Positions 1 to 64,000 of a DNA stretch of 64,000 nucleotides are shown one piece after another. The notes beneath the pieces are model-generated. The model was not told where the DNA came from. It saw nothing but the letters and a program-made list of their open reading frames with translations, and did not search any database. Within the stretch, counting starts at the first letter, position 1. Each line of letters starts with the position of its first letter. The position numbers and the translations under genes were made by a program. The stretch spans positions 896,001 to 960,000 of the forward strand of contig CAWFGE010000012.1 of NCBI GenBank assembly GCA_963815195.1, given 5' to 3'. This DNA is from an uncultured Planctomycetaceae bacterium (GTDB lineage: Bacteria; Planctomycetota; Planctomycetia; Planctomycetales; Planctomycetaceae).

Positions 1-3000
1 GTTCTGATTTGGCTCGCGGGCCCCTTGTTGGGGGTTCGGGTTCCCGTCTTCAGGCTGCTGAGGTTGATCGGGCGGCGGCGAACCGGAGGAAGCCGACGGC
101 GGCTGGGATTGGCGGTCTTTCATCCTGTCGATCAGCTTCTGCAAATTGGCGACGACCTGTTCCTGAATCTCGCGCGTCTCCTCGCCGGTGTCCTTGCCGC
201 TGATCCGCTCCTGGGCCGAGCGCATGCCCTGAATCGCTTCTTCCAGCGGATTCTTCGTGGGATCGCCCGCAGCGGCTTGCGGATCTTGGCCCACCAGTTC
301 CTCAAAGAGCTTTTTGTCGAGTTTGGGTTTCACCGCCGGCTGTTTGTCCGTCTTCGTTTTGTCGGCATCGTTTGCCGGCGGTTTTTTGGCTTCGGACGGG
401 GGCAGTTCGTCCGCGTTCGTTTTCTTCAGTTCGATTTGGGCGGGATAGGCGAAGGCTGCGGGATCGTTAAGGATCGCGAAGAATAGAACTTCAGCATTTG
501 GGATCAACAGGCGAGCGGGGGGCGTAAGCCCCCTGGTTTTGTTAAATGGTTCAAAAACTGAAGTTGTTTTCTTGGCGGTCCTAAGGTTCAACTCCGACCG
601 CAAGCGGTCGGCTTGGGGGGGCTTCTCGTCGGACGTATTCTTGGGTTTCGATTTCGGAATCAAGTTGTCGAGATCCAAATCTTTGTTGAGCTGGTCTTCC
701 AGGGAAGGACCTTTGCCGGGGGCCTTTTTCGGTTCGGGTTTGGGTTCGGGTTTCGGCTGCGGTTGATCGTCCGGTTTTCCGGGCTCGGATTTGAATGCTT
801 GGGCGAATTGAGCGGTGAGGTTTCGCATGAGGTCTGCGAGTTGCCCCTGCTCGCCGGCCAAGAGATCGAGTTCCAGCTTTTGATCGTCCGTGAGCGCGCC
901 GGTTTCTTTCTGCACACGGTCCAGCGTTTCGGTCCGGCGGATCAGATCTTCCTGGAGCGTTTTGAGCATTTTGAGCTGCGCGATGTGCGGGATGGCTTCG
1001 CCTTGCGGACCGGCGTTCGCGGCCGCTCCTCCGCCGCCGCCGTCCTGTGCCGGGTCTTCGGTTTTCTTGGGCTTGTCGGGTTCCAAAGCCGCGATCAGAT
1101 CGGTGAAGCGGTTCTTGGCGGCGGATTCGCGGGCGACGGTTTCGCCGTCGGTCTGGCGGTCTTCCAGGCGTTTCGCGGCGAACTCCATTTCGCGGGCCGC
1201 TCCCTTGAGGGCGAGGGCAAACACCTCGGCCGCCTTGACGACTTCGACCAGCCCGTCGGTTTCCGTTTTCAGCCCCCGCTGCACCTCGGCGAGGTCGCGG
1301 AGGGTTTTGAGCTGGGCCCGGCTCCAATTGCTTTCCTGCCGGCGGAGGGCTTCCAGGCGGTTCGTTTCCTCGATCACCGTTTGCTCGCGGGCGATCATGC
1401 TCTTGAGTTCATCGCCGATCCGCTCGAGCATCTCCCGGGCGAGTTGCTCCTCGGCCCGGCGTTCTTCCTCGGCCAATTCGCGCTCGGCTTGCTCCAGGTC
1501 GTCGAGGACTTCCCGCTGTTCCTGCTCCGCCTGGTTCCGCTGGTCTTCCTGGAGAAGCTGCTCGGCTTGTTCCATCCGCGAGGAAGCCCGGCGGAGCGAA
1601 CTTCCCGACCCGCGGGCCTGCAGGCGGCGGAGCCGGCGGGCCATGCTGGAAATCTCCCGCCGAATTTGCTGCTGTTCCTGCCGGAGCCGTTCGAGTTCCC
1701 GCTCGCGCTCGTTGGGGTCGGCGATCTTCTCGGCTTCCTCCACTTTGCGGAGCAGTTCTTCCTGCCGTTTGCGCAACGGCTCGAGTTCCTCGCGAGATTG
1801 CTTCAGCTTTTTGACGAGCGTTTCCGTGTCGCTGACGCTCTTATTTTTCAGAATGTCCGAGAGTTCGCTCAGGTCCTCGAGGGCCTGCTGTTGCTGCTGG
1901 GTCGCTTCGCCGATCTGATTGCGGCCGAGTTGGTTCGCGGTTTCCCGCAGATTCCCGGCGACCGCTTGCTGGCGGAGATGATCGTCCGCGTCCGTCAAAA
2001 GCTCGGCCGCCTGCGGGCTGGTTTTTTCCAGTTCTTTGGCGATGTCCTCGAAGCTCTTGCTGAGACCTGAGATCCGCTGGGCTTGTTTTCGCTGGCGATC
2101 GGCGAGGCGGGCGAGGTCGGCCTGCTCCTGCGGGCTGAGTTGCCGCTCGCTCTTGCCGAAGGTCCGCTTTCCGACGTCGGCCGTCTCGCGGTTGAGGTCT
2201 TCCTGCTGGCCGATCAACTCGCGGACTTCGCCCGTCAGGTCGCGGTGATGCCTCCATTCCGAAAGCTGGGCCAGCATGTCGCCTAAGGAATCGAGCACGG
2301 CCTGCTGATTGTCTTCGGCCTTTCCGAGGGCCGTCTCTTCATCGCGGGACTTCGGTGCATCGGTCTTGGCGGACTTCGGCTTGTCTTCCGGGTTCTCTTC
2401 GGGGGTCAGCCCCTGTTTGGTTTGGGCCAACTTGCGGGCGTTGGTGAGTTCCTGCTCGATCGTCGGCAGGTGGTCTTCCTGCATAATCCCGATCTCGGTC
2501 GCGATCCCTTTGAGCCGCTGCTCCATGTCGGGATCGTTGATTCTGTTCCGCGCGAGTTCTTTGAGCAAACTCTCCGCGCGGGCGGCGACACCTTCGACGG
2601 GATGCGACAGCCGGGAGTTGATCTGCCGCTGCTCGATCTCAAGCCGCTTGAGCAAGTCGATGTCCTCAAACCGCAATTCGCCGGCTTTTTGCAGTTGAAT
2701 TTTGAGTTCTTGGACCTGGTCGTGAGTTTGGATTTGCTGCTTGTGGGCGGCGTCCAGCTCATCGACGAGCCGGCCTTGCTGCGAAGCGAGTTCGGAGGTT
2801 TTTTCTTCGGGCGAGACGATCGTCAGCTTGCGGGTGATGCTCCGGCCGACGTGCGCGCCTTCCAGGTTGTAATCGTCCAAAGCCTCGGCGTGAAAGGTGA
2901 TCTCTCTGCCGGGCTGAAGTTTCAGCCCGCCCAGTTCCCACTTATATTCCACGGCGTGCTGTTGCGGGCGATCCTTGCCGTCGAATAGCGGAATCGCGGT

Positions 3001-4385
3001 GAAGGGCGTTTTGTCGTCGCTGCCGATTTTGTACTGCAAGCGGATTTCCCGCAGGCCCATGTCGTCTTTGGCTCCGACTTTGATCGGAACCATTGCGGTG
3101 GGGGTGACGTCCTCATCGCGGGGCGGCTCGTCGATCCACACGTCGGGCACCAAATCGGCGATGCCCCGGATTTCATACCGCGGGGCGTTCGCGTTTTCGA
3201 AGCCTTCGAGATCCCGCAGATCGAACCACCACGAATATACGCCCGCCTCGGAAATCACAAAATCGATTTCCAGCTTCCGGCCGTTGTTGGAGAGCGGCAC
3301 CTTCACCGGTGGCTGATCTTTGACCCGGAGATTCGCGAACTCGAGCGGCTTGTTGACCACGGCTTTCAGATGCACCTGCGTGCCGACGAGACCGCGAATA
3401 TGCCCCACGCCCGCGGGCAAGGTTTCGATGGGCCGGCCGGAGTACGCGGGCGGAGCCAACGTGAGCTCCAGCGATTCGACCAAAGGGGGCGGCACGACGT
3501 CCAACCGGTGCCAAGGCATTTCGTGATCGTCCCCGCCGACCCGCGGAAGAACATCGGCCCCTTCATCGCCACGAGACTCGCCACGCAGACTTCGGCCGCA
3601 TCGCCGGCGGCATCCCGGAGCGTCGTGCGGCGGAGCGTCTCGGCGATGACTTCGCCTTTGCCGAACTTGTATTCCATCCGCACATCGTCCGGCAATTGGC
3701 CCTTGAGGTCCTTCACATAGATTTCCAAAGTTTCCCCGCGGGCCAGGCGCATCGGCTCGGCGGGGTCGTGCTTCAAAGGTTTTAAATCCTCATCGACCAG
3801 TTGAAGCTCTGTGGTCTTGGGCCAGGGCCGATTGGCAAAGGGGAACACCAGCCGATGGAGCGCCGTCGCCGCGGAGGCTTGATCCAACCCGGCCACGAGG
3901 GCCGTCAACAGGCAAATCGCCACCGCGGCCGTCGCGACTTTCCGCACCCGGCGGGTTTCCACGATGTCGGAGAGATTCACCCGCTCGATCTGGCTCACGG
4001 TGCGTTCGACGACCTGCTGTTGCATCGCGGGCGAACCCAGCCGCGGATCGCTGCCGGCCGAGAGAAACTGCACGGTGCTGGCGAGGCTGTCGTTGAAGCC
4101 CGGGTAGCGTTTTTCGATCCGCAGGGCGATTTCCACATCGCTGATTTTCCGCCGTAAGGGTCGGAGCAAAAGCCGCCAGCCGATCCAACCCGCGGCCGAG
4201 AGGATCCCCAAGCCCAGGATCAACCGCACCCCGGCGTCTTCCAGCCGGAGCGACCAATCGAGCACGCCTTCCAGCAGCGTGGCCCCGAACACCACGGCCA
4301 CGAGCCAACTCAGCCCATACAGCCAAGTCATCTGCCGCAGTCGTCGCCGCAAATACGTCAACCGAGTTTCTAAAGATTCCGGCAT
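1..4385 (-). CDS. Large membrane-anchored coiled-coil protein (DUF4175-like), 3'-partial, one frameshift near 3541
   Basis: N-terminal part is ORF 3366..4409 (MPESLETRL..., TM helices, 'LRIEKRYPGFNDSLASTVQF'). At ~3541 the sense continues in another frame (VGGDDHEMPWHRLDVVPPPL...). I translated parts of that frame (TLQEDLIRRTETLDRVQKET; LEEAIQGMRSAQERI) and it appears open to the window edge, which explains its absence from the ORF track. The last ~500 nt may be a separate gene. Confidence 0.75.
509..536 (+). repeat. REP-like hairpin (GCGAGC-headed family)
   Basis: aggcgagcggggggcgtaagccccctgg; same head and loop as 4409-4436, 5095-5122 and 62395-62523. Confidence 0.7.
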
Positions 4386-4398
4386 GGTTTTCGATTCC

Positions 4399-4436
4399 CG
4401 ATCACACAAGGCGAGCGGCCGGCGTAAGCCGGCTGA
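4399..4436 (+). repeat. REP-like hairpin (GCGAGC family)
   Basis: cgatcacacaaggcgagcggccggcgtaagccggctga; near-identical copy at 5085-5122. Confidence 0.75.
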
Positions 4437-4539
4437 TCACTCACGATTGCTTGAGTTGATTTCAGTCGTTCCAAATTACCGAAAAAGGGCCGAAGGTCCG
4501 GCTCTATGTCAGCCCAGGGCGCAGCCCTGGGAACGCAAA

Positions 4540-5102
4540 CGGCGGGGTGGCTGGGGCGCAATGGATTGGATCAATCAAAAAACTCGTTTCGAAAGCTGGG
4601 GCCACGGAAGATCTTTCTCTCACATCCATGGCCCCAGTATTCGCTTGCCTAATTTTATTCGTAGACGAATCTGCGCCCCAGCCACCCAACCGCAATATGT
4701 CAACCGAGCTCGATCACACAAGGCGAGCGGCGGGGTGGCTGGGGCGCAATGGATTGGATCAATCAAAAAACTCGTTTCGAAAGCTGGGGCCACGGAAGAT
4801 CTTTCTCTCACATCCATGGCCCCAGTATTCGCTTGCCTAATTTTATTCGTAGACGAATCTGCGCCCAGCCACCCAACCGCAATATGTCAACCGAGCTCGA
4901 TCACACAAGGCGAGCGGCGGGGTGGCTGGGGCGCAATGGATTGGATCAATCAAAAAACTCGTTTCGAAAGCTGGGGCCACGGAAGATCTTTCTCTCACAT
5001 CCATGGCCCCAGTATTCGCTTGCCTAATTTTATTCGTAGACGAATCTGCGCCCAGCCACCCAACCGCAATATGTCAACCGAGCTCGATCACACAAGGCGA
5101 GC
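4540..5102 (+). repeat. Tandem array of three 187/188-bp REPIN-like units
   Basis: Units start at 4541, 4729 and 4916 and are essentially identical. Each has the inverted repeat GGGTGGCTGGGGCGCA...TGCGCCC(C)AGCCACCC and an inner inverted repeat ctggggccacgga/tccatggccccag. Confidence 0.95.
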
Positions 5103-5201
5103 GGCCGGCGTCAGCTGGCTGACTACTCTCGATGGTTTCAGTTGATTTGCCTTTTTCACGATCGCTCGCATTCGTGGGAATTCTTGAAACATTCTGCGTC
5201 A

Positions 5202-7643
5202 TCATACCAGCCGCAGGCGTTTTCTCCATAACCATTCTGCCGAGAGGAGGGCTGCGAACAGCAGCAGAAATTCCGGGCGGTTCCAGAGCGAAATCGGGTC
5301 TTGGGTTTCCAAAGGCACGGGCTGGCCGGGCGGGATTTTGTCCGGCAGATCCTCGGCTTCGCTCAAGGGAACATATTTGCCCCGCGTGGTCTCGGCGGTT
5401 TGCGTGAGTTCCGCCCGGTCCAGGCTGCGCTTGGCCAACTCCCGGCTTTGCGATTCCACGACGAAATCCTCCGCTGGCGGGGCCTCTTTGAAGGCGGGTT
5501 TTACGACCCACGCATGATACGTGCCCTCGGCGGCTCTTCGCATCTGGCCTTCAAACACCGCGGACGCCTGCGGCAGCCGATTGAGTTTCACCGCCTGCTG
5601 CGTGTCGCCCCGGCGTTCGACCATCACGGTCACGCCGTCTTTTTCGAGCGGGACCAGCCGCTCATCCACAAACCGCAATCGCAGCGTGACGGTGTCGCCC
5701 CGCTGGTAGAGTTCCCGGTCGGCCGAGAGCTTCGCCCCGCGGTCTTTCCCTAACATGCGGGACCGCGTGAGATAGCGGATGGTTTGAATCCAATACCGGG
5801 CGTAATAAATATCGCCCCGCCGGAACCGCCACCGCCAGAGTTCGTCGGTCGCGTGAAACATGACTTTCCCCGCGCCGTAGCGGTGCATCGAGATCACGGG
5901 CAGCTTGCCGTCGGGTCCGCTCTTCACGGGATGCTCGACAAAACTCACCGCGCCGGACTTCAACTGCGGGGCCTCGAACAGCCAATACAAATCCGGCAGG
6001 TCTTTCCAGATCTTGAGGCTCTCGTTTTCGGAGTCGGCGAAGCGGAAGATCGCGCTGCTCTTGCGGCCTTCCACGGTGAGTTCCGGATGAAAACCTTCCA
6101 CGATCGTCAGGTCGGAGGGCGGCGCCTTGGCTCCACTGAGCTCCACCGGCAGCATCGTTTCCAAGGGCGTTTCCCGGTACGCCAGCGGATTGAACCGCGT
6201 GCCCGCGACCATGATCAACCCGCCGCCCGCTTCGCGGACGAACTTGGACAAGTTCTCGAACACGACGGGGCTGAGATACGCCGGGTTCAAATCGCCGAGG
6301 ATGATCACATCGTACTTTTGAATGTCTTCCCATTGGACGGGGAAATGTTCGAGCGCGGTCTCGTCTTCCTGGGCGTATTCCAGGTCGGCATCTTGAAGCA
6401 CGACATCCAGCTTGAGCGTGCTGTTGCCTTCGCGGAGCGCTTCCCGCTCCAAAAGATGCTTGAGGTAGCGAAACTCGTAGCGGGGCATCGAATCGGCGAG
6501 GAGCACGCGGATCGGATCCTGGCTCACGCTGACCAACTGCGGCTGCGTGACGTTGTTCTGCGTATTCGTCTCGTCCGGCTTGAGCGGGACTTCCAGCACG
6601 TATTCAAACTCGCCTTTGTTTGGCGGGGCGTGCGTGAGCTCGACTTTGATCGCCTCGCCGTCGGCCCCGGCTTTCACCGTTTGCTCCGCGAGAATTTTGC
6701 TCGAGCCTTTCTGCTTGAGCCTCACCGTGATGTCCTGGTTCTCGAACCCGTAGGCTTTGAGCTTCGCCGAGAACGCGACCGGATCGTTGACGAACGCGAA
6801 GTCCTCGGCGAGCAATCCGTAAATTTGGAGATCGCGAGCAGGCTCTTCGCTGCCCAAGGCGACCGTGTAAATCGGCACGAGGCGATTGCGGGCGGCATCG
6901 GCGATGGTGGTCAGCTTTTCGTTGTCGGTCGTCGTGGTGATGCCATCGCTGAGCAGAATGATCGCCGACGGCGGCGTGCCCCGCAAATCGTCGAGCACCT
7001 TCTGCACAGCCGGTCCGGGGCGGGTCAACTGGCCCTCGGCTTTCAGCCCGGAGAGCACCGGCAGCAGCTTGTCGATGTCCTCGCGCTTGAGATATTCCTC
7101 CTCGTCACCCAGCGGAACGGTGTTGTCGGAGAAGCGGTAAATCCGCAGCTTGTGCCGATCCAAAAGCTGTTTGAGGAACTCGCCCTTGTCCTTGGTCAAC
7201 AGGCCCTTGGCGAGGTTGAGCCGCGTCGGGGCGGCCAGTTTTCCCGACTTTAACAGCCGCTCTGCGGCCGCGGCGAGATCTTTGTCGCGGTACTGGTCCT
7301 CGAAGTTCATGCTTTCCGAATCATCCCAGAGAACGACCACTACCGGCAGCCCGGTGCGGTCCACGGAGAGCTTGAGTTCGGACAGAAAAAACAGCACCAT
7401 CCCCACCACCAACAGGCGGAGCGAAATCAGGCCGACCCGCGTCTTCCAGGGCAGCGTCTGGGCATCGCGGGAATAGATGAAGACGACGTATCCGATGAGT
7501 GCCGCCGCCAACAAGAGCACCGTCCAACTCGGCATCCACGCGGGCCAGGGCGACCGCCACAGATACGTCCAAGCCGTGCCCTGCCCGGGGTCCGTGGGCG
7601 GCACGCCGAGATACCATTCCAAAAAGTGCTTGAGCGGTTGCAT
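5202..7643 (-). CDS. Membrane protein with vWA and class I glutamine-amidotransferase-like domains
   Basis: ORF 5202..7721, likely start MQPLKHF; MIDAS-like DDSESM and LLSDG; 'YDVIILGD', 'GGGLIMVAG', 'YGAGKV'; C-terminal 'LLSAEWLWRKR'. Confidence 0.85.
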   Translation of the reverse strand: MQPLKHFLEWYLGVPPTDPGQGTAWTYLWRSPWPAWMPSWTVLLLAAALIGYVVFIYSRDAQTLPWKTRVGLISLRLLVVGMVLFFLSELKLSVDRTGLPVVVVLWDDSESMNFEDQYRDKDLAAAAERLLKSGKLAAPTRLNLAKGLLTKDKGEFLKQLLDRHKLRIYRFSDNTVPLGDEEEYLKREDIDKLLPVLSGLKAEGQLTRPGPAVQKVLDDLRGTPPSAIILLSDGITTTTDNEKLTTIADAARNRLVPIYTVALGSEEPARDLQIYGLLAEDFAFVNDPVAFSAKLKAYGFENQDITVRLKQKGSSKILAEQTVKAGADGEAIKVELTHAPPNKGEFEYVLEVPLKPDETNTQNNVTQPQLVSVSQDPIRVLLADSMPRYEFRYLKHLLEREALREGNSTLKLDVVLQDADLEYAQEDETALEHFPVQWEDIQKYDVIILGDLNPAYLSPVVFENLSKFVREAGGGLIMVAGTRFNPLAYRETPLETMLPVELSGAKAPPSDLTIVEGFHPELTVEGRKSSAIFRFADSENESLKIWKDLPDLYWLFEAPQLKSGAVSFVEHPVKSGPDGKLPVISMHRYGAGKVMFHATDELWRWRFRRGDIYYARYWIQTIRYLTRSRMLGKDRGAKLSADRELYQRGDTVTLRLRFVDERLVPLEKDGVTVMVERRGDTQQAVKLNRLPQASAVFEGQMRRAAEGTYHAWVVKPAFKEAPPAEDFVVESQSRELAKRSLDRAELTQTAETTRGKYVPLSEAEDLPDKIPPGQPVPLETQDPISLWNRPEFLLLFAALLSAEWLWRKRLRLV

Positions 7644-7873
7644 GAACGGCCAAGAATCTGATTCACAAAGAATGCGAAGTTGCGGATTGCGTCTTTCGTA
7701 GCGGTGGCTTCCAGCCGCCACGTGGATTGCAACACCGCCATGTCAGGCATTATAGGGGATAGGAACGCCGACATGTGAGGGAAATTGCGGGTTGGAATTG
7801 CACTGGAGGCCAAATCCGTTGAAAATGGAACCAGCGCTTTGCGGCCTCGATTCTTGGGAAGGACAGTGTTTTG

Positions 7874-8527
7874 ATGATTCATTCCCTCCGAAAGTTCCCC
7901 GTTCATATCGCGGGATTTCTGTGCATCGGGCTTGCCATTTTGAGGGGCGATCTCGTCACAGCGGAGGAACCGGCGGTTTCCCAGACCCCACGGAAGGACG
8001 AATCCGCTTCCAAAACCTCACCCAAAAACAAAACGGCCCCGATCGTGTCGGGTCGGGAGATTGGCGATTATGTGCCCACGTTTTACACCCGGGCGGTGAC
8101 GGGGCCTTTGATGAACCGCTCGGTGTGTTACGTCTGCCGAAACGGCGGGCGGCCGGTGGTGATGGTGTTTCTGCGAAAATTCGGAGCCGGCGTGAAGCCG
8201 CTGCTCAAGCAGGTGGACAGCTTGGTGGATCACCACCGCGCGGAGGGCCTTAGGAGCTTTGGCGTGTTTGTGACGGAAGACCCCAGCGAAGCGATTTCCG
8301 AGGTGCAGACGTTTTCGTTCGACAACAAGATCGCGCTGCCTTTGACAGTGGCGTCGGATGCCATCGCCGAGCCGCACTGCCAAAACCTCCACGCCCAGGC
8401 CGATGTGACCGTGGTGCTTTACAACAAACGCCGGGTCGTGAACCGCTTCGCGTTCCGCGAGGGCGAGATTCAATCGGACGAAATCGAGCACATCGCCCGG
8501 TCCATCGCCAAGCTGCTGGGCAATTAG
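7874..8527 (+). CDS. Exported thioredoxin-like fold protein
   Basis: Signal-peptide-like N terminus, VCYVC motif, 'RPVVMVF', 'TVVLY'. Confidence 0.65.
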   Translation: MIHSLRKFPVHIAGFLCIGLAILRGDLVTAEEPAVSQTPRKDESASKTSPKNKTAPIVSGREIGDYVPTFYTRAVTGPLMNRSVCYVCRNGGRPVVMVFLRKFGAGVKPLLKQVDSLVDHHRAEGLRSFGVFVTEDPSEAISEVQTFSFDNKIALPLTVASDAIAEPHCQNLHAQADVTVVLYNKRRVVNRFAFREGEIQSDEIEHIARSIAKLLGN

Positions 8528-9321
8528 CGATTTCGCGGCTTCAAGCGGCGGAAAAAAGCACGACGACTGGAAGCCGCCGCTACGGATGTGACCTTTAATC
8601 CCGCATCAAATACAGTCTGCGTCCGCGGCGTTTGATTTTCAGGCCCGCGGGAGAAGTCGTCCCTCATGTTCTCGAACGGGAAGAATCTCTGATTGAATCG
8701 ATCGAATTCATAGAGCCGCTGCCGGATTTTTTCCTGAACCTCTTCGGGAAATCCGTTGAGATTCGGTCCGAAAAACGGGGCCGGTTCGGAAAACGCGGGG
8801 GATCGCCGCTGCGGGACGTGCTGGTGCTGGTCCACGGGAAGTTCCTCGATGGAGAGCCCGTTAAACCGTCCTGAGGGCAAAATGCGATTGGAGCGCGGGT
8901 TGTCGAACGGCTTTTCCAATTCCGGCTGGTCTTCGTCCGCCGTCACCGAACCGGCCGGCGTGGATTGGGGCGGAGCCGACTGCGGGGGGCTCGCGACCAG
9001 CACCATCGCGAAACACACGGCCGCCACCGCGACCGCGGGGATCCAGCCGTTGAAGCGGTCGTACCGGGACGCTGGCAGCGACACCAGCTTCGTGGACAGG
9101 CTCGGCCAGAGACTGTCTTCCACTGCGGCTTGGGAGGCCTCGTCCGCTTCGTCCCGCAGCGGGCAGTTGTCCACCAGCTGCAAGAGGGCCTGCATTTGCG
9201 TCAAATACTTCCGGCACTCGGGGCACGCCTCCAGATGAACCTGGAGGTCCGCCAGTCCTGCTTCATCCAGGTCGTTTCCCGCCCAGAGTGCAATGTCTGA
9301 TTGCGCTCGCCTGCAATTCAT
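8524..9321 (-). CDS. Zinc-finger (zf-HC2) membrane anti-sigma factor
   Basis: MNC...HLEACPEC motif, one TM helix, directly downstream of an ECF sigma gene. Confidence 0.85.
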   Translation of the reverse strand: MNCRRAQSDIALWAGNDLDEAGLADLQVHLEACPECRKYLTQMQALLQLVDNCPLRDEADEASQAAVEDSLWPSLSTKLVSLPASRYDRFNGWIPAVAVAAVCFAMVLVASPPQSAPPQSTPAGSVTADEDQPELEKPFDNPRSNRILPSGRFNGLSIEELPVDQHQHVPQRRSPAFSEPAPFFGPNLNGFPEEVQEKIRQRLYEFDRFNQRFFPFENMRDDFSRGPENQTPRTQTVFDAGLKVTSVAAASSRRAFFRRLKPRNR

Positions 9322-9381
9322 GGCATTATTCGATTCTATCCCAAAGAATTTGTTCGCCCATCGGGCCAAGGGCCTCTTCGA

Positions 9382-10071
9382 TCAATCGTCCGATTCGGCC
9401 TCGTTGTCGGAGGAATCCGAATTTTCGGGCACGGGAATCGACGATTCCCCCAGCCGCGCGACCCAAAGGTTTTTGAACTGCTTCCGTGCCTCCGCGAGTC
9501 GCCACCGGATGGTGGCCTCCTTGCGATTCAAAATGGCGGCAATCTCGGATGTGCTGAAATTCTCCAAGTCTCTTAACACCAGCACCGAACGGTATTTTTC
9601 GGGCAACTGGTCCATCACGGCACGGACTTCCTGGCTCAAATCCAGATGGTTGCGGGGATCGGGTGCTGCGGGGTCGGGCGCGGTGTCTCGCGGGGCGTCA
9701 CTGAAGACCGACCACCTGAGCCGCCGCTTCCGCTTTCGCAGATAATCCAACGTGTAATTCACGCCGATGCGAAACAGCCACGGTCCGAACCGGCGGGACG
9801 AATCGAACTGATCCAGCCGCCGATAGGCCCGCAAAAACGTCTCCTGAGCCAAATCCCGCGCTTGCTCGACGTCGGGCACAAACCGCAGGATGACCCGGAT
9901 CAATCGCCGTTCGTAACGGGTGACCAATTCCCCAAACGCATCGCGGTCGCCTCGCCGGACGTCCTCCACGAGCCGGGCATCGGGCACGGAATGCCGATCC
10001 CGGGCGGGAGTTCGCTCCAGAAGTTGAACCGAACCAGGGGAATCCTGGTTTCGTGTGGATTGATCCACCAT
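9382..10071 (-). CDS. ECF RNA polymerase sigma-70 factor
   Basis: 'DLAQETFLRAY', 'FGPWLFRIGVN', region 4 'LPEKYRSVLVLRDLENFSTSEIA'; start could be 10095. Confidence 0.92.
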   Translation of the reverse strand: MVDQSTRNQDSPGSVQLLERTPARDRHSVPDARLVEDVRRGDRDAFGELVTRYERRLIRVILRFVPDVEQARDLAQETFLRAYRRLDQFDSSRRFGPWLFRIGVNYTLDYLRKRKRRLRWSVFSDAPRDTAPDPAAPDPRNHLDLSQEVRAVMDQLPEKYRSVLVLRDLENFSTSEIAAILNRKEATIRWRLAEARKQFKNLWVARLGESSIPVPENSDSSDNEAESDD

Positions 10072-10402
10072 GATGTCCTCAATCAATTTGAGCATGCTCA
10101 GTTTTACTACGAAAGCCGATCTCTGACTGTTGGAAGATTGTGGAGCGATTTCGGCAAAAACTCACATCGCTCCTATTTGATTTTACGCAGTTTCCGCGCC
10201 AAACAAGCGAAAATCCGTTAGCGAGCTAAGCGGTTTTCAAACAATCACAACAACATCAATGAAGAAAAGAACTTATGTCGCCCGTGAATGGAGAAACGAT
10301 CGACGCTTCCATCCCACGGCAAGACTTGTCTATGTCAAAATGGCAGGAATTAACGTTATGCCGTTTTGGCAGCCATTCTGCTTGGCATCATTCTCCCCTG
10401 AA

Positions 10403-11674
10403 CTATGCAAACAACAATTCGTAAGGATCCGCCGCGTCCGCCTGGCTCAGCGGAAGGGTTGTGAACACGCCGGGATGGCCGGGTTGGAGGGTGCCGAGTT
10501 TTGTCTCGGCTCCGAAGAGGGCCACCGCTCCGTTTCGCGTGGCCCAGGTGAGCCATTGGGCGGGCGGCGTTTGCGGGTGTTGTCTGCGGAGGAATTTGAC
10601 TTCTTCCCAAAGATTCAGATCGGGATTCGAGGCCCGGCTGTCCGTGCCCAGCGCGACCCGCACGCCCGCTTCGATAAGTTTCGGCCACGGATGATTCCGA
10701 TGCCCGAAGTAAGCGTGCGTCCGCGGGCAGTAAACCACGCTCAAGTGGGGATGCTCCGCCAGGAAGCCAATGTCTTCGTCGCTTAGATAATTTCCATGCA
10801 CAATCAGCCCGCGGTCCACGTCGGCGAGCGGGATCAGGTAATCGAGAATCCGGGTGCGGCGGGGGATGATGTTCTCCCGCCAGGCTCCGAAGGCGGAGAG
10901 CATCTCCACCAACTCCCCGCTGCCGGCGGAGAGCAGTTCCAGTTCCGCCCGCGTTTCCGCGAGGTGCATCGCCATGGGGGCTTTGTGGTCCCGGCAGAGT
11001 CTGACCAATTGACGAAACAACTCCGGATGCACGCTGTAGGGCGCATGCGGACTCAATCCGCGAATGAGCGCGGGCGCTTCGTTGGCCGAAGCTTCCTGCA
11101 AATGCTGCTTCGCGATGCCAAGTTGTTCCTCGATCCGCTCCGGCAACAACGCCAACAACTCGCGAAACACAACGACGCGAGCCGAGGGCGGGGAGTTTTT
11201 AAGAAACACCCGCGGCGACCAGCCTTCGGTGGCGATTTCGCCGACGGCCCGCGTGCCGGTGCTCACGGTTTCCGCGTAACCTTGCGAGATGATTTTCTCC
11301 ACGGACGCCGCCCGCGACCGCCGATGCGCCACGAGCGCCCGAATCCAATCCGCAAAGGATTCCGCCGTATCCAAAGGCGCGGCGAGATCGCTGAACTCCC
11401 AGTGCGTATGGGCGTTCACCAGTCCCGGTAGAATGGCGACATTCCCCAAATCCACCGCCCGTGGCTCGGCTTTGTCATGAACCGCCGAGATCACCCCATC
11501 CTCGATTTCCACCACGCCGTTTTCCACCGGCGAAGACGAAACGGGAAAAACCCACCGGGCACGATAGCGTTCGGTCGTCACATCCTGGCTCCGCGTCTGG
11601 GCCGAGATTGTTTTGAGTTTTCCAACACGGTCGTCATCGAAGGACGCGCGATGGGAACCCAATGATCGTAACAT
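10403..11674 (-). CDS. Metal-dependent amidohydrolase (nucleoside deaminase-like)
   Basis: 'PGLVNAHTH', 'SPHAPYS', 'HLAET', 'ALGTDS'; start uncertain. Confidence 0.9.
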   Translation of the reverse strand: MLRSLGSHRASFDDDRVGKLKTISAQTRSQDVTTERYRARWVFPVSSSPVENGVVEIEDGVISAVHDKAEPRAVDLGNVAILPGLVNAHTHWEFSDLAAPLDTAESFADWIRALVAHRRSRAASVEKIISQGYAETVSTGTRAVGEIATEGWSPRVFLKNSPPSARVVVFRELLALLPERIEEQLGIAKQHLQEASANEAPALIRGLSPHAPYSVHPELFRQLVRLCRDHKAPMAMHLAETRAELELLSAGSGELVEMLSAFGAWRENIIPRRTRILDYLIPLADVDRGLIVHGNYLSDEDIGFLAEHPHLSVVYCPRTHAYFGHRNHPWPKLIEAGVRVALGTDSRASNPDLNLWEEVKFLRRQHPQTPPAQWLTWATRNGAVALFGAETKLGTLQPGHPGVFTTLPLSQADAADPYELLFA

Positions 11675-11738
11675 ATCCCCAGCCTGGTCCGCGGAAAACG
11701 TTTCCCCATCCCCAGATTCCCCAAAATCCACGCGCCCC

Positions 11739-11910
11739 CGCCGGGTGCCACTGGCAGGTTGCTGCCAGTGTTTTCCTCAGATCACATTCCAGTTTGATGG
11801 GAGCTTTCGTCAGCCTACTCCGTAAAAGCACTGGCAACAAGTTGCCAGTGGCACCCGAAAGATTTCTTATTGAGAGGACAACGAATTAAACTAACAGTCC
11901 CACCCCGCCG
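11739..11910 (+). repeat. 172-bp REPIN-like element, copy 1
   Basis: Two inverted REPs (GGGTGCCACTGGCAGGTTGCTGCCAGTG / CACTGGCAACAAGTTGCCAGTGGCACCC) plus a tail ending CTAACAGTCCCACCCCGCCG; CGCCG at both ends. Confidence 0.95.
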
Positions 11911-11960
11911 TTCCAATATTTTTACCCTACGCCCTACGGTATGCCACCCCGCTGCTGCAC

Positions 11961-12584
11961 TCACATTATGACGTTGCCCAAGCTGGACAGTGCTTCTCGA
12001 AGTTCATCCTCAGCACAATTAAACTGCTTTGCGAGGGTTGGTGCATAATCAACTATCGCCGAAGTTATGTTAGGTTGATTCGGTAAGTCCGTTGCCCAAA
12101 CCGAAATCCGTCCCGGCCATTCAATCGCCTCAATCTCATTCCGCCGTTCGTGGGGATTTAGGATCGTGAAGCACGGCCATTTGGGTAGCTTGATGGAACT
12201 AATATCACAATCCATGAACCGGCAGCCATCAAGCACAGCTTCGGAAAAATCGCAGTCCGCGATGCTACCGTTCTCGCAATTGACACCATAATCTGGCCAA
12301 TGTCCGAACTCGTGTCCAACGTAATGGCCTGTGAAAGTGCAGCCACTAATTGCTGCCGCTAACCAAGAAAAATTGGCAAGCTTCTTCTTAACTTCAATTT
12401 GGCAGTCGATTATTTGTACGTTATTCACAATGTGCAGCAACCTTGCCGTGGTTCGCAGGATTAGTCGGCAGTGTCTCAGCGTAAGGTCAGAACCCAAGTA
12501 GTTGTTGTCGTTGTCTGTTAGGATAAGCTCTGTCTCTTCGAGAGTCTGGTTCTCGATGATACGACTTTCAGCATAATCTGGCAT
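11961..12584 (-). CDS. Hypothetical protein with pentapeptide-like beta repeats; candidate orphan immunity protein
   Basis: 207 aa, RBS GGAGAAGGA, lower GC, 'DCDFSEAVLDGCRFMDCD', 'PKWPCFTIL'. The immunity role is inference. Confidence 0.75.
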   Translation of the reverse strand: MPDYAESRIIENQTLEETELILTDNDNNYLGSDLTLRHCRLILRTTARLLHIVNNVQIIDCQIEVKKKLANFSWLAAAISGCTFTGHYVGHEFGHWPDYGVNCENGSIADCDFSEAVLDGCRFMDCDISSIKLPKWPCFTILNPHERRNEIEAIEWPGRISVWATDLPNQPNITSAIVDYAPTLAKQFNCAEDELREALSSLGNVIM

Positions 12585-12692
12585 GTCCTTCTCCCGAGTG
12601 TGATGTTAAATCAAAATTCGATCATGCGGAACAAAACATCGGCCATCCGTCGGGCATGAAGATCCAAGTTGAACCGAGTAAGTGTAGTAAGT

Positions 12693-13337
12693 GTAGGGCC
12701 GGCTGTGCCGGCCTTTTGCCTTTTGTTTACTCGCCGGCGGTTTCTTCAATGTCGGAGAAATCCAGCACGCCGTATTTCTCCCAACAGGCCCAATGGTCGG
12801 GATATACACCCTTCTTAACCCAGCGGTGAAAACTGGACCACGGCCATTCGCGGGGGCATCGCACGTAACCGTGTTTCACCGGATTGTAATTTATGTAATC
12901 GAAATGCCGCTCGAAATCGTCCTCCGTCTCCAACGTATGCTCCCAAAACTTTGGTTGCCACACCCCGCGTCGGCCGTCCCGTTTGCGGCCCTCGGTTTGT
13001 CGTTGTTCGCAGCCTCCGAGCGCCAGCCAGTTTTTTGTAAATTCCTTCTTGATCCAACCCCACCGTGTGGAGTAGGCCTTATCGCCGGGCGGCAGCGACC
13101 AGATGGCGTGCAGATGGTCGTGAAGCAGCACAAGTGCGTTGATCGTGAACGGCCATTTCATCCGGCAGCGGCGAATGATGCTGCCGAGCATGGGCCGCGC
13201 CGGGATGCCCGTCAAAAAGCGTGCCCGACGGTCGGAGACGACCGTGAAAAAGAATGAGCCTCCGGGAACATGGGCGCGTCGCCAGTTGGGCATGATCGTC
13301 GTTCTCCTCATCGAAAGGCCGGCACAGCCGGCCCTAC
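12693..13337. mobile_element. RAYT gene bracketed by perfectly inverted 21-bp GTAG-type REPs (REPtron-like)
   Basis: GTAGGGCCGGCTGTGCCGGCC at 12693-12713 and its reverse complement at 13317-13337. Confidence 0.9.
12727..13293 (-). CDS. rayT: REP-associated tyrosine transposase (RAYT/TnpA-REP, Y1 HUH family)
   Basis: MPNWRR..PGGSFFFTVV, HUH 'DHLH', 'VWQPKFWEH', catalytic 'DYINYNPVKHG', 'WPWSSF'. Confidence 0.95.
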   Translation of the reverse strand: MPNWRRAHVPGGSFFFTVVSDRRARFLTGIPARPMLGSIIRRCRMKWPFTINALVLLHDHLHAIWSLPPGDKAYSTRWGWIKKEFTKNWLALGGCEQRQTEGRKRDGRRGVWQPKFWEHTLETEDDFERHFDYINYNPVKHGYVRCPREWPWSSFHRWVKKGVYPDHWACWEKYGVLDFSDIEETAGE

Positions 13338-13391
13338 GTGGCTAACAGTGCCACCCCGCCGCGGCGGGCCCTACTTCCCTTAGACCGGTTT

Positions 13392-13940
13392 CTACGTGAG
13401 TGGAGCGATTGGCGGAAATGGGTGAAATCCCGGTTCGCTGAATCTGATGTTATCCTCTTTTTGGAGCAGATCTAGGACAGTCGGGGATGCGATGACAACC
13501 GTAGTGTCGTTATCAATGTACGAAGCGAAAAAGCGATCCTCGATTCCTTCGTTTTGCAGCTCGGAGTTCAACGCTCCTAATGTCCGATTCGTGGTCGTGA
13601 GCCAAAAACTGGCGTGACTATCCTCGGGCATTCGCCAAAGCATGAAGCGATCCCCATTTATGAACAGGTCAGCGCGTTTGCCTTGTACGAACGGCATTTC
13701 CAATTGGTGGATCGTTAATCCTAATTGCTCCAATGATGGCTCTACGGAGCGAATGAAGCCGATCGGCCCCCTCTCGGCTATATCTTCTGCGTCTAAGTCG
13801 AAAACGCGGTTCGTACCCTGTTGCAGTATGTAGTTCGACTCGACACATTGCTGGCGCACTTTGTCGGCCATCTCGGTTGAGCAGAGATTGTAAAATCCCA
13901 GGTAATCCAAGGCGTCGACAAGTTTTTGTATATCAGTCAT
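13392..13940 (-). CDS. Hypothetical acidic protein, lower GC; candidate orphan immunity protein
   Basis: 182-aa ORF starting 6 nt after the stop of a short upstream stub. Confidence 0.7.
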   Translation of the reverse strand: MTDIQKLVDALDYLGFYNLCSTEMADKVRQQCVESNYILQQGTNRVFDLDAEDIAERGPIGFIRSVEPSLEQLGLTIHQLEMPFVQGKRADLFINGDRFMLWRMPEDSHASFWLTTTNRTLGALNSELQNEGIEDRFFASYIDNDTTVVIASPTVLDLLQKEDNIRFSEPGFHPFPPIAPLT

Positions 13941-13984
13941 TTTGTATTACGCAATCGCAGTGCCATTTGGAACGAAATTGAAGG

Positions 13985-14156
13985 CGCCGGGTGCCACTGG
14001 CAGCTTGCTGCCAGTGTTTTCCTCAGATCACATTCCAGTTTGATGGGAGCTTTCGTCAGCCTACTCCGTAAAAGCACTGGCAACAAGTTGCCAGTGGCAC
14101 CCGAAAGATTTCTTATTGAGAGGACAACGAATTAAACTAACAGTGCCACCCCGCCG
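13985..14156 (+). repeat. 172-bp REPIN-like element, copy 2
   Basis: Near-identical to copy 1, same orientation. Confidence 0.95.
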
Positions 14157-14265
14157 CGACCCAAGGTTGCAAGCAACCTGCGCCACCCTGCGAATAGGTT
14201 AAATCGGAACATGGCATTTTCCAAAATTAAGGTTGCAGCCGTGGGGATACATGCTGGTTTCGGGA

Positions 14266-14883
14266 TCACCGTTTAACCACCAACTTGTCAGCCGATTCAG
14301 AGACCGGCCCGCCGGGATACCAAATCTTGGATTTGACGTGGTTCATCTTGTAAATCCGAGTTAGCGGCGTATGCCATTCTTCGGCGACTTCAGGGGTGTC
14401 GATCTCCCCAATTGTCGGCGACCGGAGCAATTCAGCGACGGGCTGTTCCGGCAGAACGGCCTTGCCGTCGAATCGGTTCTCGATCACCGAAGCGGCTTTC
14501 CGGAGAGCGATTCGCTCCCTCAATTTGGATCGTTGCGCGACCCCTTCAGGCGATGCCGTGTAATCGCCACTTTGGACGATGTTCAAGAAATTCACGCAAA
14601 GGGCAACCGACAAAACAACCATGCCCCAACGGACCACGCGAAACAACTTCTCCGAGCGGCAGAACAACCCCACGATCAGGATGGCTAGCGTGGGGATGAT
14701 CCATTCCGCCTTTGGTGTCCCATTGGCGTTCAGAACCAATGTGCAAAGCACGCCGACGACGATCATTGGGACAATGGCATTGATGATCTCGCCGGCTCTC
14801 CGCCCCTTCCCGAATCGGAAGGCGACGAACAGCATCGCCAACACCGATGATCCCGCCAACAAGATGAGATGCAACAAAATCAT
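14266..14883 (-). CDS. Hypothetical membrane protein (about 4 TM helices plus a soluble C-terminal domain)
   Basis: 205 aa, RBS GGAGG, hydrophobic N-terminal half. Confidence 0.75.
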   Translation of the reverse strand: MILLHLILLAGSSVLAMLFVAFRFGKGRRAGEIINAIVPMIVVGVLCTLVLNANGTPKAEWIIPTLAILIVGLFCRSEKLFRVVRWGMVVLSVALCVNFLNIVQSGDYTASPEGVAQRSKLRERIALRKAASVIENRFDGKAVLPEQPVAELLRSPTIGEIDTPEVAEEWHTPLTRIYKMNHVKSKIWYPGGPVSESADKLVVKR

Positions 14884-15026
14884 GGTATCCGGAACCTCCG
14901 ATCATCGGTAAACGCCGAAACCCCAGGTCGTGCCCGGAATCCCGATCACAAATCTGACTGCTCCATAACAATCGGCCCCGTCGAGCCGGGCTTCCACTGC
15001 GTCGGCGATCTCTTTGGAGAAGCAAC

Positions 15027-15198
15027 CGCCGGGTGCCACTGGCAGCTTGCTGCCAGTGTTTTCCTCAGATCACATTCCAGTTTGATGGGAGCTTTCGTCA
15101 GCCTACTCCGTAAAAGCACTGGCAACAAGTTGCCAGTGGCACCCGAAAGATTTCTTATTGAGAGGACAACGAATTAAACTAACAGTGCCACCCCGCCG
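15027..15198 (+). repeat. 172-bp REPIN-like element, copy 3
   Basis: Appears identical to copy 2. Confidence 0.95.
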
Positions 15199-15281
15199 CC
15201 ACCGCGGATTTCACCCCGTCCATCCAGCCCGAACTCCCTGGAAACAAGCGAGTTCCCAGCGAAAACGGGGAGCGGCCCCGG

Positions 15282-16042
15282 TTACGTTTCCGTCCCGGAA
15301 TCGCCTTCGCTTTCCACGCCGGGCGGCTCGATCCGGCCGCGGCGCTGCAACCAGCGGGCCATCAGCCAGCAACCGATCGCCCACACGGTCCCCGCGGTCC
15401 AGCCGGCGAGCACGTCCGTCGGCCAGTGCACGCCGAGATACACCCGGCTGACGCCGACCGCGATCGTCAAGAAAATCCCAACCGCCACCAGATAAACCTT
15501 CACCCGCCGCGACTTGTGCGCCGGGCCAAAACGGCCGCGAGCGTAAGGTAAGTGATCGCCGACATCATGGAATGCCCGCTGGGAAAACTGCTTGTGTAAA
15601 CATAGGAGCCGTGGGGCACGAGATCGGGCCGGGGCCGGCTGAAGCCGTACTTCAATATCGACCCCACGAGAATCCCGCCTCCGACCGTAACCGCCAGAAA
15701 CAGCGCCATATGCCCTTTTCGCTCCAAAAGCAGATAACCCACGAGCGCGGCCGTGAGTAGCGTGAGCACCGTCATTCCGCCCAGGGCCGTGAAATCCCGG
15801 CCCATTTCCTCGACCCACCGCGGCCCGATGGGGTCTTTCCGGTCGTGCGGATTTCGGAGCGCCAACAGGATCCTTTCATCCACCGTTTGCGTGTCCTTCT
15901 CGGAGACTTCGTCGGCGAGCGCCGCGAACCCCCACAGCCCGGCCGCGATCACCGCCAGCCCCAACAGCAAGGCCAATTCCTCGCGGAGCAGCCCCCGAAA
16001 AAACGGCTTCCACACCGCGATTCGCTCGCGAATCCATTGCAT
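15282..16042 (-). CDS. PAP2-family membrane phosphatase, frameshift near 15525
   Basis: K..FSRPRP and SFPSGHS in one frame; SRVYLGVHWPTDV in the next. Confidence 0.9.
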
Positions 16043-16086
16043 GTCGTCATCGCATTCTTCTAACGCGAAATCACAAACCGCCGGCT

Positions 16087-17529
16087 TCAGGCAAGGATGT
16101 CTTTCACGACGTTCCCCGCCACATCGGTCAGGCGTTCGTCCCGGCCGTTGTGGAAGAACGTCAGCCATTTGTGGTTGAGGCCCAACAGGTGCAAAATCGT
16201 CGCGTGCAGATCGTGGATGTGCACCGGGTTTTCCGCGGCTCTTAAACCAATGGCATCCGTGGCTCCATAGGCTATCCCGCCTTTGACGCCGCCGCCCGCC
16301 ATCCAGACCGTGTAACCCCAGGGGTTGTGATCGCGTCCCGTGCCCTGCTCGCTCATGGGCATCCGCCCGAACTCGCCGCCCCAGATCACCAGCGTGTCTT
16401 TTAAGAGCCCGCGGTCTTTGAGATCTTGAAGCAGCCCCGCCACGGGTTTGTCGGTGCGCCGGCAAAAGGTGCCGTGGTTGTCGAGCACGCTTTTATGGGC
16501 GTCCCAGCCGTTGGTGTCGCCGGAATACACCTGCACGAACCGCACGTCGCGTTCGATCATCCGCCGGGCGAGCAAACACCTGACGCCGAATTCGTGCGTA
16601 TCCTTCTCGCCGATGCCGTAGAGCTTTTGCGTCTCGCGGGATTCCCGGCCGAGATCGACCAGTTCCGGGGCGGCGGACTGCATGCGATAAGCGAGTTCGT
16701 AGGCATTCACGCGGGCGGCCAGTTCGCCGTCGAAATCCCGTTGGGCCAGATGCTCGGCATTGAATTGGCGCACCAAATCTAACGTCGCCTGCTGCTGGGC
16801 CGGTCCGACGCCGGGCTGCGGTTTGAGGTTCAGGATCGGATTTTCGCCGGCGCGCATCGTCGTGCCCTGATAAGTCGCCGGGAGAAACCCGCTGCCCCAC
16901 GCGGGCGGTCCGCCTTTGACGCCGCCGCCCGGATCGGGCAAGACCACGAAGGCGGGCATGTTGCGGTTCTCCGTCCCGAGGCCGTAGCTGACCCAACTGC
17001 CCAGGCTGGGTTTCCCCATCAGGATGCTGCCGGTATTCATTTGATAGACCGACTGCGGATGGTTCACGCTGTCGCCGTGGCAGCTTTTCAGCACGCACAA
17101 GTCGTCCGCGCACTTCGCCAGATGCGGCAGAAAATCGCTGAGTTCCAGGCCCGACTCGCCGTGCTGGCGAAAAGGCTTCACCGGGGCCATCAACGGATTC
17201 TTCGCCACCTTCCGACGGGTCATCACTTGGCCGAAGCTCTCCGGCAGCGGTTGCCCGGCGTATTTGATGAGGTCCGGCTTCTTATCGAACAGATCCATAT
17301 GGCTCGGGCCGCCGTGCATAAAGAGATAAATCACCCGCTTGGCCCGCGCGGGGAAATGCGGCGCTTTCGCGGCGAGGGGATCGTCGGCCGGCTTTTCCGC
17401 CGCCAAACCTTCACCGGCCAACAGCGAAGCCAACGCGATCGCTCCCAGACCGCCGCCCGCATTCAGCAAAAAATCCCGGCGGTTCGGAGTCGCAGATTTT
17501 TGACGAGGAGGCGTGATCGGAAACCGCAT
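16087..17529 (-). CDS. DUF1501 (sulfatase-like) protein with Tat signal
   Basis: NRRDFL, 'FMHGGPSHMDLFD', 'GEFGRMP', 'GRDHNP'. Confidence 0.92.
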   Translation of the reverse strand: MRFPITPPRQKSATPNRRDFLLNAGGGLGAIALASLLAGEGLAAEKPADDPLAAKAPHFPARAKRVIYLFMHGGPSHMDLFDKKPDLIKYAGQPLPESFGQVMTRRKVAKNPLMAPVKPFRQHGESGLELSDFLPHLAKCADDLCVLKSCHGDSVNHPQSVYQMNTGSILMGKPSLGSWVSYGLGTENRNMPAFVVLPDPGGGVKGGPPAWGSGFLPATYQGTTMRAGENPILNLKPQPGVGPAQQQATLDLVRQFNAEHLAQRDFDGELAARVNAYELAYRMQSAAPELVDLGRESRETQKLYGIGEKDTHEFGVRCLLARRMIERDVRFVQVYSGDTNGWDAHKSVLDNHGTFCRRTDKPVAGLLQDLKDRGLLKDTLVIWGGEFGRMPMSEQGTGRDHNPWGYTVWMAGGGVKGGIAYGATDAIGLRAAENPVHIHDLHATILHLLGLNHKWLTFFHNGRDERLTDVAGNVVKDILA

Positions 17530-17717
17530 GGCCGATTCTCCCGGCGGGAATAAAAATGGATCGAGGACCTTCCTCAATTATGAGGAAAGAATCCGCCGCT
17601 GAAAAGCCGCATCGAGAGGCTTCCGCGGATTCTCGCCGCCTGGGATTGCGATTTTTCGCTGCGATTGACATAACTGGTGACGAACCAAACGAACCTTCAA
17701 ACACACGAAAAGGAACA

Positions 17718-18080
17718 ATGATGCCGAAGTTGACGGTCGAAGGCGTGGGCGAGTTTGAGGTGCCGGCCGATAAACGGCTAGTGCTGGCTTTGGAGCAAGA
17801 TGCGGGCGTGGATCAGCTCCACGCCTGCGGCGGGAATGCCCGCTGCACCACCTGCCGGGTCGAGTTTCTCGCCGGCGAACCGGACAAAATGACCAAAGCC
17901 GAAAGAGACCTGCTCGCGGCCCGGGGCCTCACCGGCGTGCGGTTGAGCTGCCAGATTCTCTGCGGCCACGACATGAGCGTGAAGTGCATCAGCCGGTTGG
18001 AAGGCAGCGGCCGCGCCGACGCCGGCTCTCCCGTCGCCGAAGACATCCACCCCCAACCCGTTGAATGGGTGGAGAAGTAG
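17718..18080 (+). CDS. 2Fe-2S ferredoxin
   Basis: HACGGNARCTTC...RLSCQ; RBS AAGGAA. Confidence 0.92.
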   Translation: MMPKLTVEGVGEFEVPADKRLVLALEQDAGVDQLHACGGNARCTTCRVEFLAGEPDKMTKAERDLLAARGLTGVRLSCQILCGHDMSVKCISRLEGSGRADAGSPVAEDIHPQPVEWVEK

Positions 18081-18218
18081 TCTCCCGTAGCGCCGGCTTC
18101 CAGCCGCCGAGATGCATCCCCGGCGCGAAGATGCCGCCGCGACATGGAAACACCCTGCTCAACAAAGCTTGAGCAGGGCATCATTTGCCGAAGGTTGACA
18201 GGAAGTAGCACAAAACAG

Positions 18219-19178
18219 TCAGAATGCGCTCAGGCCCGTGCCTTTGGGCGCTTGAGGCGGAGCCATCTCCGCCAGCGCCGATGCGACGGCCTCGGCCACG
18301 GATCGATCGATGCCGGCCCCGTTTAAGTCGGCCGGCAGGTTTTCAAAAGCCACGGCTTCTTCGGAGAGGCCAATCGTGGACGCGATCAACTCGCTGATGC
18401 CCGCCGGGTCCTCCAGACGCAGCACATGCTGCCCCAACAGATCCCGCCAGCAATCGAGAATGCTCGGGTCGTTGTAGTAGGAAGTCAGGTTCGGCAGCAC
18501 ATAGTAAATCTCGAACTTCTCCCGGGCCTCGGCAAGGATGTCCCGGATCGGAATGTCGGCTTGCAGTTTCTCGCCGAAGACCGCTTCCACTTCCCGCCGC
18601 TTGACTTTCTTGTAGGGCATTTCGTCCCCGATAATGAACGCATAACCCTTCTTTCCGCGTTTTTCCAGGCAATCCATCGCCGTCTTGCGGGCGAGAAAAT
18701 ACAAGGCGAGCTCGTAAGACTCCGTCTTCTGCCCGCCGCCTCCGCCTTCGAGATACAAGTTCCCCAGGTCGTTCTCGATCTCGTTGCCGGACTCAAACTG
18801 CCCGATCTGTAAGGGCACCAGGTCGCAGGTCGCATCGCCAATGGCCCCGATTAAAATCGAGGGATCGTCGAGATAACCCCGCCGGAGACAAAGCCCCATC
18901 AGCGTGGGCAGGTTCTTCTGCAGGATGCGGGGCACCTGTTGCATCGAGCCGGTGACATCGAACAGCACCGCGACGGCATTACTTTGGGGATGGGCTTCGC
19001 TGTCCCGGGCTTCGCGAAGTCCGTGCTTCATCTTGGCCGGGTCCATTTTTTCATGGACGCCCGCGCGGACCCGCCGCTCGCGAATGTCCTCGTCGTAGCC
19101 GAAGGCCGACCGGTTCGCGGCCGACAGGCTCCGGGCTCTCGCGTGATAATGTTCGTCGGACCATCGGGTTCCCCCCAT
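18219..19178 (-). CDS. Standalone vWA-domain protein
   Basis: MIDAS DVTGSM, 'GAIGDA', 'EGGGGG..ESYELA', 'IIGDE'. Confidence 0.88.
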   Translation of the reverse strand: MGGTRWSDEHYHARARSLSAANRSAFGYDEDIRERRVRAGVHEKMDPAKMKHGLREARDSEAHPQSNAVAVLFDVTGSMQQVPRILQKNLPTLMGLCLRRGYLDDPSILIGAIGDATCDLVPLQIGQFESGNEIENDLGNLYLEGGGGGQKTESYELALYFLARKTAMDCLEKRGKKGYAFIIGDEMPYKKVKRREVEAVFGEKLQADIPIRDILAEAREKFEIYYVLPNLTSYYNDPSILDCWRDLLGQHVLRLEDPAGISELIASTIGLSEEAVAFENLPADLNGAGIDRSVAEAVASALAEMAPPQAPKGTGLSAF

Positions 19179-19194
19179 GATTGGCTCCTTTCTG

Positions 19195-20160
19195 TTAAGA
19201 CATGTCAAGAGGGTGAAATGCGGGAGGGCCGTAAAGCCCTTCCAGAATTGCGCCAAATTCCTGGCGGACGTTCCATGCGCTTTGCGACCGCATGGTGGGC
19301 GATTCGAGCAAACAGCCTTTCACAAACCGCTCGATCGCGGGCGGAACGTGCTCGGGCATCAAGTTCAAAACCGGATCGCCGCCGGCCAGATAGATCAGGC
19401 TTTTCGCGGCGAGGTAAATATCCACGGAAGGCGTGGCGGGATGTTTTTTCTTGCACTCCGGCGGGTACCAGTCCTTGAACCGCTCGGGAACGAGCTTGAG
19501 GGAGGTGTTCGCTTTCTCTGCGTGAATCCAGCCCACAACGAGGAGGCCGTGGTTCTCGGGGTGAAACAACAAATGCGGCGGCAGCACCGCCCCGTGAACA
19601 TAGCCCTGCTCGTGCACGAACCCCAACGCTTCCAACACGCGGTTGAACATCCAGCCCAGATGCCGGCCGTCCAAGCCGCGGTGATGCCGATCCAAAATCT
19701 GCTCCGCCGAGTAAAACCCCTCCCGCCAGGTAGAGACGTTGACGAGGCCCCGCTTGTGCGGAAACAATTCCACCGGCTGCGGGAAATACTGCCGATAAAC
19801 CTTTTCGCTGCTTTGCTTCTCGAGATGCTGGAGCAGCGAAAACTCATTCGCCATCAAGCGTTTGCCGCTCCGCACGTCGGTGATTTTGAGCACGTATTCC
19901 GCCTCTCCGCTTTTCGCGCGGTGCACCTCGCACAGATCGCCCGAGCCGATGGGCTCGATCATCTCATAGGTCCGCCGGGGCGAGACAATTTCTGATACGC
20001 TTAGGACCTCCGAATTTTTCGGCGGACCGGGATTCGGTTTCCAGAATCTCCTTCTCAAGTGCTCTTGAAACATCGCCAGCACCGTCGCCATCACCAGCAA
20101 CGTGAGAATCGTCCAGCCGGCGGCATTGGATTCCTGAAAGACATCGAGCCAGCGGTCCAT
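19195..20160 (-). CDS. Protein-kinase-fold protein with N-terminal TM helix (probable pseudokinase)
   Basis: 'IGSGDLCEVH', 'VLK', 'ANE', 'HGAVLPPHLL', 'YPPE', 'DIY'. Confidence 0.8.
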   Translation of the reverse strand: MDRWLDVFQESNAAGWTILTLLVMATVLAMFQEHLRRRFWKPNPGPPKNSEVLSVSEIVSPRRTYEMIEPIGSGDLCEVHRAKSGEAEYVLKITDVRSGKRLMANEFSLLQHLEKQSSEKVYRQYFPQPVELFPHKRGLVNVSTWREGFYSAEQILDRHHRGLDGRHLGWMFNRVLEALGFVHEQGYVHGAVLPPHLLFHPENHGLLVVGWIHAEKANTSLKLVPERFKDWYPPECKKKHPATPSVDIYLAAKSLIYLAGGDPVLNLMPEHVPPAIERFVKGCLLESPTMRSQSAWNVRQEFGAILEGLYGPPAFHPLDMS

Positions 20161-20175
20161 GTTGCCCCCTTTCCC

Positions 20176-20937
20176 TCAGCGGTTTGACGGCTTTTTGAAA
20201 CGATAGAGTTCCGCCGGGCGGTGGCCTACGTCGGCTTCGCGTTGTCCCGTGGGCACGATCAAACCGGAACCTGAGAGCCGCCGGCGAAACGAATCTTTAT
20301 TGTACCGCCGGCCGAGGATGGTTTCGTGAATGGATTGCAATTGCCGGAGCGTGAATTTCGCCGGCAAGAGCTCGAACCCGATCGGGGCATAATCCAATTT
20401 CCCCCGCAACCGTTTGACCGCGAGGCCCAGAATCTCCGCGTGATCGAACGCGATCGGCAGTTTTTTTCCTGTCTCATCCACCGCCAGGGCCGGTCCGCCG
20501 CGTTCGCCTTTCCAGGGAATTTGGAGGGCGACCAGCCGGGCGTTCTGGTCTTCAAAGCGTTGCCCGATAAGCACCTGGGCATCGACCAGGGCATAATACG
20601 CCACCGTGATGACCCGCGTCCGCGGATCGCGGCGGGGATCGCCGAAGGTGTAAAGCTGCTCCAAAAAAATCCCCCCGAGGCCGACTTTGGTTTCCAGCAC
20701 CCGCCCAGCCGCGGCATCCAGCGACTCCTTCATCCCCACAAACCCGCCCGGCAGACTCCATTTCCCCAATCCCGGATGCTCGCCCCGGCGAATCAGCACC
20801 GCTTTGAGCTGCTCCTCATCCACCGTCACCAGCGCCACATCCACGCTCACGGAAGGATGCGGATACAAGGACGCATCATAGGCGGCGAGAAACTCCTTCT
20901 CGGACAAGACCTCTGGATTCTGCCGCTGTTTTTTCAT
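20176..20937 (-). CDS. nrtR: NrtR-family regulator (Nudix domain plus winged HTH)
   Basis: 'WSLPGGFV', 'LEQLYTFGDPRRDPRTRVITVAY', 'AFDH', 'FTLRQLQ...DSFRR', 'HRPAELY'. Confidence 0.9.
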   Translation of the reverse strand: MKKQRQNPEVLSEKEFLAAYDASLYPHPSVSVDVALVTVDEEQLKAVLIRRGEHPGLGKWSLPGGFVGMKESLDAAAGRVLETKVGLGGIFLEQLYTFGDPRRDPRTRVITVAYYALVDAQVLIGQRFEDQNARLVALQIPWKGERGGPALAVDETGKKLPIAFDHAEILGLAVKRLRGKLDYAPIGFELLPAKFTLRQLQSIHETILGRRYNKDSFRRRLSGSGLIVPTGQREADVGHRPAELYRFKKPSNR

Positions 20938-20958
20938 GCCGACCCCTTATCTACATAA

Positions 20959-20987
20959 AGCATATATGTAAAATGCATCTAAGTCAA
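20959..20987 (-). promoter_or_regulatory. Sigma70-type promoter of nrtR with an imperfect palindrome (candidate NrtR operator)
   Basis: Minus strand TTGACT-N17-TATGCT; the spacer carries TAGATGCA-TTT-TACATATA. Confidence 0.7.
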
Positions 20988-21100
20988 GCGGGTGAATGGC
21001 AGATTTTTTTTGGCGGATCGAAAAGCGAATTTGAAATTAACTTGGAATGATTGGGCGATTCTTCAGCTCACAGGAATTCCCCGCTCAGCAAGTCAGGATC

Positions 21101-21272
21101 CGCCGGGTGCCACTGGCAGCTTGCTGCCAGTGTTTTCCTCAGATCACATTCCATTCTGATGGAAAGTTACGCCAGCCTACTCCGTGAAAGCACTGGCAAC
21201 AAGTTGCCAGTGGCACCCGAAAGGCTTCTTATTGAGAGTACAACGAATTAAACTCACAGTGCCACCCCGCCG
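21101..21272 (+). repeat. 172-bp REPIN-like element, copy 4 (diverged)
   Basis: Same length, orientation and CGCCG ends as copies 1-3; several substitutions, mostly in the spacers. Confidence 0.95.
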
Positions 21273-21347
21273 CGAATTGGAATTCAACCAGATCTCGGCT
21301 AATTCCGCCTCGGCAGAGGGCGTCCACACGACCGTTCGCCGCGTCAT
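21273..21347 (-). pseudogene. Truncated RelE/ParE-like toxin N terminus
   Basis: ATG overlaps the upstream stop (ATGA); MTRRTVVWTPSAEAELAEIWLNSNS then runs into the 172-bp element. Confidence 0.7.
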
Positions 21348-21562
21348 AGGGCTTCCGAGTTCGCCAGGCGTTCCAGGACTTCCGCGGTCGTCCGTCCGCC
21401 TTTCTCGGTCATCGATCGGCGTTTGGCTTCCGCGATCTCGGCTTCGGAGAACGGCTGTGTGAAGCAGCCGATCCGATTGCCCTGCTCGTCAACGACTTCC
21501 AGCGGTTCGAAGGATTCCGCCAATTGCCTGGCTTGTTCCTCGGTGACGACGATTCTTACCAT
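21344..21562 (-). CDS. Small putative type II antitoxin
   Basis: 72 aa, RBS GGAAGG, C-terminal 'GRTTAEVLERL', coupled to a toxin-like start. Confidence 0.7.
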   Translation of the reverse strand: MVRIVVTEEQARQLAESFEPLEVVDEQGNRIGCFTQPFSEAEIAEAKRRSMTEKGGRTTAEVLERLANSEAL

Positions 21563-21857
21563 ATTAACCTTCCTGTTCGCGAATGATTGGTTTCAGACGA
21601 TCTGTACCAAAATCTTGGGAGGTGTCGCCGGTAACAACATGTAGCCCAGATTGCTCGTACCCCGCACTGAAAGAGCCAAAAAGGAAGACAACCCAAGCGG
21701 CCACGCGTTTAGGAGTTGGCTCGGCAAAACACTCTTCAAGGACTTCTTTCATTTCTTTGCCTTCGCCAGAACAGATGAGAATCGCCTGTCAGGAATTATA
21801 CGGGATAACAGGGTATTTGGTTCAAAGGATTTTTCTTAAAAACCGCCCGCATAATGG

Positions 21858-22853
21858 CTACCCCCCAATCGAGTACATCGGCCGGTCCGGTTGGATGAAC
21901 CTCGCCGTATTGATTTCGTGGCCTTCTTTTTTTGTGGCGATGGAATCTTTGATGGCTTCGGCGATTTGGTCGTCGGGGGCGCCATCGCGGATCAGGGTTT
22001 TGATGTCGGTTTCTTCCAGGCTGAACAGGCAGTTGCGGAGTTTGCCGTCGGCGGTCAAGCGAAAGCGGTTGCAGCTCATGCAGAAGGGCCGGCTGACCGA
22101 GGCGATGAAACCCACGCGGCCCTTGCCGTCTTCAAACACGAAATCCGTCGCGGGGGCGCTGGGGTCTTGATGGCCTGTGGGAACGAGGGGCATGATTTCC
22201 TGGGACAACGTTTCGATGATCTCGTGGGCGAAGAGGACCTTGTCCCGCTCCCAGGCGTTGTCGGCATCGAGCGGCATGAACTCGATGAACCTGAGCTCCA
22301 CGCCGGTCTCGCGGGCGAAGCGGCCGAAGGGGACGATCTCATCTTCCGTGAGGCCGCGGACGGAGACCGCGTTGACCTTCACCGGATCGAAGCCCACCCG
22401 CTGGGCGGCCTGGATGCCTTCGATGACCTGCTCGTAACCTTCCCGGCGGGTGATCTGTTGGAACTTGACGGGATCGAGGGCGTCCAAGCTGACGTTAATT
22501 CTTCGGAGGCCGGCGTTCCAGAGGTTTTGGGCCTCATCGGCGAGGAGGATGCCGTTGGTGGTGATGCCGATGTCGCGGATTTCCGGGATGGCCGCGAGCT
22601 TTTCGACCAAGACGGAAAGTTCCCGCCGGACCAAAGGCTCGCCGCCGGTGAGGCGGATTTTGTTGACGCCCAGCTTGACCGCGATGCGGACGAAGCGTTC
22701 GATTTCCTCGAACGTCAAAAGCTGCGACTTCTGCATGAACTGCACGTTCTCGGCCGGCATGCAATAAAAGCAGCGGATGTTGCAGCGGTCGGTCACGCTG
22801 ATCCGCAGGTTGTTATGCACGCGGCCGAAGGAATCGACGAGTTGTTCCGGCAT
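21858..22853 (-). CDS. moaA: GTP 3',8-cyclase (radical SAM)
   Basis: LRISVTDRCNIRCFYC, 'TGGEPL', 'FCMSCNRFRLTADG..RNCLF', C-terminal 'MYSIGG'. Confidence 0.97.
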   Translation of the reverse strand: MPEQLVDSFGRVHNNLRISVTDRCNIRCFYCMPAENVQFMQKSQLLTFEEIERFVRIAVKLGVNKIRLTGGEPLVRRELSVLVEKLAAIPEIRDIGITTNGILLADEAQNLWNAGLRRINVSLDALDPVKFQQITRREGYEQVIEGIQAAQRVGFDPVKVNAVSVRGLTEDEIVPFGRFARETGVELRFIEFMPLDADNAWERDKVLFAHEIIETLSQEIMPLVPTGHQDPSAPATDFVFEDGKGRVGFIASVSRPFCMSCNRFRLTADGKLRNCLFSLEETDIKTLIRDGAPDDQIAEAIKDSIATKKEGHEINTARFIQPDRPMYSIGG

Positions 22854-22997
22854 CGGGGTCTGTCCAGGGATGGTTTGCGGCGTTCGGTTCTCGGTCGTCG
22901 GATCGGAACGCGGGGGCGGGGAATGATCCCTCAATTTTAGAGCGGGACGGGTCAGCTTGTCCACCGGCCTTTTTTCGGCATCGTTTCCCATTGGGTT

Positions 22998-23269
22998 TTT
23001 AACGCAAAGGCGCAAAGAGAAGACGCAAAGAACAGCGCGGCTTCTGCCCCAACCAAAAAGCTATGAACCGCGGATAACGCGGATAGGCGCGCATAAAAAA
23101 GATAGAACGCAAGAAAGGGAAAGAAAGCCACTGAAGCTTTTAGCAACGCACCTTAAGCATTTAAGCATTCAGATTTTTTCCAGAAGGATTTCATGCTGAA
23201 AGCGGATTGCTGAATGCGGGCTGCTTTCTTTGTGCTCTTTGCGTCTTCCCTTTGCGTCTTTGCGTTAAA
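22998..23269. repeat. Intergenic element with short-period inverted arms (AACGCAAAG..CGCAAAG / CTTTGCG..CTTTGCGTT)
   Basis: Left arm 22998-23032, right arm 23237-23269; inner ACCGCGGATAACGCGGAT motif. Confidence 0.75.
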
Positions 23270-23294
23270 TCGATTTCTTGGAGATGTCGATTGC

Positions 23295-24887
23295 TCAATC
23301 GATCGCGGCGGGGGCGAAGTTTTGGAGGCGGTTTTGGTTTTGATTCTGCAGGGCTTGCTGGACGGCTCGGCGGCGGCCGCCGCCGCCGGCTTCTTGAATG
23401 GCGGTGCCGATGGTCGCGGGGTTCAAACCGCCGGTGAGCTGCAGGCCATCGATCTCCGCGCCGATCTGCCGGGCCTGCGTGAGGGCGTTGATGCGGGCGA
23501 GGCTGGTTTGCAGGTAGCGGTCCTGGATCGCGAGCACGGTCGGGTAGTTGAGCTGGCCCTGCTCGTAGCCTTGGATCGTCAGGTTCAGCGTTTTCTGGAG
23601 CTTGGGCAGCACGTTGTCCCTCAGGCGCTCGGCTTCGTTCTTGGCCTGGACGTAATCGCGATACGTCGCGGAGAGCTGATCGCGGAGCACGAGCTTCACC
23701 CGCTCCACCTCCGTCTTGGCCCGCTGGAGTTCCTGGCAGGAGTTATAGATCTGGCCCTGGTTGCGGTCGAAGAACGGCACCGGCAAGGCGACGAGCGCAT
23801 TGATGGTGCCATAGTCCATCACCCGGTCGTATTGGCCCACGACCTGCACGGTCACGTCGGGCACGGGCGTGGCTTGGTTCCGGATGAGAGTGCGATGGGC
23901 GATGCCCACCTGGGCTTCGGTGCTGTGAAGCTGCGGATTGGCCGTGAGCAGGCGGCCCAGTTCCTCGTCAAAGTTCAACTCGGGGAGCTTCGTTTCCGGT
24001 TCGATGAGATGGGTCATCGGCATTTCCGGCTGGCCGACAAACACCGCCAGCCGCCGCCACGCCGCCTCGTGCTCCGCCTTAATGTTCTCGAGAGCCAGTT
24101 CGACCTGGGCCACCTGGACCTCGGCTTGAAGGACGTCCGTTTCCGGGACCTGTTGGCCTTTGAGGAGTGCCTGGGCGGCTTTGAGGCTTTGCTCGGTGAT
24201 CTGGAGGATTTTCTCGACGAGTGCCACCTGCTGTTGCGCGCCGATGACGTCGAAGTACCGCCGGCGGACATCGGTGAGGACGCGGATTTTCTGGGCTTCG
24301 AACTGCCATTGGGTGTTTTGGATGCCGAAGACTTCGATGTCGCGGTTCTTCTGGAGTTTATTGGCGGTGATGAACGTCTGCTGGACGAGCATCCCGTTGG
24401 TGTGGGACTGGTCCGAGCGGGTCGTGTCGCTTTGGACGTAGCCCAGGGTCGGGTTGGGATACAGGCCGATTTGGAGCCAGTTGCCGCGCTCTTTTTCGAC
24501 CTCGGCCTGAGCCAACCGCAGCGTGGGATTGTTGTCGAGGGCGATCTGCTCCAACTGGGCGAGGGTCATGCCTTCCGGTGACGGAGCGAAATCAGGACTC
24601 GGTGCCGGGACCGGAACGCCGGGATTTGACGGAGGAGCGTTGTCCGCCCGGGCCGGTTTGGGTTGAGCCTTCGCGGGCTCGTCATCGTGGAGCGCCAACG
24701 GCACGAATCGGCCGTCGGTTTGCGCGATCCCGCCATTTGCCGATGTCGAAACGTGAGTCGTCGCGGGCTTGCAAGCGGCAAGCCGTTTCGGAGCCTGGGC
24801 GTCCCGCATGGAGTCGACGTTTGCGCAAGACGAGCACAGCAGAACCAGGCTGGCCCAACTCAGGGAAGTATATGAACACCGAGGCAT
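23295..24887 (-). CDS. TolC/CzcC-family outer membrane efflux protein
   Basis: Lipoprotein-like signal, 'LEQIALDNNPTL', 'GLYPNP', 'PFFDRNQG'. Confidence 0.9.
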   Translation of the reverse strand: MPRCSYTSLSWASLVLLCSSCANVDSMRDAQAPKRLAACKPATTHVSTSANGGIAQTDGRFVPLALHDDEPAKAQPKPARADNAPPSNPGVPVPAPSPDFAPSPEGMTLAQLEQIALDNNPTLRLAQAEVEKERGNWLQIGLYPNPTLGYVQSDTTRSDQSHTNGMLVQQTFITANKLQKNRDIEVFGIQNTQWQFEAQKIRVLTDVRRRYFDVIGAQQQVALVEKILQITEQSLKAAQALLKGQQVPETDVLQAEVQVAQVELALENIKAEHEAAWRRLAVFVGQPEMPMTHLIEPETKLPELNFDEELGRLLTANPQLHSTEAQVGIAHRTLIRNQATPVPDVTVQVVGQYDRVMDYGTINALVALPVPFFDRNQGQIYNSCQELQRAKTEVERVKLVLRDQLSATYRDYVQAKNEAERLRDNVLPKLQKTLNLTIQGYEQGQLNYPTVLAIQDRYLQTSLARINALTQARQIGAEIDGLQLTGGLNPATIGTAIQEAGGGGRRRAVQQALQNQNQNRLQNFAPAAID

Positions 24888-24972
24888 AACTCGCTCCGAA
24901 ACCGAAGATGGAAAAAGCGGATGGGCGGGCCCTTGAGGAAATCACCGCCCGGGGGGTGTCTCGGCACGTTGC

Positions 24973-25371
24973 CTAAATCCGCAGCTTTCCCAAGCGCGCT
25001 CGGAGCGGCGTCGATCGTTCTGTGTGCCAATCTCGGCGCGGATGTTCCGGTCCCTCCACAGCGAGCCTCTCTCGGTGGACCTCACCAAAGTCGGCCGATT
25101 CGATTGGGCGAATACTTTGGGGCGTTTTTCCCAAGCGAGGCTCCAGAACGGATGCCTGGCAGAAAGGACACTTGGGGCCCTGGTGCCCGTCTTTTCGCGG
25201 CTTCGGCAGCGGAGAGGGATTTTTTTCGGACCCGTGCGTTTTGCTGCAGCAACAGCAAGGGGCGTTCGGCGTTTCCGTGGGAGCCTTCGCAGCGGCGCAA
25301 AGGCAGCAGGGGACGATGGTTTGCCAAACCACCGCCACAATCAACCCGATGCACGCCGCTCGGTGCTTCAT
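24973..25371 (-). CDS. Small Cys-rich exported hypothetical protein
   Basis: MKHRAACIGLIVAVVWQ..PCCLC..PCCCCSK..CPFC..RARLGKLRI, upstream of the TolC gene. Confidence 0.6.
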   Translation of the reverse strand: MKHRAACIGLIVAVVWQTIVPCCLCAAAKAPTETPNAPCCCCSKTHGSEKNPSPLPKPRKDGHQGPKCPFCQASVLEPRLGKTPQSIRPIESADFGEVHRERLAVEGPEHPRRDWHTERSTPLRARLGKLRI

Positions 25372-25668
25372 GTTCAAACGATCCCCAAGCCGAGAGGAAA
25401 TTCTGAGCAACCTTGTCGGTGGTATCGGCCGATCCGAAAAGAGGACTTGACACGGAAATTCCGGTTGCAGGGATTCTCCGGGGGAGAAATTGGGAATCCG
25501 CGCGATTGACAGGCGATGGGCCGGATTCAATAATAGATTTGTTGATGGGCGTCGCGCCGGCGTCCATTCGATTCCGGTCATGACTGCCCCCTCCGAGCGA
25601 TGTTCGCGCTCGAGGGGTTTTTTGTTGGAATGGGGTTGGATCGAAATGCCTGCAGAAAAGGAATCCCG

Positions 25669-26142
25669 ATGACGTTCAAACATGAAAAGCCGGTTGTTCC
25701 TGTGATTTGGGTGGTGGTCGCGGACCGTTCGCGGGCCAGGATCCTCTCGGCCGACTGGCCCGAGCCTTCGGAGTGGACGGAAGCCGCCGACATGGTCCAT
25801 GCGGAAGGCTCACTGAAGGGAACCGACGTCAACACCGATGGGCCGACCAATTTTGGCGAAACAATGCGCGGCCACCATGACGGCGAACCCAAGACCGACT
25901 TCAAACATCAGACGGCCGAGCGGTTCGCCGATGAAATCATCGCCAAGCTCGAAGAGGGCCGGGTGAAAAACCAGTTCGGGAAATTGGGGGTGGTTTGTCC
26001 GCCGCTGTTTTTGGGCGTCCTCCGAAACAAGTTGTCCTCTCAATTGGAGCAAATGGTGACGCTGGAACTCGACAAGGACTACACCCACGTGAAATTCAAG
26101 GACATCTGCGCCCATTTGAATTCCGAGTTGGCATCGGCCTGA
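25669..26142 (+). CDS. Host attachment protein family (release-factor-like, baeRF)
   Basis: 'WVVVADRSRARI', 'ERFA', 'PPLFLGVLR', 'ELDKDYT'. Confidence 0.88.
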   Translation: MTFKHEKPVVPVIWVVVADRSRARILSADWPEPSEWTEAADMVHAEGSLKGTDVNTDGPTNFGETMRGHHDGEPKTDFKHQTAERFADEIIAKLEEGRVKNQFGKLGVVCPPLFLGVLRNKLSSQLEQMVTLELDKDYTHVKFKDICAHLNSELASA

Positions 26143-26155
26143 GGGAGTTTCTCCC

Positions 26156-26953
26156 ATGACCGAATCGCTGTTGGAAACCACCGCCGCCGACGGGGTGTTG
26201 CGGATTGCGCTCGATCGGCCAAACAAACGCAACGCCCTCTCGCGGGAACTGATTCGCCAACTGCATGTGGCGGTCGATCAAGCCGCGGGTGATGAGGGCG
26301 TCCGGCTCGTCGTGCTCGCGGCGAACGGGCCGGCGTTTTGTGCGGGGATGGATCTGGCCGAGATGCAAGACCGCGCCGGCCAACCGAACGCCCGGGAAAT
26401 TTGGCAAGAGGACACCCAGGTTTACCGCGATCTCTTGGTGGCGATTGTGACGCTGACCAAACCCACGCTCGCGGTCGTCCAAGGGCCGGCTCTGGCGGGC
26501 GGGATGGGTCTGGCGATGGCCTGCGATTTGGTATTGGCGACCGACGCCGCCGTCTTCGGTCTGCCCGAACCCAAGCGAGGCATCACCGCCGCGGTCGTCG
26601 CCCCGTTGGTCTGCTATCGAGCCGGCCTCAGCACGGCGTCTTATCTCTTGCTCTCCGGCAAAAACCTCACCGCAACCGAAAGCGAACAACGCGGCCTCTG
26701 TCATCAAGTCGTTTCCAGTGAAGATCTCAAAACCGCGGAACAAGATCTTTGCCGCAGCATCCTCACCGGAGCCCCCGCCGCGCTGGCCATGACGAAAGCC
26801 CATCTCTTGAACACAGCCGGCAAGGACCTCATCGCCCAACTGGACGCCGGGATGGAAGTTTCCGCGAAGGCCCGCGAGACAGCGGACGCCCGCGAAGGCC
26901 TCGCCGCGTTCTTGGAAAAACGCCACCCGAAGTGGTCCCCGCCGGCAGAGTGA
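26156..26953 (+). CDS. Enoyl-CoA hydratase/isomerase family protein
   Basis: 'RPNKRNAL', 'AFCAGMDL', 'ALAGGMGLAMACD', 'EGLAAFLEKR'. Confidence 0.93.
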   Translation: MTESLLETTAADGVLRIALDRPNKRNALSRELIRQLHVAVDQAAGDEGVRLVVLAANGPAFCAGMDLAEMQDRAGQPNAREIWQEDTQVYRDLLVAIVTLTKPTLAVVQGPALAGGMGLAMACDLVLATDAAVFGLPEPKRGITAAVVAPLVCYRAGLSTASYLLLSGKNLTATESEQRGLCHQVVSSEDLKTAEQDLCRSILTGAPAALAMTKAHLLNTAGKDLIAQLDAGMEVSAKARETADAREGLAAFLEKRHPKWSPPAE

Positions 26954-27001
26954 CGGCGTTATTCGAAATCGCCCGTCCCAAGGGCCCGACGCGCGGATTC
27001 A

Positions 27002-27051
27002 ACAGAATCATGGTTTTTTACAAAATCATGATTTTGTGAACCATGATTCTG
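27002..27051. repeat. AT-rich intergenic palindrome
   Basis: ACAGAATCATGGTT...CAAAATCATGATTTTG...AACCATGATTCTGT. Confidence 0.65.
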
Positions 27052-27259
27052 TGATTAGGACCGGAGTGCATGCGGTCCGGTCCGAGATTTGTGCGAGGAG
27101 TGCGATTCTTCGGATAAGCGTCGTGGACGATCGGGAGCGTTGACGTTTATTGGATTGGGCCGGGTTTTTGTTATGCTAATGGAACAAGGCGGCGCGGAAC
27201 CTTTCTCGCTCGTGGGTGTTCTTTAACCCAGACTTCTTCACTTCCTTTTGGAGCACGAC

Positions 27260-27997
27260 ATGATGGACAATCTCACTTCCGGCCGGCGGCGGTTCTTGCA
27301 GGGGGCGGCCCTCACGACCGCGGCGTTTGCAGTGCCCGGCGTGTTTGCCGAGGAGCTTTCCCGAACGCCCCGCCAGACCGAGGGGCCGTTTTATCCCGAC
27401 CATTTGCCGCTCGATACCGACAACGATCTCTTGATCATCAACGACACGATCACCCCCGGCGTCGGACAGATTACCCATTTGACCGGGCGGGTGCTCAGCC
27501 CCGCGGGCGAACCGGTGCGTGGCGCCGTCGTCGAAATCTGGCAAGCCGACAACCACGGCGTTTACATCCACTCGCAAAGCGCGGGAAGCGGGAACCGCGA
27601 CAAAAACTTCCAGGGCTTCGGGCGGTTTCTGACTGGCTCGAAAGGCGAGTATTACTTCCGCACGATCCGCCCCGTGCCTTATGTGCCCCGCACGCCGCAC
27701 ATCCATTTCGCGGTGAACATCAAAGGCAAACGCTACCTGACGACGCAGTGTTATATTAAAGGCCACGAACTCAACGACCGCGACGGCGTGCTCAGGGGCC
27801 TCCGGGATCCCAAGGCCCGCGAACTCTTGATGGTCGATTTCAAGCCGATCAAAGCTTCGAAGCTGGACGAATTCGCCGCGAACTTTGACATCATCATCGG
27901 CACCACGCCGGAAGATCCCGAAGAGCGCGGCCCCGGCGGCCGTCCCCCCGCAGGCGGTCCGCGCGGCAATCGCCCCCAAGGCCCGCCCCGCCGGTAA
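27260..27997 (+). CDS. Intradiol ring-cleavage dioxygenase-like protein, Tat-exported
   Basis: GRRRFL, 'TEGPFYP', 'EIWQAD..GVY', 'RTPHIH'. Confidence 0.9.
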
Positions 27998-28018
27998 TTG
28001 AAGCGGGCGCATCGAAAC

Positions 28019-28076
28019 AGAGCCGCGCACGAAGTCATCGGATTCTAAAAAGACCGCTTACGGCGTGCGCGGCTCT
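28019..28076. repeat. REP-like hairpin (AGAGCCGCGCACG family)
   Basis: AGAGCCGCGCACG...CGTGCGCGGCTCT; same family at 31777-31865. Confidence 0.75.
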
Positions 28077-28223
28077 TGCCCTTCAATTCCCGGTTCAAGT
28101 GCGGCTCTGGCGCTTGAATCTCTGGCTCGAAGAGCGGTACACTGAACCATCATTCTTATGAAGGACCGCCTTCCTCCACCGGTTTTTTCACATTTCCCTG
28201 ACCTCCCGCCAGGAGCCTTGCTC

Positions 28224-29678
28224 ATGTCTCATCAATCGCGCCGTGAATTCTTGGAACGTTCGATGTTTGCCGCCGCGGCCGCCGTCGCCGCCGGTTCGGG
28301 CAGCACCAGGCTCCTCGCCCAGGAACAGCAATCGTCCAGCCCGAACGAACGGCTGCGGGTGGCGGTGCTGGGTGTTCGCAGCCGGGGCAAGACGCATCTG
28401 GACGCTTACAAAAAACGGGCCGACACCGAAATCGCGATCATTGTCGATGTGGACGAAGTCATCGGCCAGAAGGCGGTCGACGACATCGAAAAAGCGACCG
28501 GCAAACGCCCGCATTACCTCAAGGACATGCGGCAGGCGTTTGACGACAAGTCCATCGATCTCGTGAGCATCGCCACGCCCAACCATTGGCATTCGCTCGC
28601 GACGATCTGGGCGGTGCAGGCCGGGAAAGACGTTTACGTGGAAAAACCGGTGAGCCACAACGTCAGTGAAGGCCGGCGGGCGGTGCAAGCCGCGCGGAAG
28701 TACAACAAAATCGTGCAGACCGGCACCCAATGCCGATCCACCGGCGCAACGACCGCCGCGGTGGAGTTTGTACAATCGGGCGGCATCGGCGAAGTGAACC
28801 TCGCCCGCGGGCTGTGCTACAAACCCCGGGGCTCTATCGGGCCGCGCGGCAAATATCCGATCCCGCAATCCGTCGATTACAATCTCTGGACCGGCCCGGC
28901 CGCGCTCTTGCCGCTCACCCGGCCGAAGCTGCACTACGATTGGCATTGGCAGTGGAACACGGGCAACGGCGATTTGGGCAACCAGGGCATCCATCAAATG
29001 GACATTTGCCGCTGGGGTTTGGGGCTCGACGGCATCGGCCAAGGCGTACTCAGCTACGGCGGACGCTTCGGATACGAAGACGCCGGCGAAACCGCCAACA
29101 CTCAGGTCAACATCCACGACTACGGCGACAAGCAAATCATCTTCGAAGTCCGCGGCCTGCCTACCGAAAGCCTCCGCGGAGCCAAGGTCGGGGTGATCTT
29201 CTACGGCACCAAAGGTTACGTCGTGATGACCCAATACACCGCCGGGGCCGCGTTCGATTTGGATGGCAACCTCATCAAACCGTTCACCGGCGGCGACGAC
29301 CACTTCGGCAATTTCATCAAGGCCGTCCGCACCCGGAATCCCGAAGACTTAAACGCCGACATCGAAGAAGGCCACTACTCAAGCGCCCTCTGCCATCTGG
29401 GGAACGTCTCGATGAACCTGGGCGATCTCGTCACCGGGGCCCAAGCCAAGGAACGCCTGGACGGCAACCGCGAATCGCTGGAAACGTTCGAGCGGTTCTC
29501 CGAGCACCTGGGCAAAAACAGCGTCGATCTGGGCAAGACCAAGCTCCGCCTGGGCAAGCAGCTCAAAATCGATCCGCGGAAGGAAGTCTTCGTGGGCGAG
29601 TTCGCGGAACTGGCCAATCCGCACCTGACCCGCGAATACCGCAAAGATTTCGCGGTGCCCAGCGAAGCGCAACTGTGA
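28224..29678 (+). CDS. Gfo/Idh/MocA oxidoreductase, Tat-exported
   Basis: SRREFL, 'ATPNHWH', 'YVEKP', 'NQGIHQMD'. Confidence 0.95.
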   Translation: MSHQSRREFLERSMFAAAAAVAAGSGSTRLLAQEQQSSSPNERLRVAVLGVRSRGKTHLDAYKKRADTEIAIIVDVDEVIGQKAVDDIEKATGKRPHYLKDMRQAFDDKSIDLVSIATPNHWHSLATIWAVQAGKDVYVEKPVSHNVSEGRRAVQAARKYNKIVQTGTQCRSTGATTAAVEFVQSGGIGEVNLARGLCYKPRGSIGPRGKYPIPQSVDYNLWTGPAALLPLTRPKLHYDWHWQWNTGNGDLGNQGIHQMDICRWGLGLDGIGQGVLSYGGRFGYEDAGETANTQVNIHDYGDKQIIFEVRGLPTESLRGAKVGVIFYGTKGYVVMTQYTAGAAFDLDGNLIKPFTGGDDHFGNFIKAVRTRNPEDLNADIEEGHYSSALCHLGNVSMNLGDLVTGAQAKERLDGNRESLETFERFSEHLGKNSVDLGKTKLRLGKQLKIDPRKEVFVGEFAELANPHLTREYRKDFAVPSEAQL

Positions 29679-29711
29679 TCGTAGCGCGCGGACCAACCTG
29701 CGGTCGGTGCC

Positions 29712-29784
29712 CGCGTAAGCCCCAGGATTTCAACGAATCACAAAAAAGCCATTCCGATCATTGGGCTGACGCCCAACGCTCGCC
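29712..29784. repeat. Degenerate GCGAGC-family REP pair
   Basis: gcgtaagccccagga...tgggctgacgcccaacgctcgcc; resembles 62395-62523. Confidence 0.6.
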
Positions 29785-29978
29785 GGTTTGATTCCCAACT
29801 TCAAAGAACACCGGAGAAATTTTACGTCTCCGGTGTTTTTTCTGCGCGGAGTTGGTATATCCGGTGAATGTGCTGGGAACTTTCCTCTCGTTTCCCCACA
29901 GGGAAACTCCGCCGGTTGCCGCCGGAAAATTACGGTTCTATAATTCCATTGCATTTCGTTAATCACCTTGAGGGAACC

Positions 29979-31686
29979 GTGTCCGCCCCATCACCAACGC
30001 AACGCATTCTGGTTTTAGGATCGACCGAGGGAGCGCCCTCGCCCCTGTTGGACCGTCTCAAATCCGACCACGATTTCGTGGTTCCCGAATCGATCGCCGC
30101 GGGTTTGGAAAATCTCAAAGACGACAAAATCGCCGGGGTCTTGTTTCTGGGGCACGAGTTTCCCGCGGCCGGCGGGCTGTTGGAAACGGGCGGGGTGCTC
30201 GAGGAGATTCCCGACGCCGTGGTCCTGGTGGACATCAACCTCACCATCCTCTGGTCGAACCGCCGCCTGAACGAACTGGCGAGTTGCGACGAGAACCTGG
30301 TGGGCAAGGGCTTTTACGACACCTTCGGCTCGCCGGAAATTCTGGGGCCGGATTTCTGCCCGTTCCACACGGCTCTCGGCTCCGGCGAATCGGCAAGAAG
30401 CACGCTCAGGGTGGGCGAGAAGTCCTACTTTGAAGTCCACGCCAAGCCCGTCTTCGACGAAGACGAAATGCCGAATTTTCTGGTCGTGATCGTCCGCGAC
30501 GTTTCGATCGAAGTGCTCCAGCGGCAAAAGCTCAATGCGATTTACCATGCGGGGCTGGAACTCGGCGATCTGGCCCCGCATGAGCTTTTGGAGATGTCCG
30601 TCAGCGACCGCATCGAACTCTTGAAGTCCAAGATCCTGCACTACACGCAGGATCTTTGGAATTCGACATGGTCGAAGTCCGCCTCGTCGACAAGCGGACC
30701 CGGCAATTGGAGCCGCTGTTGGCTTATGGCATGCAGCCCGACGCCAGCGACCGCGTGCTGTATGCCGAGGCCCAGGGCAACGGCGTGACCGGCTTCGTCG
30801 CGGCCACCGGAAAGAGTTACCTCTGCGAAGACACCGGGAACGATCCGTTGTATCTGCCCGGCACTGCGGCGCCCGCAGCTCGCTCACCGTGCCTTTGATT
30901 CTGCACGAGGAAATCCTGGGCACCTTCAACGTCGAAAGTCCGCGGCCGGGGGCGTTCAACGAGAACGACTTGCAGTTTTTGGAGCTGTTCAGCCGGGAAG
31001 TCGCGGTGGCCCTCAACACGCTGGAGCTGTTGGTCGCCGAGAAAATGACGAGCGTGACGCAGAGCACCGAGCAAATTCTGCACGAGGTCGCGCATCCGGT
31101 GGATGAGATTCTCAACGACGCCGCGTGGATTCTGGAGCGCTACATCGGCCACGAGCCGAACGTTTCGGAACGCTTGCTCCGCATCCTCAAACGCACGCGG
31201 GACATCAAGCAGCTCATCCAAAAAGTCGGCGAGACGATCGCCCCGGAAGGCGCGAAAGGCTCGTTGCCGCTGCGTCCCGAACGCCCCAAGCTTCGCAGCA
31301 AACGGATTCTGGTCGTGGACAGCGACGATTCCGTCCGCCGGGCCGCCCACGAACTCTTGGGGCGGTTTGGCTGCGAAGTCGAGACCGCCCACAACGGCGA
31401 AGAAGCCGGCCTGATGGTCCGCAGTTTTCCTTACGATGCCGCCATCGTCGATATTCGCCTCACCGACATGACCGGCTACGAATGCTTCCAGCAGTTGCGA
31501 AACACCGCGCCCAACCTGTCCGTGATCTTGATGACGGGCTTCGGCTACGACCCCACCCACTCCATCGTCAAAGCCCGCCAGGAAGGTTTGAAGTCGGTCC
31601 TTTATAAGCCCTTCCGGCTCGACCAACTGCTCACCGAGGTCGAAAAGTCTGTCTCCGACGAAGTCGCCGGCAGTCCCGCGTCGTAA
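29979..31686 (+). CDS. PAS-GAF-receiver signalling protein, frameshifts near 30657 and 30868
   Basis: PAS-like 'DAVVLVD...CPF'; GAF 'NGVTGFVAATGKSYLC...PLI..EILGTFNVES'; receiver 'ILVVDSD...IVD...MTG...KPF', in three successive frames. Confidence 0.85.
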
Positions 31687-31960
31687 ATCCGAAGCACCAA
31701 ACCCGAAATCCGAAACAAATTCAAAACCCCAAATCCAGTACTTCCAAAAAAGCTCAGGAAATTGGTTCGGTTTTCAAGAGCCGCGCACGAAGTCAGCGGT
31801 TTTCAGAGCCGCGCACGAAGTCAGCGGTTTTCAGGGACACAGACCGCTGACTTCGTGCGCGGCTCAGGACCAATTTGGGGACTCGATGTCCAGGGTTTGG
31901 AGATTGGAACTTCGGTCATTGGAATTCGTTTCGGATTTCGAGATTCGGATTTCGGATTTT
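31685..31960. repeat. Element with heptamer-periodic inverted arms (AAATCCG / CGGATTT) containing a nested, partly duplicated REP
   Basis: Left arm 31685-31735, right arm ~31893-31960; AGAGCCGCGCACGAAGTCAGCGGTTTT occurs twice inside. Confidence 0.75.
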
Positions 31961-34900
31961 AGCTGATCGTGAGATCGTTGATGTCGCCCAATGCGTCGAA
32001 GGGCTCGGCTTCTTCGATGCGGGCGGCCTCTTCGCCGGGACGGAGTTGCCCGCTGACCCAGGCGAGCCAGCCGTCCGACGGCCGGCCGTAGGGGCGGAAT
32101 TTTTCCGTCGTGCCTTGGTCGTCGCGATAGAGAATCGCCCGGTGCTGCCCCAATCGGCTCGCGGCGGGGTTATCGATCAGGCTGCTGGAGTCGCCCGCGC
32201 TCATCTGAAACGCGACCCGCATTTCAAACTCGCGAACAAGTTGCCGGCCCAGTGCGCGGTCCACATTATTGAACGAGTTGGACCACAAGATGACATGCAC
32301 CCCCACCGCGGCCCCTTCGCGGAGAATCTCCCCGAACAGCTGGCTGGGCGTTTTGGGTTTGTCCCGGTTGCCGAATCCGCCCAGGCCGAAATCGTCGTCG
32401 GACTTCGCAAGCTCGCGGTAGCGGGATAGATCGAATACCACCACGAACACCGGCGGAAAGGCTCGGCCCGTGGCTTCCTGTCGGCGGGTGATCTCTTCGC
32501 GAATCGCCGCGAGCGTTTCCCCGACCGCGTGGAAATCGACCGTTTCAATTCGATGTGGCACCGCGTCGCAAACCCGCCGCCAATCGTCCTCGGCCGCGGC
32601 TTCTCCGGCGTGGCCGTTCAAAAGATACGCCAACGGCAGCGGATCGTCTTCCGCTTCTTGGGTGGCCGGAACCTGCGCCGCCAAACCGACAAGGCAGGTG
32701 GTCATCAAACCCGTCGCGGGCGGCATGTCGGTGCCCACGATCAGCAAATGACTCGCCGGCTGCGGGCGGAAACTCACGGCTGTGGAGCGAGTGATCGAAA
32801 CCGGCTCGCCGATCCAGCCTCGAACAACCGCGGGCGGCGAACCGGGATCGAGTTCGCGCGCGGATTGGATTTGCTCGCCGAGCGCCAGATTGCGAGCCGG
32901 GTCCGCGGGGAGATTGCCTTCGAAGACGATCACCGGTCCCGCAGGCAGACCTTCGGCTTTCGCGCGATCATAAAGTGGCCTGAGGAGTTTGTCGCGTTCG
33001 TCATCGCCGAGCCAGGAAATCTGAAACAGGCTGTTGCCTTCGAGCATGCCGTTGGCATCGTTGTAAATCGCTTCGCCGGGCCGGGTCAAGAGGCGGGCGG
33101 CGGTGTTGTCTTCGCTCAAAATCAAATGGGCGTCGGTCTCGCTGCATTGCAGAGCGATCCGCACGGCCATCTGGCTGACGGTCGTCCGCGCCAGAGAATA
33201 CGCCCCGCCCAAAGTTTGCGATCCCAAGAGCACGTGAATCCCAAACGCCCGCCCCTGCCGAACCAGCCGGTCCAACAGCAGCGACGCCGTCTGATAAACG
33301 CGGTCGTCCTCGGTGAAGAATTCTTGAAACTCATCGACGACTAAAAGAATGCGGGGCATGGACACATCGGGGACGTTATTGCGGAAACTTTGAATGTCCT
33401 GCACGCCATGCTCGCGGAACAATTCGGCGCGTTCTTTCAAAATGCCGTCCAGGCGTTCGAGCACGCTCACGCCGAACTCGCGGTCGCTTTCGATGGCGAT
33501 CACGCGGGCGTGCGGCAGTTTGAGCGTGGCATAGGTTTTGAACTCCACGCCCTTCTTGAAGTCGATCAGATAAAACTCGATCTCGTCCGGGCTGTAATTG
33601 AGCGCGAGGTTCGTCACCAAGACATGCAGCAGCGTCGATTTCCCCGAGCCGGTTTTCCCCGCGACCAAGACATGCTGCGATGTGCCCAGGCCGAGTGCGA
33701 GGTGTTGGAGTTTCGTCGCCCCGGACCGCCCGAGGGCGACATCCACCGTCCGCCGACTGTCGGACTTCCACACGCGGTCTTCGTTGGGGCAGATGCGATA
33801 GAACGGCACTTCCACGCGGCGGATCGATCGCGACAACTCGCCCAGCTTGCGGACGAGGTTCGTAAACTCGCCCGGCTCCGGCGGCGGATCGGGAACCAGC
33901 GGCACCGGCAGGTTGCCGAGGTCGTCGGACACAAAACTGCCCTGGTCCCAGCGAAAGACCGTGGCGTTCGCTTCGACATCGGACAACTGAAACCCGCGGG
34001 GCATCTGCTGGCGGGTGTCGACGCTCATCAACAGATACACGCCGCACCGCGGCCCGCTGGAGGCGATGCTCGCCAACCGCTGGGCCGCCCGTTCGCTGAA
34101 GCCCTGCGGAAAGCCCGCCACGACCAAAATCCGATAAGGCTCCGCGACTTCGCCGGCTTTCTGGTTGTATTCCTCGATCGTTTCAAATTCGTTCCGCAGG
34201 TATTTCTGGAACACGTTTTCCAGGTGCTCGGTGAGCTTGGCGAGCTGCTCTTCGATGTGGGCCGTCTCTGTCCAGATGCGGTTCGTGATGAGCAGTTCAT
34301 CATAATCGGCAAGATGCATAAACGCCGAGAACGGCTCGCCCAAGCCCACGGGATCGCAAATCGTCAGCCGCACCGTCGCCGGCGGCAGCGAGGACATCAA
34401 CCGCAATAGCGCGGCTTGCTGAACGGCAACCGCTTCGCCGCGCCCGCCGGCCGCCGTCTTCAAAACAAACGACGGCGAATGCGGAAAGGGCAGCACCGCC
34501 GGCAGCGAAAACGCCGATTCGCCCGGCGGACGTAACTCCGCATCGCTCGGCAAGCCATGGGGGATGCGGTTCAAATCCAAAACATACGAACCGATGCGAA
34601 TGCCTTCAGGAATTTCCGTCGGCGGCTGCCAGCTTTCTTCCAAGATTTCCGACCAGCTCGCAAATTGCTGCCGGCTTTGTTCGCCGAAGGCTTCGGTCTG
34701 TTGCCGAATTTGATCGACCGCCGCGGTCCAAGCCGCTTGCATTTCCGTTTTACACTCCGCGATCTGGCGGTTCTTTTCCGCCTGTTGCCGGGAAAGTTCG
34801 CTCGCCAGCCGATCGCGCTCGGCCTGATAGAATTGGTGAATCCGCGCGAGTTCCTGTTGATGCCAACCGTCCGCCGCGGTGCGTGCGCCGTCGCGGCTTT

Positions 34901-36023
34901 CGTTCGCGGCTTTGAGCTGTGCGGAGCGAGTGGATTCGATTTGATCGAGCCGGCTTTTTCGCTCCGCCTTCAATTGGCTCTGTCTTTCATCGCGTTCGTG
35001 GGTGAACCGATTGAGCGAATTCTCCCGGTGCCGGATCAAGGCTTCGTAGCGCTCTTCGCAGGTTTCCTCCATGCGGGCGAGTTCGGTCTTGGCGAACTTT
35101 CGCCATTGCTTGTAGTTCTGGTAGGCATCGCTGACGTGCACGCGAAACGGCGCGAACGCCTCCCACGTTTTCCGCGAGGCGACAAACCACATCACCATCA
35201 GCACGAGCGAACTGAAAGCGAACGTGACGCCGGCACTGATCAAGGCCCAGGCTTTGGGCGAGACGTTTTTGAGGCCGATCCATTCCGGCTGGACCAACCC
35301 CGCCAGCACGCCGAACGGCAGGAGCCACAACAAAAGGCCCAGCCAGATAATCCCCGTGCCGGACAACAGCCGGGCGAGAACCTGGCTGTTTAAGCGGGCA
35401 TATTCCGCGCGGGCTTCGCGGGCGGCTTCGTCGAATCGTTTTTGGGCCTCTTCGCGGTTGGGGCCGGGACCTTCTTCCAGCACGACCGGCTCGGTCCGGA
35501 AATGCCTGCGGTCTTTGACCGTCTCGACGGCTTTGTTCGAGAACTCGTTGAGTTCCTCCCAATCGGAAGACAGCCGCTCCTCAAGCCGCTCGATCTGCGT
35601 CTTGAAAGTTTCCAGCTGCCTTTTGGGATTGTCCTCGGCGGTCTCATCGACGAGCGACGTCATGATCCAGCGGTTCTCGTCGTATTGGCTTTCAATCCCT
35701 TTCGTCTCGCGGTGGAAATGATCCTGCACCTGCGACTGATCCCGGCGGGCGGCGGATTCCGCGGCCGCGGTCTCGGCCTCAAAGCGGCTTTCGATCTCCG
35801 CGACCGCTTGGGAGTATGCCTCCTCCGCGGCGGTGCGGGCTTCCTGCTCCTGGGCTTCAAGCGATCCCAAGTGGTCCTGGACTTCCACCGCATCGAGATC
35901 TTCGGGGTGCTCTTCGGACGCTAGCTCCGCCAGCCGGCACTCCGCCGCCGAGCGCTCCGCGATCGCCGCCTGAAGCGATTCCAACAGGTCCGAATACAGT
36001 TCACGGCAAAACGGCGTATTCAA
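31959..36023 (-). CDS. FtsK/SpoIIIE ATPase of EssC/EccC-like architecture
   Basis: 1354 aa: coiled-coil N terminus with 2 TM helices; central 'HVLVAGKTGSGKS', 'LIDFKKGVEF', 'LVVDEFQE', 'RQGRAFGIH'; degenerate flanking ATPase-like domains. Confidence 0.92.
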   Translation of the reverse strand: MNTPFCRELYSDLLESLQAAIAERSAAECRLAELASEEHPEDLDAVEVQDHLGSLEAQEQEARTAAEEAYSQAVAEIESRFEAETAAAESAARRDQSQVQDHFHRETKGIESQYDENRWIMTSLVDETAEDNPKRQLETFKTQIERLEERLSSDWEELNEFSNKAVETVKDRRHFRTEPVVLEEGPGPNREEAQKRFDEAAREARAEYARLNSQVLARLLSGTGIIWLGLLLWLLPFGVLAGLVQPEWIGLKNVSPKAWALISAGVTFAFSSLVLMVMWFVASRKTWEAFAPFRVHVSDAYQNYKQWRKFAKTELARMEETCEERYEALIRHRENSLNRFTHERDERQSQLKAERKSRLDQIESTRSAQLKAANESRDGARTAADGWHQQELARIHQFYQAERDRLASELSRQQAEKNRQIAECKTEMQAAWTAAVDQIRQQTEAFGEQSRQQFASWSEILEESWQPPTEIPEGIRIGSYVLDLNRIPHGLPSDAELRPPGESAFSLPAVLPFPHSPSFVLKTAAGGRGEAVAVQQAALLRLMSSLPPATVRLTICDPVGLGEPFSAFMHLADYDELLITNRIWTETAHIEEQLAKLTEHLENVFQKYLRNEFETIEEYNQKAGEVAEPYRILVVAGFPQGFSERAAQRLASIASSGPRCGVYLLMSVDTRQQMPRGFQLSDVEANATVFRWDQGSFVSDDLGNLPVPLVPDPPPEPGEFTNLVRKLGELSRSIRRVEVPFYRICPNEDRVWKSDSRRTVDVALGRSGATKLQHLALGLGTSQHVLVAGKTGSGKSTLLHVLVTNLALNYSPDEIEFYLIDFKKGVEFKTYATLKLPHARVIAIESDREFGVSVLERLDGILKERAELFREHGVQDIQSFRNNVPDVSMPRILLVVDEFQEFFTEDDRVYQTASLLLDRLVRQGRAFGIHVLLGSQTLGGAYSLARTTVSQMAVRIALQCSETDAHLILSEDNTAARLLTRPGEAIYNDANGMLEGNSLFQISWLGDDERDKLLRPLYDRAKAEGLPAGPVIVFEGNLPADPARNLALGEQIQSARELDPGSPPAVVRGWIGEPVSITRSTAVSFRPQPASHLLIVGTDMPPATGLMTTCLVGLAAQVPATQEAEDDPLPLAYLLNGHAGEAAAEDDWRRVCDAVPHRIETVDFHAVGETLAAIREEITRRQEATGRAFPPVFVVVFDLSRYRELAKSDDDFGLGGFGNRDKPKTPSQLFGEILREGAAVGVHVILWSNSFNNVDRALGRQLVREFEMRVAFQMSAGDSSSLIDNPAASRLGQHRAILYRDDQGTTEKFRPYGRPSDGWLAWVSGQLRPGEEAARIEEAEPFDALGDINDLTIS

Positions 36024-36072
36024 AAGCAGCCTCGGTCTCTGAAATCAAAATCGGTCAAGAAATGAAAGGATT

Positions 36073-36302
36073 GGGACCACGAAACACACGAAAGACACGA
36101 AAAAAAAGGAGGATTTGTCACGGATTGTTTCTATTCATTCAAACCGCGGATCACGCGGATTGGCGCGGATAAAATCAAAACTCGCCATCAACACGAATCG
36201 CCCGCGCATGGAAAGTTTGCAACATTGAGATTTCAGATTTGTTTCGGGTTTCGAGATTCGGATTTCGGATTTTTTCGTGTGTTTCGTGTATTTCGTGGTC
36301 CC
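36073..36302. repeat. Composite intergenic element with ACACGAAA / TTTCGTGT inverted arms
   Basis: Arms 36073-36105 and 36270-36302; nested ACCGCGGATCACGCGGAT and a heptamer half-element. Confidence 0.75.
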
Positions 36303-36309
36303 TCTCAAA

Positions 36310-36537
36310 TCAGTGCGGATCGCAATCGCGGCTGGCTTGTTTGAGGATGTCGTCGAGATGCCCGATCGCGGCGATCATCTTGACGAGTTCGTTTTTGAGC
36401 GGGATCAAATGCTTCTCCTCGATATTCCGGCTGTTGGCATCCCGCCAGACTTCCGTCGTCTCCGCCCAGATTCGCTCCAACGTCTCGCCGGCGTCTTGAA
36501 GCTGATCGCGCCCGGTGTCCAGATTCACCATTCGCAT
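36310..36537 (-). CDS. Small WXG100-like protein
   Basis: 75 aa, helical, central W-R-D; RBS GAGGA. Confidence 0.75.
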   Translation of the reverse strand: MRMVNLDTGRDQLQDAGETLERIWAETTEVWRDANSRNIEEKHLIPLKNELVKMIAAIGHLDDILKQASRDCDPH

Positions 36538-36538
36538 G

Positions 36539-37114
36539 TTAATCCTCGGATTTTTCTTTGGGTTTAGGCTTGGGTTGTTCAGCGGCTTCGGGTTCAGGAG
36601 CCGAGGCCGAGCCGGCGGGTTCTTCCGCGTTAATGCCGTGGCCCAGGTAGGATTCCAGGGACGCCAAGGTGCGTTCCAAGAGGGCGGCGGTTTTTTCCAC
36701 GTCGCTGTCGAGATACAACTTCAACCGCCCGGATTGGGCGCGGAACTCGTCAATCACGCGGTGCAGCCGGACCGACCAGCGGCCGACGGCTTCGATCTTT
36801 TCGCGGGCGTATTCCTGCCGGCCTTTGGCGGCGGCGAGGGCTTCTTTCTCTTCGTAACAACTCGGCCGGTGATCGGCGACCGTTCGCATCCGGCAGGTGT
36901 CGTAAGCCGTCCGCGCCCGAGCCACCTCGTCATAGGACCGGCGGACCTGCTCTTTCCAATAGTGGGGGGCGTCGTAATCGTACCAGGCCAGCACCTTGGA
37001 CACTTGCTGATCCAAAGCCAGGAGGGCATTTTCCGCCTCACCCTGAAACACGCGCACCGCCCGATAAAACCGTTCGACGGCTTCCACAGAACTCACGCGG
37101 GCGGCGTCACTCAT
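36539..37114 (-). CDS. Helical coiled-coil protein of the WXG100/FtsK operon
   Basis: MSDAARVSS...; lies between two WXG100-like genes; P/E/K-rich tail. Confidence 0.8.
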   Translation of the reverse strand: MSDAARVSSVEAVERFYRAVRVFQGEAENALLALDQQVSKVLAWYDYDAPHYWKEQVRRSYDEVARARTAYDTCRMRTVADHRPSCYEEKEALAAAKGRQEYAREKIEAVGRWSVRLHRVIDEFRAQSGRLKLYLDSDVEKTAALLERTLASLESYLGHGINAEEPAGSASAPEPEAAEQPKPKPKEKSED

Positions 37115-37148
37115 TTCGGTTTTCCTTTCTCCCAATCATCCTTTGTGG

Positions 37149-37330
37149 AAAATCCGAAGCACGAATCTCGAAATCCGAAACAAATTCGAAATCCCAAATT
37201 TGAATGCCCAAAACCCGTCCTTTGCCAATCTCTGATGTAAAGGAGATCCCGCCAAATTGCAGGGTTTGGACCTTTGGAATTTCCGTCATTGGGATTTGTT
37301 TCGGATTTCGAAATTCGGATTTCGAATTTT
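37149..37330. repeat. Heptamer-periodic inverted-arm element (same family as 31685-31960)
   Basis: AAATCCGAAGCACGAATCTCGAAATCCGAAACAAAT...ATTTGTTTCGGATTTCGAAATTCGGATTTCGAATTT. Confidence 0.8.
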
Positions 37331-37361
37331 TGGCTGAGTTCGTTCTGTTTGTTCCAGAACG

Positions 37362-37634
37362 TCAGCGTTGTTGTAGGTATTCTTCGATGCGTTCCGCTTT
37401 TCGCAAGAGGAACGGAATATGCTCTTCGTTGACTTCGATGAACCGGGCCATCAGTTTGATGTTTTGTTCGAACTCCTCGCGGAACCGCTGGTTCTCCTGA
37501 TCTCGCCACGTGGCGGAGAGGGACTCCAGCCGGCTCGACAGCGTCGCCATCTGATCGGTGAGGGCGGTGTCGAACTGTTTGAGCATCTGGGCGAACTGCC
37601 GGAGTTCTTCGGGGTTGACGATGGCTTGAGACAT
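37362..37634 (-). CDS. WXG100-family type VII secretion target
   Basis: 90 aa; MSQAIVNPEELRQFA...ATWRDQENQRF (WRD in place of WxG). Confidence 0.88.
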   Translation of the reverse strand: MSQAIVNPEELRQFAQMLKQFDTALTDQMATLSSRLESLSATWRDQENQRFREEFEQNIKLMARFIEVNEEHIPFLLRKAERIEEYLQQR

Positions 37635-38357
37635 AAACGTATTCCCATCCGAAAAAACAACAACGAAACCGCGTAAAACTTGCAGACTTTCCCGCCTTTC
37701 ATTGTAGGGCCTCGGCGGGGAAACCGTAGGGAGAAAAAAATTTTGGCGGCGATCCAACAGGTTCTCGGCAAAAGCAAACATAGGTTGATGGATTGATGCG
37801 GGGAGCCGATTTTTCTCGGCTGCGGAGGCCCACGACGGGCGGGCTCGTGATTCCCCTGATCCCGTCATCGAGCAAATCCCGTTCGACGAACCGGCGGGCT
37901 TTGGTTCTAATCCCGCCCCTCCAAAATGGTCGGCCGATTATTCCTCACGATGAGAAAGGTTGGCGAAGATGGCAACTGCCAAAAATGTGTCAGGGAGGAC
38001 GCAATGCTCAAGCATGAAGAGACCGTTTAGGTCACGCTGGTCGGCATCATGGGGCGGCGGTTGACCAGGCAAACTGCCGCAATTGGAGAATGTCCGCGTT
38101 GCTCGCAAGTTCGCCGGGGAGTCCTTCCGATACCTTTCCCTGACTGCTCGCCCCGCCTTGCTTTCCCAGTCGCAAAAACGGATGGATCAACCGTCGCGGC
38201 GGGGGCGTCTCACGTCCTGTCTCTCCTGGCCATTCGGCACGCGGGCCAATACGAAATTGGATGTCGTCCCGGCCGGCACCTTATGCCGGCGTCTTCATCT
38301 CTCGGCTCTCATTTTGGAATGGGCAGGGCCGCCCCGTTCCAGTAAGGATTTCGCTTA

Positions 38358-39584
38358 ATGGAAGGTATAGCACTGCTCGCCGGCGCCACGGGGCTCTTGG
38401 CGAGTTTAGGGTGCCTGGAGGCCTTTTGGCATCGCAGGCATCGCTGCGGCATTCCCCTCCGCATTCACGTCAACGGCACGCGGGGCAAATCCAGCGTGAC
38501 GCGGCTGATCGCCGCGGGTCTCCGCTCCGCGGGGCTTCGCACGTGTGCCAAGACCACCGGAACGCTCCCGCGGTTCATCCGCCCCGACGGAACCGAGGAA
38601 GCCATCGAACGCGTCGGGCGAACGAACATCATCGAGCAGGTCCACATCATCCGCAAAGCCGCCGAACTGGGCGCGGAAGCGGTGGTGCTCGAATGCATGG
38701 CCCTGCACCCGCTGCTTCAATCGCTGTGCGAACTCGACATCGTGCGGGCCACGCACGGCGTCATCACCAACGCCCGTCCCGATCACTTGGACGTTATGGG
38801 CCCCACGCCCGCCGACGTCGCCCGGGCCCTCGCCGGGACGGTCCCGGTCAAGGGGCTTCTGTTTACCGCCGAACGCGATCCCCGCCAACTCTGCATTCTG
38901 GGAGAGGTGGCAAGAGACCGCGAATCGCAATTCAAAATCGTGGCCGACGCGGACATCGACCGCGTGACCGCGGCGGAACTCCAGGGTTTCTCGTACATCG
39001 AACACCCGGACAACGTCGCCTTGTCCCTCAGTGTCTGCCAGTCGCTGGGCATCGACCGGAAGACCGCGCTACGCGGGATGTGGCAGGCGGCTCCCGATCC
39101 CGGCGCGATGTCGCAATGGACCGTCGAGCAACACAGCCGGCGGATGACTTTGGTCAATGCGTTCGCCGCCAACGATCCGCAATCGACCGACCGCATCTGG
39201 CATTTGGCCAATTCGATGAACACCGAAGCCGACACGCGGATCGCCGTCGTCAACTGCCGCAGCGATCGCCCGGAACGCTCGGTGCAGATGGCCGAGATGT
39301 GTGCCCGCTGGACCAACCTGGACACGGCGTTTGCCATCGGCACCGGGACGGAAGTCTTCCTGAAACGCGCGCTCGCCAGCGGGTTTTCCGCCGTCCGCCT
39401 TCAAGCCGCCGAACGCCAGCCCGCCGAGACGCTGTTCAACAAGCTCCGCGACGTGTCGGGCCGATTGGGGCTCATCATGGGCCTGGGCAACATTGCCGGC
39501 GTGGGAATGGAACTCGTCGAGCTCTTCCGCAGCCGCTCCCAGAATTTCGTTTCTACCATTCATCCACGCAAGGAGGCTGCCTAA
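38358..39584 (+). CDS. pgsB: Poly-gamma-glutamate synthase PgsB/CapB
   Basis: 'IHVNGTRGKSSVTRLIAAGL', 'KTTGT', 'ECMAL', 'NAFAANDP'. Confidence 0.95.
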   Translation: MEGIALLAGATGLLASLGCLEAFWHRRHRCGIPLRIHVNGTRGKSSVTRLIAAGLRSAGLRTCAKTTGTLPRFIRPDGTEEAIERVGRTNIIEQVHIIRKAAELGAEAVVLECMALHPLLQSLCELDIVRATHGVITNARPDHLDVMGPTPADVARALAGTVPVKGLLFTAERDPRQLCILGEVARDRESQFKIVADADIDRVTAAELQGFSYIEHPDNVALSLSVCQSLGIDRKTALRGMWQAAPDPGAMSQWTVEQHSRRMTLVNAFAANDPQSTDRIWHLANSMNTEADTRIAVVNCRSDRPERSVQMAEMCARWTNLDTAFAIGTGTEVFLKRALASGFSAVRLQAAERQPAETLFNKLRDVSGRLGLIMGLGNIAGVGMELVELFRSRSQNFVSTIHPRKEAA

Positions 39585-40048
39585 TGGATCCTGTGACAAT
39601 CTCCATCGGCACGGGGCTGATCGTCAGCCTCACGCTTACGGAACTTTTCGGACTCGCGGCGGGCGGCATGGTCGTGCCGGGCTATCTCGCCTTGTACCTC
39701 GACCGCCCGATGACGATTCTCCTCACACTCGCGGCCGCGTTTTTGACCTGGGCCGTGGTGAAGGGCCTGTCCCGCGTGGCGATCATCTACGGCAAACGCC
39801 GGACGGTGCTGATGATCCTCGTCGGCTTTCTGATCGGCTTCGCCGCCCGGTTTTTGCTGATTCGCTTCGGCGGCGAACCGGACGCGGCGTCCTTCGCGAA
39901 TTTTCAGATCGTGGGCTACATCATCCCCGGCCTGATCGCGATCTGGATTGAACGGCAGGGCCTTTTGGAAACGTGCTGCGTGGTGCTCACCGCCAGTGCC
40001 GTGGTTCGGTTGGTTTTGATGGCCCTGGGCCTGGAGGTGCTGGCATGA
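39584..40048 (+). CDS. pgsC: PgsC/CapC
   Basis: 'GLAAGGMVVPGYLAL', 'YGKRR', 'GYIIPGLIA'; TAATG coupling to pgsB. Confidence 0.95.
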   Translation: MDPVTISIGTGLIVSLTLTELFGLAAGGMVVPGYLALYLDRPMTILLTLAAAFLTWAVVKGLSRVAIIYGKRRTVLMILVGFLIGFAARFLLIRFGGEPDAASFANFQIVGYIIPGLIAIWIERQGLLETCCVVLTASAVVRLVLMALGLEVLA

Positions 40049-41192
40049 AAGCGGTTTACTGGGAACCTCGAAAAGTTTCGCAGAAGGCGTTGATCTTCAT
40101 CTGCGCTCTGGCCCTCGCGGGGCTCGCGTCTGCGGAATTGTGCAAACGCAACCTGCTGGGCTTGCCCGATGACTCCGAAAAATTCGCCGCGGCGAAACTG
40201 GCATCCCATGCCATAGAGACGATTCGCAAGGAACGCTTGGCGCGAAACCATCACTTCGATCCAGAGTTCGATCCCGCCCGGTCCGGGATGATCGGCGAGT
40301 ACCTCACGCCCACGACCAGCGTGACGGGGCATTTGGAATCCAAGCAGACTTCCGTGAATCCCAACTTCGCGGCCGCCATCGTGGACATGCTGCAACAGGC
40401 GGGCGTGAAAAAAGGCGACGTGGTCGCGGTGGGTTGTTCGGGTTCGTTCCCCACGCTCAACTTGTGCGCGTGTTGCGCCATCGAGACAATGGGGGTCAAG
40501 CCGATCATCGTGGCCAGCACCGGCGCTTCGCAATTTGGAGCGAACCGGCCCGATTGGCTCTGGATCGACATGGAACGCTTGCTGTTCGACAAAGGACTGA
40601 TTTCGTTTCATTCCGTCGCGGCTTCTTTGGGAGGTTACGAAGATCAAGCCGTCGGAATGACCGAGGAAGGGCGGGAACTGCTTCGCAAGGGAATCGAACG
40701 CAACCACCTGCCGATGATTCAAGATGAGGAGTTCACCGATTCCATCGACACCCGCATGAAGATCTATAAAGAGCATGCCGAGGGCCGGGCCATCAAAGCC
40801 TACATCAACATCGGTGGCGGAACGGTGTCGGTGGGCCGCAGCGTGGGCAAGAAACTGTACGAGCCGGGTTTGAATCTCACCGCCACGCCCGAAGCCATGC
40901 AGATCGATTCGGTGATGACCCGCTTCGCGCCCAGCAAACGCCTTTGATTCACATGGTCGAAGTTTTGCACATCGCCAAGGCCTATCACCTGCCCATCGCT
41001 CCCGCGGAAACGCCCAAAGCCGGCGAAGGGGCCTTGTTCTATGAAACTCATTTGCACCGCTGGCTGGCGGCGGGGGCATTGTTGATCCTCGGCCTGGTGT
41101 TCGCCAAAGTCTCCCGGCGGCCCGCGGCCGAAACGCTCCCGATCCTCACCTTGCCCATAAACGAAAACGCCGCTTCGCAGAAAGCCGCCTGA
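40045..41192 (+). CDS. pgsW: Poly-gamma-glutamate system protein PgsW, frameshift near 40930
   Basis: 'SGMIG', 'HLESKQTSVNPNFAA', 'SGSFP', 'ASQFGAN', 'YINIGGG'; C terminus in ORF 40944..41192. Confidence 0.85.
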
Positions 41193-41261
41193 ACCGACGA
41201 AACCGCATCTCAAAAGTCGCGCATCTTCCCTGCTGGGTTTGACGGTCAAACCCAAGACCGC

Positions 41262-41296
41262 GGGGCACCTCATCAAGATGATGGGGTGCCCCTTTT
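41262..41296 (+). terminator. Intrinsic terminator after the pgs operon
   Basis: GGGGCACCTCATC-loop-GATGGGGTGCCCC followed by TTTT. Confidence 0.65.
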
Positions 41297-41389
41297 CATT
41301 TGGGACCGCCTGCCGACTTCAAAGAGTTCCCGTTGTGTCGTACACTGTACATCAAGGCGGATTTCTCTTGGACACTTGGCGGATCGGGT

Positions 41390-42659
41390 ATGAGACGCGG
41401 CGTTGTTGTCGGATTGGGCTTGTTGCTGATGGCCGCTCGGCTGGGGGCGGGGGAGCCGGCCGTGATCGATTTGGACGACCCGCTGCCCTACGGACAACGG
41501 CCGATCGATTACTTCGGCCGCGAGACCGAAAATCCCGCGGAGCGATTGAAGGACCGGCTGGAAACCGGCCAGGCTCGGCTTAACAGCGAATCGGCCGTGG
41601 GCTATTTGAAGTCGCTGCTCGACGAGTTGGACATTTCGCCCGCTTCGCAGATGCTGGTGTATTCCAAGACGGCCCTCAATCCGCAGTTGGTCTCGCCGGA
41701 GACCCCGCGGGCGGTGTTCTTCAACGAGGACTGCTACGTCGGCTGGGTGCCCGGGGCGGCGGCCCTCGAAATCGCCGCGGTCGATCCTCGAAAGGGGCTG
41801 ATGTTCTACACGCTCAACCTTCCCAAACGGTCGGCGAAGGCAGAGCCGCCGCAACTTCCAAAGCGGGAAAGCCAATGCCTGGCCTGCCACGCGGGGACGT
41901 CGGCTTTGCGGGTGCCCGGCGGTTTGGTGCGGTCGTTTATCACCGATGAAACCGGCCGGCCTTTGTCGGGCTATTCGCGAATCACGCATCAAACGCCTTT
42001 CGCGAAACGCTTCGGCGGCTGGTACGTCACCGGCCAGCACGGGCGGCAGACACACCGCGGGAACATCATCGAACCCAAAGCCGGCCACTCGCCGAACCTC
42101 ATGCCGTCGCCCAACAACGTCAACGACTTGAAAGGCGTGTTCGACACTTCGCGCTACCCGGCGGACCACAGCGATCTGGTCGCGCAAATGGTGTTTCATC
42201 ATCAGATCCACGGGCAAAATCTGTTGATCCGCGCGGGTTACGAAGCGCGTTTCGGCAAACGCTCCGATGTGGAGGATCAGTTCGTCCGCTATCTGCTGTT
42301 TATCGATGAAGCCCCGCTCGCCGAGCCTGTCCAAGGCAGCACCGATTTCGCGAAGTGGTTCGCCGACCGCGGCAAGAAGGATTCCAAAGGGCGGTCTCTC
42401 CGCGACGGGAACCTCAAAACCCGCCTGTTTGAGCACCGCCTGAGTTACCTCATCGAAACCGAGCCTCTTCGACGCCCTGCCAAAGCCCGCCAAACTGCGG
42501 ATTCTTCAAAAACTCCACACCGTCCTTGCGGCCGAGATTCCCCCCAAACCGTTCGATAAAATTCCCGCGGCGGAGCGCCGGGCGGTTCTGGATCTTGTCC
42601 GCCAAATCAAAACCGACCTGCCGCCCGAATGGAGAGCGAAGGAGTTCGCTCCAAAATAG
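41390..42659 (+). CDS. Exported protein with a single CxxCH (putative cytochrome c), frameshift near 42464
   Basis: Signal peptide, 'SQMLVYSKT', 'CLACH', 'RFGGWYVTG'; tail FDALPKPAKLRIL...FAPK* in another frame. Confidence 0.75.
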
Positions 42660-42857
42660 TGCACGCGCCTTGGGCGGTTTCTTGGCATCGGGGTTCCCGA
42701 AACCTCCAAAATGAAACAACAGGGAACTGCACTTTGAAGCGCGCCTTGGAGAACGTGCGTGCGATCGGCGCGACTTTTCTTGTCGCCGCCAAGCCTCGAT
42801 CACCTTACCTGTCTCATCCCGGAGTTCAAGGTCAGCGAGAGCCGCTTGACTCGACGA

Positions 42858-44348
42858 TTACTTTGCGATCTCCCAGGAGACGCCCTTGCGAATCGAAACC
42901 AGATGCGCATGGGGCCGAAGGTCACGCGTTCTTCCCGGCTTGAATACGAAGACGACCTTCGACTTGCCGTTGTTTTTTTCGACTGTGAAAGTCAACTTGT
43001 CCTGACCGGAACCGGCCCATTGAAAGAACACGAGAAACTCCTGCTCGAAGTCGACCTGCTTGGCGATCTTTTCCGCCCTTGGTTCTCCAAAAACCTCGGC
43101 CAGCGAATTGCGAGTCTCGATCAGCGTTGGCTTCGTTCGACGAAAACCTTGTAAACTCGCCGCCCGAGGAGGCATGAAGCCTTTGATCTCCGCCGCGACT
43201 GACGCTTCGCCCTTTTCCTGCAACAACTTCACCGCAAATCTCGCAAAGAGAATCTTCTCATAGGCATTCTTTTCGCCGCCTTCGTAAAGACAGCCGATCG
43301 AACCGTCCGGCAAAACGGTTAGACAGGAATAGGCCGACGGTCCTTCATGGAGCAACAACGCGGCCGGCCACGTTTCTCCTTCATCGTGGCTGAGTCGCAC
43401 CGTCAGCCGTTCGCGTTTGGTCTTGGACGCCGGATTGGAAAACAGCAGCCTTCCGCCGCTGGCGTCGCCCTTGCCTGCGTACCGCAGCAAACTCCCTTGG
43501 CAAATTGGTTCGATCAGCGATTCGTCGAAACGCAGTTTTCCCCAGGTCTCGCCTCCGTCTTGGCTAACAGCCACCGCCCGCATTTTGTCTTTCTCCTGCT
43601 GCTTGCCGTCACGGCCCCAGTAATTCCGCATATTCATCATCAAGGTGCCGCCCTGCAGTTCCACAACCTGGCACTCGTCCGTATGCCGACCGACCGTTCC
43701 GCCGAGTTTCCAATTCTTGCCGTGGTCATCGCTGAAAATCGCATGCGCGAACATGACGCGTTTGCCATCGACTTGTTCGCTGTGGTCGCAGGGAACGACC
43801 AGCCGGCCTTTGTGCTGGCCGCGCGTCAGTTGAATGCCGACGCCTGGCCCTGTGGCGTACCAACCCCAATTGGACGGTTTGACGCTGCCCGAGATCGCCG
43901 TCGGCTTGACCCACGTCTGCCCGTCATCGTCGCTGTATGTGATCAAGACATCGTCGTTGTTGCGGCAGAAGGGAAGCCAGATCCGGCCCGTGGACTGATC
44001 CACGACCGGACAGGGATTGCCGATGGTGGTTTTCGCATCGCCGCCTTCCTCGTAAATAATCTGCGTCGGCTTCCACGTCTTGCCATTGTCGAGGGAGCGA
44101 CGCAGCAGCAGGTCCAAGTCCCCGTGGTCGGACCGACTCGACTTGCGGCCCTCGCAGAATGCCAGCACCGTTCCGTGGGGCGATACGATCACGGCGGGGA
44201 TGCGATAGGTGTGGTAGCCCCCCGCACCGCTGACAAAGACGTCAACTTTGGCCGGCACTTCACCCGCAAAAACGGCACCGCCCTCAAGGTACGCCACTGC
44301 CAGACAACCAAAGACCAGTGCGGCAGTGAATGTGTGCTTACAACTCAT
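42858..44348 (-). CDS. Sialidase family (GH33/BNR) protein with a C-terminal extra domain
   Basis: YRIP motif; Asp boxes SLDNGKTW, SDDDGQTW, SDDHGKNW, SQDGGETW, SHDEGETW; 'AYS'. Confidence 0.93.
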   Translation of the reverse strand: MSCKHTFTAALVFGCLAVAYLEGGAVFAGEVPAKVDVFVSGAGGYHTYRIPAVIVSPHGTVLAFCEGRKSSRSDHGDLDLLLRRSLDNGKTWKPTQIIYEEGGDAKTTIGNPCPVVDQSTGRIWLPFCRNNDDVLITYSDDDGQTWVKPTAISGSVKPSNWGWYATGPGVGIQLTRGQHKGRLVVPCDHSEQVDGKRVMFAHAIFSDDHGKNWKLGGTVGRHTDECQVVELQGGTLMMNMRNYWGRDGKQQEKDKMRAVAVSQDGGETWGKLRFDESLIEPICQGSLLRYAGKGDASGGRLLFSNPASKTKRERLTVRLSHDEGETWPAALLLHEGPSAYSCLTVLPDGSIGCLYEGGEKNAYEKILFARFAVKLLQEKGEASVAAEIKGFMPPRAASLQGFRRTKPTLIETRNSLAEVFGEPRAEKIAKQVDFEQEFLVFFQWAGSGQDKLTFTVEKNNGKSKVVFVFKPGRTRDLRPHAHLVSIRKGVSWEIAK

Positions 44349-44686
44349 GGCTATTTATTCCTGGAGAGTGGTGAAGGGGGATGGCTTGCGGACTAATTCA
44401 AGACTTGCATTTCGACGGCTTCGATCGCCAACGACGTTCGATTTGTCAAAGCGATTCTCACGTTCCGCTTTTGCGTTGACGTTCCGGTCGCCCCAATCGG
44501 CGACGCCATAGGTTCCGCTGATTCTCCGCATCTTACCGCCCTCCACCGTTTGATTCCAATCGTCGGCCGGGCGGCCTGCTGGTCCTGGGGGGAAAGATGG
44601 TTGGAAAACGGCCCGAATCGCTCGTCGGTGAGGACGTCAGCTCATACGAAATCGTGGCGCATGGTCCGCTAGTGCGGGGCCATTGG

Positions 44687-46794
44687 CTAGTTCCGCCGCT
44701 TGAGCACGATGAAATAGCCGTCGGTGCGGTCGGGGAGGAGTTCCCAGTCTTTGGGGCGGTTGCGGTATTCGGGGATGTCGGCGGGCGTCTTGATTTTGCT
44801 ATAGGGATGCTGGGTGTCGATGACGAGGTAATAGGTTTCGCCGGGGACCGGATTCGTGAGTTCTTTATCCGTGGCGCACTTGTAGGAACTGTAGTCATAG
44901 GACCTGGCATAGTGGGTGAACCGGGGATGCACGAAGTCCGTGGAGAACACGCGGGCGGTTTTGGGGATTTCATCGATGACGATCGCAAACACTTTCGCTC
45001 GCTCGCTTAGACAATATCGCTTTTTCCAATAGATGTTCGAATCCGGATCCCAAAACCCGATGCCTAGAGGACTCATGCTATAAAATACACCGGTGCAGAA
45101 GGCCGAGGCGAATAGAAACGATGCCGCCCAACGAGTTCTATAAAAATCGCTTATAGGATTCGCATCCTTTTTCTTAAAAAATCGCAAGATGCTGGGAAAC
45201 CTTGCGACGCCCGCGGTCGTGGCCCAGAGGATGATCGGCACAAGCGGGGCGTGGAAATGATGTTGCGGCGTGCGGTCGATTTGGTTCAGGCAAAGAATTC
45301 CAAACAGCGGCAACGCGACGAGCAATCGGCTGGGCGAGAGTAACGCGATGGCACCCAGTGGAATAAGAGGCACAGCGGCATACATGGGCGTCGTCACCGC
45401 GAAGAGTTCAGAAAACAGCAGCTTGGGATTGCCCAGGATGTTCCGCACGACTTCGCCAAGCGTGGAGCCGAATTGCGGAAAATAGCCGACGTAGTGCACC
45501 TCGTCCCCGCTGCGGAACCAGGGGATGATATATTTCACGGCTAGTATTAAATACACAGTGCTGAACACCGCGAGCCCGATCCCATACCAACGCAGCCGGC
45601 CCGGTTTTGCTGGTGTATTGAGGTCAGGGTTCTTCTTAATATCGCTGGGCTGGAACAGAGCGATCCAAACTCCTAGCGGAGCCAGAACGATCGCATAGTC
45701 TTCTTTAGCCGATAGCGCAACGAGCCAAAATAATAGGGCCGACTTCATGCGGCCGCGTTCGAGTTGGTCGAGACCATATAAGACGAGAGGCACGCCAAAC
45801 GCGATGGGGCGGAAGGTTTTCAGGTCAATCGCGATGTCGATATATTGCAGCGGAAAGTAAAGGAGATAGGCGATCGCCACGCACAGTCCTGAGCGCGGCG
45901 AGCCGGTATGCCTCCGCGTCATCCAAAATATCGGGAACGCCCCCGAGGCGAGGGCCAGCGATTCGCAGAGGTCCATCGTCATCAGCGACGGCCAAATCAA
46001 ATAGATCGGCAACAGCAACACGTGCACCACTTGCAGATGCTCGCCGAGGAACAGGCGGTCTTCCTGGTAGCTGCGAAAGCCTTTGCCGTGGGTGAGGTTC
46101 CAGAGGTGTTCCTCATACATCGCCGAGTCGCCGTGGGGCACGAGCAGGTTGCGGTAGAGCCTGCCAGTTCATCGCCGTGAACACGATCACATAAATCCCA
46201 GCCGCGATCGCCACGCCCCAAAACGCGGCCCGCGAAATTCTTCGATGTCTCCGAAATAGAACGTTCCGAAGCGGGTGGGGACATTAAGCTTCCAAAAGTC
46301 GCCAGCCAACCCGCGAAGGCGCTCGCCATCCACAGGGGCGAGGTCTCCACCAAAAAGACTCCGAAGGAATTGGTTTCCCCCAACAGCGGGGCAAAGATGC
46401 GGGCCGCCTCCCAAGCGGCCGGGATCAAACCCCACAGCCAACCGAAGAGTCCCCAGCGGCCGAGAGCCGAGGTAAACGATTTTCCAGACCGGCGGGAGAT
46501 CAGCCAACCGCCTGCAAACCAGCACACCAAACCGCTCGCCAGGTTGATGGCAAAAATCGGCGCGTAACCGGGGTCGGCTTCGAAGATTCCCGTTTGCGGT
46601 TGAAAGGCGAGGTGGCTGCCTAAGAGTTCGACCAGCCGCGACCAGAGGCCGCCGCTCAGAAATCGGCTGGAAATCGGGCCGCTCTGCAAAATCGACTGGA
46701 GGGCCAATGAGCAGAGCGCCGTCGCCAGCACCACGCACAATCCGCCCCGCCAAGGCGAAGGGGAAGAACGCGGAGGATTCGGCGGAGCGGGCAT
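44687..46794 (-). CDS. DUF2079-like (GT-C fold) membrane protein, frameshift near 46160
   Basis: 'HGDSAMYEEHLWN', 'FLGEH', 'KED', many TM helices; N terminus in ORF 45997..46800. Confidence 0.8.
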
Positions 46795-47100
46795 GGACAA
46801 TCAGCGGGGCGAAATTCAACGCTGCGGGCGAAAATTGGGCGGCAACATATGATCTTAGCAGATTTGGCCTGGAAGCGAATTGTGCCCGGGCTTGAAACTT
46901 GTGTTCATTGACCTGGGCAATTCGGGGGGAATTTGTATGATGGACGCGGTTCCGGAACGTGGATTTTCCGTTCCAAAACCTTCAAATCCCCATTCGATTG
47001 TGGTAGCCTCGTGTTGATCTACTAAATGTGGGGCCGGTTTCGCGTGCGGTGGCATGGGGAATCCAACCGCAAAACGCCTTGGCTTTCTGGGACCCCGTTG

Positions 47101-47757
47101 ATGTTGCAGCCTTCCACGCCGCCCTCCGCCCGGATCTATTGTGCGGGGCCGTTGTTCAATCAGGCCGAGCGGGACGAGATGACCGCGATTGCCGACGCCC
47201 TTTGCGAAACCGGTTTCACGGTGTATTTGCCGCACCGGGACGGCATGGAGTTTCGGCTGGTGCTCGAGGAACTTGTCGAGCGCGGCTGGCCGGCTCCCTT
47301 GGCGGCTCAGTTTTTGCACGCGGCGATTTTTGCGCTGGACGTATATCAACTCGCGGAGGAATGCCAGGCCGTCGCCTGGAATTTGAACGGCCGGGTTCCG
47401 GATGAGGGGGCGGTTTCGGAAGCGGCCATCGCCTGGACGCTGGGCAAGCCGATCGTGGCCTACATGGATGATGTGCGGTCGCTGATTTCCGGCCGCGTGA
47501 ACCCGATGCTGGTCGGACTTGTGGAGTTTGAAACCAAAGCCGCGATCGGCGATCTGCCGGTGGCGATCCGGGCCGCCCTCGAAGCCGAGGATCACGCGCC
47601 GATTCCGTTCGAGGATTTGCCGCCTCGGATGCGGCGGGCGATTTCCGACGGCCGGAAACTCTGGGGGGCCATGCAAAAAGCCGACGCCCAACTGGACAAC
47701 GAGGTGATCGCCGAAGTCGTGGCCGAGTTGTTTGCGCCCACATCGTCGGTGGGATAA
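47101..47757 (+). CDS. Nucleoside 2-deoxyribosyltransferase-family protein
   Basis: 'IYCAGPLFNQAER', 'YLPHRDG', 'PDEGAVSEAAIAWTLGKP'. Confidence 0.85.
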   Translation: MLQPSTPPSARIYCAGPLFNQAERDEMTAIADALCETGFTVYLPHRDGMEFRLVLEELVERGWPAPLAAQFLHAAIFALDVYQLAEECQAVAWNLNGRVPDEGAVSEAAIAWTLGKPIVAYMDDVRSLISGRVNPMLVGLVEFETKAAIGDLPVAIRAALEAEDHAPIPFEDLPPRMRRAISDGRKLWGAMQKADAQLDNEVIAEVVAELFAPTSSVG

Positions 47758-47783
47758 CTTTTGCGGATGGGGAACCTGAGACC

Positions 47784-49118
47784 ATGCCTCATCCTCTTCT
47801 AGACATTCCCGAGTTGGCCCAATTGGAGGCGGGGCGGGGTCTCGTCCGAATCCCGATGGAGCAGGATGTTCCCTTCACGCCCCGCGTGCGGGCGTTGGTC
47901 GATACCCGCGAGTTTCAGCGGCTCCGGCATGTTTCGCAGTTGGGCTTGACTTCGCTGGTGTACCCGGGGGCGACGCATACGCGGTTCGAGCACGCGCTCG
48001 GCGTGTTTCATAATTCGCTCCGGTATCTCTCGCAGTTGGGGAAAGATCCCCGCTTTGCCGAGGTCTTCGATCCGCACGGGGCGGAGCTCTTGATGGCGTC
48101 GGCCTTGCTCCACGACCTGGGGCATTGGCCGTTTTGCCATGCGATCGAGGATTTGTCGCTGGCGGAACTCAATTCGCACGAGGCCTATGCTGCGGAGTTC
48201 TTGGGGCCGCATTGCGAGTTGGCCCAAGTGCTAAAAGACGATTGGAATATCGGGCCCGCCGAGCTTTTGGATGTGCTTGCGGGCGGGACGGACACGCCGG
48301 CTTTGCGTTTGATTCGCTCGGTGCTTTCCGGGCCGATCGACATCGACAAGATGGACTATCTCGACCGGGACAGCCTGCATTGCGGCGTGCCTTACGGACG
48401 GAACTTCGATCGCGGGCGGCTGATGCAGTCGCTGGTGCTCAATGAAAACGCCGACGGCCTGGCGGTCACCAGCAAAGGCCGGACGGCGGCGGAGTTGATG
48501 GTGTTTGCCCGCTATGTGATGTTCAGCGAGGTGTATTGGCACCACGCCGTGCGCGCGGCGACGTGCATGTTCGCCCGCGGGTTTTACGAATTGCGGGAAG
48601 GCATCGATCTTTCGCATTTCTTCCAGCAGACCGAAGCCGAGACCATCGCCGAGCTTCGCCGCCGGGCGGCGGGAACGACCTGCGAACCCTTGCTCGAAGG
48701 TCTGTTCGGTTCCAAACGCCGGCTGTATAAATCGGTCGTGGAGTTCAGTTTCTATCAAACGCCCGAACTCTATCAGCCCTTGGCCCGCCAACCTTTCGAG
48801 CATTTGCTGGACCTCTCCAGACAACTCATCGACCGCATATCCTCGGCGACTGGCGACCGGCTGGCTCCGACCGATGTGCTGATTGATGCCCCGCCGCCGC
48901 ACCGCGAAGTGGAATTCCACGTGCCGATTTATTTCCCCAAGGAAGACATTTACCGCCCGCTGCATCAAGTCTCGCCCGTGGTGGAATCTCTGGCTCAAAA
49001 GCAGTTCGACGATTACGTGAAGCGGGTGCGGATCTTCGTGCATCCCGACCGCGTTTCCGCCGTCGCCTCGCAGGTCCTTCCCTGTTTGAGCGAACTGATT
49101 GCAGACCGAGCCAATTGA
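47784..49118 (+). CDS. HD-domain phosphohydrolase (SAMHD1-like dNTPase family)
   Basis: 'FQRLRHVSQLG..VYPGATHTRFEH', 'LLHDLGH.PF.H', 'DIDKMDYLDRD'. Confidence 0.9.
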   Translation: MPHPLLDIPELAQLEAGRGLVRIPMEQDVPFTPRVRALVDTREFQRLRHVSQLGLTSLVYPGATHTRFEHALGVFHNSLRYLSQLGKDPRFAEVFDPHGAELLMASALLHDLGHWPFCHAIEDLSLAELNSHEAYAAEFLGPHCELAQVLKDDWNIGPAELLDVLAGGTDTPALRLIRSVLSGPIDIDKMDYLDRDSLHCGVPYGRNFDRGRLMQSLVLNENADGLAVTSKGRTAAELMVFARYVMFSEVYWHHAVRAATCMFARGFYELREGIDLSHFFQQTEAETIAELRRRAAGTTCEPLLEGLFGSKRRLYKSVVEFSFYQTPELYQPLARQPFEHLLDLSRQLIDRISSATGDRLAPTDVLIDAPPPHREVEFHVPIYFPKEDIYRPLHQVSPVVESLAQKQFDDYVKRVRIFVHPDRVSAVASQVLPCLSELIADRAN

Positions 49119-49143
49119 GCGTTTTTCGGACGGGTTTGGAGCG

Positions 49144-49176
49144 AAAAAAAGCCCAACCGGTCGGGACGGTTGGGCT
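49144..49176 (-). terminator. Intrinsic terminator for the RRM gene
   Basis: AGCCCAACCG-7nt-CGGTTGGGCT with a T run on the minus strand. Confidence 0.8.
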
Positions 49177-49205
49177 GATTATGGCGACTCGAACGAATTC
49201 GAGGC

Positions 49206-49502
49206 TTAATAGTTGCTGCGGTATCCGCCGCCGCCGCCGCCACCGCCACGCGAGCGGTTTTCGCGGGGGCGGGCTTCGTTGACCGTGAGGGCACGGCCAT
49301 TCAGTTCTTTACCATTCATGCCTTCGATGGCTTCGTCGCCTCCGGATTCCATTTCGACGAAACCGAAACCGCGGGAGCGGCCGGTTTCGCGGTCGGAAAT
49401 CACTTGGGCGCGGGCCACCGTGCCATAAGCGGAAAAGGCTTCACGCAAATCTTCGTCCGTGGTGGTAAAGGGGAGGTTCCCTACATACAAATTCTTACTC
49501 AT
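49206..49502 (-). CDS. RRM (RNP-1) RNA-binding protein with Gly-rich tail
   Basis: LYVGNL (RNP2), RGFGFVEM (RNP1). Confidence 0.97.
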   Translation of the reverse strand: MSKNLYVGNLPFTTTDEDLREAFSAYGTVARAQVISDRETGRSRGFGFVEMESGGDEAIEGMNGKELNGRALTVNEARPRENRSRGGGGGGGGYRSNY

Positions 49503-50127
49503 ACTCATCCTCTATGAGCCCCAATCGGCTCAACACAAAACAAAAACTCAGACAAGGCGACCGCAAAATTGCAGTCCGGAAGTGCAACGACATTCGGCCC
49601 GGCCCACCACGAACAACTCTCTCCAAAAACGACCGTCCCGACCGGCCGACCTTTGAGCAGAAAACTTGTCGCTGACCTTCTAATGTCCTGGATTTGGTCG
49701 CAAGAATGGCTGAGTTGCCTGATGAGGAAAACCTCAGAATTCGACGAACAGACGCAGGAACGCGGCTGACAGACGTGGCATTTCCTTTCGTGTGAACCCA
49801 TGCCCACACGATGTGTCGTATAATACACCAAGTTCGGCACGGGAAACATGGAATTTTTGGGTTTTCCTAAAATTTTTCACATCGGCCTATTTTTCGGATC
49901 ACGAAAAACGCGTCCGCAAATCGCGATGCAACCACGAAATCGATCCCAAGCGTTCTCCCGCCCCCGCCGGAAATGCTCAAACCTCGCTTCCCCGACGCCG
50001 ATGCCATTGAAGATCACGCGGCCGAATGGTCGCCCGGCCTCATGGCGGCATCTTGCCTCGCCATTCGATCTCGGCGGTTGGAAGCCGCCCTGACGGAAGA
50101 CATCCGAAAACTGAGAGGACAACCGCG

Positions 50128-50994
50128 ATGAGTCTGTTTCGCCTGGGGGCTTTTTCGAGTTTTCTGATCCTTCTGCAATCGCCGGTGCTGTTTGCGGGGG
50201 TGATCTATGTGGACAACCTGCGCGGGAACGATATTTTCGACGGCACAACCAACAACGCCATCAATCAATACAGCGGTCCCGTGCGGACGCTCCAGCGGGG
50301 GCTGCAACTCATGGGGCACGGCGACGTTTTGAACATCGCCAACACCGGCCGGCCGTATTACGAATCGATGGAACTCGTGGGCGGACGCTTCAGCGGCGAA
50401 CCCTTGCACCCGCTCATCATCGAAGGCAACGGGGCCGAACTCAACGGCTCCTTTCCCGTGCCTGCGCTCGCGTGGCGCAAAGCCGGCAAGCAGCTTTGGA
50501 GAATCACCCCGGTCCGCAAAGGGTTTTATGTTTTGATCCGGGACGACAAACCGCTGCCCGAAGTGCCCGTTCCCGCAAACGCCCGCCAGCTTCCCGCCAT
50601 TCCGGAAGGCCAATGGGCCGCTTGGAAGGGATCGATTTATTTCCGCACGAGCCCGATCGAGTATCCGGAGGATCTCAATTTATGGATCGCCGTCCGTAGC
50701 GTGGGGGTGACGCTGTACGACGTGCACAATGTCGTGGTGCGGAACCTCAAAGTCCGGCAGTTTCGCATCGACGGCTTCAATGCCCACGACCGCGCCAAAA
50801 ACGTCGTGCTGGAGAACATCACCGCCGAGGAAAACGGCCGGGCGGGCGTCACCGCGGCGGGGACTTCGTTCCTGATCCTGGAAAAGCCCACCATCAAGAA
50901 CAATCGCAAGTATTCGGTGCTGATCACCGAAAAAGCCGGCGTCAAAATCGACGACGAAAGCCAGGTCGCCCCGCCGCCCACCATCGCCGAGTGA
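50128..50994 (+). CDS. Exported right-handed beta-helix (pectin-lyase-like) protein
   Basis: Signal peptide, 'IYVDN..GND', 'IIEGNGA', 'DGFNAHD', 'ENGRAG'. Confidence 0.8.
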   Translation: MSLFRLGAFSSFLILLQSPVLFAGVIYVDNLRGNDIFDGTTNNAINQYSGPVRTLQRGLQLMGHGDVLNIANTGRPYYESMELVGGRFSGEPLHPLIIEGNGAELNGSFPVPALAWRKAGKQLWRITPVRKGFYVLIRDDKPLPEVPVPANARQLPAIPEGQWAAWKGSIYFRTSPIEYPEDLNLWIAVRSVGVTLYDVHNVVVRNLKVRQFRIDGFNAHDRAKNVVLENITAEENGRAGVTAAGTSFLILEKPTIKNNRKYSVLITEKAGVKIDDESQVAPPPTIAE

Positions 50995-51003
50995 GAAAAG
51001 TCG

Positions 51004-51348
51004 CTACTTCGCGAGCAGTCGTTCCACGGCTTGGATCAGGTCCCGGTAGTGGAACGGTTGCGAGAGATAATGCTCCCGCGAATCTTTGCCGGCCGCAGGT
51101 CGTGGCACGCTCAGGGAACCAATAATCACCCGCGGGACATCGGGCCAGGAATCGTTCACTTCGAAATCCGAAGCCTCGTGGTCTTCGTGCCAAACCACCA
51201 CGTGCGGCGGTGGGAGAGGCGGGACGGAGGCGGCCCCATGCCTGCGGATGCGGTTGACTTCCAAGCCCTGCGGTTCCAGCACCGCTTTCAAAACCTCTTC
51301 GGTTTCCCGCAGCCCATCCACGACGAGAACGCGTTGTCCGTTGGTCAC
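51004..51348 (-). CDS. Degenerate receiver-like protein
   Basis: 'RVLVVDG..ETEEVLKAVLE', 'QPFHYRDLIQAVERLL'. Confidence 0.7.
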   Translation of the reverse strand: MTNGQRVLVVDGLRETEEVLKAVLEPQGLEVNRIRRHGAASVPPLPPPHVVVWHEDHEASDFEVNDSWPDVPRVIIGSLSVPRPAAGKDSREHYLSQPFHYRDLIQAVERLLAK

Positions 51349-51524
51349 CTGGCCGTCCTTCCCTGGGGTGTTTTCGACGCGAAGTCCTCCTGACCCCGCC
51401 ACTTGACGCGTCCAGCCCTCCTCGTCAAGCGGCGAGAGAATAGCGGGATTTCCAGGCCGGCTCAAGTGCGGATTGCCGGGCGTTTTTTTGCAGATTTCCC
51501 GCGGCTTCCGAATCGCCCAGGTTC

Positions 51525-51866
51525 TCAATACCTCCGAAACCGGGCCGCGGCGTCTGCGTTCGCCGGCCGATCCTCCGGCAACACGACGGCCTGTTGAAAT
51601 TCGCTTTTCGTGGGCGGAGCGTATTCAATCGTCGGCGGATAAAACACGCCCGCCGACGCGGCCGTTTCTTTCGGTTCCATTTCTTGACCACTGGCGGCCG
51701 GCGGAAACGGCGCGGGAATCACGGGCGGCGGAACTTCCAAGGCCTGAAGTCGCCGATGGTAAGTCGAGCTGTATCCGCCGGGCAACTGATAAGGCGGCAC
51801 CTGGCAACCGGTAAAGAAAAGTAAGACCATCCCGCCCCAGAGAACCCATGTCTTGTCATGTTCCAT
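51525..51866 (-). CDS. Small proline-rich lipoprotein
   Basis: Lipobox FTGC after a hydrophobic stretch. Confidence 0.65.
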   Translation of the reverse strand: MEHDKTWVLWGGMVLLFFTGCQVPPYQLPGGYSSTYHRRLQALEVPPPVIPAPFPPAASGQEMEPKETAASAGVFYPPTIEYAPPTKSEFQQAVVLPEDRPANADAAARFRRY

Positions 51867-52216
51867 ACAGCCGCCCTTTCGCAACATACCTCGCAATCAA
51901 CATCGGCACGAACCACGACGGCATTCCAAATCGCCCGCTGGAAGGGATTCCATCGCCTCCCCTTCTCCCAAGCTCCCTGTCTCCCCCTCTTTGACCAACG
52001 CGGAAGAATCGCCTTCCCTCAAAGCCCTATAAAAGAGGCGGAATTCATTCTTATCGGAATTTGCTCGGTACGGGCTTGACCCAAATTTTAGAATCTCATA
52101 AAAACCCGCCCCGCGAGCGAACAGCACCAAACGGCTCTCTCCGCCGACTTGTCGCTCGTGTCCCTTCGCTCAGATCACTCTCTCCATCTCGACGCCTTTC
52201 AATTAGGAAAGTGACC

Positions 52217-53512
52217 ATGTTCCAACGCATGATCGGTCAGATCGCGCTGTGCGGTGCCGCCCTCATCACGAGTTCGGCGTCCGCCCAGTTTTTCCCCGGC
52301 AGTACGATTGATCCGTGTGCTCCGGCTCGCCCGGTGGCTTCCGCGAGCCTGGTGCAAGTCGCCTCCGCGGTTCCGGCGCAGCATTGCGTGACCACGTGCA
52401 CGCCGGCTCTCGTTCCCGTCGCGCAGACCATGTACCAAAACGTGCGGGTGACGGAATTTCAACCGGTGAAACGCACCGTCCAACGCCCCGTGGTGGAAAC
52501 CCGCTATGTCGATCAAGAGGTGACGGCTTACCGCCCGATTACCGAAACCCGCACCGCGGAAGTTCCCACGGTGAATTATACCAACGTGACGGAATATCAA
52601 ACCGTCACCCGCGACATGGGCCAATGGTTCACGTCCCGCGAGTGCATCAACCGCCCCACGCCCTGCCAGTACGATCCCCGTCCCGGTTTGCTCGGCGGGC
52701 TGAACCGGTTTGGCTACTCCCTGCGGTCGGCGTTTACTCCAAACTTTCGCACCAACCGGCAGTATGTTCCGAATTATGTCGCCCAAGCGGTGCCCGTCAC
52801 CCGGCAGGTCGCCGTCCACGGCACCCAGCAAGTCACCTACAACGTGACCCGCATGGAACCTTACAAAACCACCCGCAAGGTTGCGGTGAACTCCGTGCGG
52901 ATGGTGGCCGAGGAAGTCACCGAAATGCATCCCGTGACCGTGATGCGGTCGATTCCCACCGGCACGCGGGTGGCGTATGTGTCGCCTTCGAGCCTGGCCG
53001 CTTCCCGGACCGCGTTGGCTCCTTCGCCCGATCCCGGCGCGGTTGCCAGCGGCCGCCAGACCATCGTTCCCTCCCGCACCGCCGACGCCCGCAGCAACGA
53101 CCTGAAACGCTTCAATCGGGAACGCACGCCCAACCCGATGAACGGTTATGAAGAAAAGAAACCCCCGGTCAACACGTTCCAAAAAGACGGCGAATCCTTT
53201 CCGCCGACCACGCAAATCCAAAACCCGAATATGATTCAAAACACCTCCCACACCGAAACCCAGCCGGTCACCCGGCACGCGGAATTGTGGGAAACCCCCG
53301 AAACCCAACAGGCCCCGGCCTCTTCCGCGGGACCCGCGATGCAGCCGCCGATGACGAACTCTCGGCCCGTGACGGCGGCGCCTCCGGTTCGCCCCACGAA
53401 GAGCATCCCGTCCATCGTGCGAGTCAGCCGCTGGACCCGCCGGCCCGCCGCGACCGCCGCCCCTTCGGGACCGGCCCTGCCGTCGCCCGGCATTTCCGTC
53501 GCGGTCGATTAG
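52217..53512 (+). CDS. Exported V/T/Y/P-rich repetitive protein
   Basis: Signal peptide, 'VTEF.PV', 'VTAYRP', 'VTYNVTRM' repeats; RBS AGGA. Confidence 0.75.
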   Translation: MFQRMIGQIALCGAALITSSASAQFFPGSTIDPCAPARPVASASLVQVASAVPAQHCVTTCTPALVPVAQTMYQNVRVTEFQPVKRTVQRPVVETRYVDQEVTAYRPITETRTAEVPTVNYTNVTEYQTVTRDMGQWFTSRECINRPTPCQYDPRPGLLGGLNRFGYSLRSAFTPNFRTNRQYVPNYVAQAVPVTRQVAVHGTQQVTYNVTRMEPYKTTRKVAVNSVRMVAEEVTEMHPVTVMRSIPTGTRVAYVSPSSLAASRTALAPSPDPGAVASGRQTIVPSRTADARSNDLKRFNRERTPNPMNGYEEKKPPVNTFQKDGESFPPTTQIQNPNMIQNTSHTETQPVTRHAELWETPETQQAPASSAGPAMQPPMTNSRPVTAAPPVRPTKSIPSIVRVSRWTRRPAATAAPSGPALPSPGISVAVD

Positions 53513-53715
53513 TCCAAGCTGAGGCACAGGAAACACAAACGGATTTTTCAGGAACTTTCTCCTTCCGACGCCCTCGGGCGTCACCTTTGAATCTTCACCG
53601 ATTCAACCTTCCCCCCCCTGTTTGAAATGACTGCGCGGCCTCGGCATCACGCCGAGTCCCACCCGATCTTAAGAACGGGATTGTCCTCCGGGACAATCCC
53701 GTTTCTCATTATATC

Positions 53716-53787
53716 TGAGCGGCACGGCGCTAGCCGCCGGTTTTGGGGATCTCATTGCATGTGAGCGGCACGGCGCTAGCCGCCGGT
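53716..53787 (+). repeat. Two direct copies of a 26-bp REP-like hairpin
   Basis: TGAGCGGCACGGCGCTAGCCGCCGGT at 53716 and 53762. Confidence 0.85.
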
Positions 53788-53919
53788 GGGGTTTGATCGT
53801 CCGCCTCCACGTCTTTCGTTCGGAGAATCCGTCGCCTAGAATAACCAGCGTTCCCTGGAAGCGGGCGAACACGCCCTGCAACAACCTGTCCCTGTGCTGA
53901 TGATGGAACCGAACCGGTC

Positions 53920-54621
53920 ATGCCGAGCCTTACGGTGGAGAATTATCTCAAAGCGGCACTTCAAATCAATTTGAAGTCCAAGCGCGAATCCGTCAGCACG
54001 GGCGAATTGGCGGCGAAGCTGAACGTCTCGCCGGGCACCGTGTCCAGCATGCTCAAATCGCTCGCGGAACCCAAAACCGAAGACGGCCAAATCCGCCCGC
54101 CGCTGGTAAACTACAAACCTTACGAGGGCATCTCGCTCACGGAGGAAGGCCGGCGGATCGCGGTCCGGATCCTCCGCCGGCATCGCCTGATCGAACTCTT
54201 CCTCGCGCAGACGCTCGATCTCACCTGGGACCAGGTTCACGAAGAAGCGGAAAACATGGAGCACGCGGTCAGCGATATTTTGATCGACCGCATCGATGAG
54301 TTTCTCGGCCATCCGGAATACGACCCGCACGGCGATCCGATCCCCACCGCCGAGGGCAAAATGCGAACGGACACCACCAACGCCGTGCCGTTGTCGGAGT
54401 GTCCGCCGGGGACGAGAATCCGCATCGTCCGCGTGACGAACCAGGGGCCGGATTTTCTGAGGTTCCTTTCCGAATCTGGCCTGGAAATCGGCGCGGTGGG
54501 CGAAGTCACCGAAAACAACCCCGAAGCCGGCCTCGTCACGACCAACCTTCCTCAAGGCTCGATCCCCATGTCCCACACCGCGGCCGCGGCGCTGATGGTG
54601 GTCCGGGAAAGCGGGGAGTGA
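53920..54621 (+). CDS. DtxR/MntR-family metal-dependent regulator with FeoA-like domain
   Basis: 'ENYLK', 'RRHRLIELFL', 'HEEAENMEH', 'DPHGDPIP'. Confidence 0.95.
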   Translation: MPSLTVENYLKAALQINLKSKRESVSTGELAAKLNVSPGTVSSMLKSLAEPKTEDGQIRPPLVNYKPYEGISLTEEGRRIAVRILRRHRLIELFLAQTLDLTWDQVHEEAENMEHAVSDILIDRIDEFLGHPEYDPHGDPIPTAEGKMRTDTTNAVPLSECPPGTRIRIVRVTNQGPDFLRFLSESGLEIGAVGEVTENNPEAGLVTTNLPQGSIPMSHTAAAALMVVRESGE

Positions 54622-54722
54622 AGTTTGACCGAACCGGCTTCGCTATAATTGAAAATCCCGAAGCGGTAAACTTGTGCTTTGAATTTCCTGTCCGATCAAT
54701 CGCCGAGAATAATTGCTGACAT

Positions 54723-56000
54723 ATGCCGCCTCATCAACTCACGCTCTTTGATAACGATCAAGCTGAGAAGAACACCACGACGTTTGTCAACAATTTGACT
54801 TTACCGGTACATCGCTGGTTCCGTTATAGCGCAGGCTTCTCGGCGAGTTGGGCGAAGTCCCTGATCTCGAATTTCAAGACCGAGTGGAAAACCGTTCGAG
54901 TTTTCGATCCTTTCGCAGGCTCGGCGACCACGCTTCTTGCCGCGGAAGAGGCCCATATTGAAAGCTACGGAGTTGAGTCCCACCCGTTTGTTGCAAGAAT
55001 CGCACGGGCAAAGCTACTCCGCCAACAGGGTCCCGACAAATATCGGGAATTTGCAAATCGCATTTTGCGGAGCGCGCAGCAAAATACCGGCAATTGTCTG
55101 GCCTATCCCGATTTAATCCACCGCTGCTTCTCGGAAGAACATCTCGAAGCGCTGGATCGCCTGCGGTGCGCCTGGGAATCCTTTGCGGACGGTTCGCCGG
55201 CCTCGGAATTGACCTGGCTCACCTTGGTCAGCATTTTGCGAAGAACGTCCCACGTCGGCACGGCCCAATGGCAGTATGTGCTACCCAACAAGTCCAAGAA
55301 GAACGTGCTGCATCCATTCGAGGCGTTCTTGGAGTTTTCTCGCATCGTTTACAAGGACATGTCGGCATCGCAAGAGATTCCCTCCCTGGCAACGTTCGTG
55401 GAATCGGACGCCCGCACGTGCGATGGGGTGCCGGATGGTTTTGCGAATCTCGTCATTACGTCCCCGCCTTATCCGAACAACTACGACTACGCCGATGCAA
55501 CCCGGCTCGAAATGATGTTCATGCGGGAGATTGCAGGCTGGGGAGATTTGCAGGAAACCGTGAGAACTCATCTTGTAAGGTCTTGCTCACAACACACCAC
55601 AACGAAAAACACCGACTGGGAACAACTCCTCGCGAGTCAGGAACTCGAGCCGATTGCCAAGGAACTGAGGGATGTGGTGGAAAGACTCGCCGACGTCCGA
55701 AAAACCAAGGGCGGAAAAAAGAACTACCACCTCATGGTGACGGCCTACTTCTATGATTTGGCCCAGGTCTGGAGAGCGCTTCGCCGCGTGTGCTCCGAGG
55801 ATTCCACGGTCTGCTTCGTGATTGGAGATTCCGCGCCGTATGGCGTTTATGTTCCCGTGGCCGAATGGCTGGGACAACTTGCAACGGCCGCCGGCTTCAA
55901 GCAGTGGCGGTTTGAAAAACTCCGGGAACGCAACACCAAGTGGAAAAACCGAAAACACCGCGTCCCGCTCTGCGAGGGACGTCTTTGGGTACAAGGATAG
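54723..56000 (+). CDS. Amino-DNA methyltransferase (probably N4-cytosine)
   Basis: Motif I 'FDPFAGSATT' precedes motif IV 'ITSPPY'; 'HRWFRY.AGFS'. Confidence 0.9.
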   Translation: MPPHQLTLFDNDQAEKNTTTFVNNLTLPVHRWFRYSAGFSASWAKSLISNFKTEWKTVRVFDPFAGSATTLLAAEEAHIESYGVESHPFVARIARAKLLRQQGPDKYREFANRILRSAQQNTGNCLAYPDLIHRCFSEEHLEALDRLRCAWESFADGSPASELTWLTLVSILRRTSHVGTAQWQYVLPNKSKKNVLHPFEAFLEFSRIVYKDMSASQEIPSLATFVESDARTCDGVPDGFANLVITSPPYPNNYDYADATRLEMMFMREIAGWGDLQETVRTHLVRSCSQHTTTKNTDWEQLLASQELEPIAKELRDVVERLADVRKTKGGKKNYHLMVTAYFYDLAQVWRALRRVCSEDSTVCFVIGDSAPYGVYVPVAEWLGQLATAAGFKQWRFEKLRERNTKWKNRKHRVPLCEGRLWVQG

Positions 56001-56010
56001 TCCAAGGATT

Positions 56011-56889
56011 ATGGCGCAATCCCCCACCCACAAGTTCGGGCAAATAATTGGCGACCTCTTGGAAGAAATGCTTCGCCAACCTCTCGCGGAAGTCGCGGCG
56101 AAACATGGCTACTATCTCGACTATAAACACGAGAGGCCGGCGAGAAATAATCGCAAGAAAGTCACTTGGACAGACCATAAGAACAACAACCACGACCTGG
56201 ACTACGTTTTAGAGCAAGGAGGAACGGAGGACCAAATCGGCAGCCCCAAGGCGTTTATCGAAAGTGCCTGGCGGCGCTATACCAAGCACTCAAGAAATAA
56301 AGCTCAAGAAATCCAAGGAGCCGTCTCTGTCCTCGCGGAAACTTATAGCGAGCACCATCCATTTCTCGGCGTGGTTTTAGCCGGCGTCTTCACGGAAGGA
56401 TCGATGCAACAACTCCGGTCACACGGTTTTTCGATCGTGTACTGTCCCTATGAAACTGTTCTCGCCACCTTCAAATGCGTCGGCATCAATGCGGGATTTG
56501 ATGAAGCCACGTCCGATGCCGAAGTCTCCAAGAAAGTGAACGCCTATTCCGCCTTGAGCAAAGCGAAACATTCCAAGCTCATCAGCACACTTCAATCCTT
56601 GGTCCAAGAGGATTTAACACAGTTCCTCGGAGAGTTGGAACAAAGTTTAACTCGAAAAATCGTTCGAGTTTTCGTGGCGACTTTACATGGTCCGGTCCAC
56701 GAGTTGGCTGGCGTGCAAGCCGCCGTAGCGTTCATCAAGGAATTCAACGAAAACAAGCTTGTGAAGGGTTTCGTCCGGTATGAAGTTGATATCCGCTACT
56801 CCAACGGCGATCACATCAGCGGACAATTCGAGGAAAAAGCCACAGCGATTCAATTCTTGAACGGCTTGATTTCGACAGAAATGGCTTAG
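56011..56889 (+). CDS. Putative type II restriction endonuclease
   Basis: 10 nt downstream of the MTase, lower GC; 'HDLDYVLE...AFIESAWRRYTKHSRNKAQE' resembles a PD-(D/E)xK-type core. Confidence 0.75.
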   Translation: MAQSPTHKFGQIIGDLLEEMLRQPLAEVAAKHGYYLDYKHERPARNNRKKVTWTDHKNNNHDLDYVLEQGGTEDQIGSPKAFIESAWRRYTKHSRNKAQEIQGAVSVLAETYSEHHPFLGVVLAGVFTEGSMQQLRSHGFSIVYCPYETVLATFKCVGINAGFDEATSDAEVSKKVNAYSALSKAKHSKLISTLQSLVQEDLTQFLGELEQSLTRKIVRVFVATLHGPVHELAGVQAAVAFIKEFNENKLVKGFVRYEVDIRYSNGDHISGQFEEKATAIQFLNGLISTEMA

Positions 56890-56916
56890 AGGCGCTTACG
56901 CTACAAACTCCCGAAG

Positions 56917-57274
56917 GGCTTCTCTTGTTGCCGCCTGCGTGCGGTGGTTTCGGATTCCGGCGACTTATCCTCCCCGGCCAGATTTTGAGCCGGGTTCGGG
57001 GAATGGGATTATTCGGCGGCGGCGGACGGGTGTTTCGTGAGGCGGTAAAGGAGAAAGCCGCCGAGGAGCGTCATGGCGATCATTAGCGGCCAGCGGTAGT
57101 GGACCTGGCTGTCGTCTTGGAAGCTGAGGAGCCAATGCTAGGGGGAATCGTTGAGGTCTTGGGCGGTCGTCAGTTGGCCCCAGCAGCCGTGGAGGATCGC
57201 CAGGCTATTCCAGGTGAAGTCGAGCAGCATGCACGGGAGTAAGCTTCCGCTGCGGACCGCGATCAATCCCAACA
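56917..57274 (-). pseudogene. C-terminal remnant of a CPBP/CAAX-protease-like membrane protein
   Basis: VLGLIAVRSGSLLPCMLLDFTWN..., internal TAG near 57139, no start codon. Confidence 0.65.
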
Positions 57275-57364
57275 CGGCGCTGATGGTGGTGCGGGAAGAT
57301 GGGAAGTGACGCGAACGCGGCCGCGGCGCTGATGGTGGTCCGGGAAGATGGGAAATGACGCGGA
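57275..57364 (+). repeat. Two copies of the 3' end of the MntR-like gene (att-like)
   Basis: 57316-57346 is identical to 54579-54609 (31 bp); a second partial copy lies at 57275-57309. Confidence 0.85.
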
Positions 57365-57372
57365 CGCCGCGG

Positions 57373-57762
57373 CTACATTCCGGATATCACGGAGATGATG
57401 TGCTCGTTCGCGGCGGGGAAGTTGAGGCCTTTCAAATCCTCCCGCGGGACCCAGCGGAAACCTTGATGCTCCTCAGCCGCTTGCTCCGGGTGTAACGGCC
57501 GGCAGAGCCAGAAAAACAGTTCCACGGTGACGTGATCGTAGCTGTGAATCCGCCGGTCCAACAACCGAAAGGGTTCGACATCCAATCCCGTTTCCTCGCG
57601 GCATTCGCGGACGGCGCAAAGGGCGGGCGTTTCCTCCGGCCAGCATTTGCCGCCCGGAAACTCCGCAAACCCCGCAAGCGGCGAACCCTCCCCCCGCACG
57701 CCGACCAAAAACCGCCCGGCATGTTCCACAACCGCAATCCCGATTTGCGTGGCAAGTGACAC
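57373..57762 (-). CDS. MutT-like Nudix hydrolase
   Basis: Nudix box 'EFPGGK...ETPALCAVRECREETG', 'FPAAN'; start uncertain. Confidence 0.88.
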   Translation of the reverse strand: MSLATQIGIAVVEHAGRFLVGVRGEGSPLAGFAEFPGGKCWPEETPALCAVRECREETGLDVEPFRLLDRRIHSYDHVTVELFFWLCRPLHPEQAAEEHQGFRWVPREDLKGLNFPAANEHIISVISGM

Positions 57763-58214
57763 GTTGGACCTTTCTGGACCGGATTTGTCGTGCGGACCGC
57801 TTTTCAAAGACGAATTATCCTAAAGCCCTTGATGGAAGACATTTGCGATTCACAAACAGCTTGTGGCGCAAAGAAGTCCCTCTAGGAGTAGAGGGACACG
57901 TTGTTTGGGACTCCACTTGAATGTGGGTTTCCGGTCCGCCGGCCCCTTTGCTGCGGCAGCCAGGGCAGCAAAGGACGATTCGAATCATTGGCGGCCCGGA
58001 ATCGAGACTGTCCTCCTCCCAAAGGACAGCCCTCACCGGATATCCGGGCCTCGATTCGGCTCCTTTCAAAAGGTCATGAATCCAGGCACCACGCCCTATG
58101 GCGGCGTCCAAAGTCGTCAATCGGCGTCGAAAAACCGAACGGTCTCCGCACCGACGCGCATCAGTTGCGCGCCCGGTGCGGTTTTTTGTTGCGCATGCCG
58201 TTTCCGGTGGTCCG

Positions 58215-59030
58215 TTACGAGGATTTCTCGTGCACTTCGAGGGGCGGGGCGCCCATGATGTGGTAGCCGCAATCGACGTGGAGGGTTTCGCCGGTGATGG
58301 CGCTGGCGAGGTCGCTGAGCAGGAACATCGCGGTCTTGCCGACTTCTTCGGGGCTGATGTTTCGCCGCATGGGGGAGAAGGTTTCGTAAAGGTCCAACAT
58401 CTTTTTGAAGTCGCCCACGGCGGAGGAGGCCAGCGTTTTTAAAGGACCCGCACTCAGGGCGTTGACGCGAAAACCTTCGGGGCCGAGTTCGTTCGCCAGG
58501 TATTCGACGGAACTTTCCAGGGCGGCTTTGCAGATGCCCATCATGTTGTAGCCGGGAATCACTTTTTCGCCGCCGAGGTACGTCATCGCGAGCAGGCTGC
58601 CGCCGGGATTGAATACCTCGCGGGCCCGGCGGGCCAAGGCGATCAGGCTGTAGGCGCTGATGTCCATCGCCAGCTTAAACCCATCCCGGCTGACGTCGTA
58701 CACCGGGCACTTCAAGTCCTCGGTCGGAGCGAAGGCCAGCGAGTGGATCACGAAATCGATCTTCCCAAACGTCTCGCGGGCCGCGGCGAAGATGGAATCG
58801 ATCTCTTCATCGTTCTGAATGTCGCAGGGCAGGACGAACTTGGCTCCCTGCGGATCGACGAGCGCCCTTAGCTTCTTTTCGTTTTTGCGGCGCTCGAAAT
58901 CTCTGTCCGGGAGGTGCGTAAAGCCCATCTCGGCTCCTTGGGCAAACAACTGCTCGCTGATTGCCCAGGCGATCGAACGGTCGTTGGCGATGCCGAACAC
59001 CACGCCTTTTTTTCCATCAAACAAACCCAT
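58215..59030 (-). CDS. fabI: Enoyl-ACP reductase
   Basis: '[12 protein letters not shown]', 'DISAYSL', '[12 protein letters not shown]', 'SAGPLKTLA'. Confidence 0.97.
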
Positions 59031-59344
59031 GCCGGTCCCTCGTTTTCTTCTGAAATGCTGAACCAAATGAAATCCCGAATGTCCCGCCGCCTCCACCTGG
59101 GGCCAATGGCACGATAGCGATTCTTGTTCAGGGCATCAATATCAAGCAGGGCGGTTTGGGCGGGGTGCCCCTGAGGAACGCAGGGCGTGGTGAAAGCGTT
59201 CCCAAAGTCGCCACGCCTTCGCTGCGCTCGGGGTCGTGCGACCCGTTTTGGGAAATGCGGAGAAGAGTCATTGCAAAATCGCGGGGGGTTATCGATGATT
59301 CAGGGCGTCTTATCGCTTCGATCTTCTTTCCAGCCGATATTTTC

Positions 59345-60449
59345 GTGATTAAGCTTCTGTTGTTGATTCCCACGTTGGACCGTTCGGGAGCCGAGAAACA
59401 GTTCACATTGCTCGCCACGGGGCTGCCGCGCGAGGAATTTGAGATTGAGGTCGTCTGCCTCACGCGGGGCGGACCTTACGAAGCCGCGCTCCGCGAGCAG
59501 GAAATTCCCGTCACCATTCTCCACAAGCGGATGAAATTCGATCCCGTCGCGTTTTTTCGCCTGAAAAAGTTGATCGGGCGCCGGCGGCCGGACGTTCTCC
59601 ACACCTGGCTGTTCGCCGCGAATGCCTACGGTCGCCTCGCGGTCGGCGGCAAAGGTCGGCCGCGGGTTCTCGTCTCCGAACGCTGCGTCGATTCGTGGAA
59701 GCAAAGCTGGCAGCTCAAACTGGACCAGAAACTCATCCCCCGCACCGACCGCTTGATCGCCAACTCGGAAAGCGTCGCCGGGTTTTACCTGGAGCAGGGA
59801 TTCCCGGCGGAACGGATTGTCGTGATCCCCAACGGCGTGAAGACAGTCACCGATCCGCCGCTTTCGGAAACGGAGCGAAATGCGATCCTGGCGGAGTTCG
59901 ACATCCCGCCCGGCTCCCGCGTTGTGGGCTACGCCGGGCGGTTGGCTCCGCAAAAACGGGGGAAGGATTTGATCTGGAGCCTGCAGCTACTCAAGCAGTT
60001 GACCGACCGGGTTTATCTCGTCATCGTCGGCGACGGGCCGGACCGGGAGAACTTGATCAGCCTCGCCAAGCACATGGGCTGCGACAATCTCGTCCGGTTT
60101 TTGGGGCACCGCGATGATGTGCCCCGGCTGATGCGAACGTTTAGCACGCTCTGGCTCGCCAGCGATTTCGAGGGGCAATCCAACAGCCTCATGGAAGCGA
60201 TGGCTCGGGGCATTCCCGTCGTGGCGAGCGACATCCCGGCCAATCGCGAACTCGTTGTGGATGGCGAAACGGGCTTTGTGGTGAAGGTGGGCGACTGCCA
60301 GGGGTTTTCGCAGTTCACCGACCGGATTCTGGCCGACCCCGAACTGGCGAACCGCCTGGGCGAAGCGGCCCGCGCGGATGCAGAGCCGGTTCGGTTTGGA
60401 TCAAATGATCGCCGCCCATCGGGACCTCTATCACGAACTGGCGGGGTGA
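59345..60449 (+). CDS. GT4 glycosyltransferase, frameshift near 60375
   Basis: 'SGAEKQ', 'IPNG', 'GRLAPQK', 'EGQSNSLMEAMA'; tail MQSRFGLDQMIAAHRDLYHELAG* in another frame. Confidence 0.9.
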
Positions 60450-60453
60450 GGGC

Positions 60454-62436
60454 ATGTGCGGAATCACGGGAGCCGCGTGGCAAGCGGGAGCCGCCCCGCT
60501 GGAGGAAGCGGTCCTCGCGCGGATGGTTCAGGTCCTCAGCCATCGGGGACCCGATGCGGACGGGACTTATTTCAGTCCAAACCCCGATGGTTCCGAATCG
60601 CCGGGGGCGGCTTTGGGGCATCGGCGGTTGTCGATCATCGACCTGGAAGGCGGCAGGCAGCCGCTGTCCAACGAAGATGGCTCGGTCTGGATCGTGTTCA
60701 ACGGCGAGATTTACAACTACCGCGAGCATGCGGCCGATCCTGGAATCGCAAGGCCATCGGTTCCACACCGGCAGCGACACCGAAACCATCGTGCATCTCT
60801 ACGAGGAATACGGCTGCGACTGCCTCGCCCATTTGCGGGGCATGTTCGCCTTTGCGATTTGGGACGAGCGGAAACGCCGGCTGTTTCTCGCCCGGGACCG
60901 TCTGGGCCAAAAGCCGTTGTTCTACCGCCAGGAAGCGGACCGGTTCCTGTTCGCGAGCGAGCTCAAATCGCTGCTGCAAATCCCCGAGGCCCCGCGAACG
61001 CTCGATCCCCGCGCCTCGATGCCTATTTGCTTTACCAGTACGTCCCGTATCCGATGTGCATGTTGGAGGGCTATCACAAGTTGCCGCCCGCGCACTTTGC
61101 GGTTTATGAAAATGGAAACCTCACGCTCGAGCGTTACTGGCAGCCGCCTTACGAAGATGTCTTCGCTCCTGATGAAAGCACGGGTGTCGGAGAAACGCCA
61201 TGGACGATCGAACGTTGGCAGCGGGAGCTCCGGCAGACGCTGACCGAAGCGGTCGCCCTGCGGATGCGAAGCGATGTGCCCTTGGGGGCGTTTTTGTCGG
61301 GCGGGGTGGACTCCACGATCATCGCCGGGCTGATGCAGCAACTCTCCGACCGCCCGGTGCACACGTTTTCCATTGGCTTTCCCGTTTCGCAATTCGACGA
61401 GCGGGCCTACGCCCGGCAGGCGGCCGCATTTTTGGGAACCCATCATCACGAACAATTGGTCGAGCCTCAGGCTTTGGAAATCCTGCCCAAGTTGATCTGG
61501 CATTATGATGAGCCGTTCGCCGACAGTTCCGCGATTCCCACGATGTACCTTTCCGAGATGACCCGCCGGCACGTGACGGTCGCCCTTTCCGGCGACGGCG
61601 GCGACGAGCTGTTCGCGGGCTACGATCGTTATCAAGCCGTGGCTTTGGGGGATCGGTTTGATCGGCTTCCCGCGCCAATGCGGCGGTTTCTCACCATGAA
61701 ACTCTGGCAAAGATTTCCCGCCTCGGTCCGGCAGAAATCCTTTCGCCGGCGGGCGAAGCGGCTGCTGTCGGCTTTGGGAAAATCTCCCGAACGCCGGTAC
61801 TTGACGTGGATTTCCATTTTCGACGATGATCGACGACGCCCGCTTTACACGGAGGAGTTTCGCCGGGAGTTGGGCGATGCGGACCCGGCGGCGTTTGTGT
61901 TGGACGCCTACCAGATGTGCCCCGGCCGCGATTTCGTGAGCCGCACGACCTGCGCGGATGTGTTGACGTACTTGCCTTGTGACATCTTGACCAAAGTGGA
62001 CGTAGCCAGCATGGCGGTGGGATTGGAATGCCGCAGTCCGTTTTTGGATCATCACGTGGCCGAACTCGCCGCGCGGATGCCCTTGGACCTCAAACTCAAA
62101 CGCCGGCGGGGCAAACGGATTCTGTTGGAGACGTTCGGAGACCTCTTGCCCGCCGCAATCCAAAACCGTCCCAAGATGGGTTTCGGGGTGCCGCTCGATC
62201 ACTGGTTCCGCCACGAACTCAAATCCTTCGTGCGGGAAAAACTGTTGAATCCCAAAGCCCTCGGCCGGGGGTACTTCCAACCGGACGCGGTGCGGAAGCT
62301 CGTCGAAGAACATCAATCCGGCCGCTGGGACCACAGCTATCGGCTCTGGTCTTTGCTCTGTTTTGAAGAATGGCACCAGATGTTCCTCGATGCGGCGAGC
62401 GTGGGGCGTGAGCCCCATGATCATGTCGGAAATTGA
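60454..62436 (+). CDS. asnB: Asparagine synthase (glutamine-hydrolysing) family amidotransferase, two compensating frameshifts (~60728, ~61015)
   Basis: MCGI, HRGPD, FNGEIYN, LSGGVDS, SGDGGDELFAGY; the SDTE/RDRLGQKPL segment lies in another frame. Confidence 0.93.
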   Translation: MCGITGAAWQAGAAPLEEAVLARMVQVLSHRGPDADGTYFSPNPDGSESPGAALGHRRLSIIDLEGGRQPLSNEDGSVWIVFNGEIYNYREHAADPGIARPSVPHRQRHRNHRASLRGIRLRLPRPFAGHVRLCDLGRAETPAVSRPGPSGPKAVVLPPGSGPVPVRERAQIAAANPRGPANARSPRLDAYLLYQYVPYPMCMLEGYHKLPPAHFAVYENGNLTLERYWQPPYEDVFAPDESTGVGETPWTIERWQRELRQTLTEAVALRMRSDVPLGAFLSGGVDSTIIAGLMQQLSDRPVHTFSIGFPVSQFDERAYARQAAAFLGTHHHEQLVEPQALEILPKLIWHYDEPFADSSAIPTMYLSEMTRRHVTVALSGDGGDELFAGYDRYQAVALGDRFDRLPAPMRRFLTMKLWQRFPASVRQKSFRRRAKRLLSALGKSPERRYLTWISIFDDDRRRPLYTEEFRRELGDADPAAFVLDAYQMCPGRDFVSRTTCADVLTYLPCDILTKVDVASMAVGLECRSPFLDHHVAELAARMPLDLKLKRRRGKRILLETFGDLLPAAIQNRPKMGFGVPLDHWFRHELKSFVREKLLNPKALGRGYFQPDAVRKLVEEHQSGRWDHSYRLWSLLCFEEWHQMFLDAASVGREPHDHVGN

Positions 62437-62523
62437 TGAAACCGTGTGAATCCAACGAAGCCAAAAGTGCGAACCAACTCAAGCGCTCGCGAACAATCAT
62501 GGGGCTGACGCCCCACGCTCGCC
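62395..62523. repeat. Inverted GCGAGC-family REP pair (REPIN) overlapping the asnB 3' end
   Basis: GCGAGCGTGGGGCGTGAGCCCCATGAT...ATCATGGGGCTGACGCCCCACGCTCGC. Confidence 0.85.
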
Positions 62524-62546
62524 CCGAACTCCCATAAGGATGGCAT

Positions 62547-64000
62547 GTGTTAGAGTTCTTGCTAAACCGGATGCACCGGCATCGGCTTGTCACGTTGGTG
62601 CTCGGCCTGTTGGCCGCGGTGTTGATCGGCGGGTTTTCCGCGACATTGACCGTAAATGATTCCCCCGAACGCTGGTTCCCCCAAAGCACCGTCGAGGCCT
62701 GGGACCGGTTTGACGAACACTACGAATACGGCGACACGCTGGTCGTGGGGATTCAGTTTCACCGCCCGGTCCGCGATGACGACCTGCCGTTCCTCAGCAG
62801 GCTCCGCAAAAAGTTCCTGGCGATCAAGGGCATCGAAGATGTCACCGATTCTTCGCGGATCGCGGAGCAAATCGAGCAGGTGCCGTTGACCCAGTTGATC
62901 GCCGCTCCCAAACCCGGCGAACCCGATCCGTATGCGTTATACCGCGGGGCGTTTTTTGATGATCCGGCGGTGTGGAAAGACGAAGCCCATGCCGACGATG
63001 ACGGCCGGACGCTCTTATACATCATCCTCTTGGACGATAAACTCGACCCGGATCTCAGCGAAGAACAGCAGGCCGACCAGCTCAACGCCCGCCGGCGGCA
63101 TGTGACCGCTGAGGTGGAGCGATTGACGCAGGAGTGCGGGAAGGACCGGGCCGACATCACCTTCCACACCGGCGGCGGGATCGTCGTGCAACACGAAATG
63201 GAGCGCATCGCCAAAAACCTGGTGCTCACGCTCGTGCCTTTGTCACTGCTGTTGGCGCTTGTGGCGCTCGGAATCGGGTTTCGGTCTTGGTGGGCGGTCG
63301 CGGTCGCGGTGGTGGGCGGCGGCTGGGCGGTGGCGGTGATGCTGGGCTGCGTGGCGCTGGCGGGCTGGTCGCTAAACGTGGTCACGGTGGCCGGCCCGAC
63401 GTTGATGGCGGTGATCATCATCTCCGCGACGGTGCACATTGCCCACTACTATTCCGTGACGAGCCACCGCCATAACATCACCCCCTCCGACCACGAGCAC
63501 GAAGATGCCGCCCCGCGTCCCCTGAACAACTCGCACCCGCCGCTCACGGCCGAGAACCGCACGCATTTCGTGCATTGGGTCGCGCTGCCGTGCTTGGGGG
63601 CGGCTCTGACCACGGGCTTCGGATTTTTGATGCTCGCCTTCAACGAACTTCAACCGGCCCGCGAGTTGGGGATCGAATTGTTCGTCGGCTCGGTGCTGGC
63701 GTTTTTTGGGGCGTACCTGGCGTGGATGTGGTTCGCGCCGTTTCATGCGGCGCGGGGGAACGTTCTGTCCGCGGATTTCTTGGAAGCCAGCGAGCAGGCG
63801 ATCGTCAAGAAGCCGCTGTGGATGACGTCGATTCTGGGAGTGATGCTGATCGGTCTGGCGGTCGCGGCGATGCAGGTGCGGATCGATGCCGACCCGTTTT
63901 CGTTTTTCCGCCCCGAATCCGGGCCGGGTAGAGCGCTCGCGCACTTTACCATGCGAAAGTTCGGCTTCTATGTGCTCGACGTGGTCTGCGTGCCGCGGAC
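62547..64000 (+). CDS. MMPL/RND-family transporter, 3'-partial
   Basis: Frame from GTG 62547 (VLEFLLNRMHRHRLVTLVLG...) has many TM helices and 'AALTTGFGFLML..ELQPARELG'; runs off the window. Confidence 0.85.
   Translation, partial: MLEFLLNRMHRHRLVTLVLGLLAAVLIGGFSATLTVNDSPERWFPQSTVEAWDRFDEHYEYGDTLVVGIQFHRPVRDDDLPFLSRLRKKFLAIKGIEDVTDSSRIAEQIEQVPLTQLIAAPKPGEPDPYALYRGAFFDDPAVWKDEAHADDDGRTLLYIILLDDKLDPDLSEEQQADQLNARRRHVTAEVERLTQECGKDRADITFHTGGGIVVQHEMERIAKNLVLTLVPLSLLLALVALGIGFRSWWAVAVAVVGGGWAVAVMLGCVALAGWSLNVVTVAGPTLMAVIIISATVHIAHYYSVTSHRHNITPSDHEHEDAAPRPLNNSHPPLTAENRTHFVHWVALPCLGAALTTGFGFLMLAFNELQPARELGIELFVGSVLAFFGAYLAWMWFAPFHAARGNVLSADFLEASEQAIVKKPLWMTSILGVMLIGLAVAAMQVRIDADPFSFFRPESGPGRALAHFTMRKFGFYVLDVVCVPR

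Follow-up and report, generated by a model that had tools for sequence, protein, structure and literature searches.

How could small foreign genes be lined up behind copies of one and the same repeat without an integrase? The question is raised by a 64,000-nucleotide stretch of DNA from an uncultured Planctomycetaceae bacterium, analysed here as a whole (hereafter, the window), in which an earlier note had described orphan genes punctuated by REPINs, arranged around a RAYT gene and possibly assembled by HUH/REP chemistry.

The array and its repeated element

The layout itself was reproduced. On the minus strand, a 20-mer starts exactly at 15198, 14156 and 13361 and with one mismatch at 11910 (Table 1). 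Three of these starts head a unit with a 172-bp element, the first two copies being 100% identical and the one at 11910 98.8% identical, and the start at 13361 continues into a GTAG REP, the RAYT gene and an inverted REP. The array is flanked by a PAP2 gene, which is frameshifted, and an amidohydrolase gene. Such regularity is far beyond chance. CG stands at the ends of all three 172-bp copies in the array (in copy 1, at both ends), and no promoter signal above chance was found across the array.

Table 1. Positions of the array's features and of a further element copy in the window
Feature	Position	Strand	Remarks
172-bp REPIN copy 1	15027..15198	-	degenerate GTGG-type REP start (20-mer), spacer, inverted REP pair 15145-15113 / 15062-15030
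Candidate 3' stub of another gene	14902..15026	-	40 codons then stop
Gene 1	14266..14883	-	205 aa
Single REP hairpin, third family (REP-H)	14157..14192	-	starts CG-N4-GTGG
172-bp REPIN copy 2	13985..14156	-	identical to copy 1
Gene 2	13392..13940	-	182 aa, near-ORFan
Truncated 172-bp REPIN, left 20 bases	13342..13361	-	last two bases AG (13343-13342) common to start of RAYT unit
REPtron	12693..13343	-	AG-N4-GTAG REP-B (13337-13314), RAYT gene, inverted REP-B (12716-12693)
RAYT-1 (TnpA-REP)	12727..13311	-	likely start ATG at 13293
Toxin stub	12612..12679	-	final 22 codons of polymorphic-toxin C-terminal domain
Gene 3	11961..12584	-	207 aa, pentapeptide-like
REP-like scraps	11911..11958	-	GTGG-type start, GTAGGG words
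172-bp REPIN copy 3	11739..11910	-	2 differences; closes array
Fourth full 172-bp copy in window	21101..21272	-	93%; no orphan gene behind

The 20-mer proved to be nothing more than the left end of a REPIN that is dispersed in the genome. The 172-bp element is an extragenic, multi-copy inverted REP doublet, folds as a long doublet of this kind (z -4.5) and has seven full-length copies in the genome at 90% identity or more. The 20-mer was found genome-wide at 18 sites with at most one mismatch and at 28 with at most three, and is therefore not special to this locus. The idea that it serves as the dedicated cassette junction of an ordered system was not borne out: the units are ragged gene fragments, no empty array site was found, and some element copies have no orphan gene behind them (window 21272 and C16:107572). 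Likewise, only 25 of the 53 gaps holding REP-A have an atypical neighbour. Outside this genome, a search of 200 further genomes of the class at E 1e-8 did not recover the element, viral contigs showed no occurrence of a 19-base pattern derived from the 20-mer, and Rfam gave no match. A former single hairpin made up of the two outer flanks was considered and dismissed, as 403 of 600 control joins were equally good.

The three genes are co-oriented and low in GC, as had been noted, but not all are orphans, since gene 3 has 57 relatives besides itself. Against a median of 61% over 5,606 called genes, their GC contents of 55.5%, 49.7% and 47.6% fall at the 7th, 1.2th and 0.7th percentiles for genes 1, 2 and 3, respectively. 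Gene 1 has a hydrophobic N-terminal half and belongs to a small, patchy family; its product is likely a membrane protein, and its matches in the Atlas are all below 0.9. Gene 2 has one paralog in the genome (25%); a protein database search returned only the gene itself, and 400 other genomes of the phylum gave no match. For this gene, DUF6630 is no more than a weak lead, the Atlas match lies below the recognition threshold, and the AlphaFold model is unusable (pLDDT 37). Gene 3 is predicted from its gene context to encode an immunity protein of SitA5/Rhs/PAAR-borne toxins; indeed, the same toxin domain lies upstream at 109 of the 122 loci of its relatives, and 22 codons of it are left here, where the donor-type similarity begins at ACT just beyond the REP-B end. 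Also, the tail of the candidate stub preceding gene 1 weakly resembles one that precedes an ankyrin gene at C15:249590 (E 0.008), and the element copy at 21101..21272 adjoins some 20 codons of a gene that follows an antitoxin-like gene of 72 aa on its downstream side.

The absence of an integron from the layout was upheld by a home-made attC scan, which found no site at positions 11600-15400 on either strand and recovered the control sites at L195, C21 and C18. A TIGR02249 (intI) match over the cut-off lies on contig C25, and the pieces ranking next are on C21 and C18; no such match is near the array, and neither intI nor attI adjoins it. A XerD-like tyrosine recombinase at the 5' end, characteristic of rAID-1, had no match within the window. 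That the array began as integron cassettes, which decayed (CALIN) and were then invaded by REPINs, is very improbable, even though attC arrays with IntI pieces are present in the genome, one distant relative of gene 1 is a cassette bounded by attC in an integron (L195) and the 20-mer ends in GTTAG. This terminal GTTAG varies between copies (TCAG, TGAG, TCGG), the 20-mer was rejected as attI or attC, and gene 3 is preceded by a toxin stub.

RAYTs and the joins at REP ends

RAYT-1 scored 163.8 bits against the profile NF047646 (cut-off 80). Its motifs DHLH, WQ and YINYNP, with the class 2 HUH and Y---NP signatures, resemble those of subclass 2.2 or group 2; for subclass 2.2, DHLH and YIHYNP are tabulated (Table 1 of PMC6006769). 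The gene lies within perfect 24-nt inverted REP arms of the REP-B type, which has 37 exact sites genome-wide. According to the REPtron/RAYT papers, REPtrons do not move as a unit and most RAYTs are present in one copy, whereas the RAYT-1 unit is neither single-copy nor fixed: it recurs as a unit at other sites, with a 5' half 99% identical at C20, two 97% copies in the relative G001 and other sites in G001 and G003.

The supposition that the array is centred on, or run by, its internal RAYT found no support. RAYT-1 has GTAG REPs different from those of the 172-bp element, its unit is joined at AG inside the left end of a truncated REPIN, and its sites in relatives are unrelated. A REPIN and its adjacent RAYT would be expected to have a REP in common; the CACTGG-type REPs of the 172-bp element instead flank copies of a second family, RAYT-2, at C11, C13 and C15. 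RAYT-2, which is 24.5% identical to RAYT-1 and has an intact copy at C11:44484, is the likely partner of the element.

At their ends, REPs join targets at fixed dinucleotides, which are either CG or AG/CT, the latter being known as the site cut by RAYTs. AG occupies positions -6/-5 of the GTAG foot at 34 of 37 REP-B ends, and CG occupies -7/-6 of the GTGG foot at 36 of 43 REP-C ends. In flanks with an intact twin, identity passes through the dinucleotide and stops before the foot in 8/9 cases for REP-B, 7/8 for REP-G, 6/7 for REP-C and 4/6 for REP-J, against genome backgrounds of 4.6% for AG and 11% for CG; these counts are small and partly repeats of one another. Because such very young copies retain intact twins, the cut rule in vivo becomes readable as CT for GTAG REPs and CG for GTGG-type REPs; the observations that point to RAYT cleavage and strand transfer here are genomic join footprints. 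E. coli TnpA-REP cleaves at C|T, and does so even at distances above 400 nt (PMC3333891). Published guide pairing gave CC or CA for GTGG (PMC8266576), and the GTGG-to-CC rule failed to predict the CG ends in this genome. No CG rule for GTGG-type REPs was found in the accessible text of the literature on RAYT/REP cleavage.

REP-bounded cargo and the origin of the array

Five other islands in the genome hold a REPIN and single-copy cargo within host duplications of 66-264 bp ending at a REP. Such duplications, of 202, 229, 84 and 264 bp, enclose single-copy cargo at four of the eight loci viewed, which were chosen for having twins, and one of 66 bp does so at C15:388k; in the duplicated islands, one join only lies at the REP outer end. 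At several sites, a REPIN and its flank are repeated in tandem as units that have CG or AG at their ends. G001 carries a 1.28-kb repeat with two genes and, at L028, a 45-bp duplication that ends at CG and encloses two atypical genes headed by REPINs. At one orthologous site, furthermore, G000 and G001 are 92% identical over 1,648 bp up to the outer CG of a REP, beyond which the atypical genes are unrelated.

We therefore lean towards the reading that the array is a REP nest built by RAYT-driven transduction of REPINs with their flanks. A RAYT would cut single-stranded DNA twice, at the fixed dinucleotide next to the end of a REP and at a similar one farther along, so that the REPIN would take with it an adjoining stretch of DNA with ragged limits; as such events recurred, units of REPIN and gene would pile up head to tail. 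RAYT-2 would move the 172-bp element at CG, and RAYT-1 the GTAG elements at AG/CT. The units might travel as single-stranded circles or through rolling-circle copying, and RAYT or RecA might reinsert them at a REPIN already in place. REPINs would presumably first land next to foreign genes, such as those of toxin-immunity loci and integron cassettes, and later mobilise these, with selection retaining units that hold useful genes, e.g., immunity genes. Footprints expected of transduction, in which an element moves with a variable flank ending at an enzyme-specific site, occur at other loci; for the array itself, neither an empty site nor a donor was found. The capture by HUH/REP chemistry envisaged in the earlier note is partly supported, by the lack of attC, the RAYT-type joins, the atypical genes neighbouring the REP families genome-wide and the REP-bounded cargo in duplications elsewhere; the internal RAYT as driver and a cassette system based on the 20-mer find no support.

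At the array, no flanking host duplication was found. The comparison of the PAP2-amidohydrolase interval proposed earlier yielded neither an empty site nor a syntenic interval in G001-G003, where PAP2 and amidohydrolase genes have other neighbours. No donor site of genes 1-3 beside a REPIN was found, and no empty-site join appeared in the Logan contigs of X1 and X2, which are of low depth and of which X1 may be the source sample. Lacking an empty site and a flanking duplication, the array leaves colonisation as a serious rival, which we consider possible yet clearly less probable than transduction: a foreign polyimmunity islet would be older than the repeats, REPINs and a mobile REPtron would have hopped locally into dispensable intergenic DNA, and one-sided deletions would have left the toxin stub. 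Solo element copies do exist, some resident genes at other places are cut short by the end of a REP (RAYT-1 at C20:247091, RAYT-2 at C15:626096 and a gene at window 21272), and in G001 a portion of the island L027 is a toxin-immunity array of the ordinary HINT-domain kind, whose cassettes are not separated by REPs. Insertion beside resident cargo should, however, duplicate the cargo or leave it outside, and colonisation thus does not explain the single-copy cargo inside REP-bounded host duplications; the switch of cargo exactly at CG between G000 and G001 also fits it poorly.

Atypical genes make up 40 of the 152 small genes near these REP families against 222 of 3,715, with gene calls and the 'atypical' score taken from a home-made script that called some spurious ORFs and counted RAYT genes in. 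Since the two most abundant REP families are depleted in atypical neighbours (10/309), there is no general survival bias, and this counts against colonisation as well. The expected genome-wide association between the element and orphan genes was thus seen for REP families as neighbours of atypical genes, but several 172-bp copies have no orphan gene.

More tentatively, this planctomycete genus might possess an integrase-free acquisition system made up of several pairs of RAYT and REPIN with separate cut codes (CT or CG), taking immunity genes from toxin loci and integron cassettes and stacking them at REPIN nests; we hold this to be rather doubtful, and if true, it would provide the advantage to the host, long looked for, through which genomes retain RAYTs. 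A dedicated system serving the host, comparable to rAID-1 or an integron, with a RAYT as its enzyme and gathering immunity genes at fixed sites, appears unlikelier still. In its favour, gene 3 is a predicted immunity gene, pieces of Imm22, SMI1, SUKH, EndoU and HINT adjoin these REPs, some sites are variable in both species (L171/L031, L172/L030 and L026), and G001 has a RAYT-headed 8.5-kb toxin-immunity island at a 139-bp gap of G000. The excess of immunity or toxin Pfam matches (5/36 vs 1/40, p 0.095) is not significant, however, and there is no fixed layout with the enzyme at the head, and the RAYT of the array is a later insertion from another REP family. Among the cargo, moreover, are fragments of IS elements, ankyrin repeats and disrupted genes of the host, and the promoter signal does not exceed chance.

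An assembly artefact, i.e., collapsed or misjoined repeats, is scarcely credible. The PAP2 frameshift hints at base errors, and no Logan contig piece among those listed spans the stretch; nonetheless, the contig is 1.13 Mb long, the repeats are only 172 bp, and the same layout is found at other loci and in G001. Among the sequencing runs listed as holding this sequence, none is an RNA run.

Relation to known mobile systems

In the rolling-circle gene capture of IS91/ISCR elements and Helitrons, and in IS26 translocatable units, an element and its ragged flank move as a unit and build direct-orientation arrays, as would be the case here. The units here would differ in being non-autonomous 172-bp REPINs probably driven in trans by a Y1 RAYT, with no Y2 or DDE transposase inside each unit. 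The comparison with ISCR and Helitrons has been drawn before (PMC3333891).

With the REPtron, BIME and REPIN systems of TnpA-REP, the present case has in common the HUH Y1 enzyme, REP doublets, CT joins and tandem amplification, as these are described (PMC3333891, PMC2817692, PMC8266576). Ton-Hoang et al. (2012) proposed that units can sequester flanking genes or fragments (PMC3333891), and Nunvar et al. (2010) described rayt 3' ends captured between REPs (PMC2817692). Here, in contrast, the cargo consists of unrelated foreign genes beyond local neighbours, several RAYT families and many REP types coexist in one genome, a second join code (CG) is used, host duplications of 66-264 bp are present, and a REP-flanked RAYT is duplicated at different sites.

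As in the rAID-1 acquired interbacterial defence arrays of Bacteroidales (bioRxiv 10.1101/471110), orphan genes of low GC lie here in one orientation with repeats between them, and one or more of them is a predicted immunity gene; the present array lacks the XerD-like recombinase that rAID-1 has at the 5' end, its repeats are dispersed REPINs, and its immunity role is a predicted one. Integrons and CALINs also have one gene per repeat in the same orientation, and their gene pool overlaps through the gene 1 family, but attC and an adjacent intI are lacking here and the cassette ends are not gene-precise. A literature search, with most subscription papers outside it, did not turn up a description of arrays in which foreign immunity genes are combined with RAYTs or REPINs.

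In the accessible REPIN/RAYT literature, the movement of REPINs in cells and the usefulness of RAYTs are treated as open questions. If transduction is real, RAYTs would join ISCR and Helitron enzymes as HUH gene-capture enzymes, orphan-immunity arrays could arise without an integrase, and the heavy gene shuffling in this genus may in part be explained. The genome of the array also supplies concrete substrates for the RAYT cut rule. In other genera, most of the 30 RAYT loci whose ORFs were inspected by eye lie among ordinary genes.

The array and its RAYT

The earlier note's account of the array, namely the 20-mer, three 172-bp elements, three low-GC genes and a central RAYT, was recovered in full, and the array is a real feature. 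The 172-bp element is the continuation of three of the 20-mer copies (identity of 100, 100, and 98.8%) and folds as an inverted REP doublet, REPIN (z -4.5), and the GC content of all three genes is within the lowest 7% of the genes called in the genome examined (G000; 8.9 Mb, 25 contigs, planctomycete-like in gene content, and dense with many REP families). Across G000, the 20-mer is found at 18 sites with up to one mismatch and at 28 with up to three; its 12-base core, with which another REP family opens as well, was counted 48 times, in 47 of them directly after C. The 20-mer is hence the left end of a dispersed family of REPIN variants. Besides the three full-length 172-bp elements of the array, G000 has four more at other sites, and all seven carry CG at both ends. 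G000 also has about 49 copies of a repeat of about 37-40 bases, CRISPR-repeat-like in appearance, whose end is GATTGAAAC. The frameshift in the adjacent PAP2 gene is either a base error or a genuine lesion; its ortholog in the congener G001 is a single frame of 256 aa.

Coordinates of the array components and related features
Feature	Location	Strand	Description
20-mer starts	window 15198, 14156, 13361, 11910	-	one mismatch at 11910
Gene 1	window 14883-14266	-	
Gene 2	window 13940-13392	-	
Gene 3	window 12584-11961	-	
Start of RAYT unit	window 13343-13342	-	AG closing the 20-mer
PAP2 gene	window 15282-16042	-	frame split near 15500
Tandem units	window 4532-5108		three REPIN-E-plus-flank units with CG ends; in-window case of REPIN-plus-flank amplification
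Stub beside REPIN	window 21101-21562	-	172-bp REPIN copy abutting a gene remnant of about 20 codons, itself downstream of a 72-aa antitoxin-like gene
REPIN-B unit	L181:2240-3136 (G000 C20:124240-125139)		REPIN-B, then putative toxin tail and low-GC 192-aa gene
REPIN-B pair	L181:4032-4178; G001:C25:187113-187259		99% identical
RAYT-headed island	L027:4957-13522 (G001)		8.5 kb, toxin-immunity
Integron integrase pieces	G000 C25:20804-21541; C21:244862-248000; C18:170171-171000		

No attC site was found when the array was scanned, while control sites were recovered in another locus (L195) and after the integrase pieces on C21 and C18, which rules out the 20-mer as attC. Matches to integron integrase sit on contigs other than that of the array; tests of integron membership also placed the array outside integrons, and its origin from a decayed integron is highly improbable. 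Both C-terminal integrase pieces (C21 and C18) have attC-type cassettes after them.

The central gene scores over the NCBIfam cut-off as a RAYT, and its motifs resemble those of subclass 2.2 as listed in Table 1 of PMC6006769. The array had been described as centred on this RAYT-1, but it is a passenger flanked by REPs of another family (REP-B with a GTAG foot), unlike those of the 172-bp element. Since its unit begins at AG inside the 20-mer, where the other 20-mer copies continue as the 172-bp element, the third unit would most simply be a truncated REPIN joined by a REPtron, i.e., a REP-RAYT-REP unit. The same unit recurs elsewhere, at sites unrelated to this one: G001 has two copies (97% identical), another congener, G003, has it too, and its 5' half is on C20 with 99% identity. 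RAYT-2, a second RAYT family 24.5% identical to RAYT-1, has copies on C11, C13, and C15 that are flanked by REPs of the type seen in the 172-bp element, and is probably what drives this element. RAYTs are frequent in the class (124/201 genomes over the cut-off, often with several matches each), and most of the 30 loci judged by eye lie among ordinary genes; therefore, the array does not represent a conserved locus of an enzyme with its cassettes.

REP ends and neighbouring genes

Of 37 exact REP-B sites, 34 have AG as the sixth and fifth bases 5' of the GTAG foot, and the bases to either side of it vary; 36 of 43 REP-C ends have CG at -7/-6. We then compared flanks having an intact twin elsewhere in G000 without presupposing the junction position; although few ends could be compared and the twins include repeats, identity spans the dinucleotide and ends before the foot in 8/9 B, 7/8 G, 6/7 C, and 4/6 J ends, with A and E ends more scattered. 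AG reads as CT on the opposite strand, and CT is where TnpA-REP of E. coli cuts according to PMC3333891 and PMC8266576; the CG code departs from the guide pairing published in the latter.

Using a custom gene caller, atypical genes were found to neighbour gaps with REP-J (26/37), B (19/24), C (19/28), and G (21/30) more often than control gaps (923/3,853). Atypical genes are associated with these families, REP-A stands at 25/53, and the abundant REP-F and REP-K were depleted in such neighbours (31/213 and 12/91). Among small genes, atypical ones were 40/152 near the associated REP families versus 222/3,715 in the comparison set. Pfam matches to toxin or immunity proteins were seen in 5/36 atypical small genes near the associated REPs versus 1/40 controls drawn randomly from 185; with p of 0.095, a bias to immunity is suggested, and a system dedicated to acquiring defence genes appears quite improbable.

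Proposed movement of genes with repeats

We favour, somewhat above the other readings, that a REPIN would move together with its flanking DNA (transduction) and that such units would accrete at a REP nest. Of 16 sites viewed, several had tandem REPIN-plus-flank units with CG or AG ends; in G001, a REP and two genes are contained in a 1.28-kb repeat. Furthermore, a host stretch of 66-264 bp is duplicated around genes present only once at C15:388k and at four of eight loci picked for having a nearby twin, with one copy of each terminating at CG or CT of a REP; in G001 (L028), a 45-bp duplication ending at CG encloses two atypical genes, both headed by a REPIN of their own. Alternatively, REPs might have colonised resident genes, a tentative and less probable reading; resident genes are truncated by REP ends as well, and deletion there could yield the toxin stub of the array. 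Insertion of a REPIN beside resident cargo should, however, have duplicated that cargo too or left it outside; the single-copy cargo thus in all likelihood arrived together with the REPIN or later.

Consistent with transduction and accretion is one orthologous site, at which G000 and G001 are 92% identical across a host gene, RAYT-2, and REP, and diverge exactly past the outer CG of the REP into unrelated atypical genes. The G001 island, in which a RAYT is accompanied by Imm26, Imm50, and pieces of HINT-domain toxins, has inner cassettes that form a HINT-repeat array of the ordinary kind; the G000 counterpart is a 139-bp gap with another REP type. At the array itself, we found neither a flanking duplication nor a donor site for its genes, and the empty site expected in close relatives was not found in G001-G003, all of which are rearranged here. 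Although G000 and G001 are 76-94% identical in DNA, their gene order is fragmented into stretches of about 1-6 kb; REP nests coincide with several of the breaks, as a raw observation. At 99% identity, the REPIN-B pair is closer between the two species than their shared genes are (80-92%), suggesting recent exchange.

The idea of capture is already known, since Ton-Hoang et al. 2012 (PMC3333891) proposed that circles are excised, with rolling-circle amplification, and that genes in the flanks are sequestered, likening the mechanism to IS91, ISCR, and Helitrons, and Nunvar et al. 2010 (PMC2817692) described rayt ends captured between REPs. What differs from the published accounts, in which RAYTs are mostly single-copy and vertically inherited, is the apparent scale, foreign cargo, CG code, and mobile REPtron. 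The proposed mechanism would resemble unit capture by ISCR and IS26. rAID-1 (10.1101/471110) has a similar layout, but its membership tests placed the array outside it.

Cargo genes

A protein search retrieved 57 relatives of gene 3, many of them in myxobacteria. Across 122 loci whose upstream DNA was long enough, gene 3 relatives are preceded by the same protein domain in 109. When five ORFs bearing this domain were scanned, their scaffolds were SitA5 (three), Rhs (one), and PAAR (one); such a pair has the layout of a polymorphic toxin with its immunity gene, and gene 3 is predicted to confer immunity. Of the toxin, the window retains no more than the final 22 codons; similarity (75%) to the donor type closest to it starts at ACT, a few bases past the REP-B end. 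The gene 1 family is small and patchy (8/400 other genomes of the phylum), and one member is an integron cassette. The searches assigned gene 2 to no family. The REPIN-B unit on C20 is possibly a second toxin-stub-plus-immunity unit; its tail, which we take to be of an AHH-type nuclease, gave no profile match. Similarly, the stub of about 20 codons beside the 172-bp REPIN is presumably the start of a ParE/RelE-like protein by resemblance, also with no profile match.
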